NCBI GenBank assembly: GCA_047616505.1
Contig: JBLHGI010000001.1
Location: 1-60,027 of the forward strand
Source of the DNA: Planctomycetota bacterium
GTDB taxonomy: Bacteria; Latescibacterota; UBA2968; UBA8231
Direction: 5' to 3'
DNA: 60,027 nucleotides
A model generated the notes under the pieces. It did no database searches. It saw only the letters and a list, made by a program, of their open reading frames with translations, and was not told the origin of the DNA. Below, in pieces: positions 1 through 60,027 of the stretch. The number at the start of each line of letters is the position of its first letter. Position 1 is the first letter of the stretch. A program made the position numbers and the translations under genes.

Positions 1-211
1 TTGATAGGTGAAAAGCGGTACAGACGATTTTAGGCCGCTTTAAAGGTAGGTAACTTGTCTTCAAATTGAGTGTATATGATAACAAAAATACTAATTAGAG
101 ACAGGGTTTTTTTGCCCTATATTCGCCTGCGTGCGCGCATGCCCGTTCTATTATTATATAGGGAGACGTTAGACGGGGATAAATGGGTAAGACGAAAGTT
201 TGTTTTAGGCA

Positions 212-257
212 TAAAAAAACGGCGAGGGGCGCGTCCCTAAGAGATGCGCCCCTCGCC
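212..257 (-). terminator. Rho-independent terminator (minus strand)
   Basis: Perfect 12-bp stem GGCGAGGGGCGC (221-232) / GCGCCCCTCGCC (246-257) with a 13-nt loop. The A-run at 213-219 on the + strand gives the U-tract of a minus-strand transcript. It lies just 3' of the SDR relic. Confidence 0.7.
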
Positions 258-346
258 GCAAGGGAGGGAATCATAGGTCGTGACCGGACGACCTACATGG
301 GATATAACGCACGATTGCGACGGGCGGTTCCAGAGAAATTGTACTT

Positions 347-515
347 TTATTTTGTCGGCGTCAGGTCGGCCACCACGCCGCCGTCGACGTTGTCTGCAAG
401 AGCGGTTTTGGTCCATCGGCGTTTTTTCGATGTCTTCGGGACAGATGGCGTTGACGCGCACGCCCTTGCCGGCCAATTCGAGTGCTACCGAACGTGTCAG
501 CCCGTCATGCCATAC
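347..515 (-). pseudogene. Relic of a short-chain dehydrogenase/reductase gene (internally deleted or frameshifted)
   Basis: One minus frame reads GLTRSVALELAGKGVRVNAICPEDIEKTPMD (an SDR core motif) and then Arg-rich nonsense. A second frame reads ADNVDGGVVADLTPTK* (an SDR C-terminal DGG motif), ending at TAA 347-349. There is no room for a Rossmann N-terminus before the gene that starts at 657. Confidence 0.5.
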
Positions 516-656
516 TTGTTGGTGCAACTTAATGGTGCGTGCGGTGCGTGCTCTGCCGATAGATCTGTTTGCCAAGAACAGGCCGTGCGCGTATCGTCTT
601 GTCGTATGTAAATTGGCTTGCGGTTTCGCACTTTTTGCCCTGTTGAAAGAGTATCC

Positions 657-2468
657 ATGCCCCTTTTGATTTTGGTGGCCGTGCTATGCACGGCCACGAT
701 CCACGCGCAGACTGATGTGCCCACTAACACCACTCATGCTTTATCATTGTATGGCGAGCCCAAATACGGCGCTGAATTTGCGCATTTCGACTATGTCAAC
801 CCAGACGCACCCAAGGGGGGTCAGGTCCGCTTGGGGGCGATTGGGACCTATGACAACTTGAACCCCTTCATCCTCAAGGGCGTGGCGGCGGCCGGCTCGC
901 TGTTGCTCTACAATCGCTTGTGCACTAAATCTCAGGACGAACCCTTCACGGAATACGGCCAGCTCGCCCGGCGCATACAGATGCCCGAAGATCGTTCGTG
1001 GGTCGTTTTTGAACTGCGCGAAGAAGCGCGCTGGCACGACGGTCAACCCGTAACGGCCGGCGATGTGGTCTTCAGCTTTGAGACGCTCGTCGAGAAGGGC
1101 ATTCCCTTTTATCGCAGTTTTTACGCCGATGTGGCCAATGTCGAGGCACTTGATGACCGACGGGTGAAGTTCAGTTTTAAAGAGGGCACCAACCGCGAGA
1201 TGCCGCTGATTATTGGCCAGCTACGCGTGTTGCCCCAACACTATTGGCAGGGGCGCGACTTTGCCGCCACGACCTTAGAGCCACCGCTGGGCAGTGGGCC
1301 CTATAAGATCGCCGAGTTCGAAGCGGGTCGTTCGATCACCTATGAGCGCGTCGAAGACTATTGGGCACGTGACTTACCCGTGCACAAGGGACGTCATAAC
1401 TTCGACCGCATCCGCTACGAATACTATCGCGATGGCACGGTATCGAACGAGGCCTTTAAAGCCGGTGAATACGATTTCCGCTCGCTGAGCAACTCAAAGG
1501 AATGGGCCACGGGCTACGAGGACTTTGCGCCTATTGAAGAAGGGCACATGGTCAAAGAGATGGTGCCCCACCAGCTTATTCGCGGCATGAGTGGATTTTG
1601 TTTTAACACGCGCCGTCCGCAGTTTTCCGACCCGCAAGTGCGGCGGGCTTTGGCGTATGCCTACGATTTTGAATGGACCAACCAGAACTTGTATTACGGC
1701 CTCTTTACGCGCAGCAACAGCTATTGGGGCAACTCGGATTTAGGCGCCAGTGAGCTGCCGCAAGGCCGGGAACTGCAGATCCTCGAAGCCTATCGCGGAC
1801 AAGTGCCAGACGAAGTGTTTACAGAAGTCTACCAGCCGCCTACAACCGACGGCGGGGGCAGTATCCGCGCCAACCTGCGCACGGCCAAAAAGCTGTTGCA
1901 AGAAGCAGGTTGGAAAGTCGAGAACGGCGTGCTGACCCAGGCGAAAACGGGCGAGAAGATGAATATCGAGTTCTTGTTGGCTTCGTCGTCATACGAGCGC
2001 GTGCTCGGTCCGATGATCCAGAACTTGGAACGACTCGGTATCGAAGCGAAGATTCGCACGGTGGATGCAGCGCAGTACCAAAACAGAGTGCAGGACTTCG
2101 ATTACGATATCATCGTAGCATCGTGGCGACAGACGCTGAGCCCGGGCAACGAACAGCGCAACTTCTGGTCGAGTGCGGCGGCCGATGCATTGGGCAGCCG
2201 CAACTACGCCGGCATTAGAGACCCCGTAGTCGATGCGTTGATCGAACGACAGATTGCCGCGCCGGGTAGGGCAACGCAGGTGGCGCTGACGAAGGCGCTG
2301 GATCGGGTGTTGCTCTGGGGAAATTATGTAATCCCCCAATCGCATAGTCGCTCGTATCGGCTGGCGTATTGGAACAAGTTTAGTCGGCCGCCGGCACCGC
2401 CGAAAAATGGGTTTGGTTTTCCCGATACTTGGTGGTGGGATAAGGAGAAGGCGGTTGAGCTGCAGTAG
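657..2468 (+). CDS. yejA: ABC transporter substrate-binding protein, family 5 (YejA-like, peptide/microcin C type)
   Basis: Signal peptide MPLLILVAVLCTATIHAQ. About 600 aa of SBP_bac_5-like sequence (PKGGQVRLGAIGTYDNLNPF...). First gene of a yejA-yejA-yejB-yejE-yejF order. I prefer the ATG at 657 to the ORF-track start at 618. Confidence 0.85.
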   Translation: MPLLILVAVLCTATIHAQTDVPTNTTHALSLYGEPKYGAEFAHFDYVNPDAPKGGQVRLGAIGTYDNLNPFILKGVAAAGSLLLYNRLCTKSQDEPFTEYGQLARRIQMPEDRSWVVFELREEARWHDGQPVTAGDVVFSFETLVEKGIPFYRSFYADVANVEALDDRRVKFSFKEGTNREMPLIIGQLRVLPQHYWQGRDFAATTLEPPLGSGPYKIAEFEAGRSITYERVEDYWARDLPVHKGRHNFDRIRYEYYRDGTVSNEAFKAGEYDFRSLSNSKEWATGYEDFAPIEEGHMVKEMVPHQLIRGMSGFCFNTRRPQFSDPQVRRALAYAYDFEWTNQNLYYGLFTRSNSYWGNSDLGASELPQGRELQILEAYRGQVPDEVFTEVYQPPTTDGGGSIRANLRTAKKLLQEAGWKVENGVLTQAKTGEKMNIEFLLASSSYERVLGPMIQNLERLGIEAKIRTVDAAQYQNRVQDFDYDIIVASWRQTLSPGNEQRNFWSSAAADALGSRNYAGIRDPVVDALIERQIAAPGRATQVALTKALDRVLLWGNYVIPQSHSRSYRLAYWNKFSRPPAPPKNGFGFPDTWWWDKEKAVELQ

Positions 2469-2574
2469 GGGGTGAGACCGGGTATCGGCCAGGTTTTTGA
2501 ATAGATGAGTTGGTAGATCCCCGCTGTTTTTACGGGCAAGTCCAAACACTTTTCGACAGAGATTAGGAGTGTGC

Positions 2575-4389
2575 ATGAGGTTATTATCGGCGCTGGCATT
2601 TACCGTCTTTTTTAGCGCCCCCTTGGCGGCGGAAAATTATGTGAGTCACGGTTATTCGATGTATGGCGAACTAAAGTACGGGCCCGATTTTACGCACTTC
2701 GACTACGTCGACCCAGAGGCCCCCAAAGGCGGTCAAATCCGCTTGGGCTCGGTGGGCACTTTTGACAGCCTTAATCCGCATATCCTCAAAGGTATCACGC
2801 CGCCCAGAGTAGCAACGCTGATCTATGATACGCTGCTGGGGCGCGCCGAAGACGAGGTGTCGACAGAGTATGCCTTGTTGGCCGAAAGCATCGAAGTGCC
2901 AGCAGATTTGAGTTGGGCCATCTACGCGCTGAATCCACGGGCGCGCTGGCACGATGGCCAGCCAGTAACGCCGGAGGACGTAGTCTTCAGCTTTGAGCTG
3001 CTGATGAGCAAAGGGCATCCGGGCTTGCGCGGTTATTATGCGTCTGTGACTAAAGCGGAAAAGGTCGGCGAGCACAAAGTAAAGTTTACGTTTGACGGAG
3101 AGACCAACCGCGAACTGCCCGCCATCGTCGGGCAGCTGCCCATTTTGCCTAAACACTACTGGCAAGATCGCAACTTTGAAGAGACGACGCTAGAGCCACC
3201 TTTGGGTAGTGGTCCTTATAAGGTCGTCGCCGTTGAGGCCGGCCGTTTTATTACCTACGAACGCGTCGAAGACTATTGGGGGCGCGAACTGCCCGTCAAC
3301 AAGGGGCGCTATAATTTTGACCGCGTGCATTTCGATTTTTACCGCGACCAGACGGTGGCTATTGAGGCGCTCAAGGCCGGCGAATTTGACTATCGTTCCG
3401 AGAATAGCTCCAAGGATTGGGCGACGGCTTATAGCGTCCCAGCGCTGGAAGAAGGGCGGCTGATAAAAGAACATATTAACCACCGGCGCGCCACCGGTAT
3501 GCAGGCTTTTTGGCTCAATACGCGGCGTCCGCAATTTGCCGACAAAAGAGTGCGTCAGGCGCTGGCCTATGCCTTTGATTTTGAATGGACCAACAAGAAT
3601 CTGTTTTACGATCTATATGCGCGCAGCGAAAGCTATTTCTCCAACTCGGAGCTAGCTTCTAATGGTCTGCCGCAGGGCCGGGAGCTAGCGATACTAGAAA
3701 TGTATCGCGGCCGGGTGCCCAACGAAGTTTTTACCCAGGCGTACCAACCGCCTACAACGGACGGCTCGGGCAATATCCGCGCCAATCTGCGCACGGCCAA
3801 AAAGCTCTTAGACGAGGCGGGATGGAAGGTGGTCGATGGCGCGCTCAAGAACGAGAAGACGGGCGCTGCCATGGACCTAGAGATTCTATTTAATCGCGCC
3901 TCGTGGGAGCGCATCGCCGCACCGATGGTCGCCAATTTACAAAGGCTGGGCATCGAGGCGACGATCCGTATTGTCGATCGCTCGCAGTATCAGAACCGGG
4001 TGCAGGATTTCGACTACGATCTGATTATGGCCGTACAGGGTCAGAGCCATAGCCCGGGCAACGAGCAGAGCAATTATTGGACGAGTGCGTCTGCTGTCGA
4101 AAAGGGCAGTCGCAACTTTGCCGGTGTTAAAGATCCGGTCGTCGACGAGTTGGTCGAGAAGATTATCGCGGCGTCCGATCGCGCCGAACTCGTAGCGACC
4201 ACGCGGGCATTAGATAGGGTGCTGCTGTGGGGTCACTACACTATTCCAAACTGGTACAGCAAGAGCTTCCGCGTAATTAGCTGGGACAAATTTGGCAAAC
4301 CGGCGCAGAGCGCACCCTATACCGGCGACTACTTTGTCCTGCCACTGACCTGGTGGTACGATGCCGAGCGCTTAGAGCAGAAAAACTAA
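2575..4389 (+). CDS. yejA: Second YejA-like family-5 substrate-binding protein (tandem paralog)
   Basis: AGGAG lies 7 nt before the ATG at 2575. Signal peptide MRLLSALAFTVFFSAPLAA. Collinear with the upstream SBP (PKGGQIRLGSVGTFDSLNPH..., YQPPTTDGSGNIRANLRTAKKLL). Confidence 0.85.
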   Translation: MRLLSALAFTVFFSAPLAAENYVSHGYSMYGELKYGPDFTHFDYVDPEAPKGGQIRLGSVGTFDSLNPHILKGITPPRVATLIYDTLLGRAEDEVSTEYALLAESIEVPADLSWAIYALNPRARWHDGQPVTPEDVVFSFELLMSKGHPGLRGYYASVTKAEKVGEHKVKFTFDGETNRELPAIVGQLPILPKHYWQDRNFEETTLEPPLGSGPYKVVAVEAGRFITYERVEDYWGRELPVNKGRYNFDRVHFDFYRDQTVAIEALKAGEFDYRSENSSKDWATAYSVPALEEGRLIKEHINHRRATGMQAFWLNTRRPQFADKRVRQALAYAFDFEWTNKNLFYDLYARSESYFSNSELASNGLPQGRELAILEMYRGRVPNEVFTQAYQPPTTDGSGNIRANLRTAKKLLDEAGWKVVDGALKNEKTGAAMDLEILFNRASWERIAAPMVANLQRLGIEATIRIVDRSQYQNRVQDFDYDLIMAVQGQSHSPGNEQSNYWTSASAVEKGSRNFAGVKDPVVDELVEKIIAASDRAELVATTRALDRVLLWGHYTIPNWYSKSFRVISWDKFGKPAQSAPYTGDYFVLPLTWWYDAERLEQKN

Positions 4390-4395
4390 CGGGTA

Positions 4396-5496
4396 ATGGG
4401 CACTTATTTACTGCGGCGCTTGCTCTTTATGGTGCCGACGATCTTTGGCATTATGGTCGTCAACTTTATTATCGTACAGGCGGCGCCCGGTGGTCCGGTA
4501 GAACAGGCCCTAGCGGCTATCCAAGGTTTTGGCACCGATGCGACGGAGCGCATCAGTGGCTCGGGCATGGGCGGCGAAACGTTAGAGCTCGATAGTAGCG
4601 GCGATAGCCATAGCAAGTATCGCGGTGCCCAGGGGCTAGACCCAGATTTGATCAAAGAGCTAGAGCGCATGTACGGCTTCGACAAACCGGCACCCGAGCG
4701 CTTCTGGCAGATGATCGGCCAGTATCTGCGCTTTGATTTTGGCGAGAGCTTCTATCGCGACCAAAGCGTGGTCGACCTGATCAAAGAGAAGATGCCGGTG
4801 TCGATTTCGTTGGGGCTGTGGACCACGCTGCTGGTCTATTGTATTTCGATTCCCTTAGGCATTGCCAAGGCCGTGCGCGACGGTTCGCGCTTCGATGTTT
4901 GGACCTCTTCCGTCGTCATTGTCGGTTATGCCATCCCCAGTTTTCTCTTTGCCATTTTGCTGATTGTCGTTTTTGCAGGCGGCCATTATTTGGACTGGTT
5001 TCCGCTGCGCGGCTTGACCTCGACGAATTGGGCCGAACTGGGTTTTTTCGCAAAGATCATCGACTACTTTTGGCACTTGGTCCTGCCCGTCAGCGCCATG
5101 GTCATCGGCGGCTTTGCCGGCCTGACTCTGCTGACAAAAAATTCATTTTTAGATGAGATCAACAAACAGTACGTCATTACGGCACGCGCCAAAGGACTAA
5201 CGGAAAATCGCGTGCTCTACGGTCACGTTTTCCGCAACGCCATGCTCATCGTCATTGCCGGTTTCCCCAGTGCGTTTATCGATATTTTTTTCACTGGCGC
5301 CCTGCTGACGGAAATCATTTTTTCGCTTGATGGCCTGGGATTACTTGGCTACGAAGCGGCGATCAATCGCGACTATCCCGTGATGTTTGCCACGCTCTAT
5401 TTCTTTACGCTCTTGGGTCTGCTGATGCAGTTGATCGGCGATATGACCTATACGTTGGTGGACAGACGCATCGACTTTGAAAGCCGCGAAACGTGA
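4396..5496 (+). CDS. yejB: ABC transporter permease YejB
   Basis: The N-terminus [37 protein letters not shown] closely resembles E. coli YejB as I remember it. Multi-TM BPD-type permease. Confidence 0.9.
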
Positions 5497-6602
5497 GCGA
5501 AAACGTGCAGCAAAGTGCCACTGCTATAGCCCCACCGACGCGCCAGCAGCGCCTATGGGGCATATCGCTGTCGAGGCTAAACCAACGCCGATTGGCCAAT
5601 TTTCGTCGCAACCGCCGCGGTTATTGGAGCACCTGGATCTTCGGGCTGCTCTTTCTGTGCAGCTTGCCCGCCGAGTTTATCGCCAACGACCGCCCGTTGC
5701 TAATTCACTACGACGGCGAGCTGTATTTTCCGGTGCTATTTGCCTATCCGGAAACGGTCTTTGGCGGTGACTTCGAGACCGAGGCCGAGTATCGCGATCC
5801 GTTTGTCATCGAGTTGATCGAAGAGAAGGGTTGGATCGTGTGGCCGCCGATTCCCTATCGCTACGACACCGTCAACTACGAGCTCAAAGAGCCGGCGCCC
5901 TCGTCGCCCGACGGCGACAATTGGCTCGGGACTGACGACCAGGCGCGCGACGTGTCTGCCCGTCTGCTCTACGGCTATCGCATCTCTATACTCTTTGGCC
6001 TATTGTTGACGCTCTTTAGCGCTACGGTGGGCATTGCCGCCGGTGCCGTGCAGGGGTATTTCGGCGGTTGGGTGGATCTGCTCTTTCAGCGTTTTATCGA
6101 AATTTGGCAGGGCATGCCCATGCTCTATCTGCTGATCATTTTGGCCAGCGTCGTCGAGCCGAGCTTCTGGTGGCTGCTGGGGTTGCTCTTAATGTTCCGC
6201 TGGATGGGATTAGTGGGGGTGGTGCGTGCCGAGTTTTTGCGCGCGCGCAATCTCGACTTTGTCAAAGCGGCACGCGCTTTGGGCCAGAGCGATCTGCAAA
6301 TTATGTGGCGTCACGTGCTGCCCAATGCCATGGTTTCGACGTTGACCTTTCTGCCCTTTGTGCTCACAGGTTCGGTGGCAGTGCTGACCTCGCTCGATTT
6401 TCTGGGTTTTGGTCTACCACCTGGCTCGCCCTCGCTCGGCGAATTGCTCAACCAGGGCAAGCGCAATTTGCAGGCGCCGTGGCTGGGATTTTCCGCTTTT
6501 TTTACGCTGGCTATTATGCTGTCGCTCTTGGTGTTTATTGGTGAGGCGGTGCGCGACGCGTTTGACCCGCGCAAGACCTTTGCGGGTGGAGGTGGTAGAT
6601 GA
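5493..6602 (+). CDS. yejE: ABC transporter permease YejE
   Basis: GTGA start/stop overlap with yejB. Contains the [11 protein letters not shown] motif typical of YejE. Multi-TM permease. Confidence 0.85.
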
Positions 6603-8212
6603 GTTTGTTGGAGATTGAGGGGCTGGGGGTGCGCTTTCATTTGGAAGAGGGCGATGTCGATGCGGTGCACAGCGCTTCGTTGAGCATTGAGAAGGGTGAG
6701 ACGGTGGCGTTGGTGGGCGAGTCGGGCTCGGGTAAGTCGGTGACGGCGCTTTCCATACTGCAGCTCTTGCCCTATCCGCGCGCGAGCCATCCGCGCGGCA
6801 GTGTGCGCTTTGATGGCGAGGAGTTGTTGGGGACGCCGGCGACGCAACTGCGCGCTTTGCGCGGCAATCGCATCGCCATGATTTTTCAAGAGCCGATGAC
6901 TTCGTTAAATCCGCTGCACTCGATCGAAAGGCAGGTTAGCGAGACGCTGATACTACATCGGGGCATGAAACGGGAGCAGGCGCGCGCACGGGCGCTGGAG
7001 CTTTTGCGTTTGGTCGGCCTGCCCAACGTCGAAGAGCGTCTCGACGCATGGCCGCATCAGCTGTCGGGCGGCCAGCGCCAGCGCGTGATGATTGCTATGG
7101 CGTTGGCCAACGAGCCGGATCTGCTCATTGCCGACGAGCCGACGACGGCGCTCGATGTGACGATTCAGGCGCAGATCTTGCAGTTGCTCAAGGGCCTGCA
7201 AGAACAGTTTGGCATGGCGATTTTATTGATTACGCACGACCTGGGCATCGTGCGTCATATGGCCGAGCGCGTCTATGTCATGTCGAAGGGCGAGATCGTC
7301 GAGAGCGCAAAAACTGAGACGCTCTTTACACAGCCACAACACGACTATACGCAGCAGCTATTAGCCGCCGAACCGAGCGGTCAGGCACCGGTCGTCGACG
7401 ACGAGGCACCTATTGTTATTCAAACGGAGAATCTGCGCGTGTGGTTCCCAATCAAGCGCGGTTTGCTGCGCCGCACCGTCGGGCACGTCAAGGCGGTCGA
7501 CGGCATTTCGCTTTCCGTGCGCGCCGGACAAACGGTCGGTGTAGTCGGTGAGTCGGGCTCGGGCAAAACGACGTTGGGCCAAGCGCTGCTGCGTTTGCTC
7601 AGTAGCGAAGGGCCGATCCAATTCGAAGGCCGCGATATCCAGGGCTGGCGTCAGAACGAAGTGCGGCCGCTGCGCCGTCAAATGCAGATCGTCTTTCAAG
7701 ATCCGTTCTCTTCCCTAAGCCCGCGCATGTCGGCTTTTCAGGTAATAGAAGAAGGACTATTAGTACACAAAATTGGCAACGACTACAACGAGCGGCGCGA
7801 ACGAGTGGCGGCCGTGCTGCGCGAGGTGGGATTGGACCCCGCTAGCATGGATCGCTTTCCGCACGAGTTTTCCGGCGGCCAACGCCAGCGTATTGCCATT
7901 GCGCGCGCCATGGTGTTGGAGCCGCGTTTTGTGGTGCTAGACGAGCCGACGAGCGCACTCGACAAAACGGTGCAAGCGCAGATTATCGAGCTACTGCGCG
8001 CCTTACAGGACAAGCATGGATTGGCTTATCTCTTTATCAGCCACGACCTAAAAGTGGTGCGGGCGATGGCCAGTGAAATGATTGTTATGAAAGATGGTCT
8101 AGTCGTCGAACGCGGTCCTTCGCAGCGGATCTTTGACGAGCCGAAAGAGGACTATACGCGTGCCCTACTCGCTGCTGCGCTAGAAGGTCGGGCCGTGGAT
8201 TTGGGGAGCTGA
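6599..8212 (+). CDS. yejF: Fused double ATP-binding-cassette ATPase YejF
   Basis: ATGA overlap with yejE. Two Walker A motifs (GESGSGKS and GESGSGKT) and two LSGGQRQR signatures in 537 aa. Confidence 0.9.
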
Positions 8213-8216
8213 TAGC

Positions 8217-9032
8217 ATGCCAGAAGGGCCGGAAATAAAGCGTGTCGCCGACGAACTGGCAGCCGTGCTGGTGGGAGAAAAGGTCGTAGAAGTGACGTTC
8301 GCTTTCTCCCATCTCAAGGGCTATGAAAAAGAACTAACGGGCAGGCGAGTGCGACAGGTGAGGCCACGGGGCAAAGCGCTGCTGACGGAATTTAACGGTG
8401 GTCTAACGATCTATTCGCACAACCAGCTCTACGGTCGTTGGATGATTGTCGAGCGCGGCCAGATACCCCAGACGGATCGCCAGCTGCGGTTGGCCCTGCA
8501 CACAAAAGAGCACGCATGCCTACTCTACTCGGCGTCGGATATCGAGGTGTTGGACAAAGAGGGGGTGGCGTGCCATTCTTTTCTCAATCGCCTGGGCCCC
8601 GATGTACTAGAGACGACGGAAAAGAGCATGGGCGACCGCTACGGGGAAACGGCCTTTCAGGGTCGTCAACTAGGCGCGCTATTGCTCGACCAAAATTTTC
8701 TCGCCGGGTTGGGCAACTATCTGCGCAGCGAGATCCTCTTTATGGCCCGCGTGTATCCGCTGGCGCGGTTGAGCTCTCTAGACAAAAAGCAGCGCGCCGC
8801 GCTGGCGCAGCAGACGCTGAGACTAACTCGACAGTCGTACAAGACAGAGGGCGTGACCAACGACCTAAAGAGCTATAAAATACTGCGGCGCGCCGGGCGT
8901 TCGTTTGCACAGAGTCGCTATTGGGTTTTTGATCGCGAGGGCGAGCCGTGTTACGAGTGCGGCACGGCCGTTGTGAAAACCAGCGTTTCCGGCCGCCGGC
9001 TTTATTATTGTCTCCGCTGTCAGGTGGAGTAG
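8217..9032 (+). CDS. nei: Endonuclease VIII (Fpg/Nei family DNA glycosylase)
   Basis: N-terminal MPEGPEI catalytic motif, YSHNQLYG, LLYSASDIEVL, LLDQNFLAGLGNYLRSEILF and a C-terminal zinc finger CYECG...YYCLRCQ. Collinear with E. coli Nei from memory. Confidence 0.9.
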   Translation: MPEGPEIKRVADELAAVLVGEKVVEVTFAFSHLKGYEKELTGRRVRQVRPRGKALLTEFNGGLTIYSHNQLYGRWMIVERGQIPQTDRQLRLALHTKEHACLLYSASDIEVLDKEGVACHSFLNRLGPDVLETTEKSMGDRYGETAFQGRQLGALLLDQNFLAGLGNYLRSEILFMARVYPLARLSSLDKKQRAALAQQTLRLTRQSYKTEGVTNDLKSYKILRRAGRSFAQSRYWVFDREGEPCYECGTAVVKTSVSGRRLYYCLRCQVE

Positions 9033-9064
9033 CTCTTTTTTATACGGTGCTGTTTTGCAGTAGA

Positions 9065-9175
9065 CCCCTTAGCCTTCGCGCTGCTGCACGTGCAAATTCC
9101 AGTTTTGCCAATAGTACTTCACTGGGTCATCCACCGCCCAATCGGCATAGATCTCTTCTCAACTGACCCAACCCA
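9065..9175. repeat. Direct repeat copy R1: orphan duplicate of the last ~35 codons plus stop of the PhyH gene at 10644..11531
   Basis: 9065-9158 is identical to 10640-10733 (94 bp, offset 1575). The match continues to 9175/10750 with mismatches at 9159 and 9163. Confidence 0.95.
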
Positions 9176-9278
9176 AATCACACTTAATAATGCGACGAGC
9201 GGACGTAGAACCAAGGAGTCATTTCACCAGTACATGACAGAATATTTTTTAATTCACCGGGCAGGTCAAGTCCACTCG

Positions 9279-10208
9279 CTAAGTTTGTGAAGAATCTTGG
9301 GATTGGCTACTTCCACTTTCGACTACTTGTGCCTGTTGTTGACTGTAATCTTCTAATAAACTATTAGTTTGTGGTGATTCCTGTTGTTTGACGTCAACTA
9401 GATAATTCAACACTGCGACCGCGGTCGTTGGATTGGTTGCAAGTGGAACTTGATAAACATCGCACAGTCTGCCTAGCGCTTCTATATCGGCATGATGAGG
9501 ATGCGCTGATAGGGGGTCGCGAAAGAAAATGATCCCCAAAATATTGTCAGTTGAAATCATTTGACCGATTGCCTGATCTCCACCTAGGGGCCCAGATTTC
9601 ACTTTTTTGGACAGAACAATTTTTGCTTCTTTGTATAATAATTCTCCCGTAGTGCCCGTAGCCACAAGTCGAAATTTATTGATTTTCTTCACATGGGATT
9701 GAACGAATTGAACGAGCGTTTTTTTCATTTCATTATGTGCAACTAAGGCAAGGTACTTCCTTCGGTCGGCAGTGAAAAAAATCTCATTCGCCGTTACGTT
9801 TCGCTTATAGAGTTGCTCAAATATAAATTTGCATTTAAGCGCGACTTTCGCATTCTGTTGAAGGAGCGATTCATACATTGCAAGGTCAAATACTAAAGCT
9901 TCTGTTGGCTCTACGGCAATGACGTCAGCAATGCGTATGCCCTGATCGGAAAACATCGCTTCGCCAAAAATATCACCCTGAGTTAGTTTTGCTATTAGGT
10001 GTTTATTGTGATGGATATTTACTTCTCCACTGATGATAAACATTAGAGAAGTCGCTGGTTCACCTTCCTTTACAATAGTTGTATTTTCGTGATAACTACG
10101 CAGCGGCATAACATGGATTAATTCGAGAATTTCATAGTCTGTTAGTTGTCCAGCTAACGGAGATTTTTCTTTTAGAATGTCAATTAAGTCTTTGCGCCTG
10201 TTGTCCAT
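9279..10208 (-). CDS. Cyclic-nucleotide-binding domain / methylglyoxal synthase fusion protein
   Basis: N-terminal half has a cNMP phosphate-binding cassette (GDIFGEAMF...IRIADVIAV). C-terminal half is MgsA-like (LALVAHNEMK, LVATGTTGELL, SGPLGGDQAIG, IIFFRDPLSAHPHHADIEALGRLCDVYQVPLATN). AAAGGA RBS. The gene is markedly AT-rich. Confidence 0.8.
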   Translation of the reverse strand: MDNRRKDLIDILKEKSPLAGQLTDYEILELIHVMPLRSYHENTTIVKEGEPATSLMFIISGEVNIHHNKHLIAKLTQGDIFGEAMFSDQGIRIADVIAVEPTEALVFDLAMYESLLQQNAKVALKCKFIFEQLYKRNVTANEIFFTADRRKYLALVAHNEMKKTLVQFVQSHVKKINKFRLVATGTTGELLYKEAKIVLSKKVKSGPLGGDQAIGQMISTDNILGIIFFRDPLSAHPHHADIEALGRLCDVYQVPLATNPTTAVAVLNYLVDVKQQESPQTNSLLEDYSQQQAQVVESGSSQSQDSSQT

Positions 10209-10639
10209 TTTATTCCTTTCACAATCGAGTGAGGTGAATAGTGAATCGCATCTGCTTAAAGGCCTCTAAGCGTAGTGCTATTGCCTGAAACATGTTCGTC
10301 GTTGGATTCTCTTCCAGTAGCCGACCGGCAAGAGGATCATAAATAAATGCACCATCACTTCGGTTTATCTATTTACGAACATGGTATGATAATCATATTT
10401 TCGCTTCTGTAAATGTGTTAGTTGTTGTATCCAAGCTTAGAGAGGAATTGGCAGAGCGTGCGGTTGTCCGTAGTAGACAGTTAGTATTCTGGTGTAGGTG
10501 CAATAAAGGAAATACCCTGTCGGAGAGCATTGAGATTGCGACATCACCGTGCGCTACCGCTCGCCATTCTGTTTATATATTTACTGAGCTTTATAGCTCA
10601 GCAAAACAGCCTAAGGTTGCCGAAAAAACCAGCCTTAGC

Positions 10640-10750
10640 CCCCTTAGCCTTCGCGCTGCTGCACGTGCAAATTCCAGTTTTGCCAATAGTACTTCACTGG
10701 GTCATCCACCGCCCAATCGGCATAGATCTCTTCCCAATTGACCCAACCCA
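10640..10750. repeat. Direct repeat copy R2 (functional 3' end of the PhyH gene)
   Basis: Partner of 9065-9175. It is preceded by a CCTTAGCC microduplication (10633-10640 and 10642-10649). Confidence 0.95.
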
Positions 10751-11531
10751 TATGCGGCAGCAGCGAATCCTCACGGACCGGATGGCTCAGCGGCTGGTAG
10801 CGATAGTCGACGGAGAGACGCAGCTGGTCTAGCGTCTGGTTGTCGCGGCCTTGGTGCACGGCTAGGCTGTGCAATACGAGCACGTCGCCGCAGGCAAAGT
10901 CGCCGCCAAACCACTCGGTATGCTCGTCTATACTCACGGCGCGTCCCCCGGCGCCTTGGGCCTCGTGTACGTCCATCATGCCGCGCGTATGGCTGCCGCG
11001 CGCCACGGCCAACGAGCCGAGTTCGACGGGGCAGTCTCCCAAGGGGATCCACGCCGTCCAGGTTTCGTCGCTGCCGCCGATATAGAAATGGTCCTGGTGC
11101 GGTGGCGTCGAGTGCGTCTGTGTTTGCGGGAACATTAGACGGCAGATATTGCGGCTGTGGGGCAGTGCCTTTTCGTCGAAGAGCGTCGCCAACATGGTCG
11201 TGATCGAATCGTGCAGCGCCAAGGCGTGGAAGTCGCGCAGCTTGAGCACATCGCAATAGAAGTCCTGCCAACGCGAGTCCCCCGATTCAATCACAGATAA
11301 ATTCTCGCGGGCAATGCCGTCTATCGCTTCAGTGCCCTCTTTTAACCAGCCGTGCTCTTGGCAGGTGTGCAGAATTTGTCGGCGCACATTGAACAAGGCC
11401 GCAGATGGCAGCAGCCCCTTGAAGAAGAGACAGCCGTCTTCGCGTGCGCGCTGGCGCAGTGCCTGCGGATCGTCTAATAGTGACGTCGAGTTGGCATAGG
11501 GTTTTATATTGTGCATCGTGGTCATAGCCAT
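10644..11531 (-). CDS. Phytanoyl-CoA dioxygenase (PhyH) family Fe(II)/2-oxoglutarate oxygenase
   Basis: HxD facial triad (TPPHQDHFY), distal His (HSLAVHQGRDN) and a PhyH-like N-terminus. Confidence 0.8.
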   Translation of the reverse strand: MAMTTMHNIKPYANSTSLLDDPQALRQRAREDGCLFFKGLLPSAALFNVRRQILHTCQEHGWLKEGTEAIDGIARENLSVIESGDSRWQDFYCDVLKLRDFHALALHDSITTMLATLFDEKALPHSRNICRLMFPQTQTHSTPPHQDHFYIGGSDETWTAWIPLGDCPVELGSLAVARGSHTRGMMDVHEAQGAGGRAVSIDEHTEWFGGDFACGDVLVLHSLAVHQGRDNQTLDQLRLSVDYRYQPLSHPVREDSLLPHMGWVNWEEIYADWAVDDPVKYYWQNWNLHVQQREG

Positions 11532-11534
11532 AGG

Positions 11535-12614
11535 TCATTTTCTCCATTTAAAGGGCTGTGATAATTTTAGCACGCGCTCGGCCTTTTCGTACCAGCCTTG
11601 CGGCAGGAATTCGTCGCTGTGCATATAGCACTGCACCCGCACTTCGTCGCTGCCCTCTGTAAAACTGAGCAGCCGACTCTTGGGCACATTTTCGGGACCG
11701 TGAAAGCGGCTCAGACAGGCGGCGTTGATAAAGTGAGTGCCGCCCCACTTGGTCTCGATATGCGACTTGTTTCCGCAGGTGTCGTCTGGGTGCGTATGGG
11801 TATGACCGCCGAGCCAGAGGTCCACGGACTGTGGGTGTGCCGCTAAATAGTTTTCGAAAGCACCCGAGTCGGGTTGGCTGTCGACAAAATACAAATATGA
11901 AGCGCCGATGGGAGCGCCCCGTGCTTTGTAGCCGTGGTAGTGGCTCTGCCAATTGCCGGCTTCATCTTTGCGCAGACCTTGCCAGTCACCCGAGGCCACC
12001 GTCGTTTCTTTGAGCATATAGTGGTGGGCCGAAACGATGATGTGGTCGGGGTGTGCTGCGACTTGGTCCTTCCACCAGGCAAAGGTCTCGCCCGTGACGA
12101 CCCCGGCTGGATTGCCCCCTAGAGCGCCGCGGCCGATGGTTTGCGAAGGTTCATTTATATCGCTCATTAACAAAAAGAGCACGTTGCCCACGGAGAAGGA
12201 ATAACGCTCCCAGGTCCCGGCAATGGGATAGGGCCGTTTGCTCGCGTCCACGCCGGAAAACTGCGTATGCTCCCCGAGCGGATCGACCCATTTCTGCCAC
12301 CACCAGGCCGCTTCCTCGTCGAGGCCGCTGCGGTCGTGGTTGCCGCAAATGGAATAGATCTCTTCGCGCCGGTGTTTTTTTAGGGCGGCCAATTGCCGGA
12401 CTACCTCGCGGCCCTCGTCATCGTCGGGCACATTCTGTCCGCCCGACATATCGCCGATATCAACGGCGATATCCCAGTCAAAAGACGGTCCACCCCGGTC
12501 CCCTCCTTGCTCGGAAGTGCGCAGTGATTCGGATAGGCTGTGGCGGCCTCGCTTGAGGTCGGTGCCGACGTGGGCGTCGCCAAAAGCCCAGAGACTAAAG
12601 GTATTTTTGCACAT
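11535..12614 (-). CDS. Calcineurin-like metallophosphoesterase
   Basis: Motifs GDAHVG, GDMSGG, GNHD, SAHHY and GGHTHTH. Lies 3 nt upstream of the PhyH gene (operon). Confidence 0.85.
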   Translation of the reverse strand: MCKNTFSLWAFGDAHVGTDLKRGRHSLSESLRTSEQGGDRGGPSFDWDIAVDIGDMSGGQNVPDDDEGREVVRQLAALKKHRREEIYSICGNHDRSGLDEEAAWWWQKWVDPLGEHTQFSGVDASKRPYPIAGTWERYSFSVGNVLFLLMSDINEPSQTIGRGALGGNPAGVVTGETFAWWKDQVAAHPDHIIVSAHHYMLKETTVASGDWQGLRKDEAGNWQSHYHGYKARGAPIGASYLYFVDSQPDSGAFENYLAAHPQSVDLWLGGHTHTHPDDTCGNKSHIETKWGGTHFINAACLSRFHGPENVPKSRLLSFTEGSDEVRVQCYMHSDEFLPQGWYEKAERVLKLSQPFKWRK

Positions 12615-12881
12615 TTTTCAGCTAGCGCTTCTCTGAAATGTTCTGATCATAATGATGGTCTGCCGGAACGCGCTCTAGCTTGGTGATGAGATAGACAAAG
12701 TTGCCCTGCGGTAGAAAAGTCGTGGCGACCAATATACGGAGCAGAAGCAGAGGAACAAATACGTTCGGCCATCTCACCTATTGATGTCCGTGTGTTCACG
12801 GATTATTCTTTGCGCAGGTTCATGGGAGAAATCGCGAAGACAGCCCATCTAAGCCAGTACTTTAAATAAGAGGAACCGTCT

Positions 12882-14228
12882 ATGGAAGCCTGGATCTTTG
12901 TACACGACCCGCTTGAACGTTATTTAGATGACTATCAGCGCATATTCGACGCTTGGGAGGCGGGTGGCGTGCGCGGCATTGTCGTCGGTTATCTCGCTTT
13001 TACGGGTGAAAATGGCGAGCGCGTGCCAACCTTCCAATCAGACCCAGCGGTGTACAAATCATTTGGCGTTGACCCACCGAAAGAAAGCCCTCGCGATCCA
13101 AAAAAAGAAAAGCGCTTCCAGGCCATGCTCGACAATGCGGCTGCGCGCGGTTGGCATATTATGACTTTTTACGTGGGGGGCGGCGGTGGCAATCTGCCCG
13201 TAGAAGAAGATCCGCATGGAGTAGTAGGTTATGCTGCCAATGTGCAGGACACGATGAACGCCCTACCGCAGGCGCATGGATTTATTCTCGACGGTCCCGG
13301 TGAACAGCACTACGAGTTGGCGTTTCATCACGGTGGCGAGTTGCTCGAAATTCGTCCCGGCAGCGAAGCGCGTTTTGCCGCGCTAGGTTTCGACTTGGAC
13401 CGCATGCAGCGCGGCATAGACCACCTGCGCTCGCGTTTACACCAACTCACGCCCGCGGCCGTGCGTTATCAGGCTCCTGCGGGTATGCTGGCAGGGATGC
13501 AACTTTTTGATATAAACGAAGACGTGCTCTACTGGCTTAGAGCACGCCGCCAGACGGCGCTGGGATCGATGGAGGCGATGGCAGGGCAGCTGCCCCAGCT
13601 CAATCGGAAAATAGAGTTGGGTGGCATTCCGCGCACGGCGGCCTTTTCGTCGCTGACCTGCCAGGACTATCATCAGATGTCTCGTTATTTCGACTATATA
13701 TTCCCCAAACACTACTACTGGCATCGGGGTTTTGATGGGCTCTATGGCACGGTCTCGCGTTGGGTGCAAAAGCTGCTGGAATGGAATCCCGGCTTGAGCG
13801 AGGCCGATGGTTTTAGTGTGGTGCGCTCCTTATTTGGCATAGAGCTGCCGGGTGTAAGCTCGCTACTGGACATGGAAATGGGTTTTCCGTCGGAGTTTTT
13901 CTCCGAGTTAGTTTACAACGAAACGGAACGGGCTTTAGAAGCGATTGGCCCGGATAAAACAATTTGCTGGGTTTCGACAGGGCGCGCCCCGCACGCCGGC
14001 GACTCTATGGGCGCGCGCGATCTCTACGGCATTCTCGATGCTTCGCGGCAGGCCGGGCTCAAGCGCTTTCTCTTCCACCCCGACCCGGATATGGGAGCGC
14101 CGGAGTGGCATATTCTTTCGAAAATGTGCGGTACGCCGTGGGAAGGGGATGTCGACGGTCCTTATTGGCCGGCGGATACGCCTCGTGAGACGTTTAGCGG
14201 TGCGCGCGAGCCCAAGGGCAGCGAGTAG
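12882..14228 (+). CDS. Hypothetical protein (448 aa, cytoplasmic, no motif recognised)
   Basis: Long ORF with a GAGGAA RBS and gene-like composition. I recognise no family. Confidence 0.6.
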   Translation: MEAWIFVHDPLERYLDDYQRIFDAWEAGGVRGIVVGYLAFTGENGERVPTFQSDPAVYKSFGVDPPKESPRDPKKEKRFQAMLDNAAARGWHIMTFYVGGGGGNLPVEEDPHGVVGYAANVQDTMNALPQAHGFILDGPGEQHYELAFHHGGELLEIRPGSEARFAALGFDLDRMQRGIDHLRSRLHQLTPAAVRYQAPAGMLAGMQLFDINEDVLYWLRARRQTALGSMEAMAGQLPQLNRKIELGGIPRTAAFSSLTCQDYHQMSRYFDYIFPKHYYWHRGFDGLYGTVSRWVQKLLEWNPGLSEADGFSVVRSLFGIELPGVSSLLDMEMGFPSEFFSELVYNETERALEAIGPDKTICWVSTGRAPHAGDSMGARDLYGILDASRQAGLKRFLFHPDPDMGAPEWHILSKMCGTPWEGDVDGPYWPADTPRETFSGAREPKGSE

Positions 14229-14232
14229 GTAA

Positions 14233-15075
14233 TTAGCCCGTGCCGTTATACATGGCGGCGATTAAGTAGGGATACTCGTTGGTTCCATGATAATGATACG
14301 AACCATCGCTGGCCTCGTGGCCGTGGTACTCGTCGAGCGCCCGCATGGGTGCGCCGTCGGGTTCGGTCGAACCGTATACGGCAAAGCCATCGAGCCCATA
14401 GGCAATGGGCATGATACCAGAGGTGCTTTCTAAATGCAGCGGTGCAGCGTGGTAATGGTAGTCGTCGGCGCGGCCGGAATGGCCGCCGAAATCGTCGAGC
14501 TCACCAATCTCTTTAGAGACTAGGCCGGAGGCGTTGAGTGGATTAAAGATGGGAATGCCGTTGGCGGCGACGGCGATGGCTCCGCGCTGGAGATCCGTCT
14601 CTATGCTGATTGGATTGGCGGCGTATTGCGGATGGAGCGGAATGGGCCAGGCGTTGTCGCCCGTATCGGGCTGGGGTAGCGGCACTTGGGCAATCCAAGC
14701 GGTGATATTGACCATCATCTGATGCTCGGGTATGCCGCCGGACTCTACGTAGAAATAATTATCGTCATAGCGCGTGCCGACCTTGGCATAGGGCGCGAAG
14801 GCCTGCGTCATAGCAGCTGGGCTTGTAGACAAAATATCTGTAGGATCAGAGGGGGTCGAAATATTGTTGCCGTCCGTCGCGCCATCAGTAGGCTCTGTAG
14901 TGGCAGAATTGTCGTTCGTATTGCCCGTGGTATCGTCTACGGGTGAGGTCGTCTCTGAGCTGCCACCTGCATTGTCGGAGGGTGATGTGCTCGTCGGGGA
15001 ATCGCTGTCGCCCGAACAGGCGTAGGCGATGAACGAGAAAATACACGCGAAGACCAGAGGGTATCTCGAGACCAT
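14233..15075 (-). CDS. YHYH-domain lipoprotein
   Basis: Signal/lipobox-like FIAYAC|SGD, a long S/T/D-rich linker, then the histidine motifs DDYHYHAAP, YHGHE and YHYHG typical of the YHYH family. Confidence 0.7.
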   Translation of the reverse strand: MVSRYPLVFACIFSFIAYACSGDSDSPTSTSPSDNAGGSSETTSPVDDTTGNTNDNSATTEPTDGATDGNNISTPSDPTDILSTSPAAMTQAFAPYAKVGTRYDDNYFYVESGGIPEHQMMVNITAWIAQVPLPQPDTGDNAWPIPLHPQYAANPISIETDLQRGAIAVAANGIPIFNPLNASGLVSKEIGELDDFGGHSGRADDYHYHAAPLHLESTSGIMPIAYGLDGFAVYGSTEPDGAPMRALDEYHGHEASDGSYHYHGTNEYPYLIAAMYNGTG

Positions 15076-15144
15076 GGACGACGTCCTTTTTCACAATGCC
15101 CTCGCGGTCCCCTCACGAACCCAAACAAATTTTAGATAGAGTTG

Positions 15145-15396
15145 TTATTTTAGATCGGGTAGCGTTGGTTCGAGCGTCGAGCGCAAGTAGCACAGGCTCA
15201 GAGTTAGGTCTTTGTAGGCTTCGATAAAAGCTTCCTGAGCCACGTCCTCTGCTAAGTGGGCGTCTTTCAGGATGGCTCCGGCGTAGCCTACCGCCATGTC
15301 CTGGAAGCGATGGACTATTTTTCCATACGCTTCCAGGTCGCCGTTTTGTGCTCTTGCTAAGAGGGTCTATAGCTCTTCCACTGATTTATATTGCTT
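15145..15396 (-). pseudogene. Relic of an ECF (sigma-70 family) sigma factor: region 2 only, with an in-frame TAG
   Basis: Minus-strand translation: KQYKSVEEL*TLLARAQNGDLEAYGKIVHRFQDMAVGYAGAILKDAHLAEDVAQEAFIEAYKDL, followed by unrelated residues and TAA at 15145-15147. TAG at 15367-15369. No region 4. Confidence 0.6.
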
Positions 15397-15510
15397 TCTT
15401 TCTCGCACGTATTTGAAGGCCTTCAAAATAAAGAACCCACTTTAGTGGAAGTTCCTTAGTCGTTTTTTTACACTTTCCTCATATAAAAAAAGAAATAATG
15501 GAAAGAAAAC

Positions 15511-16278
15511 ATGAGTGAGCTCATTCGCGCCGATCGCCGCGTGCTAGTATTCAGCGCTCACGCCGCCGACTTTTGCTCGCGCGCAGGCGGTACGATAGCC
15601 CGTCTAGTAGAAGCAGGTAGTAAAGTACATATTATCAACTGTAGCTATGGCGAAAAGTGCGAGTCTCCGGCTCTGTGGGCGCGCGAACCCGTGCCATCGC
15701 TAGAGCAGATAAAACAAATGCGCGCGGAGGAAATGGCGGCGGCCGCCGCTGTGCTGGGTGTGACGATTGAATGCTTGGACTTTGGCGATAGCCCGCTACT
15801 GATCGGTCCCGAGAGGCGGCAGCAGCTTTTGGAATTATTGCGTCGACACCAGCCCGACCTCGTACTGACGCATTGGAAGGACGATATATTACACCCCGAT
15901 CACTGCGCGGCAACTGAGGCGGTCATTTGGGCTAGCCGCTACTGTTTCCGACCCGGTATTGAAGGCGAGTCTAGCGCACCGCCGTGTCCTGCTCCCGAAA
16001 TTGTCTTTTACGAAACGACGTTGGGCACGGCTCCCGTAGCGCGCTATATCCCCAATCTCTTTGTCGATATCTCCGCCAGCTATGAGCGCAAATGCAAAGC
16101 GCTGGACTGTTTTAACGCACAGCCCGGCCTGGCCGAGCGCTATGGTTTTCTCTCTCGCTATCGGGCGTTAGAAGCGCAGTCGACGGCGTGGATGAAGGGC
16201 TGCGAATTTGCCGAGGGGTTTGTGCGTTTGGGCACGGAGTCGGCAGGGTTCTCAGGGTCTAGTGGGTTTGGACCTTAG
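15511..16278 (+). CDS. PIG-L/LmbE family deacetylase
   Basis: VLVFSAHAADFCSRAGGTIARL (AHxDD-type motif), HPDH motif, about 250 aa. Confidence 0.75.
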   Translation: MSELIRADRRVLVFSAHAADFCSRAGGTIARLVEAGSKVHIINCSYGEKCESPALWAREPVPSLEQIKQMRAEEMAAAAAVLGVTIECLDFGDSPLLIGPERRQQLLELLRRHQPDLVLTHWKDDILHPDHCAATEAVIWASRYCFRPGIEGESSAPPCPAPEIVFYETTLGTAPVARYIPNLFVDISASYERKCKALDCFNAQPGLAERYGFLSRYRALEAQSTAWMKGCEFAEGFVRLGTESAGFSGSSGFGP

Positions 16279-16285
16279 TTCTCCC

Positions 16286-17455
16286 TCACTCTACCGTCCA
16301 CATACCGGGCATACCCCTATCGCCTTGGTCCACCGTATAGCGCGCGAGCGCGTCCAAATCGAGTTGCACGCCGAGCCCTGGCCCCTGTGGCACCAGCACG
16401 TGCCCCGCTTCGTACACCAACGGCTCGGTGATCAGATCGTCTTCGCGCATAAATTGACCGATGATATCGCTGCCCAAGGTGCAGGACGGCGTGGCGGCGC
16501 AGACATGGGCATATGAGGCGTCGAGGATGCCTAGGTCCAGCCCGGAGCCGCGCCAGATAGCCATGCCGGCTATCTCGGCCATATAACCCAATTGGTTGAC
16601 CGTTGTCATCGTCCCGCGCAGGTTGAAGATATCGGCGGCGCCGAGGCGAATGGCTTCTAACACGTCATCGGGGCGCTCTAGGTGCAGGGCGAGGGGAATA
16701 TCCATTTCTTGGCGCAGGCGCACATAAGCCGAGAGGTCTTCCTTGGGCAGCGGGTCTTCAAATACTTCGATCGGATAGTCTTTCATCGCCTCGGCCAAGG
16801 CCAGCGTCGCCTCTATGGTGTGAAAGCGCTGGTTGGGATCTAGGCTGATGCGAAAGTTGGGACCGCAGGCTTCGTAGATCGCCTGTACGCGTTCGAGGTT
16901 TGGGTCCTCGAGCACACATTTTATTTTGATGCCGCCGAAACCGAGCGCCTGCCCCTCGCGGGCGACGAGCGCCAATTCTTCCGGTGTGCGGCGTCCCGAC
17001 CAATAGTGCACCAACACACGGTCGCGGACGGCGCCCCCCAAGAGCTGATAGATGGGCACGCCATGGCATTGACCCATGGCGTCGGCCAACGCGACCTCAA
17101 AGGCGTGGATAGATGGGTTGTGGTCGATGGGGCGCACGGCGACGAGTTCGCCGAGATCGCGGGCATTTACGGCGCTGGCATCGTGGGGAAGGCCCAGCCG
17201 GTGCAGCGACAGACGCGCTGGGTCTTGCCCCAACAGCATTTCTGCGGCGGCGTGGACTGCCGTATCAGGCGTGCCCTTCCAGGTCTCGCCCAAGCCAATA
17301 ATCCCCGCGTCCGTATGCAGCTGAATGATGTGCTTGTGCAGTCCTTCTGTTGCAATATAACCGTCGTTGGTCGCCTTTACTGGATCGGCTGGAGCAGTCT
17401 TCATGGGCACGTGGACCCGGTTGATATCGATGCGTACTATTTTCATGGTTTCCAC
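16286..17455 (-). CDS. Mandelate racemase/muconate-lactonizing enzyme (enolase superfamily)
   Basis: IKIKC...ISLDPNQRF...VFEDPLP metal-ligand pattern. N-terminal capping domain plus a TIM-barrel-length protein. Confidence 0.8.
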   Translation of the reverse strand: METMKIVRIDINRVHVPMKTAPADPVKATNDGYIATEGLHKHIIQLHTDAGIIGLGETWKGTPDTAVHAAAEMLLGQDPARLSLHRLGLPHDASAVNARDLGELVAVRPIDHNPSIHAFEVALADAMGQCHGVPIYQLLGGAVRDRVLVHYWSGRRTPEELALVAREGQALGFGGIKIKCVLEDPNLERVQAIYEACGPNFRISLDPNQRFHTIEATLALAEAMKDYPIEVFEDPLPKEDLSAYVRLRQEMDIPLALHLERPDDVLEAIRLGAADIFNLRGTMTTVNQLGYMAEIAGMAIWRGSGLDLGILDASYAHVCAATPSCTLGSDIIGQFMREDDLITEPLVYEAGHVLVPQGPGLGVQLDLDALARYTVDQGDRGMPGMWTVE

Positions 17456-17623
17456 TTTTTGTCGTGAATTGGAATGGGTTGTCTATCCGTTTGATAAATA
17501 GGGCCCCGTTTCCCGCTGAGTTATAGGCTCGCCCTGTCATCCTGTTGCATTCTGTTGCATTTATAGACATTGCCCCCTAATTTTGTCGGCTTATTCACTT
17601 CTGCACAGTTGAAAGGAATTACA

Positions 17624-18427
17624 GTGTCATCGGAATACAAGACCTTGTTAATTGGCGGGCGCGGCAATATTGGCGCTGGCCTGCGCACTTATTTGCCGCG
17701 TTTGGACGAGCGTTATCGCATTGTTTCGGTCGATTTGCCCGGGGCTAAAGACAAAGTTACGGCAGCGGATGCGCAGCGCGAACTGGTCGATCTCGATATC
17801 GCTAGCGATCCCGCTGCGCTCAGCGATTTAATATCGGGTTTTGATTTGGTCGTTTACCTAGCGCGCAAAGGCAACTTAGCAGAGATGAACGAGATGACGG
17901 ATTTGGTGTTTGAAGCGGTGCTGGCTCAGACTAAACTACCAATGGTCGTGGCGTCGAGTTCGGTACATGCCGTCGATGGATTGTACGATTTCTATCAAAA
18001 AGACAGCGCCTACTGGACTATGGCCGACCGCGATTTTTCTGCCATTAACCCATGGCCAGAACGCATCGCTGCTACAGCCCCTGCTCATGCGACCAACGAT
18101 TACGGCCGCGAAAAAGAATACGCTGAACAATGGTGCAAACGCATGGCAGCTAAGGGCCACGGTGCTATCGCCGCGCGCTGGGGGGGTATCAACGAACGCA
18201 ACGCCGTTGCCGAGGTTTCCGAGCGCGGATACTTCTCCGTTTGGTGTCATCAAGAAGATGCGGCTCGCTTCGTACATGCCTGCTACCAAAGCTACTTAAA
18301 TGATCGCCTACCTAGCGGTGCGCACTACTTTGTCATTTCGGACAATACCTATAATATTTTCGATATAGAAACGCCGCGGCGAGAAATTGGCTACGAGCCA
18401 GTGCACAACGCAGAGACGTATTATTAA
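17624..18427 (+). CDS. NAD(P)-dependent epimerase/dehydratase-like Rossmann protein
   Basis: LLIGGRGNIGAG glycine-rich loop near the N-terminus. I prefer the GTG at 17624, preceded by GAAAGGA, to the TTG at 17570. Confidence 0.55.
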   Translation: MSSEYKTLLIGGRGNIGAGLRTYLPRLDERYRIVSVDLPGAKDKVTAADAQRELVDLDIASDPAALSDLISGFDLVVYLARKGNLAEMNEMTDLVFEAVLAQTKLPMVVASSSVHAVDGLYDFYQKDSAYWTMADRDFSAINPWPERIAATAPAHATNDYGREKEYAEQWCKRMAAKGHGAIAARWGGINERNAVAEVSERGYFSVWCHQEDAARFVHACYQSYLNDRLPSGAHYFVISDNTYNIFDIETPRREIGYEPVHNAETYY

Positions 18428-19431
18428 ACTCCCTCGGTCCACGCTCTAAAACGCTCGTCGTCGACATTGCGTCCGCTGACGACGAGCGCAATATCCCCCT
18501 CTCCCTCCAATGTGACTTTACCCGTCAGCGCCGCTGCTATGGCAATGGCGCCGGAGGGTTCGGTGCGCAATCCGTGCTGCTGGTAAATCCATCGCATCGC
18601 CTGCCGTGTTTCGCTATCGGGCACGCGCGCAGATGCTCGTACATGCTGCGCTAAGATCGGCCAGTTGTGCTCGCCGACATCGTACGAGCACAGGCCGTCG
18701 CAAATACTCGTTGGCCGTTCGATGCGCACGCGCTCGCCCGCCGCTAACGATTGGTAGAAATCATCGGCTCCCTCTGGCTCGACGCCGACGATATTAGCCT
18801 GCGGGAAACCGTCGGCGATGGCCAATGCGTGCCCAGCCATTAGCCCGCCGCCGCTGACTTGGCAGAGAAAGTGCGACAGGTTGCGGTCCATCCTCTTTAG
18901 TTCGTCTACTATTTCAAGGCCACCGACGCCATTGCCGGCAATCACATCAGCGTCGTCATAGGGTGAGGCCTGGACGGCATGTTCCTCTTCGGCAATCTCC
19001 CGCGTCAATTGGTCTCGCTGGCCCGTCAGGTGATCGGTCTTAATATCGTAGGTGCGGATCTCTGCGCCGAACGAACGCGTGCGCTCAAATTTGATTTGCG
19101 GTGCGCTCTCGGGCATGACGATGATAACGCGTTTATCGTAGCGCATGCCGGCAAAGGCGATGCCGGAGGCAAAATTGCCGGAAGAGTGTGCCGCTACGGG
19201 TCGGTCGCCGATATGCTCGAGATGGTTGGCCATCCAGTTCAAGGCGCCGAGCAGCTTAAACGAACCCACCGGCGTCCAGCCGTAATCCTTTAGCCAAACG
19301 CGGCGTCCTTCCGCTAGTCCTAACTCTTTTTCTAAGGCGTGCGAGCGGATCAAGGGTGCAGGCGAGAGGTGTTGGCGTATGATGCTTTCGGCGCGGCGGA
19401 CGTCTTCGATGGCGGCGATGCGGATCTTCAT
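18424..19431 (-). CDS. PLP-dependent threonine/serine dehydratase-like enzyme (tryptophan synthase beta superfamily)
   Basis: PLP-lysine motif GSFKLLGA and glycine loop SGGGLMAG. About 330 aa. Confidence 0.8.
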   Translation of the reverse strand: MKIRIAAIEDVRRAESIIRQHLSPAPLIRSHALEKELGLAEGRRVWLKDYGWTPVGSFKLLGALNWMANHLEHIGDRPVAAHSSGNFASGIAFAGMRYDKRVIIVMPESAPQIKFERTRSFGAEIRTYDIKTDHLTGQRDQLTREIAEEEHAVQASPYDDADVIAGNGVGGLEIVDELKRMDRNLSHFLCQVSGGGLMAGHALAIADGFPQANIVGVEPEGADDFYQSLAAGERVRIERPTSICDGLCSYDVGEHNWPILAQHVRASARVPDSETRQAMRWIYQQHGLRTEPSGAIAIAAALTGKVTLEGEGDIALVVSGRNVDDERFRAWTEGV

Positions 19432-19595
19432 GTGCTCCCCCTTGGAAAGTCGTCAATCTAAGAGACTACAGAGAGAGGGTCAACGCATGGGGTCTTCGCT
19501 CTTGCTCTGCGTGGGCGAAAGCTGTTTTATATGGGCGCAGTATACTAGTATTATCAAACTGTGCGCGGCTGATTTTGTCCGTGCACTTTTCAATA

Positions 19596-20972
19596 ATGGC
19601 AACGCTTATGAAACCCAATATTGTACTGATAAACTGTGACGACCTCGGCTACGGCGACCTGGGTTGTTACGGCTCGCCCGTCAATAAAACGCCGGCCATC
19701 GATCGCATGGCCGCTGAGGGTATGCGCTTTACCGATTTTTATATGGCTTCGCCCGTTTGCTCGCCTTCTAGAGGCGCCATGCTCACTGGTTGTTACCCGC
19801 CGCGCATTGGTTTTGGTTCGTTTGACGGGCGCTGGGTGCTCTTTCCCGGCCAGGAATTGGGTTTGAACCCGGAGGAAATCACGATCGCCAAACTGCTAAA
19901 AGAGCAGGGTTATGCCACGCAGATCGTTGGCAAATGGCACTGCGGTGACCAGAAAGAGTTTTTGCCGACCCGTCACGGTTTCGATCACTATTACGGCATT
20001 CCCTATAGCAACGATATGGGCAGGCAAAAGGAAGACGACGTCTATCCGCCGCTGCCGCTTCTGCGCGACGAAGAGGTGGTGCAGGCCCAGCCCGACCAGC
20101 GCGGCATTACCGAGCGTTACGTGGAAGAGTGCGTGCGTTTTATGCGCGGGAGCGCAGCGGAGGAAACGCCGTTCTTTCTCTACTTGGCGCATATGCACGT
20201 GCACTTGCCGCACTATCCGCCGGAGCGCTTTGTGCGCGAGTCCGACAACGGCGTCTACGGGGCGGCCGTCGCCTGTATCGACTGGGCGACGGATGTATTG
20301 TTGTGCGAACTAGAGGCACTAGGACTCGACGATAATACGTTGGTCATTTTTACCAGCGACAACGGTTCGCGTGCGCGCGATGAAGGCGGCAGCAATGCGC
20401 CGCTGCGCAGCACGAAGGGCACGACTTGGGAGGGCGGTCAGCGCGTGCCGTGCATCGTGCGTTGGCCCGGCAATGTGGAGGCGGGTAGCATGTGTCAGGA
20501 GTTGGCGCTGTCGATGGATTTCTACCCGACGCTGGCTGGCATCGCAGGGGCTCAAGTGCCCACGGATCGCATTATCGACGGTAAGGACATGCGACCGCTA
20601 CTCTTTTCAGAACCGGGCGCCGAGTCTTCCCATGATGCTTTCTTCTACTATAAGCGCAACAGTATAGAGGCGGTGCGCAGCGATCAGTGGAAGCTGCACC
20701 TGCGCAAAGATGACACACCAGTACAGGAACTCTACGACTTGGAGGCGGATATCGGTGAGACGGATAATGTCTACGCAGAGCATCCGCAGGTGGTCAGCGA
20801 ACTGATGGAGAAAGTGGAGGCGTGTCGTCGCGATATTGGCGATGAGGCGGCCGGTGTAGAGGGCGAGAATATCCGCCCTATAGGGCGCGTAGAGAACCCG
20901 GGTACGCTGACGCATTTCGATCCGGAGCACCCTTATATGATTGCTATGTACGACCTCAAAGAGCGTGGTTAG
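19596..20972 (+). CDS. Cys-type arylsulfatase family protein with no signal peptide
   Basis: NCDDLGYGDLGCYGS and formylglycine motif CSPSRGAMLTG. The ATG at 19596 gives MATLMKPNIVLINCDD, so the catalytic domain starts at the N-terminus. Confidence 0.85.
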   Translation: MATLMKPNIVLINCDDLGYGDLGCYGSPVNKTPAIDRMAAEGMRFTDFYMASPVCSPSRGAMLTGCYPPRIGFGSFDGRWVLFPGQELGLNPEEITIAKLLKEQGYATQIVGKWHCGDQKEFLPTRHGFDHYYGIPYSNDMGRQKEDDVYPPLPLLRDEEVVQAQPDQRGITERYVEECVRFMRGSAAEETPFFLYLAHMHVHLPHYPPERFVRESDNGVYGAAVACIDWATDVLLCELEALGLDDNTLVIFTSDNGSRARDEGGSNAPLRSTKGTTWEGGQRVPCIVRWPGNVEAGSMCQELALSMDFYPTLAGIAGAQVPTDRIIDGKDMRPLLFSEPGAESSHDAFFYYKRNSIEAVRSDQWKLHLRKDDTPVQELYDLEADIGETDNVYAEHPQVVSELMEKVEACRRDIGDEAAGVEGENIRPIGRVENPGTLTHFDPEHPYMIAMYDLKERG

Positions 20973-20995
20973 AACTCATTCAAGGAGCACAATTA

Positions 20996-21700
20996 TTGAC
21001 CGAACTTTTCCTGATTCGCCACGGCCAATCGAGTAACAACGCGCTAGCAGATCAATCCCGGCGCGTTTGCGACCCCGAGTTGACGGAGATCGGCTTGGTG
21101 CAAGCCGAGAAAGTCGCCGCCTTTTTGGCAGAGCGCGGGCACCTAGTGGGCACCGGCGTTTCTGCTGCGGATGGGCCGGCGCTAGATCGTCTCTATTGCA
21201 GCGCTATGATCCGTGCTCTACACACGGCGGCGCCCATTGGCAAAGCGCTGGGCCTGCGCCCAGAAGCTTGGGTGGATATTCACGAAACGGGTGGCATCTT
21301 TTTGGATCGACCGGACGGCAGCGGCGTCGATAGCTTTCCCGGTGAGGGGCGCAGCGCGATTCTCGCCCGTTTTCCCGACTGCGTATTGCCCGAAGCCATC
21401 GGTGAAGAAGGCTGGTGGAACGGGGACCGCGAGAGTGCCGAAGCCGGCCAGCAGCGGGCGCTGAGCATAGCGCAGATACTGCGGCGGCAAGCGACGGCTG
21501 GCGAGCGCATTGGTCTGGTGACACACGGAGATTTTATGAGTCACTTGATCAAGGCATTGCTCGGTGTAGAGCAGGGGCCAGAAGTGTACATAGACCACCG
21601 CAACACGGCGATCACCTGTCTGAAAATTCCACCCGGAGAAGGGATCGTAGTCGGGTATGCCAACCGCTTTGAACATTTAGAAAAAGCGCAGATCACTTAA
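20996..21700 (+). CDS. Histidine phosphatase (phosphoglycerate-mutase-like) family protein
   Basis: LIRHGQSSNN (RHG motif). TTG start preceded by AGGAG. Confidence 0.75.
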   Translation: MTELFLIRHGQSSNNALADQSRRVCDPELTEIGLVQAEKVAAFLAERGHLVGTGVSAADGPALDRLYCSAMIRALHTAAPIGKALGLRPEAWVDIHETGGIFLDRPDGSGVDSFPGEGRSAILARFPDCVLPEAIGEEGWWNGDRESAEAGQQRALSIAQILRRQATAGERIGLVTHGDFMSHLIKALLGVEQGPEVYIDHRNTAITCLKIPPGEGIVVGYANRFEHLEKAQIT

Positions 21701-21716
21701 GACGGAGGACCGATCC

Positions 21717-22508
21717 ATGAACGAAGATGAAAAGTATCTCTTCGATCTCAATGGTTATCTATTGCTCAAGAACGTGCTGACGGCGGCGGAAGTGGCCGAA
21801 CTCAATACGGGTATCGACCACCACCGCGAACAGTTGCAGGAGAGAGAGGGGTCGTTAGCCGGCGGATCTAAAGCCTTGGAAGGCACGTCGCACCGCAAAG
21901 ACTTGGGCGGCATGCTGGCCTGGGAACGCCCCTTTTGCGAACCCTTTCGCCGCTTGCTGATACACGAGCGTATCAAACCCTTTCTCGAAGAGATATTGGG
22001 TCGGGGCTATCGGCTAGACCACGGGCCGGGACTCATTGCCATGGACGCGGGCTGCGAAGGTGGCACGCTGCACGGTGGTGGGATCGAGCGGGCGGATATA
22101 TCGGAGGCCTATTTTTTTAAGGGTGGACGTATCTATACGGGACTAACGGTGGTAGAGTATTTGCTGGCCGACGAGGGACCAGGTGAAGGGGGAGTGGCCG
22201 TAGTGCCCGGCAGCCACAAGGCCAACCTAGCTTGTCCCGATGCGATGAAGCATTGGGAAAAGCACCAGGAGCACGTGCTCGAGCTAAACGGCCAGGCCGG
22301 CGATGTCGTGATCTTTACGGAAACGCTGACGCACGGCACGTTGCCGTGGACGGGACAGCACGAGCGCCGCGCGCTGCTGTATAAGTTCAGCCCGGGTTCG
22401 GTGGCCTATGGCGGCGGCGCACACGATATATCCTACGCTGCCTATATCGAAGATATGAGCGAGGAAGAGCGCGCCGTGATGGAGGCGCCACACCTTCGGC
22501 GCGGTTGA
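21717..22508 (+). CDS. PhyH family dioxygenase
   Basis: N-terminus YLFDLNGYLLLKNVL, VVPGSHKAN and GDVVIFTETLTHG. GGAGG RBS. Confidence 0.7.
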   Translation: MNEDEKYLFDLNGYLLLKNVLTAAEVAELNTGIDHHREQLQEREGSLAGGSKALEGTSHRKDLGGMLAWERPFCEPFRRLLIHERIKPFLEEILGRGYRLDHGPGLIAMDAGCEGGTLHGGGIERADISEAYFFKGGRIYTGLTVVEYLLADEGPGEGGVAVVPGSHKANLACPDAMKHWEKHQEHVLELNGQAGDVVIFTETLTHGTLPWTGQHERRALLYKFSPGSVAYGGGAHDISYAAYIEDMSEEERAVMEAPHLRRG

Positions 22509-22546
22509 GTGCTGTTCTCTCCGCCTAGAGCCGCTCTAGTCGCCGT

Positions 22547-23194
22547 CTAAAAGACGAGCTGCGTGTACTCTTCGTAGCGGTGAAAACTGGCCTGAGAAAA
22601 GGCCGCCGTCGAAGAGAGCTCGGGGTTTTCGAGCCCGCCCGTGCAGTTGTAGCGACAGACGGCAATCTGCCAGGCCGTCCCCTGGGTGGGGATGCCCTTT
22701 GCGCCAAATGCCTGCCACGGCACGCAGGCTTCTACGGCCCAATGGCCGTCGCCAATGTGGACGCGTTTTTTTGTGTGGCTATTAGGAGCGAGAACGCGCT
22801 CCCACGCTATCTCGCCGCCCATAAATTTCTCGCGGTCCGGGATATAAATATCCATAATCAAGTTGTTGGGCGTGACGTGAATTTCCCAATAGTCGGAACG
22901 CTCGTCGCCGGGTTTGACAAAGAATTCGGCCACGTCGCCCAGGGTCCACATCTTTTGGTTGTCAGCGGTGGCGCGCGAAAAGATCTCGCCGTCCTGCATA
23001 TAGATATAAAAACAGAGGCCCTCGCCGAAGGCGCCGATATAGACGTGAGCGTTCTCGCTGGGCAGGCTGTCGGGACCTTTCCAAAACTGACCTAGCGCGA
23101 GCTGGGCGCAGTGGCTGTATTTTTTTGGACGGTCGCTGCCGAAATCGGCGGTTGCGCCGGAGATGCGGGCGCAGGCAATGGATGCTTCGTTCAT
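22547..23194 (-). CDS. Carbohydrate-binding family 9-like domain protein
   Basis: The pattern GDVAEFFVKPGDERSDYWEIHVTPNN...WAVEACVPW resembles CBM9/DOMON-like modules. A weak call made by eye. Confidence 0.45.
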   Translation of the reverse strand: MNEASIACARISGATADFGSDRPKKYSHCAQLALGQFWKGPDSLPSENAHVYIGAFGEGLCFYIYMQDGEIFSRATADNQKMWTLGDVAEFFVKPGDERSDYWEIHVTPNNLIMDIYIPDREKFMGGEIAWERVLAPNSHTKKRVHIGDGHWAVEACVPWQAFGAKGIPTQGTAWQIAVCRYNCTGGLENPELSSTAAFSQASFHRYEEYTQLVF

Positions 23195-23248
23195 ATTTGT
23201 ATCCTCGACCTTAGACTAAATTAATGGTGTTGTAAATCTCTTGTACCC

Positions 23249-24088
23249 TCATACCACGCCCCAGCGCACCTTGCCCGCCTCGCGCTGGCGCTCGCCATCC
23301 CACTTTTCGTCGAGCGCAAACTCGCGTCCCAACCAGAGTGCTTGTCGCTGTTCATTCGTTAGCGCGGCGCGCAGTTCTTCCGTGAGACATTCTTCAAAGC
23401 GGTAGCGGTGGTTGTTGCTACCCGCTTCGCGAAAGAGCCAGTGGTGCATCAAGCGCCCTTCGTCTGAATTGTTGAGCCAGGTGGCGTGGAAGATTCTCGA
23501 CGAGCGTACCAAGAGCTGGTCCGGGCGCAGCTCAAGTGAGACTTCTCCCGGTAACTCGACGTCGGACACGGTGCGTAGTGCTTCGTCGCTGCCGCGTACT
23601 TGTCGCCGCCGTTCTTCTACATCGGCTATAAATTCGTCGGCTGGGCCGATATGCGAACCGGGTATCACACGCAGGCAGCCGTTGTGCGGCGACGAGCCGG
23701 AAAAGTAGTGCATAAACTCGACGTATTTGTCGCCAGAGTCGCGGTGCCAGACGAAAGACATGCCCGGCGCTAGCTCGTTGATGCCGCCGTTGCGATAGTA
23801 GATATCGTCATCATTGGCCAGTTGGCGCGCCAGCTCGACGATTCCCGGGTGCAACTCCATCTGCAAAAAAGCCAGCGAGTGGTCTAGGGCACACCAATAG
23901 GAATCGGGCATCTGCGGCGGCAGGCGAAAGTGGTTGCCTTTGGTGTCAGTAGTGTTGAGCTCGGGGTCGATGGCGATTTTTTCCACGGCTTGTAGTGCCG
24001 CTTGCGTCAGGGCGGCGGGAAAGGGGCAGTCGACGATGACGTAGCCTTGGGTCTGATACTTTTCTAATTGCTCAGCGCTAAATTGCAT
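23249..24088 (-). CDS. PhyH family dioxygenase
   Basis: MQFSAEQLEKYQTQGYVIV, HxD (FVWHRDSGD), VIPGSH and RIFHATW. I prefer the ATG at 24088, preceded by GGGAG. Confidence 0.8.
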   Translation of the reverse strand: MQFSAEQLEKYQTQGYVIVDCPFPAALTQAALQAVEKIAIDPELNTTDTKGNHFRLPPQMPDSYWCALDHSLAFLQMELHPGIVELARQLANDDDIYYRNGGINELAPGMSFVWHRDSGDKYVEFMHYFSGSSPHNGCLRVIPGSHIGPADEFIADVEERRRQVRGSDEALRTVSDVELPGEVSLELRPDQLLVRSSRIFHATWLNNSDEGRLMHHWLFREAGSNNHRYRFEECLTEELRAALTNEQRQALWLGREFALDEKWDGERQREAGKVRWGVV

Positions 24089-24595
24089 GGATAGCTCCCG
24101 ATTGCTGCAAATGATTTTGTCAAGCATATAGTATGAAGCAAAATGGCGCCACGCGACTTATGGTAGAAAATAGACTCCCTGGTATCGCGTGTCTACGCTC
24201 TGGAAAATGCAACCACTGCCTATCGCGATCTGAGCGAACGCAGGGACGAGGTGCTCGGCGCATTTTCGACTGGAACTAATTCCTACAGGCCGCACCCATC
24301 ACCACCCGTTAGGTCCTACGATTTGATCTTTTGCATTTTTCTTTTTTTATGCGCCCCCAGCTATCAGGTGCGTTCGAAGTGGCTACCTGCTCGATCCACA
24401 CAAAGCTCATGCGCTCGCCGCCCGGCAAATGTCTATTGTGCCGCGCATGAATATCCGTCGGTGCTGGCTTTGCAGGCTTTGCGTTATAGCACCGTCGGGT
24501 TATATGTTATGCCCGAACGCGCGCGAGTCCCCTTGGCAAAAGATAGAGACATCACAGGCATAAAGAATCGCGACAGAAAACTATAGAAAGCCGCT

Positions 24596-26620
24596 ATGGA
24601 CCTCGTTTTTTGCTGTAGTCCCGACAACGATCTGTATCGCATCCTCAGCGCTCATTTCGACGCTTTGCCCCGCTGCGATACGTTCTCAGATGCACTTGAT
24701 TTAGTTCCCGAAGAGGGCGCAATCTTGGCGCTGGCCGACGACTATCCACGCCCGCTGCTATCGTTGAGTGTCGCCGATCTGGAGCGAGCCAACAACAAAC
24801 GTCTGCGCCTCTTCTTAGAGTATCCAGCCCACCTACCTGGTCTCAATCTAGGCGAACCACAGTCGACCGAGTGGGAGCGCGCTGTCGTTGCGTCCGACTT
24901 TTTTTCACCCGCTCTAGAGAAGGAACGCATCCTCGCCCTGCACGGCTGCTGGCACTTACCGGTCGAGGTCGAAGAAGCTCATTTGAGCGTGTCGCGGATT
25001 GCTGGGTATCACCGCGCCGTCTACGGTATCCCCGATAATTCGGCTCCTCTGCTCTTCGAGTGGTCGGCGGGCAATGCGCTCGTGGCAACTACCGCACTGA
25101 GCTGTTTTGTCACGGCCCGCTATGCTCCGACATCCGCTTGGAAAACGATCTGGCAACGCCTATTGCACTGGCTGTTGCCCGCCGCCGACCTACCCGTGCT
25201 TTCCTGGCAGCCGTCTGTGGGCCTGACGGCTGCGGCGGCCGAGGCGCTGCCCGCCGACAGTGAGCGCCGCGCCTTTATCCGTTCGACCTCTTTTTTCCGC
25301 GACCACGTTCTCTACAGTATCGACTGGAAGAAAGGGGCGCATGAGGGTTTTGAAGCAGGTATCGACCATCGGGGACGCCAGCTGCGCCGCGCCTGGGTGC
25401 GCGCCGACTGCACCGCCGAAAGCGCCCTCGTCTTCGCCCACGACGCCCAGCTCTCAGGCGATCCTTCGAGCCGTTTGCGCGCCGGCCAACTGCTCGACTA
25501 CGTGTTTTCGGCACCCGATTTTTTTCACGATGATCCGGCCGATCCAGCCTGGGGGTTGGTCAACTGGTTCGAGCGCGGTCCCGCCTATTATGGCGACGAC
25601 AATGCGCGCGTGCTGCTAGCTGCGATGGGCAGTGCGCAGCTGTTAAACGATGGGCGCTGGGACGAGCGCATCCTGCGCTGCTTGTTGGGAAATTTGCGCA
25701 CCACCGGACCGCAGGGTTTTCGCCAGCGCCGCATCGACCAGCATCATTTTAACGAGCGCGGCGGTTGGACCGCGTTTCGCGATACGGAGCATATCCACCA
25801 CGCGCCCCACTATCAGGCCTATCTATGGGCAGCTTTTCTTTGGGCGCACGAGTTGACCGGCCATCAACCGTTTCTCGAATTGCCGCGTCGTGCCATCCGC
25901 GCTACCGTAGAGGCCTATCCCAATGGTTGGCAGTGGACCAATGGTCTAGCCCAAGAAATAGCCCGCCTGCTGCTGCCGCTGGCCTTTTTAGTGCGCGTCG
26001 ATGATACGCCCGAACACCGCGCTTGGCTGCGACAAATGGCCGATGAATTACTCGCTCTGATGCCGCCGTGCGGCGCTGTGCGCGAAACACTGGGGGCCCA
26101 CGGTTTAGGCGCCTATGGTCCTCCGGAGAGCAACGAGGCGTATGGCACCCGCGAAGCTACGCTCGTACAGGAAGAGGGCGATCCGGTTTGCGACTTGCTC
26201 TACACCACTAATTTTGCCTTTTTGGGGCTGCACGAAGCAGCGGCGGCGACGGGTTGGTCCGACTTGGACGAGGCGGCCGACCAACTCGCCGATTTCCTCT
26301 GTCGAATTCAGGTAGTCTCACAGGCCCAACCCTATCTCAACGGCGCCTGGATGCGCTCTTTCGACTATGAGTTGTGGGAGTATTGGGGGAGTTCGGCGGA
26401 TCTGGGTTGGGGTGCTTGGTGCGTGGAGACGGGGTGGACCAATACGTGGATCGCCTCCGTGCTGGCCATGCGCCAGAGGCAGGCGACGCTTTTCGATACG
26501 GCGCTCAAAGAGCGTTTCACGGTGTTGTTTCCGAATCTATTACGAGAAATGACAGATTCCAAGACGGGGTCGGTTATAGAGGTGGGTGGCGATGTGCTAC
26601 AGGCACCGGGATCGGAGTAG
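24596..26620 (+). CDS. Hypothetical protein (674 aa)
   Basis: Long ORF with Trp-rich, glycoside-hydrolase-like composition but no motif I can name. First gene of a three-gene + strand cluster. Confidence 0.6.
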   Translation: MDLVFCCSPDNDLYRILSAHFDALPRCDTFSDALDLVPEEGAILALADDYPRPLLSLSVADLERANNKRLRLFLEYPAHLPGLNLGEPQSTEWERAVVASDFFSPALEKERILALHGCWHLPVEVEEAHLSVSRIAGYHRAVYGIPDNSAPLLFEWSAGNALVATTALSCFVTARYAPTSAWKTIWQRLLHWLLPAADLPVLSWQPSVGLTAAAAEALPADSERRAFIRSTSFFRDHVLYSIDWKKGAHEGFEAGIDHRGRQLRRAWVRADCTAESALVFAHDAQLSGDPSSRLRAGQLLDYVFSAPDFFHDDPADPAWGLVNWFERGPAYYGDDNARVLLAAMGSAQLLNDGRWDERILRCLLGNLRTTGPQGFRQRRIDQHHFNERGGWTAFRDTEHIHHAPHYQAYLWAAFLWAHELTGHQPFLELPRRAIRATVEAYPNGWQWTNGLAQEIARLLLPLAFLVRVDDTPEHRAWLRQMADELLALMPPCGAVRETLGAHGLGAYGPPESNEAYGTREATLVQEEGDPVCDLLYTTNFAFLGLHEAAAATGWSDLDEAADQLADFLCRIQVVSQAQPYLNGAWMRSFDYELWEYWGSSADLGWGAWCVETGWTNTWIASVLAMRQRQATLFDTALKERFTVLFPNLLREMTDSKTGSVIEVGGDVLQAPGSE

Positions 26621-26699
26621 TGCGGCCATTTCCCAGCCGAGGTCCAACGGTCGTATGCGGCGATAGTGTGCTTATCGCGATGCAATTTGTCCACAGAGA

Positions 26700-27920
26700 A
26701 TGGGAGCTATGCAAGAAGAAAAAGACTACCAAGTGCGCGCTACACACTGCAATCACCAAGCGTCACTCGACGAAATATACCAGAAGCTAAAAGAGATCAC
26801 GGCGCCGCTGGCGCGCTCGTGGGACAAGATCGAAAAGGCGCAGAGAATTGGCATCAAAGTCAATATGCAGTTTCGTTCGCAGGATATTCGTTTTATCGGC
26901 GGCCGCCGCCAAGAATTGGTCGACGACGATGTGCTGCGCGCCTCGCTGAAATTATTGCGCGAGCGCTCCGACGCCGAAATCTTTGCGCTCGATACCAGCA
27001 CAGCGCCTGCGGGCCAACGCCCCGGTGACGACTTTAATACCAAGTCTATTTTAGACGAGTATGGCGTGTCCTATGTCGAGGCGGGTGACCCGCCCTTTGA
27101 ACGCTATAAAGTGCCGGGTGGCGGGCTGATGTTTTCCGAATACCAGCTTTCGGCGGCGCTGGGCGAAGCGGATGCGTTTGTGTCGATTGCGAAGATGAAA
27201 AACCACGGTTTTATGGGTATCACGCTGTGTTTGAAAAATCTCTTTGGTCTGCCGCCGATCCCGCCGCACGGTCGCTTGCGCACGTATTTTCATCACGTTA
27301 TTCGCCTCTCCTATGTCCTGCCTGACTTGGGTATGATCGCCCAGCCGTGTTTGAATATTATCGACGGCCTAACGGGACAGGCGCGCATGGAATGGCACGG
27401 CGAGGGCCGCATCGCCGACTGTTTAGTCGCCGGTGATCAGGTCATTGCCACGGATGCCTGCGGTTCGCATCTGATGGGCACAGACCCACGGCTAGACTGG
27501 CCTACGCCGCCTTTTCGCCGCGACCGCAGCCCGGTGGCCGTGGCGGCCGAGCATGGCTTTGGCATGGCCAACCTCGATGAGATCGACTTTGCGATGGACG
27601 GTCTGGTGCTGCCGGTGGCCGAGTTTGATTCGGTCGAGACAGATCCGCCAGAAGTGATCGCTCAGCTGCGGCGCACGGCCAGCGAGCAGGCGCTATTTTA
27701 CCGCGATAACCGCGATAAGATTTTGGCTGACCACGCGGGAAATTATGTCTTCTTGCAGGATGGTGAAGTAATCTGGTCTGGGGCGGAGCCGCAGCGGGCC
27801 GGGGCGGTACAGGAGATTGCTGCGCGCAAAAAGGATCAGGCTGTTTGGCTGAAACTAGTCGACGAAGAAGAGCGAGAGGGCGAGCACATGGAAGTCTACG
27901 AGAAAATCCTCGCGGATTGA
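26700..27920 (+). CDS. DUF362 domain protein
   Basis: IGIKVNM... and SIAKMKNHGFMGITLCLKNLFG, characteristic of DUF362. Confidence 0.7.
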   Translation: MGAMQEEKDYQVRATHCNHQASLDEIYQKLKEITAPLARSWDKIEKAQRIGIKVNMQFRSQDIRFIGGRRQELVDDDVLRASLKLLRERSDAEIFALDTSTAPAGQRPGDDFNTKSILDEYGVSYVEAGDPPFERYKVPGGGLMFSEYQLSAALGEADAFVSIAKMKNHGFMGITLCLKNLFGLPPIPPHGRLRTYFHHVIRLSYVLPDLGMIAQPCLNIIDGLTGQARMEWHGEGRIADCLVAGDQVIATDACGSHLMGTDPRLDWPTPPFRRDRSPVAVAAEHGFGMANLDEIDFAMDGLVLPVAEFDSVETDPPEVIAQLRRTASEQALFYRDNRDKILADHAGNYVFLQDGEVIWSGAEPQRAGAVQEIAARKKDQAVWLKLVDEEEREGEHMEVYEKILAD

Positions 27921-27941
27921 TTTCTAACGGGTGATAAAACG

Positions 27942-28658
27942 ATGAACGCATTGAATCACGAGCACTACAAGGAAAAGGGCTGGGCCGTCGTCGAAGGTCT
28001 TTTTGGCGCCGACGAGTGCGAAACGCTCATAGAGCATATGCTGGACTTACAGGTGGGCAAAAAAACGCTGGAAGGGTTTGCGCCGCGCGAAGCCGATGAC
28101 TGGAACCGCACGCACAACCAGCACTGGTACGACGCACAGGCGCGTAAGTGGTTGATTGCTCCCGCCCTGCGCGAACCGCTGCGGCAATGTTTAGACGACG
28201 AGCCCGAGGGCATACAGACGATGTACTTCTGGATTGGCTCAGAGCAGGGTCGGCACCAGGACCAATACTATTTGCCGGGCTGTATGTCGGCGTGGATTGC
28301 GCTGACGGACGTCGACGAAAAAAATGGCACGATCTGGGTCCAGTCGGGCTCGCACAAAGGCCGTCTGCTAAAAAAAGACGACTTTGCCGAGGGCGGCGAG
28401 TTTTTTGATTGGGACTACAACGAGGCGGTCGACGAGCTTTTTCGCCGCAACGATTTGCCGGAAGAAGTCGTGCGCGTCCGGCGCGGCGACGTGGTCTTTT
28501 TTGACGGTGTGCTCGTGCACCGCGGCGGTCCGATCGGCCAGCCCGGTTCTTTCCGCCACGTGCTGGCTAACCACTATATCGCCCGCGGTTTGGCCGACTG
28601 GCCGCACGTGCGCTGGCCGCGCGTCTCCTTTGACGGCGGCCAGCGCTTTACGGAGTGA
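27942..28658 (+). CDS. PhyH family dioxygenase
   Basis: GRHQDQYY (HxD), VQSGSHKG and VLVHRGGP. Confidence 0.8.
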   Translation: MNALNHEHYKEKGWAVVEGLFGADECETLIEHMLDLQVGKKTLEGFAPREADDWNRTHNQHWYDAQARKWLIAPALREPLRQCLDDEPEGIQTMYFWIGSEQGRHQDQYYLPGCMSAWIALTDVDEKNGTIWVQSGSHKGRLLKKDDFAEGGEFFDWDYNEAVDELFRRNDLPEEVVRVRRGDVVFFDGVLVHRGGPIGQPGSFRHVLANHYIARGLADWPHVRWPRVSFDGGQRFTE

Positions 28659-28697
28659 ATTTATGCAAAGGGCGAGGCAGACAGCGGCTAATGTTGC

Positions 28698-29684
28698 TCA
28701 AGTTTCGTCCGTCACCGCCTGTATCATAGCTTGGATATAACCAAACTCGTAGGCCCAGGCCTGGCGCATGCTATGCGGGTCCTTGTGGCCCGGCGCGTGG
28801 TCGGGCACGCACATGTGCTGGTAGCCGACCTCTTTGAGCGCCTGCATATTGCGGTGCATATTCATCACGCCCTCATCGGGCCAAACTTCCTGAAATTTGT
28901 TGCGTTTGCCGACGATATTGCGGAAGTGGACGAGGAAGATTTTGTCGCGCGAACCGAGGTAGCGAATGATCTCGGGGACTTCGCTGCACGGGTCTTCGAC
29001 GCTCTCGGCCATACAGCCCAAACAGAGGTTGACGCCGTGGTAGAGGCTGGGGCAAATCTCAACGAAGTGTTTAAAACCTTCGAAACCGCCCATGACGCGG
29101 TCGACGCCTTTGAAGTTGGGCGGCAGCCAGGGGTCGCAGGGGTGACAAGCCAGGCGAACCTTGCACTCGGTGGCCACGGGGACTACGCGCTCGAGAAAAT
29201 AGGTGATGCGGCGCCAGTTTTCCTCCGCATCGACCCTTTCTTCGTAGCGGGGCGTATCGGCGTCGGCTTTCTCCAAATCCCACGTGCTGTAGATAGACCC
29301 ACCGCGGCCGGGAGGCGTGCTTTCGGTGCGCTGGTTTTCGAGGGCGCAGAGATAGTACTTGATCGCCGGGATACCGGCCTCGGCGGCCTGGCGCACCATG
29401 TTGATAACTAATTCAATCTCCTTATCGCCCTCGGCGTAGTTGCCCATCATAAAGTTGGGCACGCCGTCGCCGTTGATATTGAGATGGGCCATGGGCAGGG
29501 CGACCATTTCCATATCGATGCCAAAGCGGGCGCACTTCTCCTTCTTTTCGACCAACTCCTCGACATCCCAGCCGTAGGCGCGATGGAAGGTGATAAAATT
29601 CTCGTTCTTGCTGGCCACGCCGTGGCGGGCGAGATATTCGAGGTCTTCGTCCGAGGTGTTAAATTGCTGAGTGCCGACGTGCAT
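28698..29684 (-). CDS. uxuA: Mannonate dehydratase (UxuA) family / xylose-isomerase-like TIM barrel
   Basis: VRLACHPCDP, KIFLVHFRN, DEGVMNMHRNMQALKEVGY and VPDHAP are collinear with E. coli UxuA (HPDDP, RIYFTHLR, GDVDMYEVVKAI, RPDHG; from memory). The ATG at 29684 has a strong AAGGAG RBS. Confidence 0.65.
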   Translation of the reverse strand: MHVGTQQFNTSDEDLEYLARHGVASKNENFITFHRAYGWDVEELVEKKEKCARFGIDMEMVALPMAHLNINGDGVPNFMMGNYAEGDKEIELVINMVRQAAEAGIPAIKYYLCALENQRTESTPPGRGGSIYSTWDLEKADADTPRYEERVDAEENWRRITYFLERVVPVATECKVRLACHPCDPWLPPNFKGVDRVMGGFEGFKHFVEICPSLYHGVNLCLGCMAESVEDPCSEVPEIIRYLGSRDKIFLVHFRNIVGKRNKFQEVWPDEGVMNMHRNMQALKEVGYQHMCVPDHAPGHKDPHSMRQAWAYEFGYIQAMIQAVTDET

Positions 29685-29781
29685 AATGAGCTCCTTGTTA
29701 AGCGCTTTGTTATTGGGTGCGGGCGCACTCATAGTTGCGGGGTTGGAAATGAGCACGATGGCGTGACCATAACGAGTCTCT

Positions 29782-30846
29782 TTATTCTGGCGTGTCGCCC
29801 AGTCGATTGGCTTTGGCTAGGGGTGTAAGCTCGAAATAGGGCTCGTGACCGGCGAAGAAGCGCTCGAACTCGTCGATCATCAGCGGAAAGAAATGCGGGT
29901 AGTCCGTGCCCGTAAGCCAGCCGAAGTGCGGGCTGAGAAAGACGTTGTCGAGCGCTAATATTTCGCTGTCGGCTGGAATTGGCTCCGGCTCGAAGGCTTC
30001 GATACCGGCGACGATATCGTTCTTCTTGATGCGGGCGATGAGCGCCGCCGAATCGACGACGGCGCCGCGCGAAACGTTGACGAAAATACTGCCCGAGCGC
30101 AAAAGCCCCAGCTCGCGCTCGCCGATCATACCGCGCGTGCCTGGCGTCAGCGGCGCCATACAGACGACGATATCGCAGTGCGAGAACACGTTGTCGAGCG
30201 AGGTCTGCACAAAACCCACGGCCTCGGCCAGTTCGCGCGGCAGATAGGGGTCGTGCACCCAGATTTCCCCCTCGAATGGTTTGAGCAGTTTAATTAATCG
30301 ACGGCTCATGTGACCGCCGCCGATTATGCCGACGCGTTTGCCCTGCAATAGGCCGCCCATCAGACGCACGACGTCGGGGTCGCGGCCGGTATTGCCGGCG
30401 ATCAGGCGGCGGAAATGCGCCCCGGCGTTGCGCAGGCATACCAAGATCATGCCCAGCGCCCACTCGGCGACAGGGTACGAGGAGCCATTGGTCGTATCGA
30501 CGGTGCGCACGCCGCGCGCCCAAGCTGCATCGAGGTCAATGCGCACGGCAAAGCGGTCGCCCTCTAACTCGCCGATGATCTTGAGCTTGGGCGCGTGCGC
30601 CAGGAGAGGTTCGTCGATGCGTGGCGCTCCGTGGCAGAGCACGAGTGCATCGATATCGCTCAAGTGTTCTTTGATGGCATCTATTTTTTGCGGATCGTCG
30701 GGCGTGTCGTAGATGCCGCCGCCGGCGCATTCGAACCACTCCCAGTCTGCCAACTTCTCCAGACGCTGTAATTCCGTTGGATCTACATAGTTCTCGCGCA
30801 CGTTTTTATCGCAGGCGATCAGTACCTTGGGGCGGGATGGGGACAT
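29782..30846 (-). CDS. D-isomer-specific 2-hydroxyacid dehydrogenase family
   Basis: NAD loop GKRVGIIGGGHMSRRL and C-terminal LSPHFG. I prefer the ATG at 30846 (MSPSRPKVLIACD), which has an AGAGGAA RBS. Confidence 0.8.
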   Translation of the reverse strand: MSPSRPKVLIACDKNVRENYVDPTELQRLEKLADWEWFECAGGGIYDTPDDPQKIDAIKEHLSDIDALVLCHGAPRIDEPLLAHAPKLKIIGELEGDRFAVRIDLDAAWARGVRTVDTTNGSSYPVAEWALGMILVCLRNAGAHFRRLIAGNTGRDPDVVRLMGGLLQGKRVGIIGGGHMSRRLIKLLKPFEGEIWVHDPYLPRELAEAVGFVQTSLDNVFSHCDIVVCMAPLTPGTRGMIGERELGLLRSGSIFVNVSRGAVVDSAALIARIKKNDIVAGIEAFEPEPIPADSEILALDNVFLSPHFGWLTGTDYPHFFPLMIDEFERFFAGHEPYFELTPLAKANRLGDTPE

Positions 30847-30892
30847 GGCGTCGGATTCCTCTGTATATAGGTGTTGGGCTGAATGGTCTATA

Positions 30893-30933
30893 ATAAAAAA
30901 AAAGAGCACCGGCCAAAACCGGTGCTCTTTTTG
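30893..30933 (-). terminator. Rho-independent (bidirectional-type) terminator
   Basis: Perfect 10-bp stem AGAGCACCGG (30903-30912) / CCGGTGCTCT (30919-30928) with a 6-nt loop, flanked by an A10 run and a T5 run. It lies directly 3' of the creatininase-family gene. Confidence 0.85.
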
Positions 30934-30953
30934 TGTAGATCGTTAGGGCGCGC

Positions 30954-31748
30954 TTACCACGGATTTTCCGGATCGTCCACGCCCTGCAAAAATTCGTCGA
31001 TCAGCCCTTCCGTCACTTCGTCATTTTTGACGGCGCGCACCAATTTCACCAAGGCATCCACGCGCGCTTCGGCTAAGGCCTTGCCCTTCTCGGCCGTGGC
31101 TTTGCTGGCATCGCCGACATACATCTTTGGGTACATCGCGTACCAGTCCATCGGCGAATAGGCACCGGCTTTCTTTAAGTCTTCGTTGCGGCGCAAACTG
31201 GTAAAAGGCTTTTTGGGCACGTCTTCCATTTTCACTAATTCGGGATTGATAAACAGACTGGTGCTGGTCTCGGCTTCGCAGGCGTGCCCCGTTTCCTTTG
31301 TTTCGAGCACGTCGTCTGCGCCTACTGCCTTGGGCGTGCCGTAATAGACGCAATAGTCGCGGTCTTCCTCTAATAAGGTCTGCACAAAGAGCGGCAGGAA
31401 ATGGCGATTGCCGCCGTGGCCGCTGAGCAAGATGATCTTTTTTACGCCGTGGCGGCCCATTTCGTCGCAGACATTTTGCAAAAGAGAAAAGACCAACTCG
31501 CGCTTGAAGACGATGGCGCCGGGCAAATGCGCGGACTCGTGGTTGATGCCATAGGGGTAGGCCGGGAAGACGAGGGCGAGCTCTTGTTCGGCTGCGCGGC
31601 AGGCCGTCCAGTGCGCTTCGAATATGTCGGTGCCCAAGGGCAGATGGCTGGCATGGGCTTCTATGACGCCGATGGGGATGATGCCGACGCCCTGGCACTT
31701 TTCTACGGCTTCGACGAAGTCGGGGACGGTGAGGTCTTCCCAGCGCAT
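30954..31748 (-). CDS. Creatininase (creatinine amidohydrolase) family protein
   Basis: IIPIGVIEAHASHLPLGTD motif, about 260 aa, AAGGAA RBS. Confidence 0.8.
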   Translation of the reverse strand: MRWEDLTVPDFVEAVEKCQGVGIIPIGVIEAHASHLPLGTDIFEAHWTACRAAEQELALVFPAYPYGINHESAHLPGAIVFKRELVFSLLQNVCDEMGRHGVKKIILLSGHGGNRHFLPLFVQTLLEEDRDYCVYYGTPKAVGADDVLETKETGHACEAETSTSLFINPELVKMEDVPKKPFTSLRRNEDLKKAGAYSPMDWYAMYPKMYVGDASKATAEKGKALAEARVDALVKLVRAVKNDEVTEGLIDEFLQGVDDPENPW

Positions 31749-31957
31749 GATGAGTTCCTTTTTTGCGTGAGTTTATCGGTACGACTATAGAAGATAAACA
31801 AAAGAAAATGCAGAACTTGCAGAATTTGATACCCTAGCCTAAATTCTTCTAACACATTGTCTTGTGAAAAATTAGACAGATTCCAAACCGATCAGACGAA
31901 ACGCACAGCGACAAAACGCCGCGTAGAGTTGTCTCGTGCGGCGACCGTATATATAGG

Positions 31958-31995
31958 GGGGTTGCGCAGGGACTATAGAGGCGCGGCCCCTTTTT
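31958..31995 (+). terminator. Intrinsic-terminator-like hairpin plus T-run in the typA leader (attenuator or sRNA end)
   Basis: GGGGTTGCGC (31958-31967) pairs with GCGCGGCCCC (31981-31990): 8 Watson-Crick pairs and 2 G.U pairs, with a 13-nt loop, followed by TTTTT. It lies 26 nt before the typA ATG. Confidence 0.45.
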
Positions 31996-32020
31996 CTCGT
32001 TTTTATCTTGTAGAGGATAC

Positions 32021-33886
32021 ATGACACAGCTCGACTCCGTAGCCAATGATGGCGTGCAGATGGGCCCACGTTCCGATATTCGCAACGTGGGGATTATCGC
32101 CCACGTCGACCACGGTAAGACCACGCTCGTCGATGGCATGCTCAAACAGAGCAACGTCTTTCAGGCGCATCAAGCGGTTGCCGAGCGCGTGCTCGACTCC
32201 AACGACTTAGAGCGCGAGCGCGGTATCACGATCCTGGCCAAAAACACCGGCATCGTCTACGAAGACACGACTATCAATATTGTCGATACGCCCGGACACG
32301 CCGATTTCGGTGGTGAGGTCGAGCGCATTATGAATATGGTCGACGGCGTCGTGCTTTTGGTCGATGCCGTTGAAGGCCCGATGCCGCAAACGCGTTTTGT
32401 GCTGCGTCAGGCACTAGAGCGCGGCCACAAGGTCGTCGTTGTCGTCAACAAAATCGACCGGCCCGCCGCGCGCCCCGATGCCGTCGTCGATGGGACCTTC
32501 GATCTCTTTATGGATCTAGGGGCCAACGAAGAGCAGGCCGATTTTCCCGTCGTTTACACGCGGGCTTTAGAAGGCCGCGCTGGTTTGGAACCCACCGAGT
32601 TGGCCGATACGCTGGCGCCGCTCTTCGATACGATTATCAGCCACTTACCGCCGCCGCTCATCGTGGTCGATGGCCCACCGCAGCTCTTGGTCACGACGCT
32701 GGAGCACAGCTCCTATGTCGGCAAGATCGCCGTTGGGCGTCTGAGCAGTGGTTCGCTGCGTGCGGGCCAAGCCGTTATGCATATCAATGCTGCAGGCGAG
32801 ATGGAACGGGCTACGGTCGGCAAGGTCTATATTTTTCGCAATCTCAAGCGCGAGTCGGTCGACGAAGTGCACGCGGGCAATATCGTCGCGCTTTCCGGGA
32901 TCGCAACCGTCGGTATCGGCGATACGATAGCCTGCCCGGAAAATCCCGTCGCCCTGCCGCCGATCAAGGTCGAGGACCCGACGGTGCGCATGGTTTTTCG
33001 GGTCAATAACAGCCCCTTCTCTGGTCGCGAGGGCCGCTTTGTGACCAGCCGTGAGATCCGCAAGCGCCTCTTTGACGAGTTGGAGAGCAACGTGGCGTTG
33101 CGCGTGGAGGACATGGAGCGCTCGGGCGAGTTTGTGGTGTCGGGTCGCGGCGAATTGCACTTGGCCATTCTCATCGAGACGATGCGGCGCGAGGGCTACG
33201 AGCTGGCCGTGAGCAAACCCGAGGTCATATTCCGCCAGAGCGATCGCGGTCTCTTAGAACCGATCGAGCGCGTCTACATCGAAGTGCTCAACGAGTATCT
33301 CGGTGTCGTTAGCGAAATGCTGGGCAAGCGCCGCGGGCGTTTGCAGGATATCCGCCACGGTGAAGACGGCACGGTCTATGCCGAGTTTCTGGTGCCGACG
33401 CGCGGTATCTTAGGTTTCCGTCAGCCGTACTTGAATGCAACGCGCGGCACGGGCACCTTCAACACGCTCTTCGAGGGCAACGAACCGATGTCCGGAGCGA
33501 TTGAAGGGCAGGAGTTTGGCTCGCTCATCTCGCACGAGACGGGCACAACCAGCGCCTACGCACTTGAACACTTACAGCAGCGCGGCACGTTTTTTATTAG
33601 CCCCAGCGACGAAGTCTATGCCGGTCAGGTCGTGGGCCAGACCATTCGCCCCGATGACCTAGTGATCAACGTCTGTCGAACCAAACACATGACGGGGCAT
33701 CGCGCCGCGCCCAAGGCCATACTGGACTCGCTGTCGCCGCCGCGCATTCTGACGCTGGACGACGCCATTGAATATCTGGGCAACGACGAGTTGTTGGAAG
33801 TCACGCCGGACTCGCTGCGCATCCGCAAGCGCGAGCTACACCACGGCATGCGCCAGCGCTCCGAAAAGAACACCAAGAGGGACTAG
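32021..33886 (+). CDS. typA: Translational GTPase TypA/BipA
   Basis: [39 protein letters not shown] and NKIDR. About 620 aa, with the EF-G-like domain order typical of BipA. Confidence 0.95.
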
Positions 33887-33891
33887 TTTTT

Positions 33892-36045
33892 ATGACGCAA
33901 GAGCAGAACGTGACCTTTAAGGATCTGTCGCTGATCCAACCCGTGCTCAAATCGCTGGAAGAGGTCGGTTACGAGATCCCGACGCCGATCCAAGCGCGGA
34001 CCATTCCGCTGGTCTTGGAGGGCCGGGACGTATTGGGCCAGGCGCAGACGGGCACCGGCAAGACGGCTGCCTTTGCCCTGCCGCTGCTTTCGCGCATCGA
34101 CCTTTCGCGGCGCGAAGTACAGGTGTTGGTTTTGGCGCCGACGCGCGAGTTGGCCATTCAGGTGGCCGAGGCGTTTCAGCGCTATGCGGCGCATATGAAA
34201 GGTTTTCACGTGCTGCCCATTTACGGTGGTCAGGCCTATGACGGCCAGTTGCGCTCGCTCAAGCGCGGGGTGCACGTGGTCGTGGGCACGCCGGGCCGGG
34301 TAATGGACCATATGCGGCGCAAGACGCTGCGTCTGAACAATCTGCAATGTTTAGTGCTGGACGAGGCCGACGAAATGTTGCGCATGGGTTTTATCGACGA
34401 CGTCGAGTGGATCTTGCAGCAGACACCGCCCGAGCGCCAGACGGCGCTCTTTTCGGCGACGATGCCCGACCAGATTCGCCGCATTGCCGGAAAATATCTG
34501 CGCAACCCCGAGCACATCGCCATTGAGACACGCACGACGGCGGCCGAAACGGTGCGCCAGCGCTATCGCATGGTCAGCGGTATGGGCAACAAACTCGACG
34601 CGTTGACGCGCATCTTAGAAGCTGAAATCTTTGATGGCGTGTTGGTCTTTGTGCGCACGCGCATCGCGACGACGGAGCTAGCCGAAAAGTTAGAGGCGCG
34701 CGGTTATGCTAGCGCGGGCCTGAGCGGCGACATGGCGCAGAAGCGGCGCGAGCAGACCGTAAGCCAGCTCAAGAAGGGCAAGCTGGATATTCTCGTGGCC
34801 ACGGATGTGGCGGCGCGCGGTTTGGATATCAATCGCATCAGCCACGTCATCAACTTCGATATACCCTACGACGTAGAAGCCTATATCCATCGGATCGGGC
34901 GCACGGGTCGGGCCGGGCGCAGCGGCGAGGCGATTCTCTTTGTGGCACCGCGTGAGCGGCGTTTGCTCTATGCGATAGAGCGTGCAACGCAGAAAAAAAT
35001 CGAGCAGATGGAGCTGCCCTCGACCGAGACGATCAACGATCAGCGCATCGCTCGTTTTAAGCAGAATATCACCGATGTGTTGGGCACGGAAGATCTCGGT
35101 GCTTTCCGCATGATTCTGGAGCAGTACCGACAGGAGCACAACGTCTCGGCGATAGATATAGCCGCGGCTCTGGCCAAAATTATGCAGGGCGACGATCCGC
35201 TGCTCTTGGCGGCCGATGTCGACCACCACGGGCGACGAGGTCGGCGCAACGAGGCGCAGGCGACCAGATCAGAAGAGCGCCCAGCGCGCAAGCCAGACTA
35301 TAGTCGAGAGGCGACCAGATCAGAAGAGCGCCCGTCGCGCAAGCCAGACTATAGCCGAGAAATGAACGAGCCAGAGAAGCGCCCAGCGCGCAAGCCAGAC
35401 TATAGCCGAGAGACGAACGAGCCAGAGAAGCGCCCGTCGCGCAAGCCAGACTATAGCCGAGAGATGAACGAGCCAGAGAAGCGCCCGTCGCGCAAGCCAG
35501 ACTATAGCCGAGAAACGAGCAAACCAAGAGAAATGGGCAAACCAGAGAAACGCCCACGCAAGCCAGACTATAGCGAAGAGATGAATGGGTCTGGAAAGCG
35601 CCCGCCCCGAACCCGTGATAATGGTCAAGAGGCGGGGGATGCTGGGGAAAGACCACGCAGCGAAAAACCGGGATCACCGGCCATAGGCACAGAGCGTTTT
35701 CGCGTGGAAGTGGGCAGCGTGCACGGTGCCAAGCCGGGCAACCTCGTTGGTGCTATTGCCAATGAGGCCCTGCTCGATGGCAATCATATCGGTCGCATAG
35801 AGATCTACGAAGAGCACAGCACGATTGATTTACCCGTAGGCATGCCGAAGGATCTCTTTCACCTGTTAAAGAAGGTCCAGGTCTGCGGCCAGCGCCTGCA
35901 ACTCGCTCGCCTCGATGGTGGCGCTGAGGCCGGTGAGGGCAAGAAGCGCGGTGGCGGCAAGAAGCCCGGCGGTAAGAAGGGATCTAAGTCGGGTGGGGCT
36001 AAACCCAAGAAACACCGCAAGGGCAGCAAGCCACGGGTAGAGTAG
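33892..36045 (+). CDS. deaD: DEAD-box ATP-dependent RNA helicase (DeaD/CsdA type) with a repeat-expanded C-terminal region
   Basis: Q-motif, AQTGTGKT, DEAD (VLDEADEML), SAT and HRIGRTGRAG. DbpA-like RNA-binding domain (ERFRVEVGSVHGAKPGNLVGAI) and a K/G-rich tail. Confidence 0.9.
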   Translation: MTQEQNVTFKDLSLIQPVLKSLEEVGYEIPTPIQARTIPLVLEGRDVLGQAQTGTGKTAAFALPLLSRIDLSRREVQVLVLAPTRELAIQVAEAFQRYAAHMKGFHVLPIYGGQAYDGQLRSLKRGVHVVVGTPGRVMDHMRRKTLRLNNLQCLVLDEADEMLRMGFIDDVEWILQQTPPERQTALFSATMPDQIRRIAGKYLRNPEHIAIETRTTAAETVRQRYRMVSGMGNKLDALTRILEAEIFDGVLVFVRTRIATTELAEKLEARGYASAGLSGDMAQKRREQTVSQLKKGKLDILVATDVAARGLDINRISHVINFDIPYDVEAYIHRIGRTGRAGRSGEAILFVAPRERRLLYAIERATQKKIEQMELPSTETINDQRIARFKQNITDVLGTEDLGAFRMILEQYRQEHNVSAIDIAAALAKIMQGDDPLLLAADVDHHGRRGRRNEAQATRSEERPARKPDYSREATRSEERPSRKPDYSREMNEPEKRPARKPDYSRETNEPEKRPSRKPDYSREMNEPEKRPSRKPDYSRETSKPREMGKPEKRPRKPDYSEEMNGSGKRPPRTRDNGQEAGDAGERPRSEKPGSPAIGTERFRVEVGSVHGAKPGNLVGAIANEALLDGNHIGRIEIYEEHSTIDLPVGMPKDLFHLLKKVQVCGQRLQLARLDGGAEAGEGKKRGGGKKPGGKKGSKSGGAKPKKHRKGSKPRVE
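35260..35631 (+). repeat. In-frame 51-bp (17-aa) tandem repeats inside deaD
   Basis: Five clean units at 35260-35514 (ATRSEERPARKPDYSRE / ATRSEERPSRKPDYSRE / MNEPEKRPARKPDYSRE / TNEPEKRPSRKPDYSRE / MNEPEKRPSRKPDYSRE), followed by two degenerate units. Confidence 0.9.
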
Positions 36046-36072
36046 TATTCACCAACATTGCAACGAGTGTGC

Positions 36073-36330
36073 TTAGGCATCTGACGGTCCCGGCTCCCAG
36101 CCGGTGGCCGCTGCCCAGTCGGTGGAGCGCGCTATAATATCCCAGAAGATGGTTTTTTTGGCGTCTGTATAGGCCTGGCGATCCGCGCGAAATTTTACCG
36201 CTAATTCCCGTTTTATCTGTCCGTATTTTTGTCGATCCTCCACATACAAGCGCACATAGTCGCGGAAGAGCAGCGGGAATTGCTGGTGCCAGCTACCCAA
36301 TTTGCGCACGTGGATATGCGTGCGTTTCTC
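36073..36330 (-). pseudogene. C-terminal relic of a GrpB (UPF0157) family gene
   Basis: Reads KRTHIHVRKLGSWHQQFPLLFRDYVRLYVEDRQKYGQIKRELAVKF...YTDAKKTIFWDII (a GrpB C-terminal half). An in-frame TGA lies immediately upstream. The N-terminal ~100 aa are absent because the ThuA gene ends at 36385. Confidence 0.55.
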
Positions 36331-36384
36331 TTTCGGTCTTTTTCATATCACGCCTCTTTGACGCCCTCCTTATCGACCATGCTG

Positions 36385-37017
36385 CTACTGTGCTGGCGCG
36401 CAAAAGAGCAGCGCATTTTTTAATAAGGCCTGATAGGACGGGTGTAACCATACTTCGACCTTATGACCGGGTGAGAGTACGCAGACTTTACCTCGGCCCT
36501 CGCTGCGGATCCAGCCGCCTGGCTGCGTGCCGTGTTCTGATTGGGTGGTCATAAAAACGTCCGCTTGTTGGTCATCTAATTCCATGAAGTAGTGTTCGTC
36601 GACCTGCGTAAAAGGCGTGCTGTCTTGGCAGAGCGGATGACCGTCTTGTAGCTGAACTTCTACTGGGCACTGTTTGGGGTGATTGGTAAAGATGCCACCA
36701 AGCAGCGCGCGCAGTGCAGGCGTTTCACTATAACCAGCCGTGCCCGAATGCACGGCGAGCAGGCCGCCGCCCTGGCGGACAAAGTCGACAAAGGCCCGTT
36801 CGACGGCGCCGTCTACCCACTCGGCGCGGTCTTGCGAAGAAACGTCGTTCGACTTGGTAAAGAGGACGACTGGATAGGTCGACATCCGTGCGGCCGACCA
36901 GTCGGCGGCGTCCTCTATAAAGTCAAAGTGCATGTCGTCGTTGGCTAAAGGAGCTAGGCCCTCTCTAGGGACGGCGGCCGGATGCCAGTAGTCGTCACAG
37001 ATAACTAGTATGCGCAT
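36385..37017 (-). CDS. ThuA-domain protein
   Basis: MRILVICDDYWHP..., YPVVLFTK and FVRQGGGLLAVHSG are typical of ThuA-like class-I amidotransferase-fold proteins. Confidence 0.7.
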   Translation of the reverse strand: MRILVICDDYWHPAAVPREGLAPLANDDMHFDFIEDAADWSAARMSTYPVVLFTKSNDVSSQDRAEWVDGAVERAFVDFVRQGGGLLAVHSGTAGYSETPALRALLGGIFTNHPKQCPVEVQLQDGHPLCQDSTPFTQVDEHYFMELDDQQADVFMTTQSEHGTQPGGWIRSEGRGKVCVLSPGHKVEVWLHPSYQALLKNALLFCAPAQ

Positions 37018-37129
37018 GATTTACGTCTCGTTTATTCTATTGTCTTTGTGAACATCTGAACCTAAGTTGGACTCGTTCTTAATCTATAGAATAGTGTTGG
37101 CATCCGTCTAATTGACCAAGAGAGCAACC

Positions 37130-39595
37130 ATGATTTTTGTCGCTGTGCGCGCTGTTTCTATACTGGCTCTATTGCTGTGTACGTCTCTTGCTGAAGCGGA
37201 CGAGCTCAAGTACCCACTAGAGGAGCAGAGTCTACCGCCATTACCCGAGTCGATAGAGGGAGCGATCGTTGGCCGCAGCGGCGGGGCGTTACTCGTAGTT
37301 GGTGGGCGCGATACAGAAGGCAAAAGTCTGAGCGCTAGGGCTTTTGTGCTGGCGGATGGTGCCGCGCAGTGGCAGGTGCTCAAAATCGAGACCCCCGTCG
37401 CCGATGCCGCCTTTGTTACGGTGGGTGATGAAATCGTCTATATGGGCGGCGAAACGACGACCGGTATTGCGGCGACCGCTTTCAGGGTGCGCTATGTAGA
37501 TGGCCAATTAGTGTCGGTGCCGCTGCCCGACTTGCCCGCGCCAATAGCGCAGGCCGGTGCCGTCGCCATCGGTGAAAAGCTCTACCTAGTCGGCGGTCTC
37601 GGCCGCGATGGAAAACCCGTCGCCGACAACTTCCTCTCTCTCGACCTCGCAGAGCCCAGCCCATGGCAGATCCTACCTGCGTGCCCGTTGTCCGGTCTGC
37701 ATCGGCCCATCGTCGCAGCACAGGCCGGGGATGTACTGGTCTTTGGTGGTCCGCGCTGGGTAGACGGCGCTAGGCGCCACAGCACCGACTCGTGGCGCTA
37801 CCGGGCGCAGGCGCTCGATGCCACCGTCGAGAGCGGCTGGTTGGATATGAGCGATCTGCCGGCGCCCTGGCATGCGGCCACGGCCTTTGCCACGGGTCAG
37901 TCGCACGTAATGGTTTTGGGAGGACCGCGCGACGCGGAGATGGACGAACGCGTCGTCATATACCACACGATCATTGATGCCTACACGACCGACAGCGCTT
38001 GGAGCAATTCAATAGAAGCTCCTACGGCTATAATACATGGCAAAGAGGGAGTACAGTTAGTCGGTCGCAACGGTGCTATAACGGCTAGTTTTCGCCACGT
38101 CACCAAAACGCTACATGGTTTGGATTATGCCGTTATCGCCGTTTATCTGGCTATTATTGTAGGCATTGGCCTCTACTTCTCTAAGCGGGAAAAAACGACG
38201 CAGGACTTCTTTCTCGGCGGCCGCAAAATCCCGTGGTGGGCCGTCGGTATTAGTCTCTATGCTACGGGCACGAGTGCCATCAGTTTTATGGCGATACCGA
38301 CGAAGGCGTGGGCGACTAGCACGCTCTATGGCATCGAGGGTTTGGTCGGTCTGTTGGGCATGGTTGCGGCGGCTTATCTGGTCATTCCCATTATTCGCAG
38401 ACTAGATATTACCTCGACCTACGAGTATCTGGAGCGGCGCTACAACCCGTGGCTGTGCATGTGGGGTAGCGGCCTCAATATCGTTTTTCAACTGGCTGGG
38501 CGCATGAGCGTGGTATTGCTCTTGCCGTCTTTGGCGCTATCGGCGGTGACGGGTTTTCCCGTGCTGCCCGTTATCGCTGCGCTCGGTGCACTGGCTACCG
38601 TTTATACGGTCTTCGGTGGTTTGGCTGCTGTGATTTGGACCGATGTGTTGCAGGTGGTCGTGCTCTTGGGCGGTGCTCTGCTGGCCTTTATCATCATGAT
38701 TTCTGGTAGCGACGGCGGTGCGGCGGGCTGGTGGGCCATTAACATGGACTACAACAAAATTCGCGTTGCCGATCTCTCCTTCGACTACGCGCAGCCCGTC
38801 ATCTGGATTGTGATGCTCAACGCCGTCTTGCATATCGGCACGGCGACCTCCGATCAGGTGATGGTACAGCGCGTGCTGGCTACGCCCGACGTCAGATCGG
38901 CGCGGCGCTCGTATTTGACTTTGGCGCTGATCGTGCTGCCCGGCTCTTTGCTCTTTACGTTTCTGGGCACGGCGATGTTTTCTTATTTTCGCGCCCATCC
39001 CGAGATGCTCAACCCGACGATGGAAAATATCCACGCGCTGCCGATGTTTATCGTCAACGGCCTGCCCGCGGGTGTTTCGGGGTTGGTGATAGCCGGGCTC
39101 TTCGCCGCGTCGATGTCGAGCTTGGATTCGAGCATGAACAGCGTCTCGACGCTACTCGTCACCGACTTTTACAAGCGCTTTAGACCGCATGCTACGGATC
39201 AACGATGTCTGTCATTGGGCAAGTGGCTGACGGCGGCGGTGGGTTTTTTCGGCACGGGCGCGGCGCTCTTAATGGCGACGACGGAAATCAAGTCGATGTT
39301 CGATATGTGGAGCCAGTTGGTGGCATTGGTATTGGGTGGTTTTGGCGGCGTATTTGTCCTCGGCATGTTTACGCGGCGGGCCAACGGCTGGGGGGCGCTC
39401 TTGGGAGCGGTGAGCAGTATTGGCATCACTGTTGCGATCAAGACCTATACGGATCTGCACTTTATGGCCTATGGTTCGGTGGCCGTTTTGTCGTGCGTCG
39501 CTATTGGTTATGTCTCCAGTTTGTTCTTGCCGCACCGAGAGGTGGATCTAAGAGGGCTGACGGTCTATGCGCTAGATACAAAGAATAATGAGTAG
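37130..39595 (+). CDS. Periplasmic Kelch/NanM-like beta-propeller fused to a sodium:solute symporter (SSS family)
   Basis: Signal peptide MIFVAVRAVSILALLLCTSLAEA. About 300 aa with repeated GG-x-...-Y/W Kelch-like blades (VVGGRD, YMGGE, YLVGGLG, VFGGPR, VLGGPR). A typical SSS start follows (DYAVIAVYLAIIVGIGLYFSKREKTTQDFFLGGRKIPWW) with about 13 TM segments. Confidence 0.75.
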   Translation: MIFVAVRAVSILALLLCTSLAEADELKYPLEEQSLPPLPESIEGAIVGRSGGALLVVGGRDTEGKSLSARAFVLADGAAQWQVLKIETPVADAAFVTVGDEIVYMGGETTTGIAATAFRVRYVDGQLVSVPLPDLPAPIAQAGAVAIGEKLYLVGGLGRDGKPVADNFLSLDLAEPSPWQILPACPLSGLHRPIVAAQAGDVLVFGGPRWVDGARRHSTDSWRYRAQALDATVESGWLDMSDLPAPWHAATAFATGQSHVMVLGGPRDAEMDERVVIYHTIIDAYTTDSAWSNSIEAPTAIIHGKEGVQLVGRNGAITASFRHVTKTLHGLDYAVIAVYLAIIVGIGLYFSKREKTTQDFFLGGRKIPWWAVGISLYATGTSAISFMAIPTKAWATSTLYGIEGLVGLLGMVAAAYLVIPIIRRLDITSTYEYLERRYNPWLCMWGSGLNIVFQLAGRMSVVLLLPSLALSAVTGFPVLPVIAALGALATVYTVFGGLAAVIWTDVLQVVVLLGGALLAFIIMISGSDGGAAGWWAINMDYNKIRVADLSFDYAQPVIWIVMLNAVLHIGTATSDQVMVQRVLATPDVRSARRSYLTLALIVLPGSLLFTFLGTAMFSYFRAHPEMLNPTMENIHALPMFIVNGLPAGVSGLVIAGLFAASMSSLDSSMNSVSTLLVTDFYKRFRPHATDQRCLSLGKWLTAAVGFFGTGAALLMATTEIKSMFDMWSQLVALVLGGFGGVFVLGMFTRRANGWGALLGAVSSIGITVAIKTYTDLHFMAYGSVAVLSCVAIGYVSSLFLPHREVDLRGLTVYALDTKNNE

Positions 39596-39643
39596 GATTG
39601 TGCTGTTGCTATTCGATATGGAAAAACGTGAAAGGATTACTAA

Positions 39644-40276
39644 ATGAACACACTCGAACTGGCTCCATCAGATAATGCCAAGAATCTCTTTAATGGGGGC
39701 GATCTAAGCAATTGGACCACGCGCGACGGGCAGTCCGCGGGTTGGAAGGCCGAAAACGGCATTCTACACGTAGTACCCGGCAGCGGCGACATTATGACGA
39801 AAGAGCGCTGCACGGACTTTTATTTACATCTCGAATTCCGCTGTCCCGACATGCCAGGAGCTAGTGGTCAGGCCAAGGGCAATAGCGGCGTCTTTCTCCA
39901 GGGACGCTACGAGATCCAAGTGCTTGATTCGCACGGACTCAATATTCCTGGCACGGGCGATTGCGGGGCGATATACCACCAGTTTGCGCCGCTGAAAAAC
40001 GCCTGCAAACCGGCGCTAGAATGGCAGAGTTACGACGTGTTTTTTCGCGCGCCACGCGCCGGGGAAAACGACGGGCCGCGCTTGAGTGTACTGCACAACG
40101 GGCAACTTATTCACAACAATATCGAATTGCCCGGCGTCACGGGGGCTGCGCTCGATGAAGCGATCTACGCGCCGGGTCCACTGCTCTTGCAGGACCATAG
40201 CGACTTAGTGTGTTATCGCAATATCTGGATTGAAGAGTTACCACTACAAGGTTCGGACACCTACGAACCGAGGTAG
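39644..40276 (+). CDS. DUF1080 (3-keto-disaccharide hydrolase-like) protein
   Basis: NLFNGGDLSNWT, WKAENGIL, NSGVFLQGRYEIQVLDS, CGAIY and EWQSYDVFFRAPR. Confidence 0.8.
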   Translation: MNTLELAPSDNAKNLFNGGDLSNWTTRDGQSAGWKAENGILHVVPGSGDIMTKERCTDFYLHLEFRCPDMPGASGQAKGNSGVFLQGRYEIQVLDSHGLNIPGTGDCGAIYHQFAPLKNACKPALEWQSYDVFFRAPRAGENDGPRLSVLHNGQLIHNNIELPGVTGAALDEAIYAPGPLLLQDHSDLVCYRNIWIEELPLQGSDTYEPR

Positions 40277-40323
40277 AGTGCGAGGGGGGTACCGGGCGTT
40301 GTATCAAATCGATGGAAATCGAC

Positions 40324-40352
40324 TTGATATATGAACATATGTTCAGTATAAT
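40324..40352 (+). promoter_or_regulatory. Sigma70-type promoter TTGATA-N17-TATAAT with a Cheo-type LexA (SOS) box in the spacer
   Basis: -35 TTGATA at 40324-40329 and -10 TATAAT at 40347-40352. Perfect palindrome TGAACATATGTTCA at 40332-40345 (GAAC-N4-GTTC). The ATG at 40358 is only 5 nt after the -10, which implies a leaderless mRNA. Confidence 0.6.
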
Positions 40353-40357
40353 ACTGC

Positions 40358-41122
40358 ATGCCCCATGCCCATCTGCACATTGAAGAAATCGGCGCCAAGT
40401 CGATACTCGTAGCTCAGGACGGTCCGCCCGCCACAGAGTATACGCTCAATCCCTATAGCGGCTGCGGTATGGGATGCGCCTACTGCTATGTGATGAAATT
40501 TCCCCATGCGCGAGCAAATCCACGCGCCTGGGGCACTTGGGTGCAGCCCAAGACCAATGCGCCCTATCTGTTGGGAAAAGCGCGCGCCAAACTCTGGGGC
40601 CACCGGGTCTTTCTCGGTTCGGCGACCGATCCCTACCAATATATTGAGAAGCAGTACCGCCTCACCCGCCGCTGTCTCAAAGTGCTCGCCGAGTGCAACC
40701 TCGAAAAACTCACGGTGCACACGCGCAGCCATTTGATCTTAGAAGATATCGACCTGTTAAAGCAGTTTGGTCCACGCTTACGCGTGGGTTTTTCGGTGCC
40801 GACCGACGATGATCGCGTGCGCAAAAAGCTGGAGCCGATGGCTCCCAAGATCGACCTGCGGCTGAAGACTATGCGCGCGCTCAGGGAGGCGGGTATTTTT
40901 GTGACGGCGGCTGTCGCCCCCGTGCTCTACTGCAATCCAGCGCGTTTTGCTGCGCTGCTCAAGGAAGTGGCTGACGACGTCTATTTTGGCTCGATCAACT
41001 ATTTGGATCGCACCGGTATGAAAGCCATGCCTCAGGCCAAAGCTTATTTTGAGAGCGCCGACTACAAAGCGCTGGTCGACGAGTTGGACAAGAGTCTGAC
41101 GGCCGTCGGCTTGAGTGATTAA
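40358..41122 (+). CDS. Radical SAM protein, spore-photoproduct-lyase-like (Rv2578c-type) family
   Basis: CxxxCxxC cluster motif NPYSGCGMGCAYCYV. About 250 aa, with TIM-like repeats that follow. Confidence 0.75.
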   Translation: MPHAHLHIEEIGAKSILVAQDGPPATEYTLNPYSGCGMGCAYCYVMKFPHARANPRAWGTWVQPKTNAPYLLGKARAKLWGHRVFLGSATDPYQYIEKQYRLTRRCLKVLAECNLEKLTVHTRSHLILEDIDLLKQFGPRLRVGFSVPTDDDRVRKKLEPMAPKIDLRLKTMRALREAGIFVTAAVAPVLYCNPARFAALLKEVADDVYFGSINYLDRTGMKAMPQAKAYFESADYKALVDELDKSLTAVGLSD

Positions 41123-41208
41123 TTGGCCAGCGGTAGCGACACGCGAAAAATTGTGCCTATGCCGACCGTGCTTTCTGCCTCGGCGTTGCGCAGTAGGTTG
41201 CCAAGCGT
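41119..41208 (-). pseudogene. Short C-terminal relic of a sensor histidine kinase (HATPase end)
   Basis: Minus-strand reading TLGNLLRNAEAESTVGIGTIFRVSLPLAN* (stop at 41119-41121) resembles the ...AESE-G-GT-F-LPL end of HATPase_c domains. There is no upstream kinase ORF. Confidence 0.35.
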
Positions 41209-41262
41209 ATAAGATACACCGTGTGCGCTGTGCGTTCGTGGCGGGTCGTTATAAATGTGCGC

Positions 41263-41739
41263 TCAAACAGAGGTGGACTCGGCGCTTAGTTGTCGCACTA
41301 TGTCGAGTGCATCACCGCTGTGGCGGCGGACAAAAAACGATGAGTCGAAGACGTGGCGAACGATGCCACAGCGATCGATGACAAAGGTCACGCGGCCGGG
41401 CAGTAGCCCCCAGCGCTTTTCGACGCCGTAAGCTTTGCGCAGAGCGCCGTCGGCATCGCTGACGAGCGCAAAGGGCAGCGCGTTTTTGTCGGCAAAACGC
41501 TGCTGTCTGTCGTTGTTATCGGCGCTGACGCCAATGACGACGGCGCCCGATTCCGTAAAGTCATCGTTGGCATCGCGAAAAGTACAGGCTTCGGCGGTGC
41601 AGGCCGGGGTTGAGGCTCTGGGATAAAAAAAGAGCACGACGGCTTTCTGGCCGCGAAAGTCATGTAGGCGCACGGTGGTTCCATCATGAGTTTCGATGCT
41701 GAAGTCGGGGGCTTCGCTGCCGGGTTGCACTGTGGCCAT
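41263..41739 (-). CDS. bcp: Thioredoxin-dependent thiol peroxidase (Bcp-type peroxiredoxin)
   Basis: MATVQPGSEAPDFSIETHDGTTVRLHDFRGQKAVVLFFYPRASTPACTAEAC (peroxidatic Cys motif TPxC). I chose the ATG at 41739. Confidence 0.9.
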   Translation of the reverse strand: MATVQPGSEAPDFSIETHDGTTVRLHDFRGQKAVVLFFYPRASTPACTAEACTFRDANDDFTESGAVVIGVSADNNDRQQRFADKNALPFALVSDADGALRKAYGVEKRWGLLPGRVTFVIDRCGIVRHVFDSSFFVRRHSGDALDIVRQLSAESTSV

Positions 41740-42258
41740 TAGGTTTTTCTCTGTCGTTTCATTTTTGTTCGGTTTTAGTTCTGATGAGAGCGAGTTGCGG
41801 TATGAGTAAAGACAGAATGTAATACAGCCGCCAACGGAACGCACCAAGGTCCGGGTAGTTTAATAACCAAGAGGCATTTTTCCACTTGTAACCGATGAGG
41901 CTACTATGTCACAAAGAAAGACTTCGCGCCGCCATCAGGCCAGTCGCCGGATCTATTATCACCTCGCCCTGAGAGACACTGAAGTACGCCCTATGCGCCG
42001 CGCTGTTCCCAGCATATATCCCAAGGCGAATAAGGACAGCGAACCGCCGAGCGCCACACTCGTGGGGCCTAGTATGTTTTGATTCTTCGGTTCCGCCTGC
42101 CCCCGCTACAAAACCTCGCTTGTATCGTCTCTACTCCTCGGAGTATAGGCGATTTTATTTTTCTGCGCTTGATTTCACCTGAGGAAATTTCATAAGTTTG
42201 CAGCATGGTAGCGGCTCGTACTCAGTAACGAGATCACGCGCGTGAAGGAGGCCTGTTT

Positions 42259-43047
42259 GTGATTGTCGAAGAAGAAGTGGCGCTTTTTGTCGAGCGAGGC
42301 GCCGTTACGATAGACACGCCGTTAGACGCCGGACAGATAGAAGCGGCATCGCTGGCCTTAGAAACGCTGCTGCCCTTCGCGCCTTCAGCACCCGGCCAAG
42401 AGGCGCGCTACCGCTATTCGGCCACGTGTAATTATTACGATGCGGCGCTGCTTGACCTCATTCAACATCCTTTTTTTGAAGAGGTCGCCCAGCGCGTATT
42501 GCGCGCCCAGGCCGTGCGTTTTTTTCAGACGGCGATCTTGGCGACCTATCCCCAGCACGGCGTCGAGTTTAGCTACGACCAACACATCGATTTACAATAT
42601 ACCTTATCTGATTTACAGGCGACCCCTCGGCGCGTGGTGTGCACGTTTTTTCTCTGGCTGACGGATGTAAACGAGCAGCGGGCGCCAATGATGTACCGTC
42701 CCGCTAGCCATCAGTTGCTGGCCAGAGAGTGGGAGATTTGGCCCGAACTCAAGGGGGAAATACCGCGTGTTATCGGAATTCCCCTAAGCGACCTGCCCGC
42801 GTTCGACTACGCCGAGCCACAGCCGTTGTTGGCTAGCGCCGGTCAGGTAACGGTGCTGAGTACGGCCATGGTTCACGGCGCTTCGCTCAATGTCGACGTG
42901 GCATCGCGCGAGGTGTTAGTTATGACGTTTACGGCGGCTGATGTAAAGGTGGCCTTGCCTGCCGCACAGCAGGAGGTTAAGGATCTTTACGCCGCCGAGC
43001 TGAGAAAAAAGCTGCGCCCAGAGCGCGTGCATTTAGTGCGGGATTAA
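42259..43047 (+). CDS. PhyH family dioxygenase (divergent)
   Basis: GTG start after GGAGG. HxD (DQHIDLQY) and distal His (AMVHGASLN). Confidence 0.65.
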   Translation: MIVEEEVALFVERGAVTIDTPLDAGQIEAASLALETLLPFAPSAPGQEARYRYSATCNYYDAALLDLIQHPFFEEVAQRVLRAQAVRFFQTAILATYPQHGVEFSYDQHIDLQYTLSDLQATPRRVVCTFFLWLTDVNEQRAPMMYRPASHQLLAREWEIWPELKGEIPRVIGIPLSDLPAFDYAEPQPLLASAGQVTVLSTAMVHGASLNVDVASREVLVMTFTAADVKVALPAAQQEVKDLYAAELRKKLRPERVHLVRD

Positions 43048-43060
43048 CGACGAGAGAGCG

Positions 43061-44758
43061 ATGAAAGAAGGCCAGCTGGGTATAGTTGTAGAAGAGAACG
43101 TCGATGTGCCGATGCGCGATGGCGTGCTCTTGCGCGCGAATGTCTTCCGCCCCGAAGGCAGCGGAAAATATCCCGGCCTGCTCTTGCGCACACCCTATGG
43201 CAAGCCGGTGGGCGGTATGGAACGCTACGTGCGCGCCGGTTATGTCGTTGTAGCGCAAGACTCGCGCGGCCGTTATGCCTCCGAGGGCGAGTATGTGCCC
43301 TTTACAGAAGAAGAAACGGGGGATGCTGAAGATGGCTATGATACGGTCGAATGGCTGGCGGCGCAGCCCTATTGTAACGGCCGCGTCGGCACCTTTGGCG
43401 CCTCTTATAATGCTTGGATGCAGTGGCAGCTGGCCAAGCTGCGCCCGCCGCACCTAGTGGCCATGTGCGCCTATACGATTCCGCTCGAATTGACGGAGGT
43501 GGATTGGCCGGGTGCTTTTAAGCCGGGCCGACGCATCAAGTGGTGGCGGACGACGATGGCTCCCGATTTGCGCCGCAGAGAAGGTGCGCCCAAACCACAC
43601 ACGCCGGCTGAGGCTCTCTCTCTCTGGGACGAGATCGAACAGGGCTATTGGTTGGGTCTGATGCCGTGGAAGGAGATTGCCCGCCATCTGCCCGAACATT
43701 TGGCTTATTATGTCGAAAGTTGGCTTGAGGAACCCAATAGACGCCCGTGGAAATTTGACGAAATACACGCAGAGGTCGAAGTGCCCAACCTCGATTTTAG
43801 CGGCTGGTACGATCATTGTAATGGCACGATGGCGCATCTGGGTCTAATGCAGAAGAATGGTCGTACGGATGTAGCTAAGAAGAGCCAGCTGATCGTCGGG
43901 CCGTGGAACCATCCCGGTCTGGGCAAGCGGAAAATAGGGGATATCGATTTCGGACCGCAGGCCGAGCTCGATCTGCCTGCGCATATAATTCATTGGTTTG
44001 ATCATTGGTTGAAAGAGCTGGACAACGGCGTGGCCGAGGCTCCATCTGTGCGATATTTCTGTATGGGGGGCGCCGGCGCGTGGCGTTCGGGTTCGACGTG
44101 GCCGCCGGAAGATCTGGTGCAGCAGGTCTACCATCTGCACAGCGGGGGCGATGCGTTGCGAGCCGATGGCGGCGGTTATTTGCACGAGCGCGCGGCGATA
44201 GGCAAAGAGCCGCCGGATCTCTACAGCTACGACCCACATGATCCGGTGCCGACGCTGTGGACTTCTGATCTGTTTACGGTGCCAGCCGATCGGCGCAAGC
44301 TAGAATGCCGCGGTGATATTCTCTATTACCAGACCGCGCCCTTAGAACGAGAGATCGAAGTGGTCGGTTATCCAGAGCTTATACTGTACGCGGCCTCCTC
44401 GGCTCCAGACACGGACTTTTTTGCGCGGCTAGTAGACGAAGACCCACAGGGCCAGGCGCTGGAAATATGCTACGGCATGGTGCGTGCGCGACACCGCAAT
44501 TCGCTTGATAAAGAGGAGTTGCTCACGCCGGGCGAGGTCGTGGAGTACCGCATCAAACTCGGTGCTACGGCCTGCCGTTTTGCCAAAGGTCATCGCATTC
44601 GCCTAGAGATTACCAGCAGTGATTTCCCCAACCACGACCGCAACCACAACGTGGGTCGCAACGATTTAGAAGACGTAGAGATGAGAATGGCTGAGCAGCG
44701 AGTGCTGCACGAGGGGGGTTTTGCGTCGAGACTGGTATTGCCGGTGGATGAGGGCTGA
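43061..44758 (+). CDS. CocE/NonD family hydrolase (X-Pro dipeptidyl-peptidase S15-like)
   Basis: VPMRDGVLLRANVFRPEG...LLRTPYGK and nucleophile elbow GTFGASYNAW. C-terminal beta-sandwich-length extension. Confidence 0.85.
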   Translation: MKEGQLGIVVEENVDVPMRDGVLLRANVFRPEGSGKYPGLLLRTPYGKPVGGMERYVRAGYVVVAQDSRGRYASEGEYVPFTEEETGDAEDGYDTVEWLAAQPYCNGRVGTFGASYNAWMQWQLAKLRPPHLVAMCAYTIPLELTEVDWPGAFKPGRRIKWWRTTMAPDLRRREGAPKPHTPAEALSLWDEIEQGYWLGLMPWKEIARHLPEHLAYYVESWLEEPNRRPWKFDEIHAEVEVPNLDFSGWYDHCNGTMAHLGLMQKNGRTDVAKKSQLIVGPWNHPGLGKRKIGDIDFGPQAELDLPAHIIHWFDHWLKELDNGVAEAPSVRYFCMGGAGAWRSGSTWPPEDLVQQVYHLHSGGDALRADGGGYLHERAAIGKEPPDLYSYDPHDPVPTLWTSDLFTVPADRRKLECRGDILYYQTAPLEREIEVVGYPELILYAASSAPDTDFFARLVDEDPQGQALEICYGMVRARHRNSLDKEELLTPGEVVEYRIKLGATACRFAKGHRIRLEITSSDFPNHDRNHNVGRNDLEDVEMRMAEQRVLHEGGFASRLVLPVDEG

Positions 44759-44827
44759 AAAGTGATTTAGCTAGGGGGCCGCATCGCGCTGAGGGCCATG
44801 CTCCAACGCACAGTCCTCAGCGCCGGT

Positions 44828-46054
44828 TTAGCTCCGCCAGTAGGTCGACTCTGGGTTGGGCTGATAGCTAATATCCAAGTGGGGTGTCTCGATGCGCTGC
44901 TGGTCTTGGTGCAAACTCTCGACACCGGCGCTCGTCAGCCCCGTCGTCAGCAGCGTGCGCTCGATGGGGTAGGTGGCCTTGCCCGTCAGGAACATCTGCT
45001 CGGCGTTGTTGACTAACGGCGAGAAGAAGTTAGCCAACGTTGACGGGCTGGATGGCATGGGTAGGTGCATATAGGTCGATAGTGGTTCATCGCGGTCCTC
45101 GACATCGGCGGCAAAGGCCCAAGAGCCGCCAAAGAGGCCGTTGAAGGCAATCATGGTGCATAGTAGACCGTCTGTATGCTCGTACTGATAAGCCCAGGGA
45201 TCTGCAACTAGCGTTTTCATCTCGTCGATCGTTGGGAAGACGTGGTTGAAGCCGGGGCGGGCAGAGGTCAGTTGGTGGCTGCGGCACAGGCAGGCGTCGA
45301 AAAGCGCGCGCGACCAGCGCCCCTCGTGCAGTGCGCTCCAGAACTTGTCGCCGCGGAAGGCCTCGATCCACTTAACACCCGACTCGCCCCCTTTGCGGCG
45401 TTCGACCATGGCTTGAATGGTCTCGTAGCCATGGAAGTCGCCACCGTCTACCCAACCGCAGCCCACACACATCGCCTCTCTTACTTCTGCGCCTAAAGGC
45501 ATTTCTATATCGGGTGTGCGCCAAGTGACGGGCAGTGAGGAACCCGCCATAAAGGGGAAATTTAGCTCGACGGACGTATCGTACATTTCTTTGGCCCAAT
45601 CCCAATTCCACGACAGGTGCTTGTCGTTAAAGACGGGCACGCTGCGCCCACAGGCGCGGAAGACGGCCACCATCTGTTTGAAAAACTCATAGCGCGGCCA
45701 CAGGGTCTGGCCCTTTTCATTGCTGGCATAGTCGCCGTGCTCGGCGATGAGCAGTACGCCATCTACGGCCAGGGTATCCGTGCCGCACATGAGCGCGTCG
45801 GCAATCGTTGGATAACACGCCAACTGGTCAAAGCGCGCAGCGCGTTCGCGGCTGACATCGTAGCGTTTACCCTCTTCGGGTTCGGGCGGTTCTACATTCA
45901 CTTGGTCGACGTAGAGCGATACGAGGTCCATCTCGGGACGGTGGTGGCGACCGTTCCAGCCATAGCCTTCGAGGAAGCGGTCGACGATGTGCTGGGCGTG
46001 GGCGTGTTTGTGGTAGATCGATACGAGTGCGGCGATGCGCGGGCGTTTGTTCAT
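44828..46054 (-). CDS. Hypothetical protein (408 aa)
   Basis: Long ORF (MNKRPRIAALVSIYHKHAHAQHIVDRFLEGYGW...). I recognise no motif. It is divergent from a Gfo/Idh/MocA gene. Confidence 0.6.
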   Translation of the reverse strand: MNKRPRIAALVSIYHKHAHAQHIVDRFLEGYGWNGRHHRPEMDLVSLYVDQVNVEPPEPEEGKRYDVSRERAARFDQLACYPTIADALMCGTDTLAVDGVLLIAEHGDYASNEKGQTLWPRYEFFKQMVAVFRACGRSVPVFNDKHLSWNWDWAKEMYDTSVELNFPFMAGSSLPVTWRTPDIEMPLGAEVREAMCVGCGWVDGGDFHGYETIQAMVERRKGGESGVKWIEAFRGDKFWSALHEGRWSRALFDACLCRSHQLTSARPGFNHVFPTIDEMKTLVADPWAYQYEHTDGLLCTMIAFNGLFGGSWAFAADVEDRDEPLSTYMHLPMPSSPSTLANFFSPLVNNAEQMFLTGKATYPIERTLLTTGLTSAGVESLHQDQQRIETPHLDISYQPNPESTYWRS

Positions 46055-46078
46055 ATGGCTGCTCGATTAGTAGTGGGT

Positions 46079-46121
46079 AAAGAAACGAAAGAAACGAAAG
46101 AAACGAAAGAAACGAAAGAAA
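46079..46121. repeat. 9-bp tandem repeat (AAGAAACGA x ~4.5) in a divergent promoter/leader region
   Basis: taaAGAAACGAAAGAAACGAAAGAAACGAAAGAAACGAAAGAAAtt, located 25-67 nt upstream of the ATG (46054) of the minus-strand hypothetical gene. Confidence 0.9.
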
Positions 46122-46222
46122 TTAAGCATAAGAAGCCTTCGCTCGGCAAGCCCTATTTGCTCAGTGTCACCTTGGGGGCGAGATTACTCTGTTTATAATT
46201 TTTCAAAAAAAGCGAAAGATTT

Positions 46223-47257
46223 ATGACAAGGAAAAAAATCGGCGTCATTGGCGTCGGGCTTATCTGGCAACGGGTGCACCAGCCCATACTAGCCCAGATG
46301 CAGGACGAGTTTGAGCTCGTTGCTTTTTGTGATGCCAGCCCCGAACGGCGTGCGCAAATTGCCAGCGAGTTTCCCGGATGCCCTGTTTTTGCCGACTATA
46401 CCGAGCTCTTGGCCCTTCCCGAAGTGGAAGTGGTGCTCTCGCTGATGCCCATTCCTCTGACGCCGGTGGTCGTTAAGGCGGCGCTGGAGGCGGGCAAAGA
46501 CGTGGTGACGGAAAAGCCGCTTTCGCGTTCGGTAGAAGAGGGGCGCTTGCTGATTGATACGATGGAGCGCACGGGTAAGAAGCTCTTTGTCGCCGAGCAG
46601 TTGGCTTATCGCCAGGGCAATCGAGTGTTGCGCGAACTATTAGACGGTGGCGAAATAGGCCAGGTTGTGATGTGGCAGCGCGTCGTCCATCACCGCGAAG
46701 AACCGCGCGATGGCAATTATGCGACAACGCCGTGGCGCCAGCGGCCCGACTACCCGTTGGGGCCACTCTTCGATGGCGGTATCCACGTGGTCGCCGATCT
46801 CGACCGCGTCTTTGGCTCGCCGCAGTCGGTCGATGCGCATGGGCAACAGCTGCGCGCGGAATTTGGCGATTATGACCACGTGGCGATGCTCTTCCACTAC
46901 GAGAGCGGCCTGGTGGGCCAGCTTAGCTTTGGCAGCTATTTACCTAGTCTCAAACGTCACTTTACGATCTATGGCACCGAGGGTTGTATGGTGGTTGAAC
47001 AGGGTATAGTTGCCGGGCCAGGTCAGCTACATATAGAAAAAGAAGATGGTTCGACTCGCACTGTTGAGTTGTCCGAAGATAGCCACTACGCCCATATGTG
47101 GCGAGCCTTCGCCGATGCTTTTGTCTCTGGCGAAATGCCTTATTACACGCCGGAGAAGGCGATCTTTGACGTGGCCTTGCTCACGAGTGTCGAGCGCTCT
47201 ATAAAGAGCGGTACGCGTCAGGCGATAGAACTTAGTAGAATCTACTCTACGGAATGA
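46223..47257 (+). CDS. Gfo/Idh/MocA family oxidoreductase
   Basis: KIGVIGVGLIWQRVHQPIL Rossmann start and EKPL motif. About 340 aa. Confidence 0.85.
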   Translation: MTRKKIGVIGVGLIWQRVHQPILAQMQDEFELVAFCDASPERRAQIASEFPGCPVFADYTELLALPEVEVVLSLMPIPLTPVVVKAALEAGKDVVTEKPLSRSVEEGRLLIDTMERTGKKLFVAEQLAYRQGNRVLRELLDGGEIGQVVMWQRVVHHREEPRDGNYATTPWRQRPDYPLGPLFDGGIHVVADLDRVFGSPQSVDAHGQQLRAEFGDYDHVAMLFHYESGLVGQLSFGSYLPSLKRHFTIYGTEGCMVVEQGIVAGPGQLHIEKEDGSTRTVELSEDSHYAHMWRAFADAFVSGEMPYYTPEKAIFDVALLTSVERSIKSGTRQAIELSRIYSTE

Positions 47258-47258
47258 T

Positions 47259-47918
47259 TTAGCCCTGCCAAATTTCTTCCATTCGCTCAACTAGTTGGAG
47301 TGCGGTCTGAGTATCTATGAAAAGGACGGTATGACCGGTGGTTTGGGTTCCCTCTACGGTCATTTCGTTGTCTAGCATCAGGGCCACTGTGCGTTCGGGG
47401 GTTGGGGGTGTTCCGTCTTCGTGGTCTGAATAGAGGATATGGCGTGCGGATTCGTGCGATAGCATATGCATTTGCGGCACGGTGAAATTGACCGATAGGT
47501 TGAGCGTCTCGCAAACAAAACCCATAAAAGAATTGATCAGAATATTGCCCACTTCCACCAGTGCGGATATTTCCATGGTGGAAAGGTTCTCTACTTCCTT
47601 CTCTTCGTTGAGCAGTAGGGATAGGAGTTGGGTAGCGTTTTTTTTGGGATAGAGCAGCAGGGATCGACCGGAAAAGGAGCCGTAAAAATTTTGGTTTATG
47701 CACGGTGATGTATGGTAGAGGTTGATGGAGAGGAAGTGTTCGAATTCTTGTAGAGTGAGCAGTTGAATGCGCGGGGTGGTCAGTTGTACGGGGCGTCCAG
47801 TCAGCTCTGCCAATTGTCCGGCCGATCGATTGATCGCCATATTTGATAGCTCTCGGATGGGATCTGCCTGCGATTCGTTGATTGTAGTATTGGGGCGGGC
47901 GACCATTAGATCGAGCAA
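47259..47918 (-). CDS. CheC/CheX-like (chemotaxis phosphatase fold) protein, orphan
   Basis: Two CheC-type repeats: DPIRELSNMAINRSAGQLAELTGRPVQLTTPRI and EISALVEVGNILINSFMGFVCETLNLSVNFTVPQM. The start is uncertain (TTG 47918 or ATG 47906). Confidence 0.6.
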   Translation of the reverse strand: MLDLMVARPNTTINESQADPIRELSNMAINRSAGQLAELTGRPVQLTTPRIQLLTLQEFEHFLSINLYHTSPCINQNFYGSFSGRSLLLYPKKNATQLLSLLLNEEKEVENLSTMEISALVEVGNILINSFMGFVCETLNLSVNFTVPQMHMLSHESARHILYSDHEDGTPPTPERTVALMLDNEMTVEGTQTTGHTVLFIDTQTALQLVERMEEIWQG

Positions 47919-47993
47919 GTATATGGTGGTTTGAGCTAATTCGGCTGTAGCCTGTGAAAGAAAACAGAATCATAAAGCTATTGCGACAACATA

Positions 47994-48009
47994 TGGCATC
48001 TGTCTTGCT
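47994..48009 (+). promoter_or_regulatory. Sigma54 (-24/-12) promoter candidate upstream of the MFS gene
   Basis: TGGCAT-ctgtc-TTGCT, with GG (47995-47996) and GC (48007-48008) at the canonical 12-nt register. It lies 79 nt upstream of the ATG at 48087. Confidence 0.5.
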
Positions 48010-48086
48010 ATTGCCACTTTCCAAAGGTTTCCATTGCGAGGATATAGGTGTGTATCAGGTCTTTTTATTTAGTCAAAGTTGGTTGA

Positions 48087-49361
48087 ATGCGCGATAAAGC
48101 GTTTCGCTTAGGCGTGCTCAACGGCACCATCTTTGAGGTGGTTATTATCATCATGCAACCGAGCTTGGTGCTCTCGGCGTTCTTTCTAAAACTGACGGAC
48201 TCGACCTTTATAGCCGCCTTGCCTGCGGCGCTTATGCACTTGGGCGGTCTCTGGCCACAGCTAATTGTTGCCCATATTGCCGAGGGCATGGAGTACAAGA
48301 AGCCGATTTACGTGTGGGCTGGCATTGCGCGCACTGTCACCTTGGCGGCGATGGCCGTGGTGACGTACGAGATGGTTGGTGTCGAAACAAGTGCCTTGGT
48401 GCTGTTCTTTGCCGCCGTTTACTTCGTCTATTCTTCGGCCAACGGCGCCGGTGGCATTGGTTTTATGGATATGGTCGCCAAAACCATTCCGGCGACGCGG
48501 CGTGGTCGCTTTATGGGGTTGCGCGGTTTTTATGGGGGTCTAATGGGGCTGGCGACGGGTTTTTACGTGCGTTATATGCTCGGTGAGACCGGACCGGCCT
48601 TCCCGCTTAACTATGCTTTGCTCTTTTTTACGGCGACCTTTTTCTTGCTCGTTGCGGTGGCTGTCTTTGCCGCCGTTCCCGAACCCGCTGGCCGCATTGT
48701 AGAGCAGCGCACGCCCTTTAGCCAACTGTTTCGCCGAGGGTGGGCCACTCTCCAGGAAGACCGCAACTACCGTCTACTGGTTTGGGTGCGGATGCTGCTC
48801 TCGGCGACGATGGTTGGCCAGGTTGTTTTTGTGCCTTATGCGCTCAAGGCGTTGCTCTTACCCGAGTCGATTATTGGCGTGCTGATGATTTCGGCGACCT
48901 GTTTTACTTTGCCATCAAATTTTCTCTGGGGCCATATAGGTGATCGCTATGGCAATCGCTTACTCCTGCTGACGGGGACGCTCTTTTTTCTTGCTGCTCC
49001 GCTTTGCGCATTGGTCTCGTGGTATGCGCCGGCATATCATCCGTTCTTTTTCTTGCCTGAGATGTACGATCTGCGCGCGTTGCTCTTCGTAGCGGCTTTT
49101 GTGTTGGCTGGTGTCGGTATGCGCGGTTCCTTTATGGGCTCTTCGAATTATTTTCTCGAAATTGCTCCAGAAGATCGGCGTCCTTCGTATCAGGCTTTTA
49201 TGCGTGTGCTGCAGGCTCCAGCGGCATTGGGACCGCTTCTGGGGGGTAGCATTGCCGAACAAATTTCTTTCCAGGCGACCTTTTTGTTGGCTTGTAGTGG
49301 TGGTTTAGCTACCTGTATCTTGGTCTGGCGCTTGGGAGAGCCACGGGGCCAAAAGCCATAA
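48087..49361 (+). CDS. MFS transporter
   Basis: About 12 predicted hydrophobic segments and a typical MFS loop, TRRGRFMGLRG, between TM2 and TM3-like positions. Confidence 0.8.
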   Translation: MRDKAFRLGVLNGTIFEVVIIIMQPSLVLSAFFLKLTDSTFIAALPAALMHLGGLWPQLIVAHIAEGMEYKKPIYVWAGIARTVTLAAMAVVTYEMVGVETSALVLFFAAVYFVYSSANGAGGIGFMDMVAKTIPATRRGRFMGLRGFYGGLMGLATGFYVRYMLGETGPAFPLNYALLFFTATFFLLVAVAVFAAVPEPAGRIVEQRTPFSQLFRRGWATLQEDRNYRLLVWVRMLLSATMVGQVVFVPYALKALLLPESIIGVLMISATCFTLPSNFLWGHIGDRYGNRLLLLTGTLFFLAAPLCALVSWYAPAYHPFFFLPEMYDLRALLFVAAFVLAGVGMRGSFMGSSNYFLEIAPEDRRPSYQAFMRVLQAPAALGPLLGGSIAEQISFQATFLLACSGGLATCILVWRLGEPRGQKP

Positions 49362-49468
49362 AGGATCTCTTTGCCGACCTGTTCTCTTGACTTGGCATCG
49401 GTGCGCTAATAGTCTAGAGAAGGTAATTCAACAATGGGTGATCTTCTTCAAGGTGCAGGTAAGCTTCA

Positions 49469-49975
49469 GTGAATTGGGCCTTCGGTGTTATCTGTATTGC
49501 TCTCATCGTGATCTTGTTTCAGTTGATGATGATATACAACAAGCGCTCTGACGAGCTACTCGCGCGCCAGGAGCCGCTGCGTCGGCGCATCCAATCCCAT
49601 CGCAAGGAAATAGCGACTAGCGTGGAGAGGGTGCAGCGCGCTGCCGAAAGTGGTCTAGAAGAAATGGGATTCTCGATTTCTGAATTGGTCGAAAAAAACG
49701 CACAGTTTAAAAAGGGAGTCGAACAACTAGAACTGCAAGTGCAGAGCCAGAACAAAGGCGAAGAGGAAGACGATATAGAAGACCAGGATCCCGTGTCCTT
49801 GGCAGCAATAAAAGAAGACGATCCGCGCTTGGTTCTGCGTGATGCGATTCGCCACCGCGAAGAAGTCGAGATCAATATCAATGCGCTCAAACGCGATGTC
49901 GAGGCTATAAAACGCAATATGCTACGGGTAAACGCCAAGCTGAAGCGAAACGAAAGAAAGAGCGATAAGAAGTGA
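49469..49975 (+). CDS. Membrane-anchored coiled-coil protein (hypothetical)
   Basis: GTG start, one N-terminal TM (WAFGVICIALIVILFQLMMIY), then about 140 aa of charged heptad-like sequence. Confidence 0.55.
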   Translation: MNWAFGVICIALIVILFQLMMIYNKRSDELLARQEPLRRRIQSHRKEIATSVERVQRAAESGLEEMGFSISELVEKNAQFKKGVEQLELQVQSQNKGEEEDDIEDQDPVSLAAIKEDDPRLVLRDAIRHREEVEININALKRDVEAIKRNMLRVNAKLKRNERKSDKK

Positions 49976-50298
49976 CGAGTCTCCTTATCACGGCTGTCGT
50001 CGTGTTGGTGATCACGTGCTTGGTGGTGCGCGACCAAACGGAGTTCAAGTTAGGGAAGCTGCGCACCGAGTTATTGGGGCTGCGCTCTGAAGAAAAGCGT
50101 TTGGAAGAAACGCGTACGGAAGTGGAGCAACTGGTGCGCGGGGTCGGCGAGGAGCTCAACCGTGCCGATACGCGCCAGCGCACAGCCGAGCAGAATAACC
50201 GCGAATTGGCAGAGATTTTGGATGGAATGGGTATAGAGCTAGAAACCGACGCCGCTTCCACAGAAGCTGCGCCGGTGCAGGAACCTAGCGATTCCTGA
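49972..50298 (+). CDS. Membrane-anchored coiled-coil protein (hypothetical), translationally coupled
   Basis: GTGA overlap with the upstream ORF, one N-terminal TM (LLITAVVVLVITCLVV), then a charged coiled-coil-like segment. Confidence 0.55.
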   Translation: MTSLLITAVVVLVITCLVVRDQTEFKLGKLRTELLGLRSEEKRLEETRTEVEQLVRGVGEELNRADTRQRTAEQNNRELAEILDGMGIELETDAASTEAAPVQEPSDS

Positions 50299-50314
50299 GC
50301 TGAGTTTCCCCCGC

Positions 50315-50704
50315 TTATGCTCCGACCGCGGCCTCTTGCCGCGGTAAATAATACACCGCCATATAGTGTTTTTTGCAGTAGCCGCGTGCGGCATGTCTTT
50401 CGTCGCAGCCGGGTATCTGGCAGGCCTTGCGCCCGTATTCGCGCTCGCGTTCGGGGGTTAAGCGGCCGTAGCGACGTACCTGCTGGTAGTGGCGAAAACA
50501 ATAGCCGCGCGCCACTTCTACGTGGCGGCAGTCCGTCGCCTGGCAAATGCCCTCGCGCTGGCCGTATTCGCGTTCGGGCGTTAGACGCCCGTGGCGGCGT
50601 ATCTGCTGGTAGTGGCGTGGACAATAACCAGCGGTGCGGGCTGCTTTGTCACAATAATGAGCCCTACAGCTGACCTTCCATGTGTGCGCGCTCAAATCCT
50701 GCAT
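50315..50704 (-). CDS. Small protein with three tandem CCCH zinc-knuckle repeats (C-x4-C-x9-C-x2-H)
   Basis: The ATG at 50704 has an AGGAAAGGA RBS. The units are CRAHYCDKAARTAGYCPRHYQQIRRHGRLTPERE, CQATDCRHVEVARGYCFRHYQQVRRYGRLTPERE and CQIPGCDERHAARGYCKKHY. The repeat is also visible at the DNA level (~117 bp). Confidence 0.65.
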   Translation of the reverse strand: MQDLSAHTWKVSCRAHYCDKAARTAGYCPRHYQQIRRHGRLTPEREYGQREGICQATDCRHVEVARGYCFRHYQQVRRYGRLTPEREREYGRKACQIPGCDERHAARGYCKKHYMAVYYLPRQEAAVGA

Positions 50705-51059
50705 GACAACAATCCTTTCCTGAGCTATAGGCGCGGTTCTCAACCTATAAAATCGGTAGACTAGGTTCGAAATAATGTGATATGTATCAACAATTCATTT
50801 TTTCTTGCGATGAATATACTCGGAATGTCTAATAAGCAAGGAGTGTGCCGTGGATCAGGACTTTTGCCTTAGGCAAAGAAAAAAGGCGCAACCTACTGAT
50901 AAATATGAAAATAAAAATAAAGACTAAATTTCGTGAGATGCGGGACGGGTGGGTATCATTGGCGAGTTGCGCCATTTGATCTCAGAAATCTGAGGTGGTC
51001 GAGGTTTTTTCGACACATTTGGCATTTTTTAAAACGCTTTATAGAGACTCCTGCCGGGG

Positions 51060-52922
51060 CTAGAGCCCTTTGAGGATTTTCCGACACGCATCGCCAATGG
51101 CTCCGCGCTGTTGGTCGCCGAATAGCTCGGGGTTTTGAGCTATTTCGTCTAAGGCCGGTCGCGCGTATTCGCCTAGTGCCCGCACCTGGTCCAATAGTTC
51201 GGGGTAGTTTTCACTCGCATCGAGGCGAATGAATAGTGCGGCTAAGAGTGCGAGTAATTCGGGGCTGTCGGGGTCGTACTCGCGCAGCTCGATGAAGTGG
51301 TGATGGCGCGTGCTAAAGCCGGAAGGATCGGAACTGTAGGCGCGTGCATTTTCAGGCAGGTATTCGGCAAGGCGCTCAACTACGGGAGCGAGATGTTTTT
51401 TGATCACGACATCCTCTTGGCCGGACAGCTCGCGGTATTGCTCTAAAAAGCGCGTGTGATACATCGGGTGGCGATCGAGCATGGCCAGCAGGCCGCAGAG
51501 ATGTTCGTTCTCTTCGTTTGGCTCGGGCTTTTCCACTAGACCTTGGCCGGCATCAATGAGCACGCGCGCGCTGCCAGCTAGCTCTACCCTGCGTTTAAAG
51601 TCGGGCGCCTGCGAAGGGCGCAAGCGCACTTCGATCATGCGGTAGAGCATCTCCTGCACTTCGCGCATATTTTCCTCTTGGGCGCGCTCGTCCATCACGG
51701 CGAATTGTTCGAAGAATTCGTAGCGCTTTTGCTGCAGAAAATACTGGTGCAGTCCGTTGAAATGATGGCCCAGCGATCCGGGCATCTTGGACGTGAAGGT
51801 CGTCGAATAGCTCTGTAGCATTTTGCCGAAGCCATCGACAATATTGTAGCCGTCGTAGCGGTTGGCCGTCACATAGCTATAGCCATAGACTTGCTCTTCG
51901 GCGACGGTGGCGAGAAAATCGCGCATGCCATCGGCGCCAATAAGAATGAGTTTTTCGAGCAGGTCTTCGGTGCGCAGCGAGCGGCTGAGTTTAAAGCGTG
52001 CCTCGTCCCACAGGTCGTGCATGATATCTGCGGTCGTCTGCGGCTCTAGGGGCAGCGAGAGTTCTTCGGCCAGGCGAAAGGCCGCCGTGTGCACGATATC
52101 GCGGTCGATGGCAAAATACGTCGGATACTGGTAGATCTCACAGAGGTCGTACAATTTGAGGTGAGACCAGAAGCGCTCGCGGCTTTCGTCGAATATTTCA
52201 TCGGTTATATCGTAGGGATCGCGCTCGCGAATGGAGGGTCTCAAACGGTAGAGGGCATTGGCGTAATAGCGAAAAAACACGCGAATTTCGTCTTCTTTTT
52301 TGTCGTCGTTATCGTCGAGGTGTTTGTTGAGCCGGCGCAGCGTGTCCTTGATGATATAATAACCAATTGTATAGCGTGTTTTGAGATGGTCCTGGAGCCG
52401 GCGCACGGTTTCGAGGATGAGCAGATAGTTGAGTAATGGCCAGGCTTCTTGGATAATGATCTCGCTGATCGCCCAATAATCATAGCCCTTCTCAAAGGCT
52501 TCGCGCAGCACCATTTCGGGAATGTAGAGCGTGCGTCGCGTGCGCCCTACGTGAAAGGATTGGTGTTCGCGCGGGTGGTGGAAAACCAGCAGCGAAGGGC
52601 CTTGCACCAGCGTGACGCTGACGTTGTTGTCGAGCAGGGCATCGATCAGATAGGGTGGTAGTTGGCGGATGGCGCTGTAGAAGAACTTGACCATGTCGTG
52701 GCCGGCGTAAAAACGCGGCAGCTTTTCGTCGGGCATGAGCTGGCCGTTGCGCAGGCGGGTCTGTTGGCCAAAGATGATGGTCTTGGGATTGGCGCGAATC
52801 GTGTCGTTGACTTCCGCGTGTGGTATGGCACCTTCGCGCAGACCGGTGTTGGGGCGGTCGTCGCTATTGGAGTAGAGGTTGGGGTTTTCTGGGAAGACTT
52901 GCTGTGGGAGTCTATATTGCAT
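51060..52922 (-). CDS. Hypothetical protein (621 aa, no recognisable motif)
   Basis: I chose the ATG at 52922 (MQYRLPQQ...). The longer ORF-track start at 53138 would overlap the divergent PhyH gene and encodes low-complexity sequence. Confidence 0.6.
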   Translation of the reverse strand: MQYRLPQQVFPENPNLYSNSDDRPNTGLREGAIPHAEVNDTIRANPKTIIFGQQTRLRNGQLMPDEKLPRFYAGHDMVKFFYSAIRQLPPYLIDALLDNNVSVTLVQGPSLLVFHHPREHQSFHVGRTRRTLYIPEMVLREAFEKGYDYWAISEIIIQEAWPLLNYLLILETVRRLQDHLKTRYTIGYYIIKDTLRRLNKHLDDNDDKKEDEIRVFFRYYANALYRLRPSIRERDPYDITDEIFDESRERFWSHLKLYDLCEIYQYPTYFAIDRDIVHTAAFRLAEELSLPLEPQTTADIMHDLWDEARFKLSRSLRTEDLLEKLILIGADGMRDFLATVAEEQVYGYSYVTANRYDGYNIVDGFGKMLQSYSTTFTSKMPGSLGHHFNGLHQYFLQQKRYEFFEQFAVMDERAQEENMREVQEMLYRMIEVRLRPSQAPDFKRRVELAGSARVLIDAGQGLVEKPEPNEENEHLCGLLAMLDRHPMYHTRFLEQYRELSGQEDVVIKKHLAPVVERLAEYLPENARAYSSDPSGFSTRHHHFIELREYDPDSPELLALLAALFIRLDASENYPELLDQVRALGEYARPALDEIAQNPELFGDQQRGAIGDACRKILKGL

Positions 52923-52941
52923 TGAAGGCCATGTGCGCAAG

Positions 52942-53000
52942 GGGCAATTAGGGCTTCCCTTTCGCTCATTCTCGCCCGACAGGGAAATCCCTAATTGCCC
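52942..53000. repeat. Long imperfect inverted repeat in the divergent control region
   Basis: GGGCAATTAGGGCTTCCC (52942-52959) versus GGGAAATCCCTAATTGCCC (52982-53000). The 12-bp outer cores are perfectly complementary. The loop is 22 nt. Confidence 0.85.
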
Positions 53001-53128
53001 TCGGACTATAGGTGGATGCAGTTTTGACGTTAGTGGAGAAAAAAAGTAAGGTATGGGAATGAGATTACCAAAGTAAATTGGGAGTGGGGGTTGAGGGGAA
53101 ATAGAGACTAAGGATAAAGGAGTGTGGG

Positions 53129-53911
53129 ATGAGTACATCCGCTAGTGCGTTAAAAGAGCAGTTTGATCGCGATGGCTATGCTATTTATGAGAATGTTATC
53201 GATGCGGATTTGGTGCGCGAGGCCAGTGACCATGTCAATTGGCTATTGCAGAAGAACCCGGATCTCAGGCCCGAGCAGCTGCACAATAACTTGATGACGA
53301 ACGACCCGTTTTGGGTGCGCTTGATCAGCGACGAGCGCCTGCTCAATATCGCCGAGCAATACCTGGGGCCGAATATTGCGCTCTTTGCCTCGCATTATAT
53401 CAGCAAACCGCCGGGCGATGGTCAGCCCGTGCTCTGGCATCAGGACGGGTCATATTGGCCGCTGGAGCCGATGGAGGTGGTGACGCTGTGGCTGGCGGTC
53501 GACGATTCGCTGCCGGAAAATGGTTGCATGCGCGTGGTGCCGGGCACACAGCATATGGAGCTGCACGAAATGAAGCGACACACGGACGAAGCCAATGTGC
53601 TCAGCTCGCGCATGGATCCCGAATTAGTCGATGATAGCAAGGCGGTGGATATTGCATTAAAAGCGGGCGGTGTGTCGGTGCACCATCCCAGTATCGTACA
53701 TGGTTCCAACGCCAATGTTTCGGATGTGAGGCGCTGTGGTTTGACGATTCGCTATATACCAACGACGACGCGCATCGTCAGCGACAAACCGTGGCCGAGC
53801 GGGTTCTTATTGCGCGGTGAGGCGGTAGAAGGCGTTAACGACTATTTGCCTCGGCCCCGCTATATAGCGGGCGAGCACATGGCGTTTAGAGGGTGTGAGG
53901 CATGGGCCTGA
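53129..53911 (+). CDS. PhyH family dioxygenase
   Basis: FDRDGYAIYENVI, VLWHQDGSYW (HxD), VVPGTQH and SIVHGSNAN. AAAGGAG RBS. Confidence 0.85.
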   Translation: MSTSASALKEQFDRDGYAIYENVIDADLVREASDHVNWLLQKNPDLRPEQLHNNLMTNDPFWVRLISDERLLNIAEQYLGPNIALFASHYISKPPGDGQPVLWHQDGSYWPLEPMEVVTLWLAVDDSLPENGCMRVVPGTQHMELHEMKRHTDEANVLSSRMDPELVDDSKAVDIALKAGGVSVHHPSIVHGSNANVSDVRRCGLTIRYIPTTTRIVSDKPWPSGFLLRGEAVEGVNDYLPRPRYIAGEHMAFRGCEAWA

Positions 53912-53959
53912 GCTTTTAGGGTCGCCTCTCGACCCCCTCTAGTTCATCGCATAAATTAC

Positions 53960-53989
53960 AAAACGCGCCTCCAATTGGGGGCGCGTTTT
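53960..53989. terminator. Bidirectional rho-independent terminator
   Basis: AAAACGCGCC (53960-53969) / GGCGCGTTTT (53980-53989). Pairing can extend to leave an AATT loop. A/T runs on both sides. It lies between the convergent PhyH gene (+) and the small ORF (-). Confidence 0.8.
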
Positions 53990-54069
53990 GCTGTGTAAAC
54001 AAAAGACTTTTCAGTCGGAAGGAAGAAAGGATACCCTTTTGATCACACAGTTCTAATCAATCATTAGCT

Positions 54070-54303
54070 CTATTTGGCTACAAAGTAGGTCAGCATCGAA
54101 ATAGTGGCACACACCGCGAAGATTAGGCTGTACAAATTTATCGGGGCCTTTTTTTCAAAGCCGGGCTGATGGCGGTTGTGCACAGTGTGGTGGCTAGCTC
54201 TGCCTTTGGCAGGACGTGCAGCAGTTGCTGTAGATCTGCCAATGGGTTCGGTCCCATACAGAGCGTTAATCGCCGCGTCAGAATAGTCTTTGTTTTCACT
54301 CAT
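54070..54303 (-). CDS. 77-aa tail-anchored small membrane protein (hypothetical)
   Basis: GGAAGGAAGAG RBS 6 nt before the ATG, a sigma54-type promoter ~47 nt upstream, a terminator downstream, and a C-terminal TM (LYSLIFAVCATISMLTYFV). Confidence 0.6.
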   Translation of the reverse strand: MSENKDYSDAAINALYGTEPIGRSTATAARPAKGRASHHTVHNRHQPGFEKKAPINLYSLIFAVCATISMLTYFVAK

Positions 54304-54348
54304 AGTGCACTCTTCCTTCCGAGAAGAATTATTAGTTCACCAAGATTT

Positions 54349-54364
54349 AGCAAGTGCTATGCCA
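54349..54364 (-). promoter_or_regulatory. Sigma54 (-24/-12) promoter
   Basis: The minus strand reads TGGCAT-agcac-TTGCT with canonical GG/GC spacing. Confidence 0.65.
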
Positions 54365-54429
54365 TGAATTAAAGAGCGCCGTATAGTATTGTTTTATAAC
54401 AGCATACAATAATATAGTACATAATCATA

Positions 54430-54490
54430 ATGTCTCATAATGTCTCATAAAAAAGACATTATGAGACATATGTGAGACATTATGAGACAT
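54430..54490. promoter_or_regulatory. Phased octamer array / 18-bp perfect inverted repeat: candidate enhancer (UAS) for the adjacent sigma54 activator, or the terminator of its gene
   Basis: ATGTCTCA at 54430 and 54440. TGAGACAT at 54462, 54473 and 54483, with a partial AGACAT at 54454. ATGTCTCATAATGTCTCA (54430-54447) is the exact reverse complement of 54473-54490. Confidence 0.6.
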
Positions 54491-54495
54491 GAATG

Positions 54496-56346
54496 TTATC
54501 TTTTTGTTTGGATATTAAAATCTGATAGGCGGCGATAGAAGGTGGCTCGGCTCATTCCCAATAATCGGGCCGCCGCCGCTCGGTTGTCGCGTGTGCGTTT
54601 AAGCGCTGCCAAGATGCGGCTCTCCTCGTCCATTAGCTGTAGGGAGTCTGAGAGGGGCAGCTTTTGTCCGTTGGAGAGTTGAGTATTTTGCTGAGGAGGC
54701 GTATATGCTCCCGATGCTCCCGTTCCCAGCCGGCTAGCGTGGACTGGCAAGGCCTTTATCTGGCGAAGCGGGAATGGTTCACTCTCCGTAGTCTCCGGCG
54801 GTAGGTCATCAGCTTGGATAACGGCAGTCGAACAGCGAAAGAGAGCAAACTCTATGGCGTTGCGCAACTCGCGCACATTGCCCGGCCACCAATAATCCAT
54901 CAGCAGTCCCATCGCCTGCGGGCTGATATCGCGCACGCTCTTGCCGCTGGTCGCCCCGACTTCGCGCAGAAAGGCCGCCGTTAGGGCGGGTATATCTTCG
55001 CGGCGCTCGCGTAGAGGGGGCAGCAGGATGCGCGCGATGCGCAGCCGGTAGAGTAGATCTTCGCGAAAACGGCCCTGCTCCACTTCGATGCTCAAGTCGC
55101 GGTGGGTGGCGGCGAGAATACGCACATCTACTTTGCGCGGTGTGTTTTCGCCTAAGCGCGTCACTTCTTTTTCCTGTAGTACGCGCAGTAGACTACCCTG
55201 TATATCGAGCGGAAGATCGCCGATTTCATCTAGCAAAAGCGTGCCGCCATTGGCCGCTTCCAGCACGCCCTGGTGATCGCTAATGGCCCCGGTAAAAGCA
55301 CCGCGCACGTGGCCGAAGAGCTGTGAGCCGACGAGTGTATCGGTAAGTCCGGCACAGTTGAGGGCGAGGAAGGGCTTGTCGCTGCGGTGGCTAGTCGAGT
55401 GCAGAGCGCGGGCGACTAGCTCCTTGCCAGTACCGGTCTCGCCCTGTATTAACACGGTCCAGTCGGCATTGGCTACTTCGCGAATCTGCTGATATACCAG
55501 GCCCATGGCCTTACTGCGCCCGACTAAGTCATAAAATTGGGTCTTTTCGTCTATCTGACGGCGCAAATCGTGCATTTCGGACACGTCGAAGAAGAGAAAT
55601 ATTTTGCGCTGTGGGTCGCGCGGATCGTCCAGCACTTCTACATCAATCCAGCGATTCTGGCCCCCTAGGCCCTCGACGCGGGCGATGACTTTTTTGCGCT
55701 TGTCTGGGAGTTTCCGCGCCATTGATTTTAGCTGCGTGTAATCTTCGGCAGAAAAGGGAAAGGCCTGCTGCCAGCGCTGGTCCAAGACATCGCGTCCGCG
55801 CCCTCCGAAAAATTGCTGGCTGGCGACCTCGCTTATAAAGATGATGCGTCCTTCGGCATTGGTCAGTGCTGTGCCCATGGGCAATTGGTGCAAAATGGAC
55901 TGTAGATCATCGTGGCTTTGCTCGAGCTGCTGGATCATTCCTCCGACCTGCGTCTGTGCTCGTCGGCGCTCTGCGAGCGTGCGCACTTGTTGTTGCGCAA
56001 TGGCGAGGCGGATGCGCAATAGCCCTACATCTATGGGTTTGGTCAGGTAGTCATCGGCACCGGCATTTAAAACGGTCTCGAGGTCCTCTTTTGTGTGGCG
56101 CGCCGTAATAACCAACACGACGGTGACGTCCCCCGTCGGCGTGTGGCGCACCTTTTGGCATAGCTCTAGGCCACTCATACCAGGCAGCATCCAATCCGTC
56201 ACTATCAGCGGAAAACTCTCGCGCTGATAGTCGGACCAAGCGGCCTCGGCGTCGGGGTAGGCGACGACCTCGTGACCAAGCGCCTCTAGCACCTGGGTGC
56301 ACAGAAACTGCGTGCTGCGGTTGTCCTCAATGAGTAATACTCGCAT
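54496..56346 (-). CDS. Sigma54-dependent response regulator (REC-PAS-AAA+-Fis HTH enhancer-binding protein)
   Basis: REC domain (MRVLLIEDN...[10 protein letters not shown]), PAS-like segment, Walker [22 protein letters not shown] motif, and C-terminal [20 protein letters not shown]. Confidence 0.9.
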
Positions 56347-56405
56347 GGGCCGGCTTTGAGATCGTAGTATGGGAGCTTATAGGTCGTAAGGTCGGCCGCT
56401 GGCCG

Positions 56406-57473
56406 TTAGTTGTCCAGCGTTTGCCAAGAGCTTGGGTCGAGGCCCAGACCTAAACCCGCCTGGCCGATGCGCTGCCACGTGGTGTCGTCGATGGGAATTC
56501 CCTCGGCCTGGCGCTGGCTGGCCGAGCGGAACTCCGGCTCGCCGGGCAGCAGAATCTCCCCTATGCGTGGGTCGATGCGACTCGTGTGGACGTGGGCGAT
56601 GAACGTTTCCAACTCGTCAAAATACGCCTCGCGATCGGTGAAGTGGTCGATATTATACGCGGTGATGCACAGCCCATTGCTCTGCATTACGGTCGCGCCG
56701 GCGGCACAACCCTGGCCGCTGAGTGCGCCGCCTAGTATTTCAACTATAAAACTCAGACAATACCCCTTGTAGGCAAAGGGCCCGCCCAACGGCAACATGG
56801 CACCCGGCGGTTTACCTAAGTAGGCCTGCGGGTCGGTAGATGGATTGCCCTCGGCATCGATGATACACCCAGCGGGCAAGGGGACGCCTTTGTTGGATGC
56901 CACGCGTATTTTGCCCTCGGCACAGACGGACGTCGTCATATCGACGAGAATGGGATCGGCGTTGCGCCGAGGTGCGGCAAAGGCGATGGGATTGGTGCTG
57001 AGTTTGCCATCGAGTCCGCCGTAGGGAGTGATCTGGCGTCCTAGGTTTCCCGCGTTGCAAAAGACGAGGCCGATCTGTCCCTGGCGGGCGATTTGCAGCG
57101 GATAGGCGCCGACGCGGCCGACGTGGCTAGTATTGCGCAGTGTCACGGTCGCCACGCCGTACTCGCGCGCCTTGTCGGCCGCTAACTGGGTGGCAAAGGC
57201 GCCGCCGATCTGGCCTAAGGCGCCGCCGCCATTTACGGTAGCGGCACAGGGGCGATCCGTTTCGACGTGTGGTTGGCCCTTCGGGTCAAAGATGCCGTCT
57301 TGAATGTGGCGAATATATTCGTAGATGCGAATCTGGCCGTGCGAGTCGTGGCCGTAGAGTGAAGAGTCTACGAGGTGGTCAACGACTGTGCGCGCATCCG
57401 TTGGCGAACAGCCAGCTTTTTCGAAAAGCTCATAACCGATGCGGCGCAGTTCGTCGGCGTCTACTCTGGGCAT
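56406..57473 (-). CDS. Ldh_2 family (malate/L-lactate/sulfolactate dehydrogenase-like) oxidoreductase
   Basis: SSLYGHDSHGQIRI motif, about 355 aa, typical of the family. Confidence 0.8.
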   Translation of the reverse strand: MPRVDADELRRIGYELFEKAGCSPTDARTVVDHLVDSSLYGHDSHGQIRIYEYIRHIQDGIFDPKGQPHVETDRPCAATVNGGGALGQIGGAFATQLAADKAREYGVATVTLRNTSHVGRVGAYPLQIARQGQIGLVFCNAGNLGRQITPYGGLDGKLSTNPIAFAAPRRNADPILVDMTTSVCAEGKIRVASNKGVPLPAGCIIDAEGNPSTDPQAYLGKPPGAMLPLGGPFAYKGYCLSFIVEILGGALSGQGCAAGATVMQSNGLCITAYNIDHFTDREAYFDELETFIAHVHTSRIDPRIGEILLPGEPEFRSASQRQAEGIPIDDTTWQRIGQAGLGLGLDPSSWQTLDN

Positions 57474-57507
57474 GGGGGCTCCTGTTGGGTTGGGAAAATG
57501 CGTTTTT

Positions 57508-58308
57508 TTAGGCGTTTTTTAGCACATTATCTATCTCATCGCTCCACGTGCCCTCCACGCGTACGCCATATTCACTCAGGCCACCGGTGGCATCGGGTCC
57601 GGTTAGCAGCGGTTTTTCGTCGGCTAATCGCGCTTCGGATACATAGTCGCGATGCAAAAAATGAAAGGCCATACCGGCGCGCTCGTCCTCGGTTTTGTTG
57701 GCTTTGGTCGAGTGTGCGGTACCATAACAGAAAAAAGCTACGCCGCCCGCGGCTAGCTCGATGGGCACGGCGCGCTCTTCGGGCACACTGCAATAGATGT
57801 GATGGTTGGAGTTGGGATCGCGGCTGTGTTCGTATTGTTCCTCGTGCGAGCCGGGCACGACGTGGATGGTGCCATTGGCCACGGTCGCGTCGTGTATGGC
57901 GATCCACATGGCGGTGCCGCGCAGTGGGTCGCGTATCTTAAAATAGGCGTTGTCCTGGTGCCAAGAGGTGCCCACGCCATGCTGGCCGGGTTTGAGAAAC
58001 ATTTGGTCCAGGTGCAAGAGGGTGGGAGTGCCGATGAGCTGGGTGATGGCCTCTCTGACGCGCTCGTCGAAGGGCAGGGCGCGAATTAGGTCGCTCTTGT
58101 CGTAGAGGGGTATCAGCTGCAGGTTGGCTTTGGTATCTGAAAGGGTTTCGCCATCGCCTTCGGTGGCTACGTTGCGCACGAGGCCCTCGCGTTTGAATCG
58201 CTCGACTTCGGCTTGTAGTGCCTGAACTTCGCGTGGGTCGAAGAAGGCGGGGGCAGTGGTATAACCCTCCTGTTGGAATTGGGTTATTTGTTGGTCGGTT
58301 AGTGGCAT
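57508..58308 (-). CDS. PhyH family dioxygenase
   Basis: LTDQQITQFQQEGYTTAPAFF, TSWHQDNAYF (HxD), VVPGSHEE and YGTAHSTKAN. Confidence 0.85.
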   Translation of the reverse strand: MPLTDQQITQFQQEGYTTAPAFFDPREVQALQAEVERFKREGLVRNVATEGDGETLSDTKANLQLIPLYDKSDLIRALPFDERVREAITQLIGTPTLLHLDQMFLKPGQHGVGTSWHQDNAYFKIRDPLRGTAMWIAIHDATVANGTIHVVPGSHEEQYEHSRDPNSNHHIYCSVPEERAVPIELAAGGVAFFCYGTAHSTKANKTEDERAGMAFHFLHRDYVSEARLADEKPLLTGPDATGGLSEYGVRVEGTWSDEIDNVLKNA

Positions 58309-58347
58309 GGGTTTGGGTGCTCCCTAGGCTGCTGGTGGACGGTCTGC

Positions 58348-60012
58348 TCAATAGTTTTTTTCCGCCGCTGGTTCCTGCAAGTCGTTCGGCAGTACAATCC
58401 TCATGGTAGTGCCTTTGCCGATCTCGCTTTCCGCTTCCATACGGCCTCGGTGTTGGCGCATGATATTATAGCATATGGACAGTCCTAAACCCGTGCCAAC
58501 ACCGACGCCCTTCGTAGTAAAACCAGGGTCGAAGATGCGCTCCAGGTGTTCTGGTGCAATGCCCTTGCCGGTATCTGTCACCTCTATTTTGACCTCGCCT
58601 TCTTCAAGGCGAGTGCGCAGCGTGATTTTACCCGAACCATCGATGGCCTGCGCGGCGTTGTTTATGATGTTCATAAAGACCTGATTGAGCTGGTTGGCGA
58701 AGCAGTTGATCTGCGGCAGGTCGCCGTATTCTCGTATCACTTCAATGCGATTTTTTATGACGTGATCGAGCAACGTTAGCGTGCTGTCGAGCCCTTCGTG
58801 TAAGTCGGTACTTTGGAACTCGGCCTCGTCGAGACGCGCAAAATTGCGCAAGCTACGCACGATGCGTCCAATGCGCTCGCTGGCCATGACAGCCACGTCG
58901 TTGTTGCGGCTGAGTACTTCGAGTGCGCGGCCCAAGCGCTTCTCGTCGGCCAGTGTATCGGCGTGTTTTTCGAATGCGGTGCGCACGATTTCTATAGAGC
59001 GTGCAGAGGTGTTAGAGGCGCTGTTGATGGCGCCGATGGGGTTGTTGATCTCGTGGGCGACACCGGCCACTAAGTTGCCGAGTGAGGCCATTTTCTCCTG
59101 CATGATCAGCTGTTGTTGTGCCTCTTGTAATTTCCTGAGCGTTTCTTCGAGGTCGCTGTTTTTTTCGGCCAATGTGCGGTTGGCCTGGCTGACCTCTTCT
59201 TGGCGATCGCGCAGGGCGATGGTCATTTGGTTAAAAGAATGGGCTAGGTTGCCGATCTCATCGCTGCTGCCAATTTCTAGCCTCACGCCGGTATCGCCTT
59301 CGGCTACGCGCTGGGCCGCCTGCTCTAATTCTTGCACTGGCACGGCGATATAGCGCACCAACCAAGCGCCAATAAAAGCAGATAATAGCACGGTGGCCAA
59401 GAGCAGGGTCGAGGTAAAGGCGCGGGTGGCGCGAAAGGCCGTCTCGGCGCGCTGGGCTGCCGCCAATGTATTGTCGCGGTTGGCGCGAACTAATGCCTCT
59501 AAATCGGCACTGAACTCGGCGTAGATACGGCCCATATCGCCGTTGAGTAGGTCGAGGGCTTGTTGGCGTTCGTTTTTTAGCGAGAGGCGAAAGAAGTCGA
59601 CGAAGAGTTCTTGGTAGGCATCCCATCTGCCGTCGAAAGCGGCATAGAGCTGTGCTTCTTTTGGGCCGTAGAGGTCGTTGGCCTCGGCGCGCTGTCGCAG
59701 ATCGGCGTAGGTGTCGAGACTGTTGTTGATGCGGTCGATGAGTGCGACCATGCGGTCGGCGCGCAGCTGTTTTTCTTCTTCGCTGGTAGCGACGGCGTGC
59801 TGCAGTTGCTCGGTGCGCAGGGCGGCCGTGCCGAGATTGGCTTCGGCGATGGCCATGGCGCGCGGTAGCCAGCTATTGCTGATGCGATCGATCTCGTCCT
59901 TGATGGCGGACATGCGGTTGATGGAGTAGAAATGCACCACAGCCGCAATGAGTAGGATAGAACCGAAGCCGATGCTCTGTTTGACGCCGAGTCGCAGGTC
60001 GCGGAAGCGCAT
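58348..60012 (-). CDS. Sensor histidine kinase (TM - four-helix-bundle sensor - TM - HAMP - HisKA - HATPase)
   Basis: N-terminal TM plus an MCP-like 4HB region, a second TM (LLLATVLLSAFIGAWLV), HAMP, H-box GVAHEINNPIG, N-box NIINNAAQA and G-boxes DTGKGI / GTGLGL. Confidence 0.9.
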   Translation of the reverse strand: MRFRDLRLGVKQSIGFGSILLIAAVVHFYSINRMSAIKDEIDRISNSWLPRAMAIAEANLGTAALRTEQLQHAVATSEEEKQLRADRMVALIDRINNSLDTYADLRQRAEANDLYGPKEAQLYAAFDGRWDAYQELFVDFFRLSLKNERQQALDLLNGDMGRIYAEFSADLEALVRANRDNTLAAAQRAETAFRATRAFTSTLLLATVLLSAFIGAWLVRYIAVPVQELEQAAQRVAEGDTGVRLEIGSSDEIGNLAHSFNQMTIALRDRQEEVSQANRTLAEKNSDLEETLRKLQEAQQQLIMQEKMASLGNLVAGVAHEINNPIGAINSASNTSARSIEIVRTAFEKHADTLADEKRLGRALEVLSRNNDVAVMASERIGRIVRSLRNFARLDEAEFQSTDLHEGLDSTLTLLDHVIKNRIEVIREYGDLPQINCFANQLNQVFMNIINNAAQAIDGSGKITLRTRLEEGEVKIEVTDTGKGIAPEHLERIFDPGFTTKGVGVGTGLGLSICYNIMRQHRGRMEAESEIGKGTTMRIVLPNDLQEPAAEKNY

Positions 60013-60027
60013 GTGCTAGCTCAGGGA

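Follow-up and report, generated by a model that had tools for sequence, protein, structure and literature searches.

A cyclic-nucleotide-binding domain and a methylglyoxal synthase fused in one horizontally acquired bacterial gene

We found that a cyclic-nucleotide (cNMP) sensor and a methylglyoxal synthase (MGS) are joined in one open reading frame of the window, the whole stretch of 60,027 nucleotides of bacterial DNA that was analyzed, and that they form a true fusion. MGS (EC 4.2.3.3) is a homohexamer, which converts dihydroxyacetone phosphate (DHAP) into methylglyoxal and phosphate. We favor, with a probability of about 0.6, a reading in which a cyclic nucleotide, likeliest cAMP, controls how active the synthase is; the protein would then work as a valve on the glycolytic bypass that runs through methylglyoxal. 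The fusion is a new combination of already known parts. A preliminary description of this DNA had proposed a cNMP-binding (CNB) domain fused to MGS, which Pfam, NCBIfam and PDB matches bear out, and had suspected that the system may be undescribed. Indeed, we found no paper on the CNB-MGS architecture in the literature, though the fusion itself is common. Databases contain hundreds of entries. Marine Synechococcus has it, as do Trichodesmium, Verrucomicrobiota and further marine metagenome-assembled genomes (MAGs), and the annotation is always plain "methylglyoxal synthase". The features of the locus are collected in Table 1.

Table 1. Features of the fusion gene and its surroundings (positions in the window).
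Feature	Position	Strand	Details and evidence
CDS, fusion protein	9279..10208	-	309 aa; stop codon 9279-9281; ORF list, Pfam, NCBIfam; homologues share both domains
cNMP-binding beta-barrel domain	9852..10100	-	residues 37-119; PF00027; wider sensor module residues 1-145
Phosphate-binding cassette GEAMFSDQGIRIADVIA	9915..9965	-	residues 82-98; Gly82, Glu83, Arg92; direct translation
Long helix and linker, sensor to enzyme	9774..9851	-	residues 120-145; AF2 helices 120-140, 142-145
Methylglyoxal synthase domain	9372..9764	-	residues 149-279; NF003559, PDB, Foldseek matches
Codon AAT, Asn159	9732..9734	-	site of E. coli Asp20 / Thermus Asp10; translation, alignment
Conserved C-terminal helix N-x-x-L-E-x-Y-x-x-x-Q	9321..9365	-	residues 282-296; BLASTP aligns the E. 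coli MgsA C-terminal helix
Low-complexity Ser/Gln-rich tail	9282..9320	-	residues 297-309; varies among homologues (alignment)
Low-GC insert	9179..10635		1,457 bp, 41.5% GC vs 56% in the window; fusion gene and upstream region only
Direct repeat copy 1	9061..9178		displaced duplicate: last 105 nt of PhyH-family gene and a few bases beyond its stop
Direct repeat copy 2	10636..10753		functional 3' end of PhyH-family gene (ORF 10644..11531, minus strand)
Best sigma-70-like promoter match	10386..10413	-	TTTACA, 16 nt spacer, TATCAT; weak

Architecture and conservation of the two halves

The reading frame opens with an ATG, and a Shine-Dalgarno-like AAGGA lies upstream. Both halves are under purifying selection, with dN/dS values, taken against relatives at 75-85% DNA identity, of 0.09-0.24 for the sensor and 0.05-0.12 for the synthase. 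The cNMP_binding family PF00027 matched with E 1e-18 over profile positions 2-89 of 89, and the MGS family PF02142 matched residues 165-258 with E 4.7e-14 (score 52.7, cutoff 24.1). The NCBIfam equivalog model NF003559 reached 149.6 bits (cutoff 84), TIGR00160 gave 141.1 against a cutoff of 146.9, and the PDB entry 2xw6, an MGS, was matched with E 3e-33. The AF2 model of the protein superposes on the synthase 2x8w in Foldseek with a target-normalised TM of 0.91 and an rmsd of 1.4 Å over 122 columns. Pfam gave no HTH_Crp_2 or Crp match in the protein; CRP/FNR transcription factors carry a C-terminal helix-turn-helix, whereas the fusion has its MGS there. A TIR domain or transmembrane segment is also absent from it.

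In the AF2 model the sensor has pLDDT values of 81-94 across residues 11-130, and residues 299-309 fall below 50. The linker helix is placed where CRP and PKA have their C-helix, and the signal may pass along these residues. The pTM of the model is 0.48 and its inter-domain geometry is unreliable; the mechanism that couples sensor and enzyme is therefore conjecture.

Stand-alone MgsA proteins (E. coli 1b93/1egh; Thermus sp. GH5 2x8w/2xw6; B. subtilis 6f2c) share the fold of the C-terminal half, with target-normalised TM values of 0.89-0.91, rmsd values of 1.4-2 Å and 39-48% identity over about 120-130 residues. They have in common with the fusion the catalytic His, Asp, His and Asp and the phosphate-binding Lys, Thr and Ser-Gly; the fusion differs by about 145 additional N-terminal residues, which are the cNMP-binding domain. 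For residue mapping by BLASTP we used an E. coli MgsA sequence that is 100% identical to PDB 1b93. His19, Lys23, Asp71, Asp91, His98 and Asp101 of this enzyme correspond to His158, Lys162, Asp211, Asp231, His238 and Asp241 of the fusion, all of them invariant among 82 homologues of 44-91% identity. Thus, the four catalytic residues named in the preliminary description (His19, Asp71, His98 and Asp101) are all kept. The Q/S-rich tail described earlier shrinks to the last 13 or so residues, which are of low complexity. Residues 282-296 before it are conserved and align with the C-terminal helix that E. coli MgsA also has: Asn282, Leu285, Tyr288 and Gln292 are nearly invariant in the 82 homologues, and the model shows a helix at 283-302.

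The claim that the synthase looks catalytically intact was too strong. Its counterpart of E. coli Asp20 is Asn159, and nearly the entire close family has Asn here, in the motif AHNxMK. The same exchange in the Thermus enzyme, D10N, reduces kcat about 800-fold, to 0.41 per s against 326 per s (PMC4133812, Table 1), so that the enzyme half of the fusion may be slow or conditional. In E. coli MGS, a salt bridge between Asp20 and Arg150 has been proposed as the path of phosphate allostery (PMC4133812). This bridge cannot form with an Asn in place of Asp20, and for this reason we think that phosphate allostery has probably been replaced by nucleotide control. Glu160 was considered as a stand-in for the missing Asp and is ruled out, as Synechococcus proteins read AHNNMK and others AHNAMK or AHNSMK.

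These data also bear on an alternative in which the MGS half is weak or inactive and mainly binds DHAP or phosphate, while the protein serves as a sensor or regulator joining nucleotide and triose-phosphate signals. Asn159 with its Thermus precedent and the TIGR00160 score under cutoff fit this idea, and MGS-like domains do act as allosteric modules in other enzymes, for instance in carbamoyl-phosphate synthetase (cf. the PF02142 description). All other catalytic and phosphate-binding residues are, however, invariant in the family, and the NF003559 equivalog score lies far over its cutoff. In a large natural subfamily, to which MGS proteins fused to EF-hands (13 of 13) belong, Asn is moreover the rule, which argues for a working site adapted to Asn. 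Finally, the protein has no DNA-binding or other output domain, and we consider this alternative unlikely.

The best solved relatives of the sensor half in PDB and Foldseek searches are the CNB domains of PKG and PKA-R, together with CRP. Its cassette is conserved as had been claimed: Gly82 and Glu83 are invariant in the 82 homologues and Arg92 is present in at least 90% of them. After the cassette Arg, Ala is typical of cAMP sites and Thr of cGMP sites. Here the residue is Ile, neither of the two, and the cassette therefore gives no ligand specificity. The cassette Arg is missing in an abundant Synechococcus lineage (P0078), and nucleotide binding is thus not universal in the family.

This lineage speaks for a constitutive synthase in which the CNB-like domain has lost cyclic-nucleotide binding and serves oligomerisation or the binding of another small ligand. 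The Ile-Ala-Asp after the Arg, unusual for cAMP and cGMP sites, points the same way, and non-cNMP ligands are known for several CRP/FNR-family effector domains. Against it stand the near-complete conservation of the cassette, the strong cNMP_binding match and the fact that the nearest solved relatives, PKG and PKA-R, truly bind cGMP or cAMP. Additionally, a cyclase adjoins the gene in 10 Synechococcus loci, several of them with other CNB proteins. A synthase without nucleotide control is hence quite improbable in our view.

Horizontal acquisition and gene neighborhoods

The fusion gene was clearly acquired horizontally in this genome. It sits on a low-GC insert, and its GC content is below that of the flanks in 30 of 33 loci and also in the window. 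DNA similarity to other loci ends near the limits of the CDS (9248-10344 at most). A 1,272-bp cassette was found 100% identical in two different contexts, one of which adjoins an integrase, and relatives at 72-83% identity come from MAGs whose labels name different phyla. The nearest relatives, at 68-91% identity, occupy unrelated contexts. The gene lies amid housekeeping genes in Puniceicoccaceae and in variable, island-like regions in picocyanobacteria. Against its own reading the preliminary description had set a common, vertically inherited housekeeping gene; common it is, with hundreds of entries, but here it arrived horizontally. MAG taxonomic labels proved unreliable in themselves, since the "Crocinitomicaceae" locus L031 lies on a Synechococcus contig (GatB 95-97% identical).

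The insert is flanked by two direct repeats of 118 nt with 97% identity. Copy 1 directly follows a nei/fpg-like gene, and its origin was derived from a four-way alignment with strain L100. An assembly artefact is ruled out, as identical junctions recur in independent assemblies: a JGI contig with 100% identity has them, and so do a strain of 97.8% identity and two Logan contigs that break off within the repeats. Among the metagenome contigs searched with the PhyH-family protein we found no clean empty integration site; between the nei-like and PhyH-family genes of a related species (73% DNA identity) there is another ORF, of 418 aa. Flanking direct repeats were seen at none of nine other loci and are no general integration signature. 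The insert contains four sigma-70-like sites where 2.9 are expected by chance, which is not significant, its promoter and terminator counts are both at chance level, and no structured RNA was matched in it with Rfam. The consistently low GC content had also raised the idea of a phage-borne auxiliary gene. This is ruled out, because the IMG/VR and GenBank phage collections hold stand-alone MGS only and no CNB-MGS fusion.

In the window, the neighbors are an Opp-like ABC transporter, Nei/Fpg, the PhyH-family gene and a metallophosphoesterase. The earlier statement that no cyclase lies next to the gene holds across the full 60 kb, as far as a home-made HMM for class III cyclases can detect them and Pfam scans of 10 neighbors show. 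Neither a phosphofructokinase (PFK) nor a further cNMP protein was found in the window, and the 10 neighbors include no defence genes, the PADLOC matches among them being to a generic ABC ATPase. For evidence from gene context we therefore depend on relatives of only 44-53% identity.

Of 17 marine Synechococcus loci, 10 encode a CHASE2 class III cyclase no more than two genes away from the fusion, and at least five of these 10 have a FecR-domain gene adjoining the cyclase. Several Synechococcus loci also have a cNMP-binding MscS channel, and one (L026) a Crp regulator and a stand-alone CNB protein. The cyclase is predicted to make cAMP, since its specificity residues, Lys (DKFIGD) and Thr (EYTVIG), match those of the adenylate cyclase CyaB (3r5g), whereas the guanylate cyclase Cya2 (2w01) has Glu and Gly instead. 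The PADLOC matches of this cyclase to PycC are explained by the class III cyclase fold that both have in common and are not discriminating. The adjacent cyclase points, though only indirectly, to cAMP as the likely ligand of the fusion. The question of the signal source, raised earlier, thus has a candidate answer for the Synechococcus orthologue, with its predicted cAMP cyclase next door, but not for the present window, which has no cyclase.

A PFK gene lies near the fusion in six Synechococcus loci and in one Gemmatimonadetes MAG. A Sedimenticolaceae MAG has one as well; it is only 25% identical to the other PFKs, which points to an independent origin of the association, and the locus also contains an H+-pyrophosphatase and adenylate kinase. 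We counted the PFK association for Synechococcus, Gemmatimonadetes and Sedimenticolaceae only, with L031 reassigned to Synechococcus. In another Synechococcus clade, an alpha-amylase/CBM20 gene is close to the fusion. The survey of neighbors that had been proposed thus returned, as recurrent ones, metabolic or general signalling genes.

The preliminary description had offered an abortive-infection effector as one option, and this option is not supported. In a Pycsar-style system, phage infection or another insult would fire a cyclase, the nucleotide would trigger the synthase and a burst of methylglyoxal would halt the cell, by abortive infection or induced dormancy. Pycsar effectors (CNB with a TIR or transmembrane killing domain) follow the same logic, as they likewise place an N-terminal CNB sensor on a potentially harmful output, and methylglyoxal is toxic. 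The CNB half also matches the PADLOC PycTIR model with E 3e-12, and the gene is strongly mobile, as the low GC content, the relatives under different phylum labels and the cassette in two contexts indicate; the island-like regions of picocyanobacteria fit as well. The PADLOC matches, however, span the generic CNB domain only, for which Pfam and PKG are the better fit, and the output is a metabolic enzyme. No PycC pyrimidine cyclase is adjacent here, and there are no defence genes among the 10 neighbors. The cyclases beside the orthologues are of the membrane-bound CHASE2 receptor type, with an ATP-type pair and a FecR-domain neighbor, and are not cytosolic pyrimidine cyclases. PFK, the MscS channel, Crp, adenylate kinase and amylase are the recurrent neighbors, the IMG/VR and GenBank phage collections are free of the fusion, and in Puniceicoccaceae its surroundings are housekeeping genes. 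We give this explanation little credence. The same low odds apply to its broadest form, a mobile single-gene effector of abortive infection or dormancy in which a cNMP surge (infection, grazing or envelope stress) would release growth-arresting methylglyoxal. If true, it would be a metabolite-based kind of effector not yet described, and selection as a defence gene would explain its unusual spread across phyla.

Proposed nucleotide control and related systems

In our favored reading, a valve on the methylglyoxal bypass, the N-terminal CNB domain would bind the nucleotide through its Gly-Glu...Arg cassette, and the change would be relayed by the C-helix and linker to the C-terminal MGS domain, which would convert DHAP into methylglyoxal and inorganic phosphate. 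The fusion would then be a signal-operated valve on a bypass of lower glycolysis that drains triose phosphate and frees phosphate, at the cost of a growth-slowing electrophile. As a solitary and recently acquired cassette, the gene in this genome would have to answer to a cyclase encoded elsewhere. We infer that a nucleotide, probably cAMP, is bound and that it would either activate or inhibit the enzyme. That the enzyme is active despite Asn159, and the physiological role as a valve, we likewise infer.

In known MgsA enzymes the regulator is phosphate (E. coli) or the Crh protein (B. subtilis), and we know of no MgsA that is regulated by a fused nucleotide sensor. Alike in design are the mycobacterial acetyltransferase Pat (CNB-GNAT), to which NCBIfam gave a weak match at the level of the CNB domain, and the bCNG-type MscS channels. 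Both have a CNB domain in cis with a non-transcriptional output, though their output domains differ from that of the fusion. We found no report in the literature of a glycolytic or overflow enzyme under the control of a fused CNB domain. A link between cAMP, methylglyoxal and growth inhibition is old. In the account that PMC4830989 gives of Ackerman et al. 1974, cAMP added to E. coli makes methylglyoxal accumulate. By this account the effect is indirect, with cAMP acting upstream of an unfused, sensorless MgsA, whereas the fusion carries the sensor itself. In Synechocystis, mixotrophic growth is faster once MGS is lost (PMC11897720).

If nucleotide gating is confirmed, the fusion would be the first bacterial central-carbon enzyme known to us that is directly controlled by a fused cyclic-nucleotide sensor, and the indirect E. 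coli observation would become a mechanism within one protein. Ecologically dominant marine cyanobacteria (Synechococcus and Trichodesmium) and marine Verrucomicrobiota have the family in abundance, and it therefore bears on the way they cope with sugar-phosphate overload, recycle phosphate and arrest growth. The Synechococcus neighbors (CHASE2 cyclase, FecR-domain gene, PFK, CNB-MscS channel and Crp) may outline an uncharacterised cAMP regulon.

Finally, two further groups show that fusions of MGS with second-messenger sensors arose more than once. A second, more distant CNB-MGS group retains the canonical His-Asp and represents an independent fusion, unlike the Asn159 family. The EF-hand-MGS proteins likewise have an N-terminal second-messenger sensor, but one of Ca2+-type EF-hands, and they share the His-Asn variant of the active site. 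With such parallel fusions, control of methylglyoxal production by second messengers seems to be a design that recurs. One of the EF-hand proteins (P0129), with tandem MGS domains, stems from a eukaryote transcriptome.

Domain architecture and the active-site asparagine

The protein had been described as a cyclic-nucleotide-binding (CNB) domain fused to a methylglyoxal synthase (MGS), and Pfam, NCBIfam and PDB matches all confirm this. Pfam places cNMP_binding at residues 37-119 (E 1e-18) and MGS at residues 165-258 (E 4.7e-14). The NCBIfam MGS equivalog NF003559 covers residues 149-279 with 149.6 bits against a cutoff of 84, and the older model TIGR00160 falls just below its threshold (141.1 vs 146.9). 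A PDB sequence search matched the C-terminal half to solved MGS structures (e.g. Thermus 2xw6, E 3e-33) and the N-terminal half to the cyclic-nucleotide-binding domains of PKG, PKA-R and CRP. An AlphaFold2 model built from 82 homologues (44-91% identity; mean pLDDT 78, pTM 0.48) predicts an MGS fold that superposes on Thermus MGS with a TM of 0.91 and an rmsd of 1.4 Å, and it also superposes on the sensor domains of CRP and PKG. A structure search with this model found no PDB chain containing both domains. Both halves are under purifying selection relative to relatives at 75-85% DNA identity, with dN/dS values of 0.09-0.24 for the sensor and 0.05-0.12 for the MGS half.

In the alignment to E. 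coli MgsA (reference 100% identical to 1b93), His19, Lys23, Asp71, Asp91, His98 and Asp101 correspond to His158, Lys162, Asp211, Asp231, His238 and Asp241, all invariant among the 82 homologues. The preliminary description had called the synthase catalytically intact in appearance; His158, Asp211, His238 and Asp241 are indeed kept, but Asp20 is replaced by Asn159. With the equivalent change, D10N, Thermus MGS has a kcat of 0.41 per s instead of 326 (PMC4133812), and the enzyme with Asn159 may be slow or strictly conditional.

The alignment shows "AHNxMK" around this position in nearly the entire close family. Among the best 150 representatives from a library of 1.84 billion proteins, Asn occupies it in 13/13 EF-hand-MGS fusions, in 9 CNB-MGS fusions (12 have Asp) and in 3 stand-alone MGS below 190 aa (16 have Asp), although these are biased frequencies because the representatives were ordered by how closely they resemble an Asn-type query. 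Short stand-alone enzymes in this same ranked set are almost all "His-Asp". Asn at the Asp20 position marks a large natural "His-Asn" MGS subfamily, mostly of fused or long proteins. The representative search also returned a more distant group of CNB-MGS fusions in which this position is still the canonical Asp, and at least two independent fusions are therefore implied. EF-hand-MGS fusions and tandem MGS-MGS proteins were found as well (P0144, P0148, P0155, P0129, P0132); since distant CNB-MGS and EF-hand-MGS groups exist, MGS has been joined to second-messenger sensors recurrently. One of these proteins, P0129, combines two MGS domains with EF-hands; its source is a marine microbial eukaryote transcriptome (MMETSP), an origin at odds with the published claim that MGS is confined to prokaryotes (PMC11897720).

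Predicted nucleotide sensing and gene neighbourhoods

The phosphate-binding cassette of the sensor reads GEAMFSDQGIRIADVIA; Gly82 and Glu83 are invariant and Arg92 is present in at least 90% of the 82 homologues. Ile directly follows the cassette Arg, and a cAMP or cGMP preference is therefore unreadable from sequence. In P0078 (L089-L091), an abundant open-ocean Synechococcus lineage, the Arg has been lost (...DGTSFEQ... in the alignment) and the protein may no longer sense nucleotides; the fusion gene there lies beside an Lhr helicase, an alpha-amylase/CBM20 gene and DUF1543, and no cyclase is close by.

Neighbouring genes were clustered, annotated with Pfam and scanned with home-made HMMs. 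A CHASE2 class III cyclase lies at most two genes from the fusion in 10 of 17 Synechococcus loci, and in at least 5 of those 10 a FecR-domain gene adjoins it. A cNMP-binding MscS channel occurs in 9 loci and a phosphofructokinase (PFK) in 6, and L026 was confirmed to carry a Crp regulator together with a stand-alone CNB protein. The nucleotide specificity of class III cyclases follows a residue pair, Lys/Thr (ATP-type) versus Glu/Gly; the CHASE2 cyclase carries Lys/Thr as in P. aeruginosa CyaB, unlike the guanylate cyclase Cya2 (Glu/Gly). In marine Synechococcus (L026, L027, L029, L033, L035, L037, L040, L043-L045), cyclase, FecR-domain gene, PFK, MscS channel and fusion form an apparent cAMP signalling island within ~6 kb of the fusion. 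Between strains with 95% identical GatB, the island PFK is only ~65% and the fusion ~50% identical.

A PFK also lies near the fusion in a Gemmatimonadetes MAG and in a Sedimenticolaceae MAG (L020 957-7368), the latter an energy and phosphate metabolism cluster in the order H+-pyrophosphatase, PFK, adenylate kinase, fusion. With just 25% identity between the L020 PFK and the others, this pairing must have arisen independently of the Synechococcus island. In a further Synechococcus clade an alpha-amylase/CBM20 gene is found near the fusion, and in Puniceicoccaceae the fusion sits among housekeeping genes.

The best-supported reading is a cyclic-nucleotide-gated methylglyoxal synthase, with cAMP probably the gating nucleotide. 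The enzyme would serve as a valve in the methylglyoxal bypass, nucleotide control taking over from the phosphate allostery of stand-alone MGS, for which a salt bridge between Arg150 and Asp20 has been proposed (PMC4133812). The fusion in the window genome would rely on a cyclase encoded elsewhere. This reading is readily testable. The preliminary description had also raised a Pycsar-like antiphage role, in which a cNMP-binding sensor controls a toxic output. Such a role is unlikely: the gene neighbours in other genomes point away from defence, and the window offers neither an adjacent cyclase nor a defence context. PADLOC gave only generic ABC ATPase matches among the neighbouring genes, which encode an Opp-like ABC transporter, a Nei/Fpg glycosylase, a PhyH-family dioxygenase and a metallophosphoesterase. 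Our HMM scans of the 60-kb window were negative for cyclases, PFK, MscS-CNB channels and any second CNB protein, extending the earlier remark that no cyclase adjoins the gene.

Acquisition in the window genome

Coordinates of the fusion gene and its insertion site
Feature	Position	Strand	Remark
Direct repeat, left copy	9061-9178		118 nt; displaced duplicate, just after nei/fpg-like gene
Low-GC block	9179-10635		1,457 bp, 41.5% GC
Fusion CDS	9279..10208	-	309 residues (ORF list)
Asn159 codon	9732-9734		E. coli Asp20 position
Direct repeat, right copy (copy 2)	10636-10753		118 nt; true 3' end of PhyH-family gene
PhyH-family gene	10644..11531	-	carries right repeat copy at 3' end

The fusion gene here is a recent horizontal import, a single-gene cassette. 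It has 40.5% GC against 56% for the contig, and the repeat copies that bracket the low-GC block are 97% identical. The same structure recurs in a JGI contig, in two Logan contigs, which break within the repeats, and in the 97.8%-identical strain L100. In L100 the copies match at just 86%, which suggests that gene conversion homogenised part of copy 2 in the window. The insert holds no integrase, and flanking direct repeats are absent at nine other fusion loci examined. DNA similarity to other fusion loci extends no more than ~30 nt past the CDS on its downstream side and no more than 136 nt on its upstream side. Of the alternative of a common, vertically inherited housekeeping gene, commonness stands, but in this genome the gene is clearly a horizontal acquisition. 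In a species at ~73% DNA identity that shares the ABC transporter, nei-like, PhyH-family and metallophosphoesterase synteny, a different 418-aa ORF replaces the cassette between the nei-like and PhyH-family genes (L095 5882-7138, also L096; syntenic with window 9033-10643).

Distribution and mobility

A search of 5.8 billion proteins gave 528 matches; nearly all of the best 120 have both domains, and the named entries among these are called plain "methylglyoxal synthase". We found no description of the fusion in the literature, and it is an uncharacterised, ecologically widespread protein built from known parts. A scan of one genome per species gave 38 fusion loci. Carriers include many marine Synechococcus (among them cultured MIT S1220 and PH41509), Trichodesmium erythraeum IMS101, Hormoscilla, several Verrucomicrobiota, and MAGs labelled Latescibacterota, Gemmatimonadetes, Sedimenticolaceae, Brocadiaceae, Rhodopirellula, Fibrobacterales and proteobacteria. 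The "Crocinitomicaceae" label of L031 (PACT01000043.1) is almost certainly a binning error, because its GatB is 95-97% identical to that of marine Synechococcus; the labels of the remaining MAG loci call for the same care. At three Synechococcus loci from one MAG and two single-cell genomes (L043 5941-6877, L044 5971-6886, L045 5971-6887), the sensor and MGS halves are separate, overlapping ORFs, which could reflect a frameshift pseudogene or a sequencing error.

The fusion is absent from the IMG/VR and GenBank phage collections. In 30 of the 33 loci examined, the gene has a GC content below that of the flanking DNA, and MAGs placed in separate phyla carry proteins that are 72-83% identical. 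The gene together with 238 bp of upstream and 110 bp of downstream sequence makes up a 1,272-bp segment that is 100% identical between two different contexts (L005 5763-7034 and L006 4151-5422, contigs that both terminate just past the gene): one beside a tyrosine integrase and small unannotated ORFs, the other at efp-TPR of the Gemmatimonadetes MAG.

Follow-up and report, generated by a model that had tools for sequence, protein, structure and literature searches.

A sigma-54-type promoter and octamer array next to an enhancer-binding regulator gene probably drive a tail-anchored microprotein gene in Latescibacterota

The DNA analysed here, a stretch of 60,027 nucleotides that is also a whole contig and is called the window below, carries on its minus strand a sensor histidine kinase gene (58348-60012), whose product Pfam resolves into a 4HB_MCP periplasmic sensor followed by HAMP, HisKA and HATPase_c domains. 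Downstream of it, a gene for a PhyH-family Fe(II)/2-oxoglutarate dioxygenase (57508-58308, minus strand; Pfam and synteny) opens a PhyH-Ldh_2-regulator string of conserved order. The Ldh_2-family oxidoreductase gene (56406-57473, minus strand; Pfam 2.6e-101), whose product falls under every NCBIfam equivalog cut-off, lies directly upstream of the regulator gene (54496-56346, minus strand). Beyond the regulator's stop codon follow a cluster of octamers, a promoter of the -24/-12 type and a small gene, which shares its terminator with a convergent PhyH gene on the plus strand (53129-53911). The kinase, encoded in the same gene string of the window, is likely the regulator's partner; its gene also lies upstream in the locus versions L006/7/9, L025, L027 and L029 and is missing at the L028 locus. 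The six-frame translation of the window contains no RpoN box; the intact GAFTGA motif of the regulator lends indirect support to the presence of rpoN in the genome.

The initial annotation had taken the gene upstream of the octamers for a GAFTGA enhancer-binding response regulator, and its domains (REC-PAS-Sigma54_activat-HTH_8) bear this out. Pfam finds PF00158 at 1e-66 together with PF00072, PF02954 and PF25601. The receiver is N-terminal, the GAFTGA loop of the AAA+ sigma-54 interaction domain is intact and HTH_8 is C-terminal, as in bacterial enhancer-binding proteins of the NtrC family, and NCBI names the protein [quoted passage not shown]. More specific names were rejected on the NCBIfam equivalog cut-offs: the best score, for NtrC, is 381.7 bits against a cut-off of 558.6, GlrR reaches 295.6 bits against 763, and ZraR, AtoC, LuxO, PspF and other named orthologues are likewise below theirs.

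We compared nine distinct versions of the locus, among which regulator identity goes down to 69%. The regulator gene and the module of array, promoter and small gene are adjacent in all orthologues despite changing neighbours, such as HicAB and FG-GAP genes in L028 and an inserted caspase-like gene in L027. Regulator homologues at 55-57% identity (L150 and L151) are without the module, and in L017, from a Latescibacterota MAG, only about the first 66 residues of the regulator remain before it is cut off, and the small gene is likewise absent. Apart from this partly deleted locus, a scan of GTDB genomes with the regulator found no close relative.

The predicted promoter, TGGCATAGCACTTGCT, lies on the minus strand at 54349-54364, with its GG at 54363-54362 and its GC at 54351-54350, and transcription is predicted to start near 54338. 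The consensus quoted for -24/-12 elements is TGGCAC-N5-TTGCW (PMC12316311), and here too GG and GC stand 10 nt apart within such an element; with TGGCAY-N5-TTGCW, the match is complete at 16/16 positions. That pattern occurs twice in 60 kb, where 0.16 matches are expected. The second match, at 47994, is not kept in L025 and was set aside as a conserved promoter. Among the locus versions, the element takes the forms TGGCATAGCACTTGCT and TGGCACGGTCCTTGCG as well as forms ending in ACTCGCT, AGCAATTGCT, AGTGCTTGCT, AGCAGTTGCT, AATGCTTGCT or TTGCA. TGGCAY-N5-TYGC is invariant in 9/9 versions although its N5 spacer and the flanking DNA have drifted, and the distance from promoter to ATG stays at 44-46 nt. 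In all nine versions the intergenic region has otherwise diverged, and no feature in it is as well conserved as the -24/-12 element. The promoter and its register had been read correctly at the outset, with one distance misassigned: the 47 nt or so given between promoter and ribosome-binding site corresponds to the interval of about 46 nt from the -12 element to the ATG, and the ribosome-binding site comes about 29 nt after TTGCT. Our search of the literature on sigma-54 in Latescibacterota or Latescibacteria yielded nothing usable.

Upstream of the promoter lies the putative enhancer (54430-54490), assigned on the count of octamers and the recurrence of their half-site in orthologues. It holds five exact TGAGACAT/ATGTCTCA octamers, at 54430 and 54440 on the minus strand and at 54462, 54473 and 54483 on the plus strand, with a start-to-start period of 10-11 bp. 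Read along the minus strand, these are three copies of ATGTCTCA and one partial copy, then two copies of TGAGACAT. In the 60-kb window TGAGACAT occurs six times against 1.10 +/- 1.00 expected, a count that 0/100 shuffles reach. The phasing of about 10 bp beside the regulator gene had been noted before and holds; of the "three to four" octamers claimed for one orientation, three are exact, and the fourth is the partial AGACAT at 54454-54459. The perfect 18-bp inverted repeat already described (54430-54447/54473-54490) was found again, within a longer repeat (27 nt, 85%), and there is a second perfect inverted pair of 16 bp (54430-54445/54454-54469) with an 8-nt gap. Relative to the predicted start, the array extends from about -92 to -152. 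An earlier figure of about 100 bp between array and promoter is right from the array centre, but the array edge is only 66 bp away.

The core half-site of the array, GAKACA(T), is present in every orthologue. Measured in six versions, the distance between the proximal copy and the -24 GG is 71-74 bp. Five of these versions have a second site at 81-83 bp, which in L028 is the inverted half-site TGTCTC. L152, L153 and L154 have the same paired-site layout as the other orthologues. Local density is 3-6 sites per 60-70 bp, against 0.3-0.9 per kb across the loci. In L028 and L029 the first sites are 65 and 98 nt past the stop codon, and the proximal site is still 73-74 bp from the promoter. The sites are thus placed as expected of upstream activator sequences, which lie about 80-150 bp upstream of a -24/-12 element at a conserved position. 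The layout itself is not rigid between orthologues: in clade A, two to four sites in forward orientation precede one or two in reverse, L028 has the palindrome ATGTCTCA-T-TGAGACAT, and in L029 half-sites have the same orientation. In the inner inverted pair TGTC-Nx-GACA, x is 10, 10, 9, 9, 7 and 5 in the window, L001, L025, L027, L028 and L029, respectively, with TATC as the left arm in L001. Adjacency, co-conservation and joint absence in L017 mark the array as the putative binding site of the adjacent regulator. Among the matches listed for TGAGACATNNTGAGACAT in metagenome contigs (at least 120 stretches), none combined an array with a -24/-12 element; the window locus itself is absent from them. 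Between array and promoter, a spacer (54365-54429, minus strand) is presumed from its length and composition to be the segment that loops or bends. In six orthologues it measures 64-67 bp and is 74-88% A+T without conservation of sequence, and no strict IHF consensus WATCAANNNNTTR was found in the spacer of any orthologue.

The small gene (54070-54303, minus strand; ATG at 54303) is preceded by a predicted 35-nt 5'UTR (54304-54338, minus strand) with the strong ribosome-binding site GGAAGGAAGAG (54320-54310). This leader is predicted at 33-35 nt in all orthologues, with a conserved GGA-rich Shine-Dalgarno sequence. The 77-residue product, annotated in the database as hypothetical protein ACI906_002194, begins with a helix bearing the motif D-x-S-x-A-x3-ALYG (D6, S8, A10, A14-L-Y-G17), continues with a His/Arg/Lys-rich linker and ends with a hydrophobic segment at residues 57-75 (mean Kyte-Doolittle 1.94), after which two residues remain. 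Every orthologue, down to 69% regulator identity, has an ORF of 74-78 residues after the regulator; the motif, the linker and the C-terminal transmembrane helix are all conserved, and 17 positions are invariant. The C-terminal 19-mer has a mean hydropathy of 1.9-2.2 and is followed by 0-2 residues, and the N-terminal part carries a net charge of +3 to +10. With a single C-terminal hydrophobic segment, no signal peptide and a positive N-terminal part, the protein is predicted to insert as a C-tail anchor. dN/dS is 0.12 for L025-L027, 0.13 for the window and L025, and 0.28 for L028-L029, with third-position changes in excess; between the window and a 95%-identical allele, the changes (4 non-synonymous, 1 synonymous) are too few to carry weight and do not evidence constraint. 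Judged by these substitution patterns, the small ORF is protein-coding and under purifying selection, and the ORF first proposed, with its ribosome-binding site and C-terminal transmembrane helix, holds up in length, Shine-Dalgarno sequence and conserved residues.

AlphaFold, given three sequences, places helices at residues 3-16 and 57-76 with block-mean pLDDT of 72-90 over residues 51-77, in a model of low overall confidence (pLDDT 62.6, pTM 0.26). The microprotein matched no profile in Pfam (PspG included), NCBIfam or PADLOC and no structure in the PDB; a single NCBIfam match at 14.7 bits against a cut-off of 865 was dismissed as noise. A phmmer search returned 2 matches among 1.84 billion representatives. 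A seven-sequence profile run against 5.8 billion sequences returned 7 clusters, all of the same clade. Overall the family counts about 8 sequence clusters among these 5.8 billion, each of them in this synteny, and no homologue outside the clade.

Downstream of the ORF, the 3'UTR contains a putative anti-Shine-Dalgarno element, UCUUCCUUCCGA (54015-54026, minus strand), which is perfectly complementary over 12 nt to the ribosome-binding region at 54322-54311; 0/5000 shuffles reach 12 nt. Both sides of this complementarity are invariant in clade A, where CTTCCTTCCGA is kept in seven versions while the adjacent 3'UTR diverges, and the two pair in the minimum-energy fold computed for the complete mRNA. 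The strong bidirectional terminator reported after the ORF is likewise real by our measures: the hairpin at 53959-53990 folds at -23.8 kcal/mol (z -5.2) on the minus strand and at -26.9 kcal/mol (z -6.9) on the plus strand, is G+C-rich and has U-runs on both sides. Orthologues keep a hairpin and U-run with different stems (-24.8 to -34.1 kcal/mol). A simple consensus scan did not pick up this terminator.

Taken together, the conserved promoter, half-sites and ORF, downstream of a REC-PAS-AAA+(GAFTGA)-HTH_8 regulator, argue for a genuine sigma-54/enhancer unit that produces a monocistronic mRNA for a tail-anchored protein. We consider it probable that this transcription unit is enhancer-dependent (sigma-54) and makes a small protein of the inner membrane. 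The original reading of the locus as a sigma-54 output module is supported in every part that is open to sequence comparison. Checking for autoregulation, we found neither a sigma-54 promoter nor a GAKACA array upstream of the PhyH-Ldh_2-regulator string, so that no target other than the small gene is visible in the locus. The string is instead preceded by sigma-70-like elements (TTGACA/TTGACG ... TCTAAT) in L028 and L029, and sigma-54 autoregulation was rejected.

In the mechanism that we propose, the REC domain would be phosphorylated, most likely by the kinase encoded at 58348-60012, and the regulator would then assemble on the GAKACA(T) array at -92 to -152. The A+T-rich spacer of 64-67 bp would loop, and the GAFTGA loops of the AAA+ ring would contact the sigma-54 holoenzyme at TGGCAT-N5-TTGCT and open the promoter. 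Looping and GAFTGA contact with the holoenzyme are the established mechanism of this activator family, which presumably applies here. The monocistronic mRNA, of about 380 nt, would extend from a start near 54338 to the terminator at 53959-53990; sequence and conservation establish the anatomy of this mRNA, the transcript being predicted. Its translation product of 77 residues would have a cytoplasmic N terminus and a single C-terminal transmembrane helix, and pairing of the ribosome-binding site with the conserved 3'UTR element may gate translation further. As for function, the microprotein possibly modulates a membrane partner, much as MgrB does. The most likely role, which we put forward tentatively, is that of a membrane-anchored modulator whose conserved N-terminal helix and His-rich segment next to the membrane would bind such a partner. 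Candidates are the kinase of this system (feedback, as of MgrB on PhoQ) and a transporter; a strict kinase-feedback model is weakened by the missing kinase gene at the L028 locus. A more elaborate version, in which the microprotein is the sole output and a cytoplasm-facing, tail-anchored connector whose N-terminal helix and His-rich segment clamp the kinase of the system or a different sensor or transporter in the membrane, its mRNA silenced by the pairing until a second signal arrives, is doubtful. If true, it would be a doubly gated, sigma-54-driven microprotein feedback circuit in an uncultured phylum.

Other explanations were also weighed. The octamer palindrome could act mainly at the RNA level, as a hairpin at which the PhyH-Ldh_2-regulator transcript terminates or pauses or by which it is stabilised, with the ORF expressed chiefly by read-through. 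In the window it folds at -34.4 kcal/mol (z -7.8) from 6 nt past the stop codon, L025 and L027 have U-rich tracts after weaker hairpins, and cbrB-crcZ (PMC5113210) is a documented case of read-through from an activator gene into a small target behind it. The window stem, however, lacks a U-run after it; the 96%-identical strain L001 no longer has the long hairpin, its fold being only -16.2 kcal/mol (z -1.4), and other orthologues reach z -2 to -3.5. Conservation falls on the half-site sequence, not on pairing: in L027, TGTCTC is nested with GATACA and TGTATC with GAGACA, without co-variation at the variable position. Moreover, the sites track the promoter and not the stop codon, as L028 and L029 illustrate. 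A palindrome serving merely as the regulator's terminator, which the initial annotation had named as the outcome that would overturn it, therefore fits poorly, and we regard this explanation as unlikely.

It is similarly improbable that the functional product is a regulatory or dual-function RNA of the CrcZ, GlmY or Qrr type, with the CU-rich 3'UTR as its seed and the ORF secondary. Activator-adjacent sigma-54 targets known so far are often sRNAs, and the block CCTTCCTTCCGACTGAAAA is more conserved than its surroundings and has a strong terminator close behind it, as 3'UTR-derived sRNAs do. But the length, start, Shine-Dalgarno sequence and specific residues of the ORF are conserved at the low dN/dS given above, Rfam yields no family at threshold and only sub-threshold matches to generic hairpins (miRNA precursors), and the best complement of the CU-rich element is the ribosome-binding site of the gene itself. 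Finally, the promoter could be real and yet be activated by another enhancer-binding protein encoded elsewhere, with a repressor or nucleoid protein on the GAKACA array. The regulator is assigned to the array by adjacency and co-conservation, the Fis-type HTH of its family is too uniformly conserved to predict specificity, and direct repeats phased at 10-11 bp are unusual for dimeric HTH_8 proteins. Against this stand the constant adjacency of regulator and module while neighbours change, their joint loss in L017 and the absence of the module from regulator homologues at or below 57% identity, which together make such a division of labour very improbable.

For Latescibacterota, the locus offers a clean sigma-54 promoter, validated by comparison, together with GAKACA(T) as a candidate enhancer motif. 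To our knowledge, this phylum has no cultured representative and no described sigma-54 regulon. It also reveals a family of tail-anchored microproteins, so far unannotated, that is known from no context but this switch. Should the microprotein turn out to work in feedback or as a connector, the logic known from MgrB would reach into enhancer-dependent systems. The conserved complementarity between ribosome-binding site and 3'UTR offers a case outside Firmicutes in which 5'-3' mRNA pairing can be tested. The control architecture is ordinary; the unusual part is an orphan microprotein as the only visible output. The locus is thus of value for annotation and as a compact system for transfer into a heterologous host, not for a new principle.

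Several known systems share elements of this arrangement. In CbrA/CbrB-crcZ of Pseudomonas (PMC5113210), the target likewise lies directly downstream of a sigma-54 activator gene on the same strand, with its own RpoN-dependent promoter in a short intergenic region and read-through possible. crcZ, however, is a non-coding, protein-sponging RNA, in contrast to the protein-coding gene here, and CbrB has many other targets and is not orthologous to our regulator by the NCBIfam cut-offs. In GlrK/GlrR (QseE/QseF)-glmY of Enterobacteriaceae (PMC3045617), a small gene also adjoins the operon of a two-component sigma-54 activator, and its -24/-12 promoter has several activator sites ahead of it. The GlrR half-sites TGTC/GACA resemble TGTCTC/GAGACA here, and the window has one TGTC-N10-GACA; a GlrR-type site was rejected because the orthologues do not keep the fixed N10 spacing. 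glmY further differs in lying upstream of the two-component operon, in encoding an sRNA and in needing IHF sites, of which we found no strict consensus.

For the product, the nearest parallels are small membrane proteins. E. coli pspG (PMC3709507) is, as proposed here, a monocistronic sigma-54 target with a single UAS that encodes a small integral membrane protein, but its activator PspF has no receiver domain, is controlled by PspA and is encoded far from pspG on the chromosome. MgrB of the PhoQ/PhoP system (PMC2789325), on which, along with similar small modulators of kinases, the proposed role is modelled, also is small, spans the membrane once and is induced through a two-component system. 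It differs in having a sigma-70 promoter and an OmpR-family regulator and in acting through a periplasmic part, whereas the microprotein is predicted to leave almost nothing outside the membrane. The two share no sequence similarity, family homology is not indicated by the Pfam, NCBIfam, PADLOC and PDB searches above, and a kinase interaction here is purely hypothetical. From another phylum and an unrelated gene, the icaR mRNA of Staphylococcus aureus (PMC3868564) has in common with the pairing predicted here a pyrimidine-rich 3'UTR motif complementary to its own Shine-Dalgarno sequence.

The interpretation put forward in the initial annotation, that a self-contained sigma-54 output module lies 3' of the regulator gene, is supported. 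Versions of the locus were recovered from other metagenomes by exact and near-exact protein look-up, at graded distances: L001-L005, with a 95% allele of the microprotein; L025, whose regulator is 91% identical; L027 and L152 (regulator 84%); L028 and L029 (69%); and two short contigs, L153 and L154. In every version an ORF of 74-78 amino acids follows the regulator on the matching strand. Regulator homologues at 55-57% identity are without such a module. In L017, a Latescibacterota MAG locus (JAYYUU010000287.1) with flanking genes ~70% identical, the regulator is truncated after ~66 residues; downstream of PhyH and Ldh_2 comes a frameshifted regulator stub that abuts the convergent PhyH gene (5983-6320), and the microprotein gene is absent along with the remainder of the regulator. 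This joint loss reflects a real deletion or else an artefact of MAG assembly.

The proposed -24/-12 promoter, TGGCAT-N5-TTGCT, lies at 54364-54349 on the minus strand (TGGCATAGCACTTGCT). The window has just one other match to TGGCAY-N5-TTGCW, making two in all against 0.16 expected. Although intergenic DNA has a mean identity of only 58% between versions, TGGCA and T(T/C)GC are invariant, and the N5 between them varies (AGCAC, AGCAA, AGTGC, AGCAG, AATGC, GGTCC). Taking the C of the GC as -12 puts the expected transcription start near 54338, giving a predicted leader of 35 nt with the ribosome-binding site GGAAGGAAGAG at 54320-54310; the promoter-to-ATG distance is 44-46 nt in every version. 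The other match, likewise perfect (TGGCATCTGTCTTGCT, 47994-48009, plus strand), precedes an MFS transporter gene (48087-49361) by 78 nt. It lacks neighboring GAGACAT sites and is probably a chance or strain-specific occurrence. It was rejected as a conserved promoter, as its GG is lost in L025, the 91%-related locus; relatedness alone therefore does not trivially account for the conservation of the promoter at 54364-54349.

The candidate enhancer begins six bases beyond the regulator's stop codon (TAA, 54498-54496) and reads, at 54490-54430 on the minus strand, ATGTCTCA-ta-ATGTCTCA-cat-ATGTCTCA-ta-ATGTCT-tttttta-TGAGACAT-ta-TGAGACAT. Of six copies of the octamer in the 60-kb window, where 1.1 would be expected, five fall within the 61 bp of the array. 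Spaced 10-11 bp apart, they form a perfect 18-bp inverted repeat, as first described, and a second perfect one of 16 bp. All six versions measured have a GAKACA half-site whose distance upstream from the -24 GG is 71-74 bp, and in five of the six a second lies at 81-83 bp, the L028 copy being inverted (TGTCTC); the paired-site layout is likewise present in L152, L153 and L154. Half-sites number 3-6 per 60-70 bp in the array versus 0.3-0.9 per kb across these loci. The spacer to the promoter, 66 bp and 74% A+T in the window, keeps its length (64-67 bp in six versions) and A+T richness but not its sequence. The layout differs between versions: two to four forward sites and then one or two reverse in the window-like clade, ATGTCTCA-T-TGAGACAT in L028, and copies all in one direction in L029. 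A two-plus-two head-to-head layout like the window's also occurs at 1385-1455 of an otherwise unrelated contig (L080, Ga0157374_10340605), as AATGTCTCA-tttgag-AATGTCTCA ... cg-TGAGACAT-tt-TGAGACAT. That contig carries no homologues of the window proteins and stops 37 nt past the array, before any promoter or gene could show.

The same DNA could instead act as an RNA hairpin, and the window array does fold strongly in silico (-34.4 kcal/mol, z -7.8). The left arm, however, is the sole strongly divergent stretch between the window (54447-54490) and L001 (560-600), strains ~96% identical here: it holds three and a half copies in the former and two in the latter, where the fold reaches only -16.2 kcal/mol (z -1.4). 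This looks like gain or loss of a 10-11-bp unit and would therefore mean that the enhancer turns over fast. No U-run follows the stem in the window. Moreover, orthologues keep the half-site sequence rather than the pairing, the nested partners in L027 being mismatched at the variable position, and the sites in L028 and L029 begin 65 and 98 nt past the stop codon, yet their distance to the promoter is unchanged. For these reasons we favor an array recognized by protein as DNA, and the reading of the palindrome as only the regulator's terminator fits poorly. The array may have a secondary effect on the regulator transcript as well, and read-through from the regulator gene into the small gene, in the manner of cbrB-crcZ, may also occur.

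By its pattern of substitution, the small gene (ATG at 54303 to TAG at 54072-54070, minus strand) is protein-coding. dN/dS is 0.12 between L025 and L027, 0.13 between the window and L025 and 0.28 between L028 and L029, and the changes fall mostly in third positions; the 95% allele differs from the window by four non-synonymous changes and one synonymous, too few to interpret. Seventeen positions are invariant among seven aligned proteins (M1, D6, S8, A10, A14-L-Y-G17, S37, H39, F49, Y58, I61-F-A63, C65, L71). At the C-terminus is a hydrophobic stretch of 19-20 residues (mean KD 1.9-2.2) followed by 0-2 more, in keeping with the C-terminal transmembrane helix initially described; a charge of +3 to +10 makes the N-terminal part basic, and it carries 3-5 histidines beside the membrane. 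By the positive-inside rule, the protein is predicted to be tail-anchored with its N-terminus inside. AlphaFold, given three sequences, places helices at 3-16 and 57-76 around a disordered linker (pLDDT 62.6). In the Candidatus Latescibacterota bacterium MAG record, where the window is the entire 60,027-bp contig, the ORF is an unnamed hypothetical protein. It had no match in Pfam, NCBIfam, PADLOC or the PDB; phmmer against 1.84 billion representatives returned two proteins, and a profile run against 5.8 billion clusters returned seven, all from its own clade.

The strong bidirectional terminator described earlier was confirmed at 53959-53990, a hairpin with U-runs on both strands (-23.8 and -26.9 kcal/mol, z -5.2 and -6.9) that forms the boundary with the convergent PhyH gene. 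Thus, the initial description was correct, and only two of its distances were loosely stated. Within the 3'UTR, UCUUCCUUCCGA (54026-54015, minus strand) is complementary, with no mismatch over 12 nt, to the RBS region of its own gene (54311-54322); none of 5000 shuffles gave a 12-nt complement, and one gave 11 nt. CTTCCTTCCGA is retained in all seven window-like versions while the surrounding 3'UTR diverges, and in each of the four full-length predicted mRNAs folded (window, L001, L025, L027) the minimum-energy structure pairs it with the Shine-Dalgarno sequence. L028 and L029 have only the weaker CCUUCCUC, facing AAGGAAA. Covariation offers no test of the pairing because both partners are invariant. 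By analogy, it may serve translational self-silencing, as in icaR mRNA, a precedent for 3'UTR/Shine-Dalgarno pairing (PMC3868564).

The regulator (54496-56346, minus strand) has Response_reg, PAS_4, Sigma54_activat, AAA_lid_14 and HTH_8 domains and carries the GAFTGA loop, the contact to sigma-54. It falls below cut-off for every named NCBIfam orthologue group. Upstream of it, with gaps of 35-60 nt, are genes for an Ldh_2 oxidoreductase (56406-57473, minus), a PhyH-family dioxygenase (57508-58308, minus) and a 4HB_MCP-HAMP histidine kinase, and a second PhyH gene (53129-53911, plus) flanks the other side. PhyH-Ldh_2-regulator is the conserved core of synteny. Neither the two PhyH proteins nor Ldh_2 reach an NCBIfam equivalog cut-off; their substrate is perhaps the system's signal. 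L027 has a Peptidase_C14 (caspase-like) gene between kinase and PhyH (3535-5634), and L028 has a HicA/HicB pair (10407-10998) in place of the convergent PhyH and lacks a porin-like gene and the kinase. Most orthologous loci also conserve, beside the convergent PhyH, a ~620-aa protein (51060-53138, minus; 69% identity in L017) without a family in Pfam or NCBIfam.

Sequence and conservation, then, show a monocistronic coding unit with its own terminator, served by a promoter of sigma-54 type and an array of positioned sites, next to an activator with every motif needed. From what is general to enhancer-binding proteins, phosphorylation would drive assembly of the regulator on the array, the DNA would loop across the A+T-rich spacer, and the closed complex would be opened through GAFTGA in an ATP-dependent manner. 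By analogy with MgrB, a membrane modulator of PhoQ (PMC2789325), our leading guess for the microprotein, though less likely than not, is that it would act from the membrane to modulate either the cognate kinase or a different membrane protein. The L028 locus has no kinase gene, which argues against the kinase as an obligatory partner.

The circuit design is of a familiar, ordinary kind. In cbrB-crcZ (PMC5113210), as here, an activator gene is followed by a small gene with its own sigma-54 promoter. GlrR at glmY (PMC3045617) likewise uses TGTC/GACA half-sites, but their defining N10 spacing is not conserved in these loci, and the NCBIfam GlrR model does not recognize the regulator. Like pspG (PMC3709507), the unit is monocistronic, sigma-54-type and encodes a small membrane protein. 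The novelty lies in the phylum and in what the circuit makes, an orphan tail-anchored microprotein.
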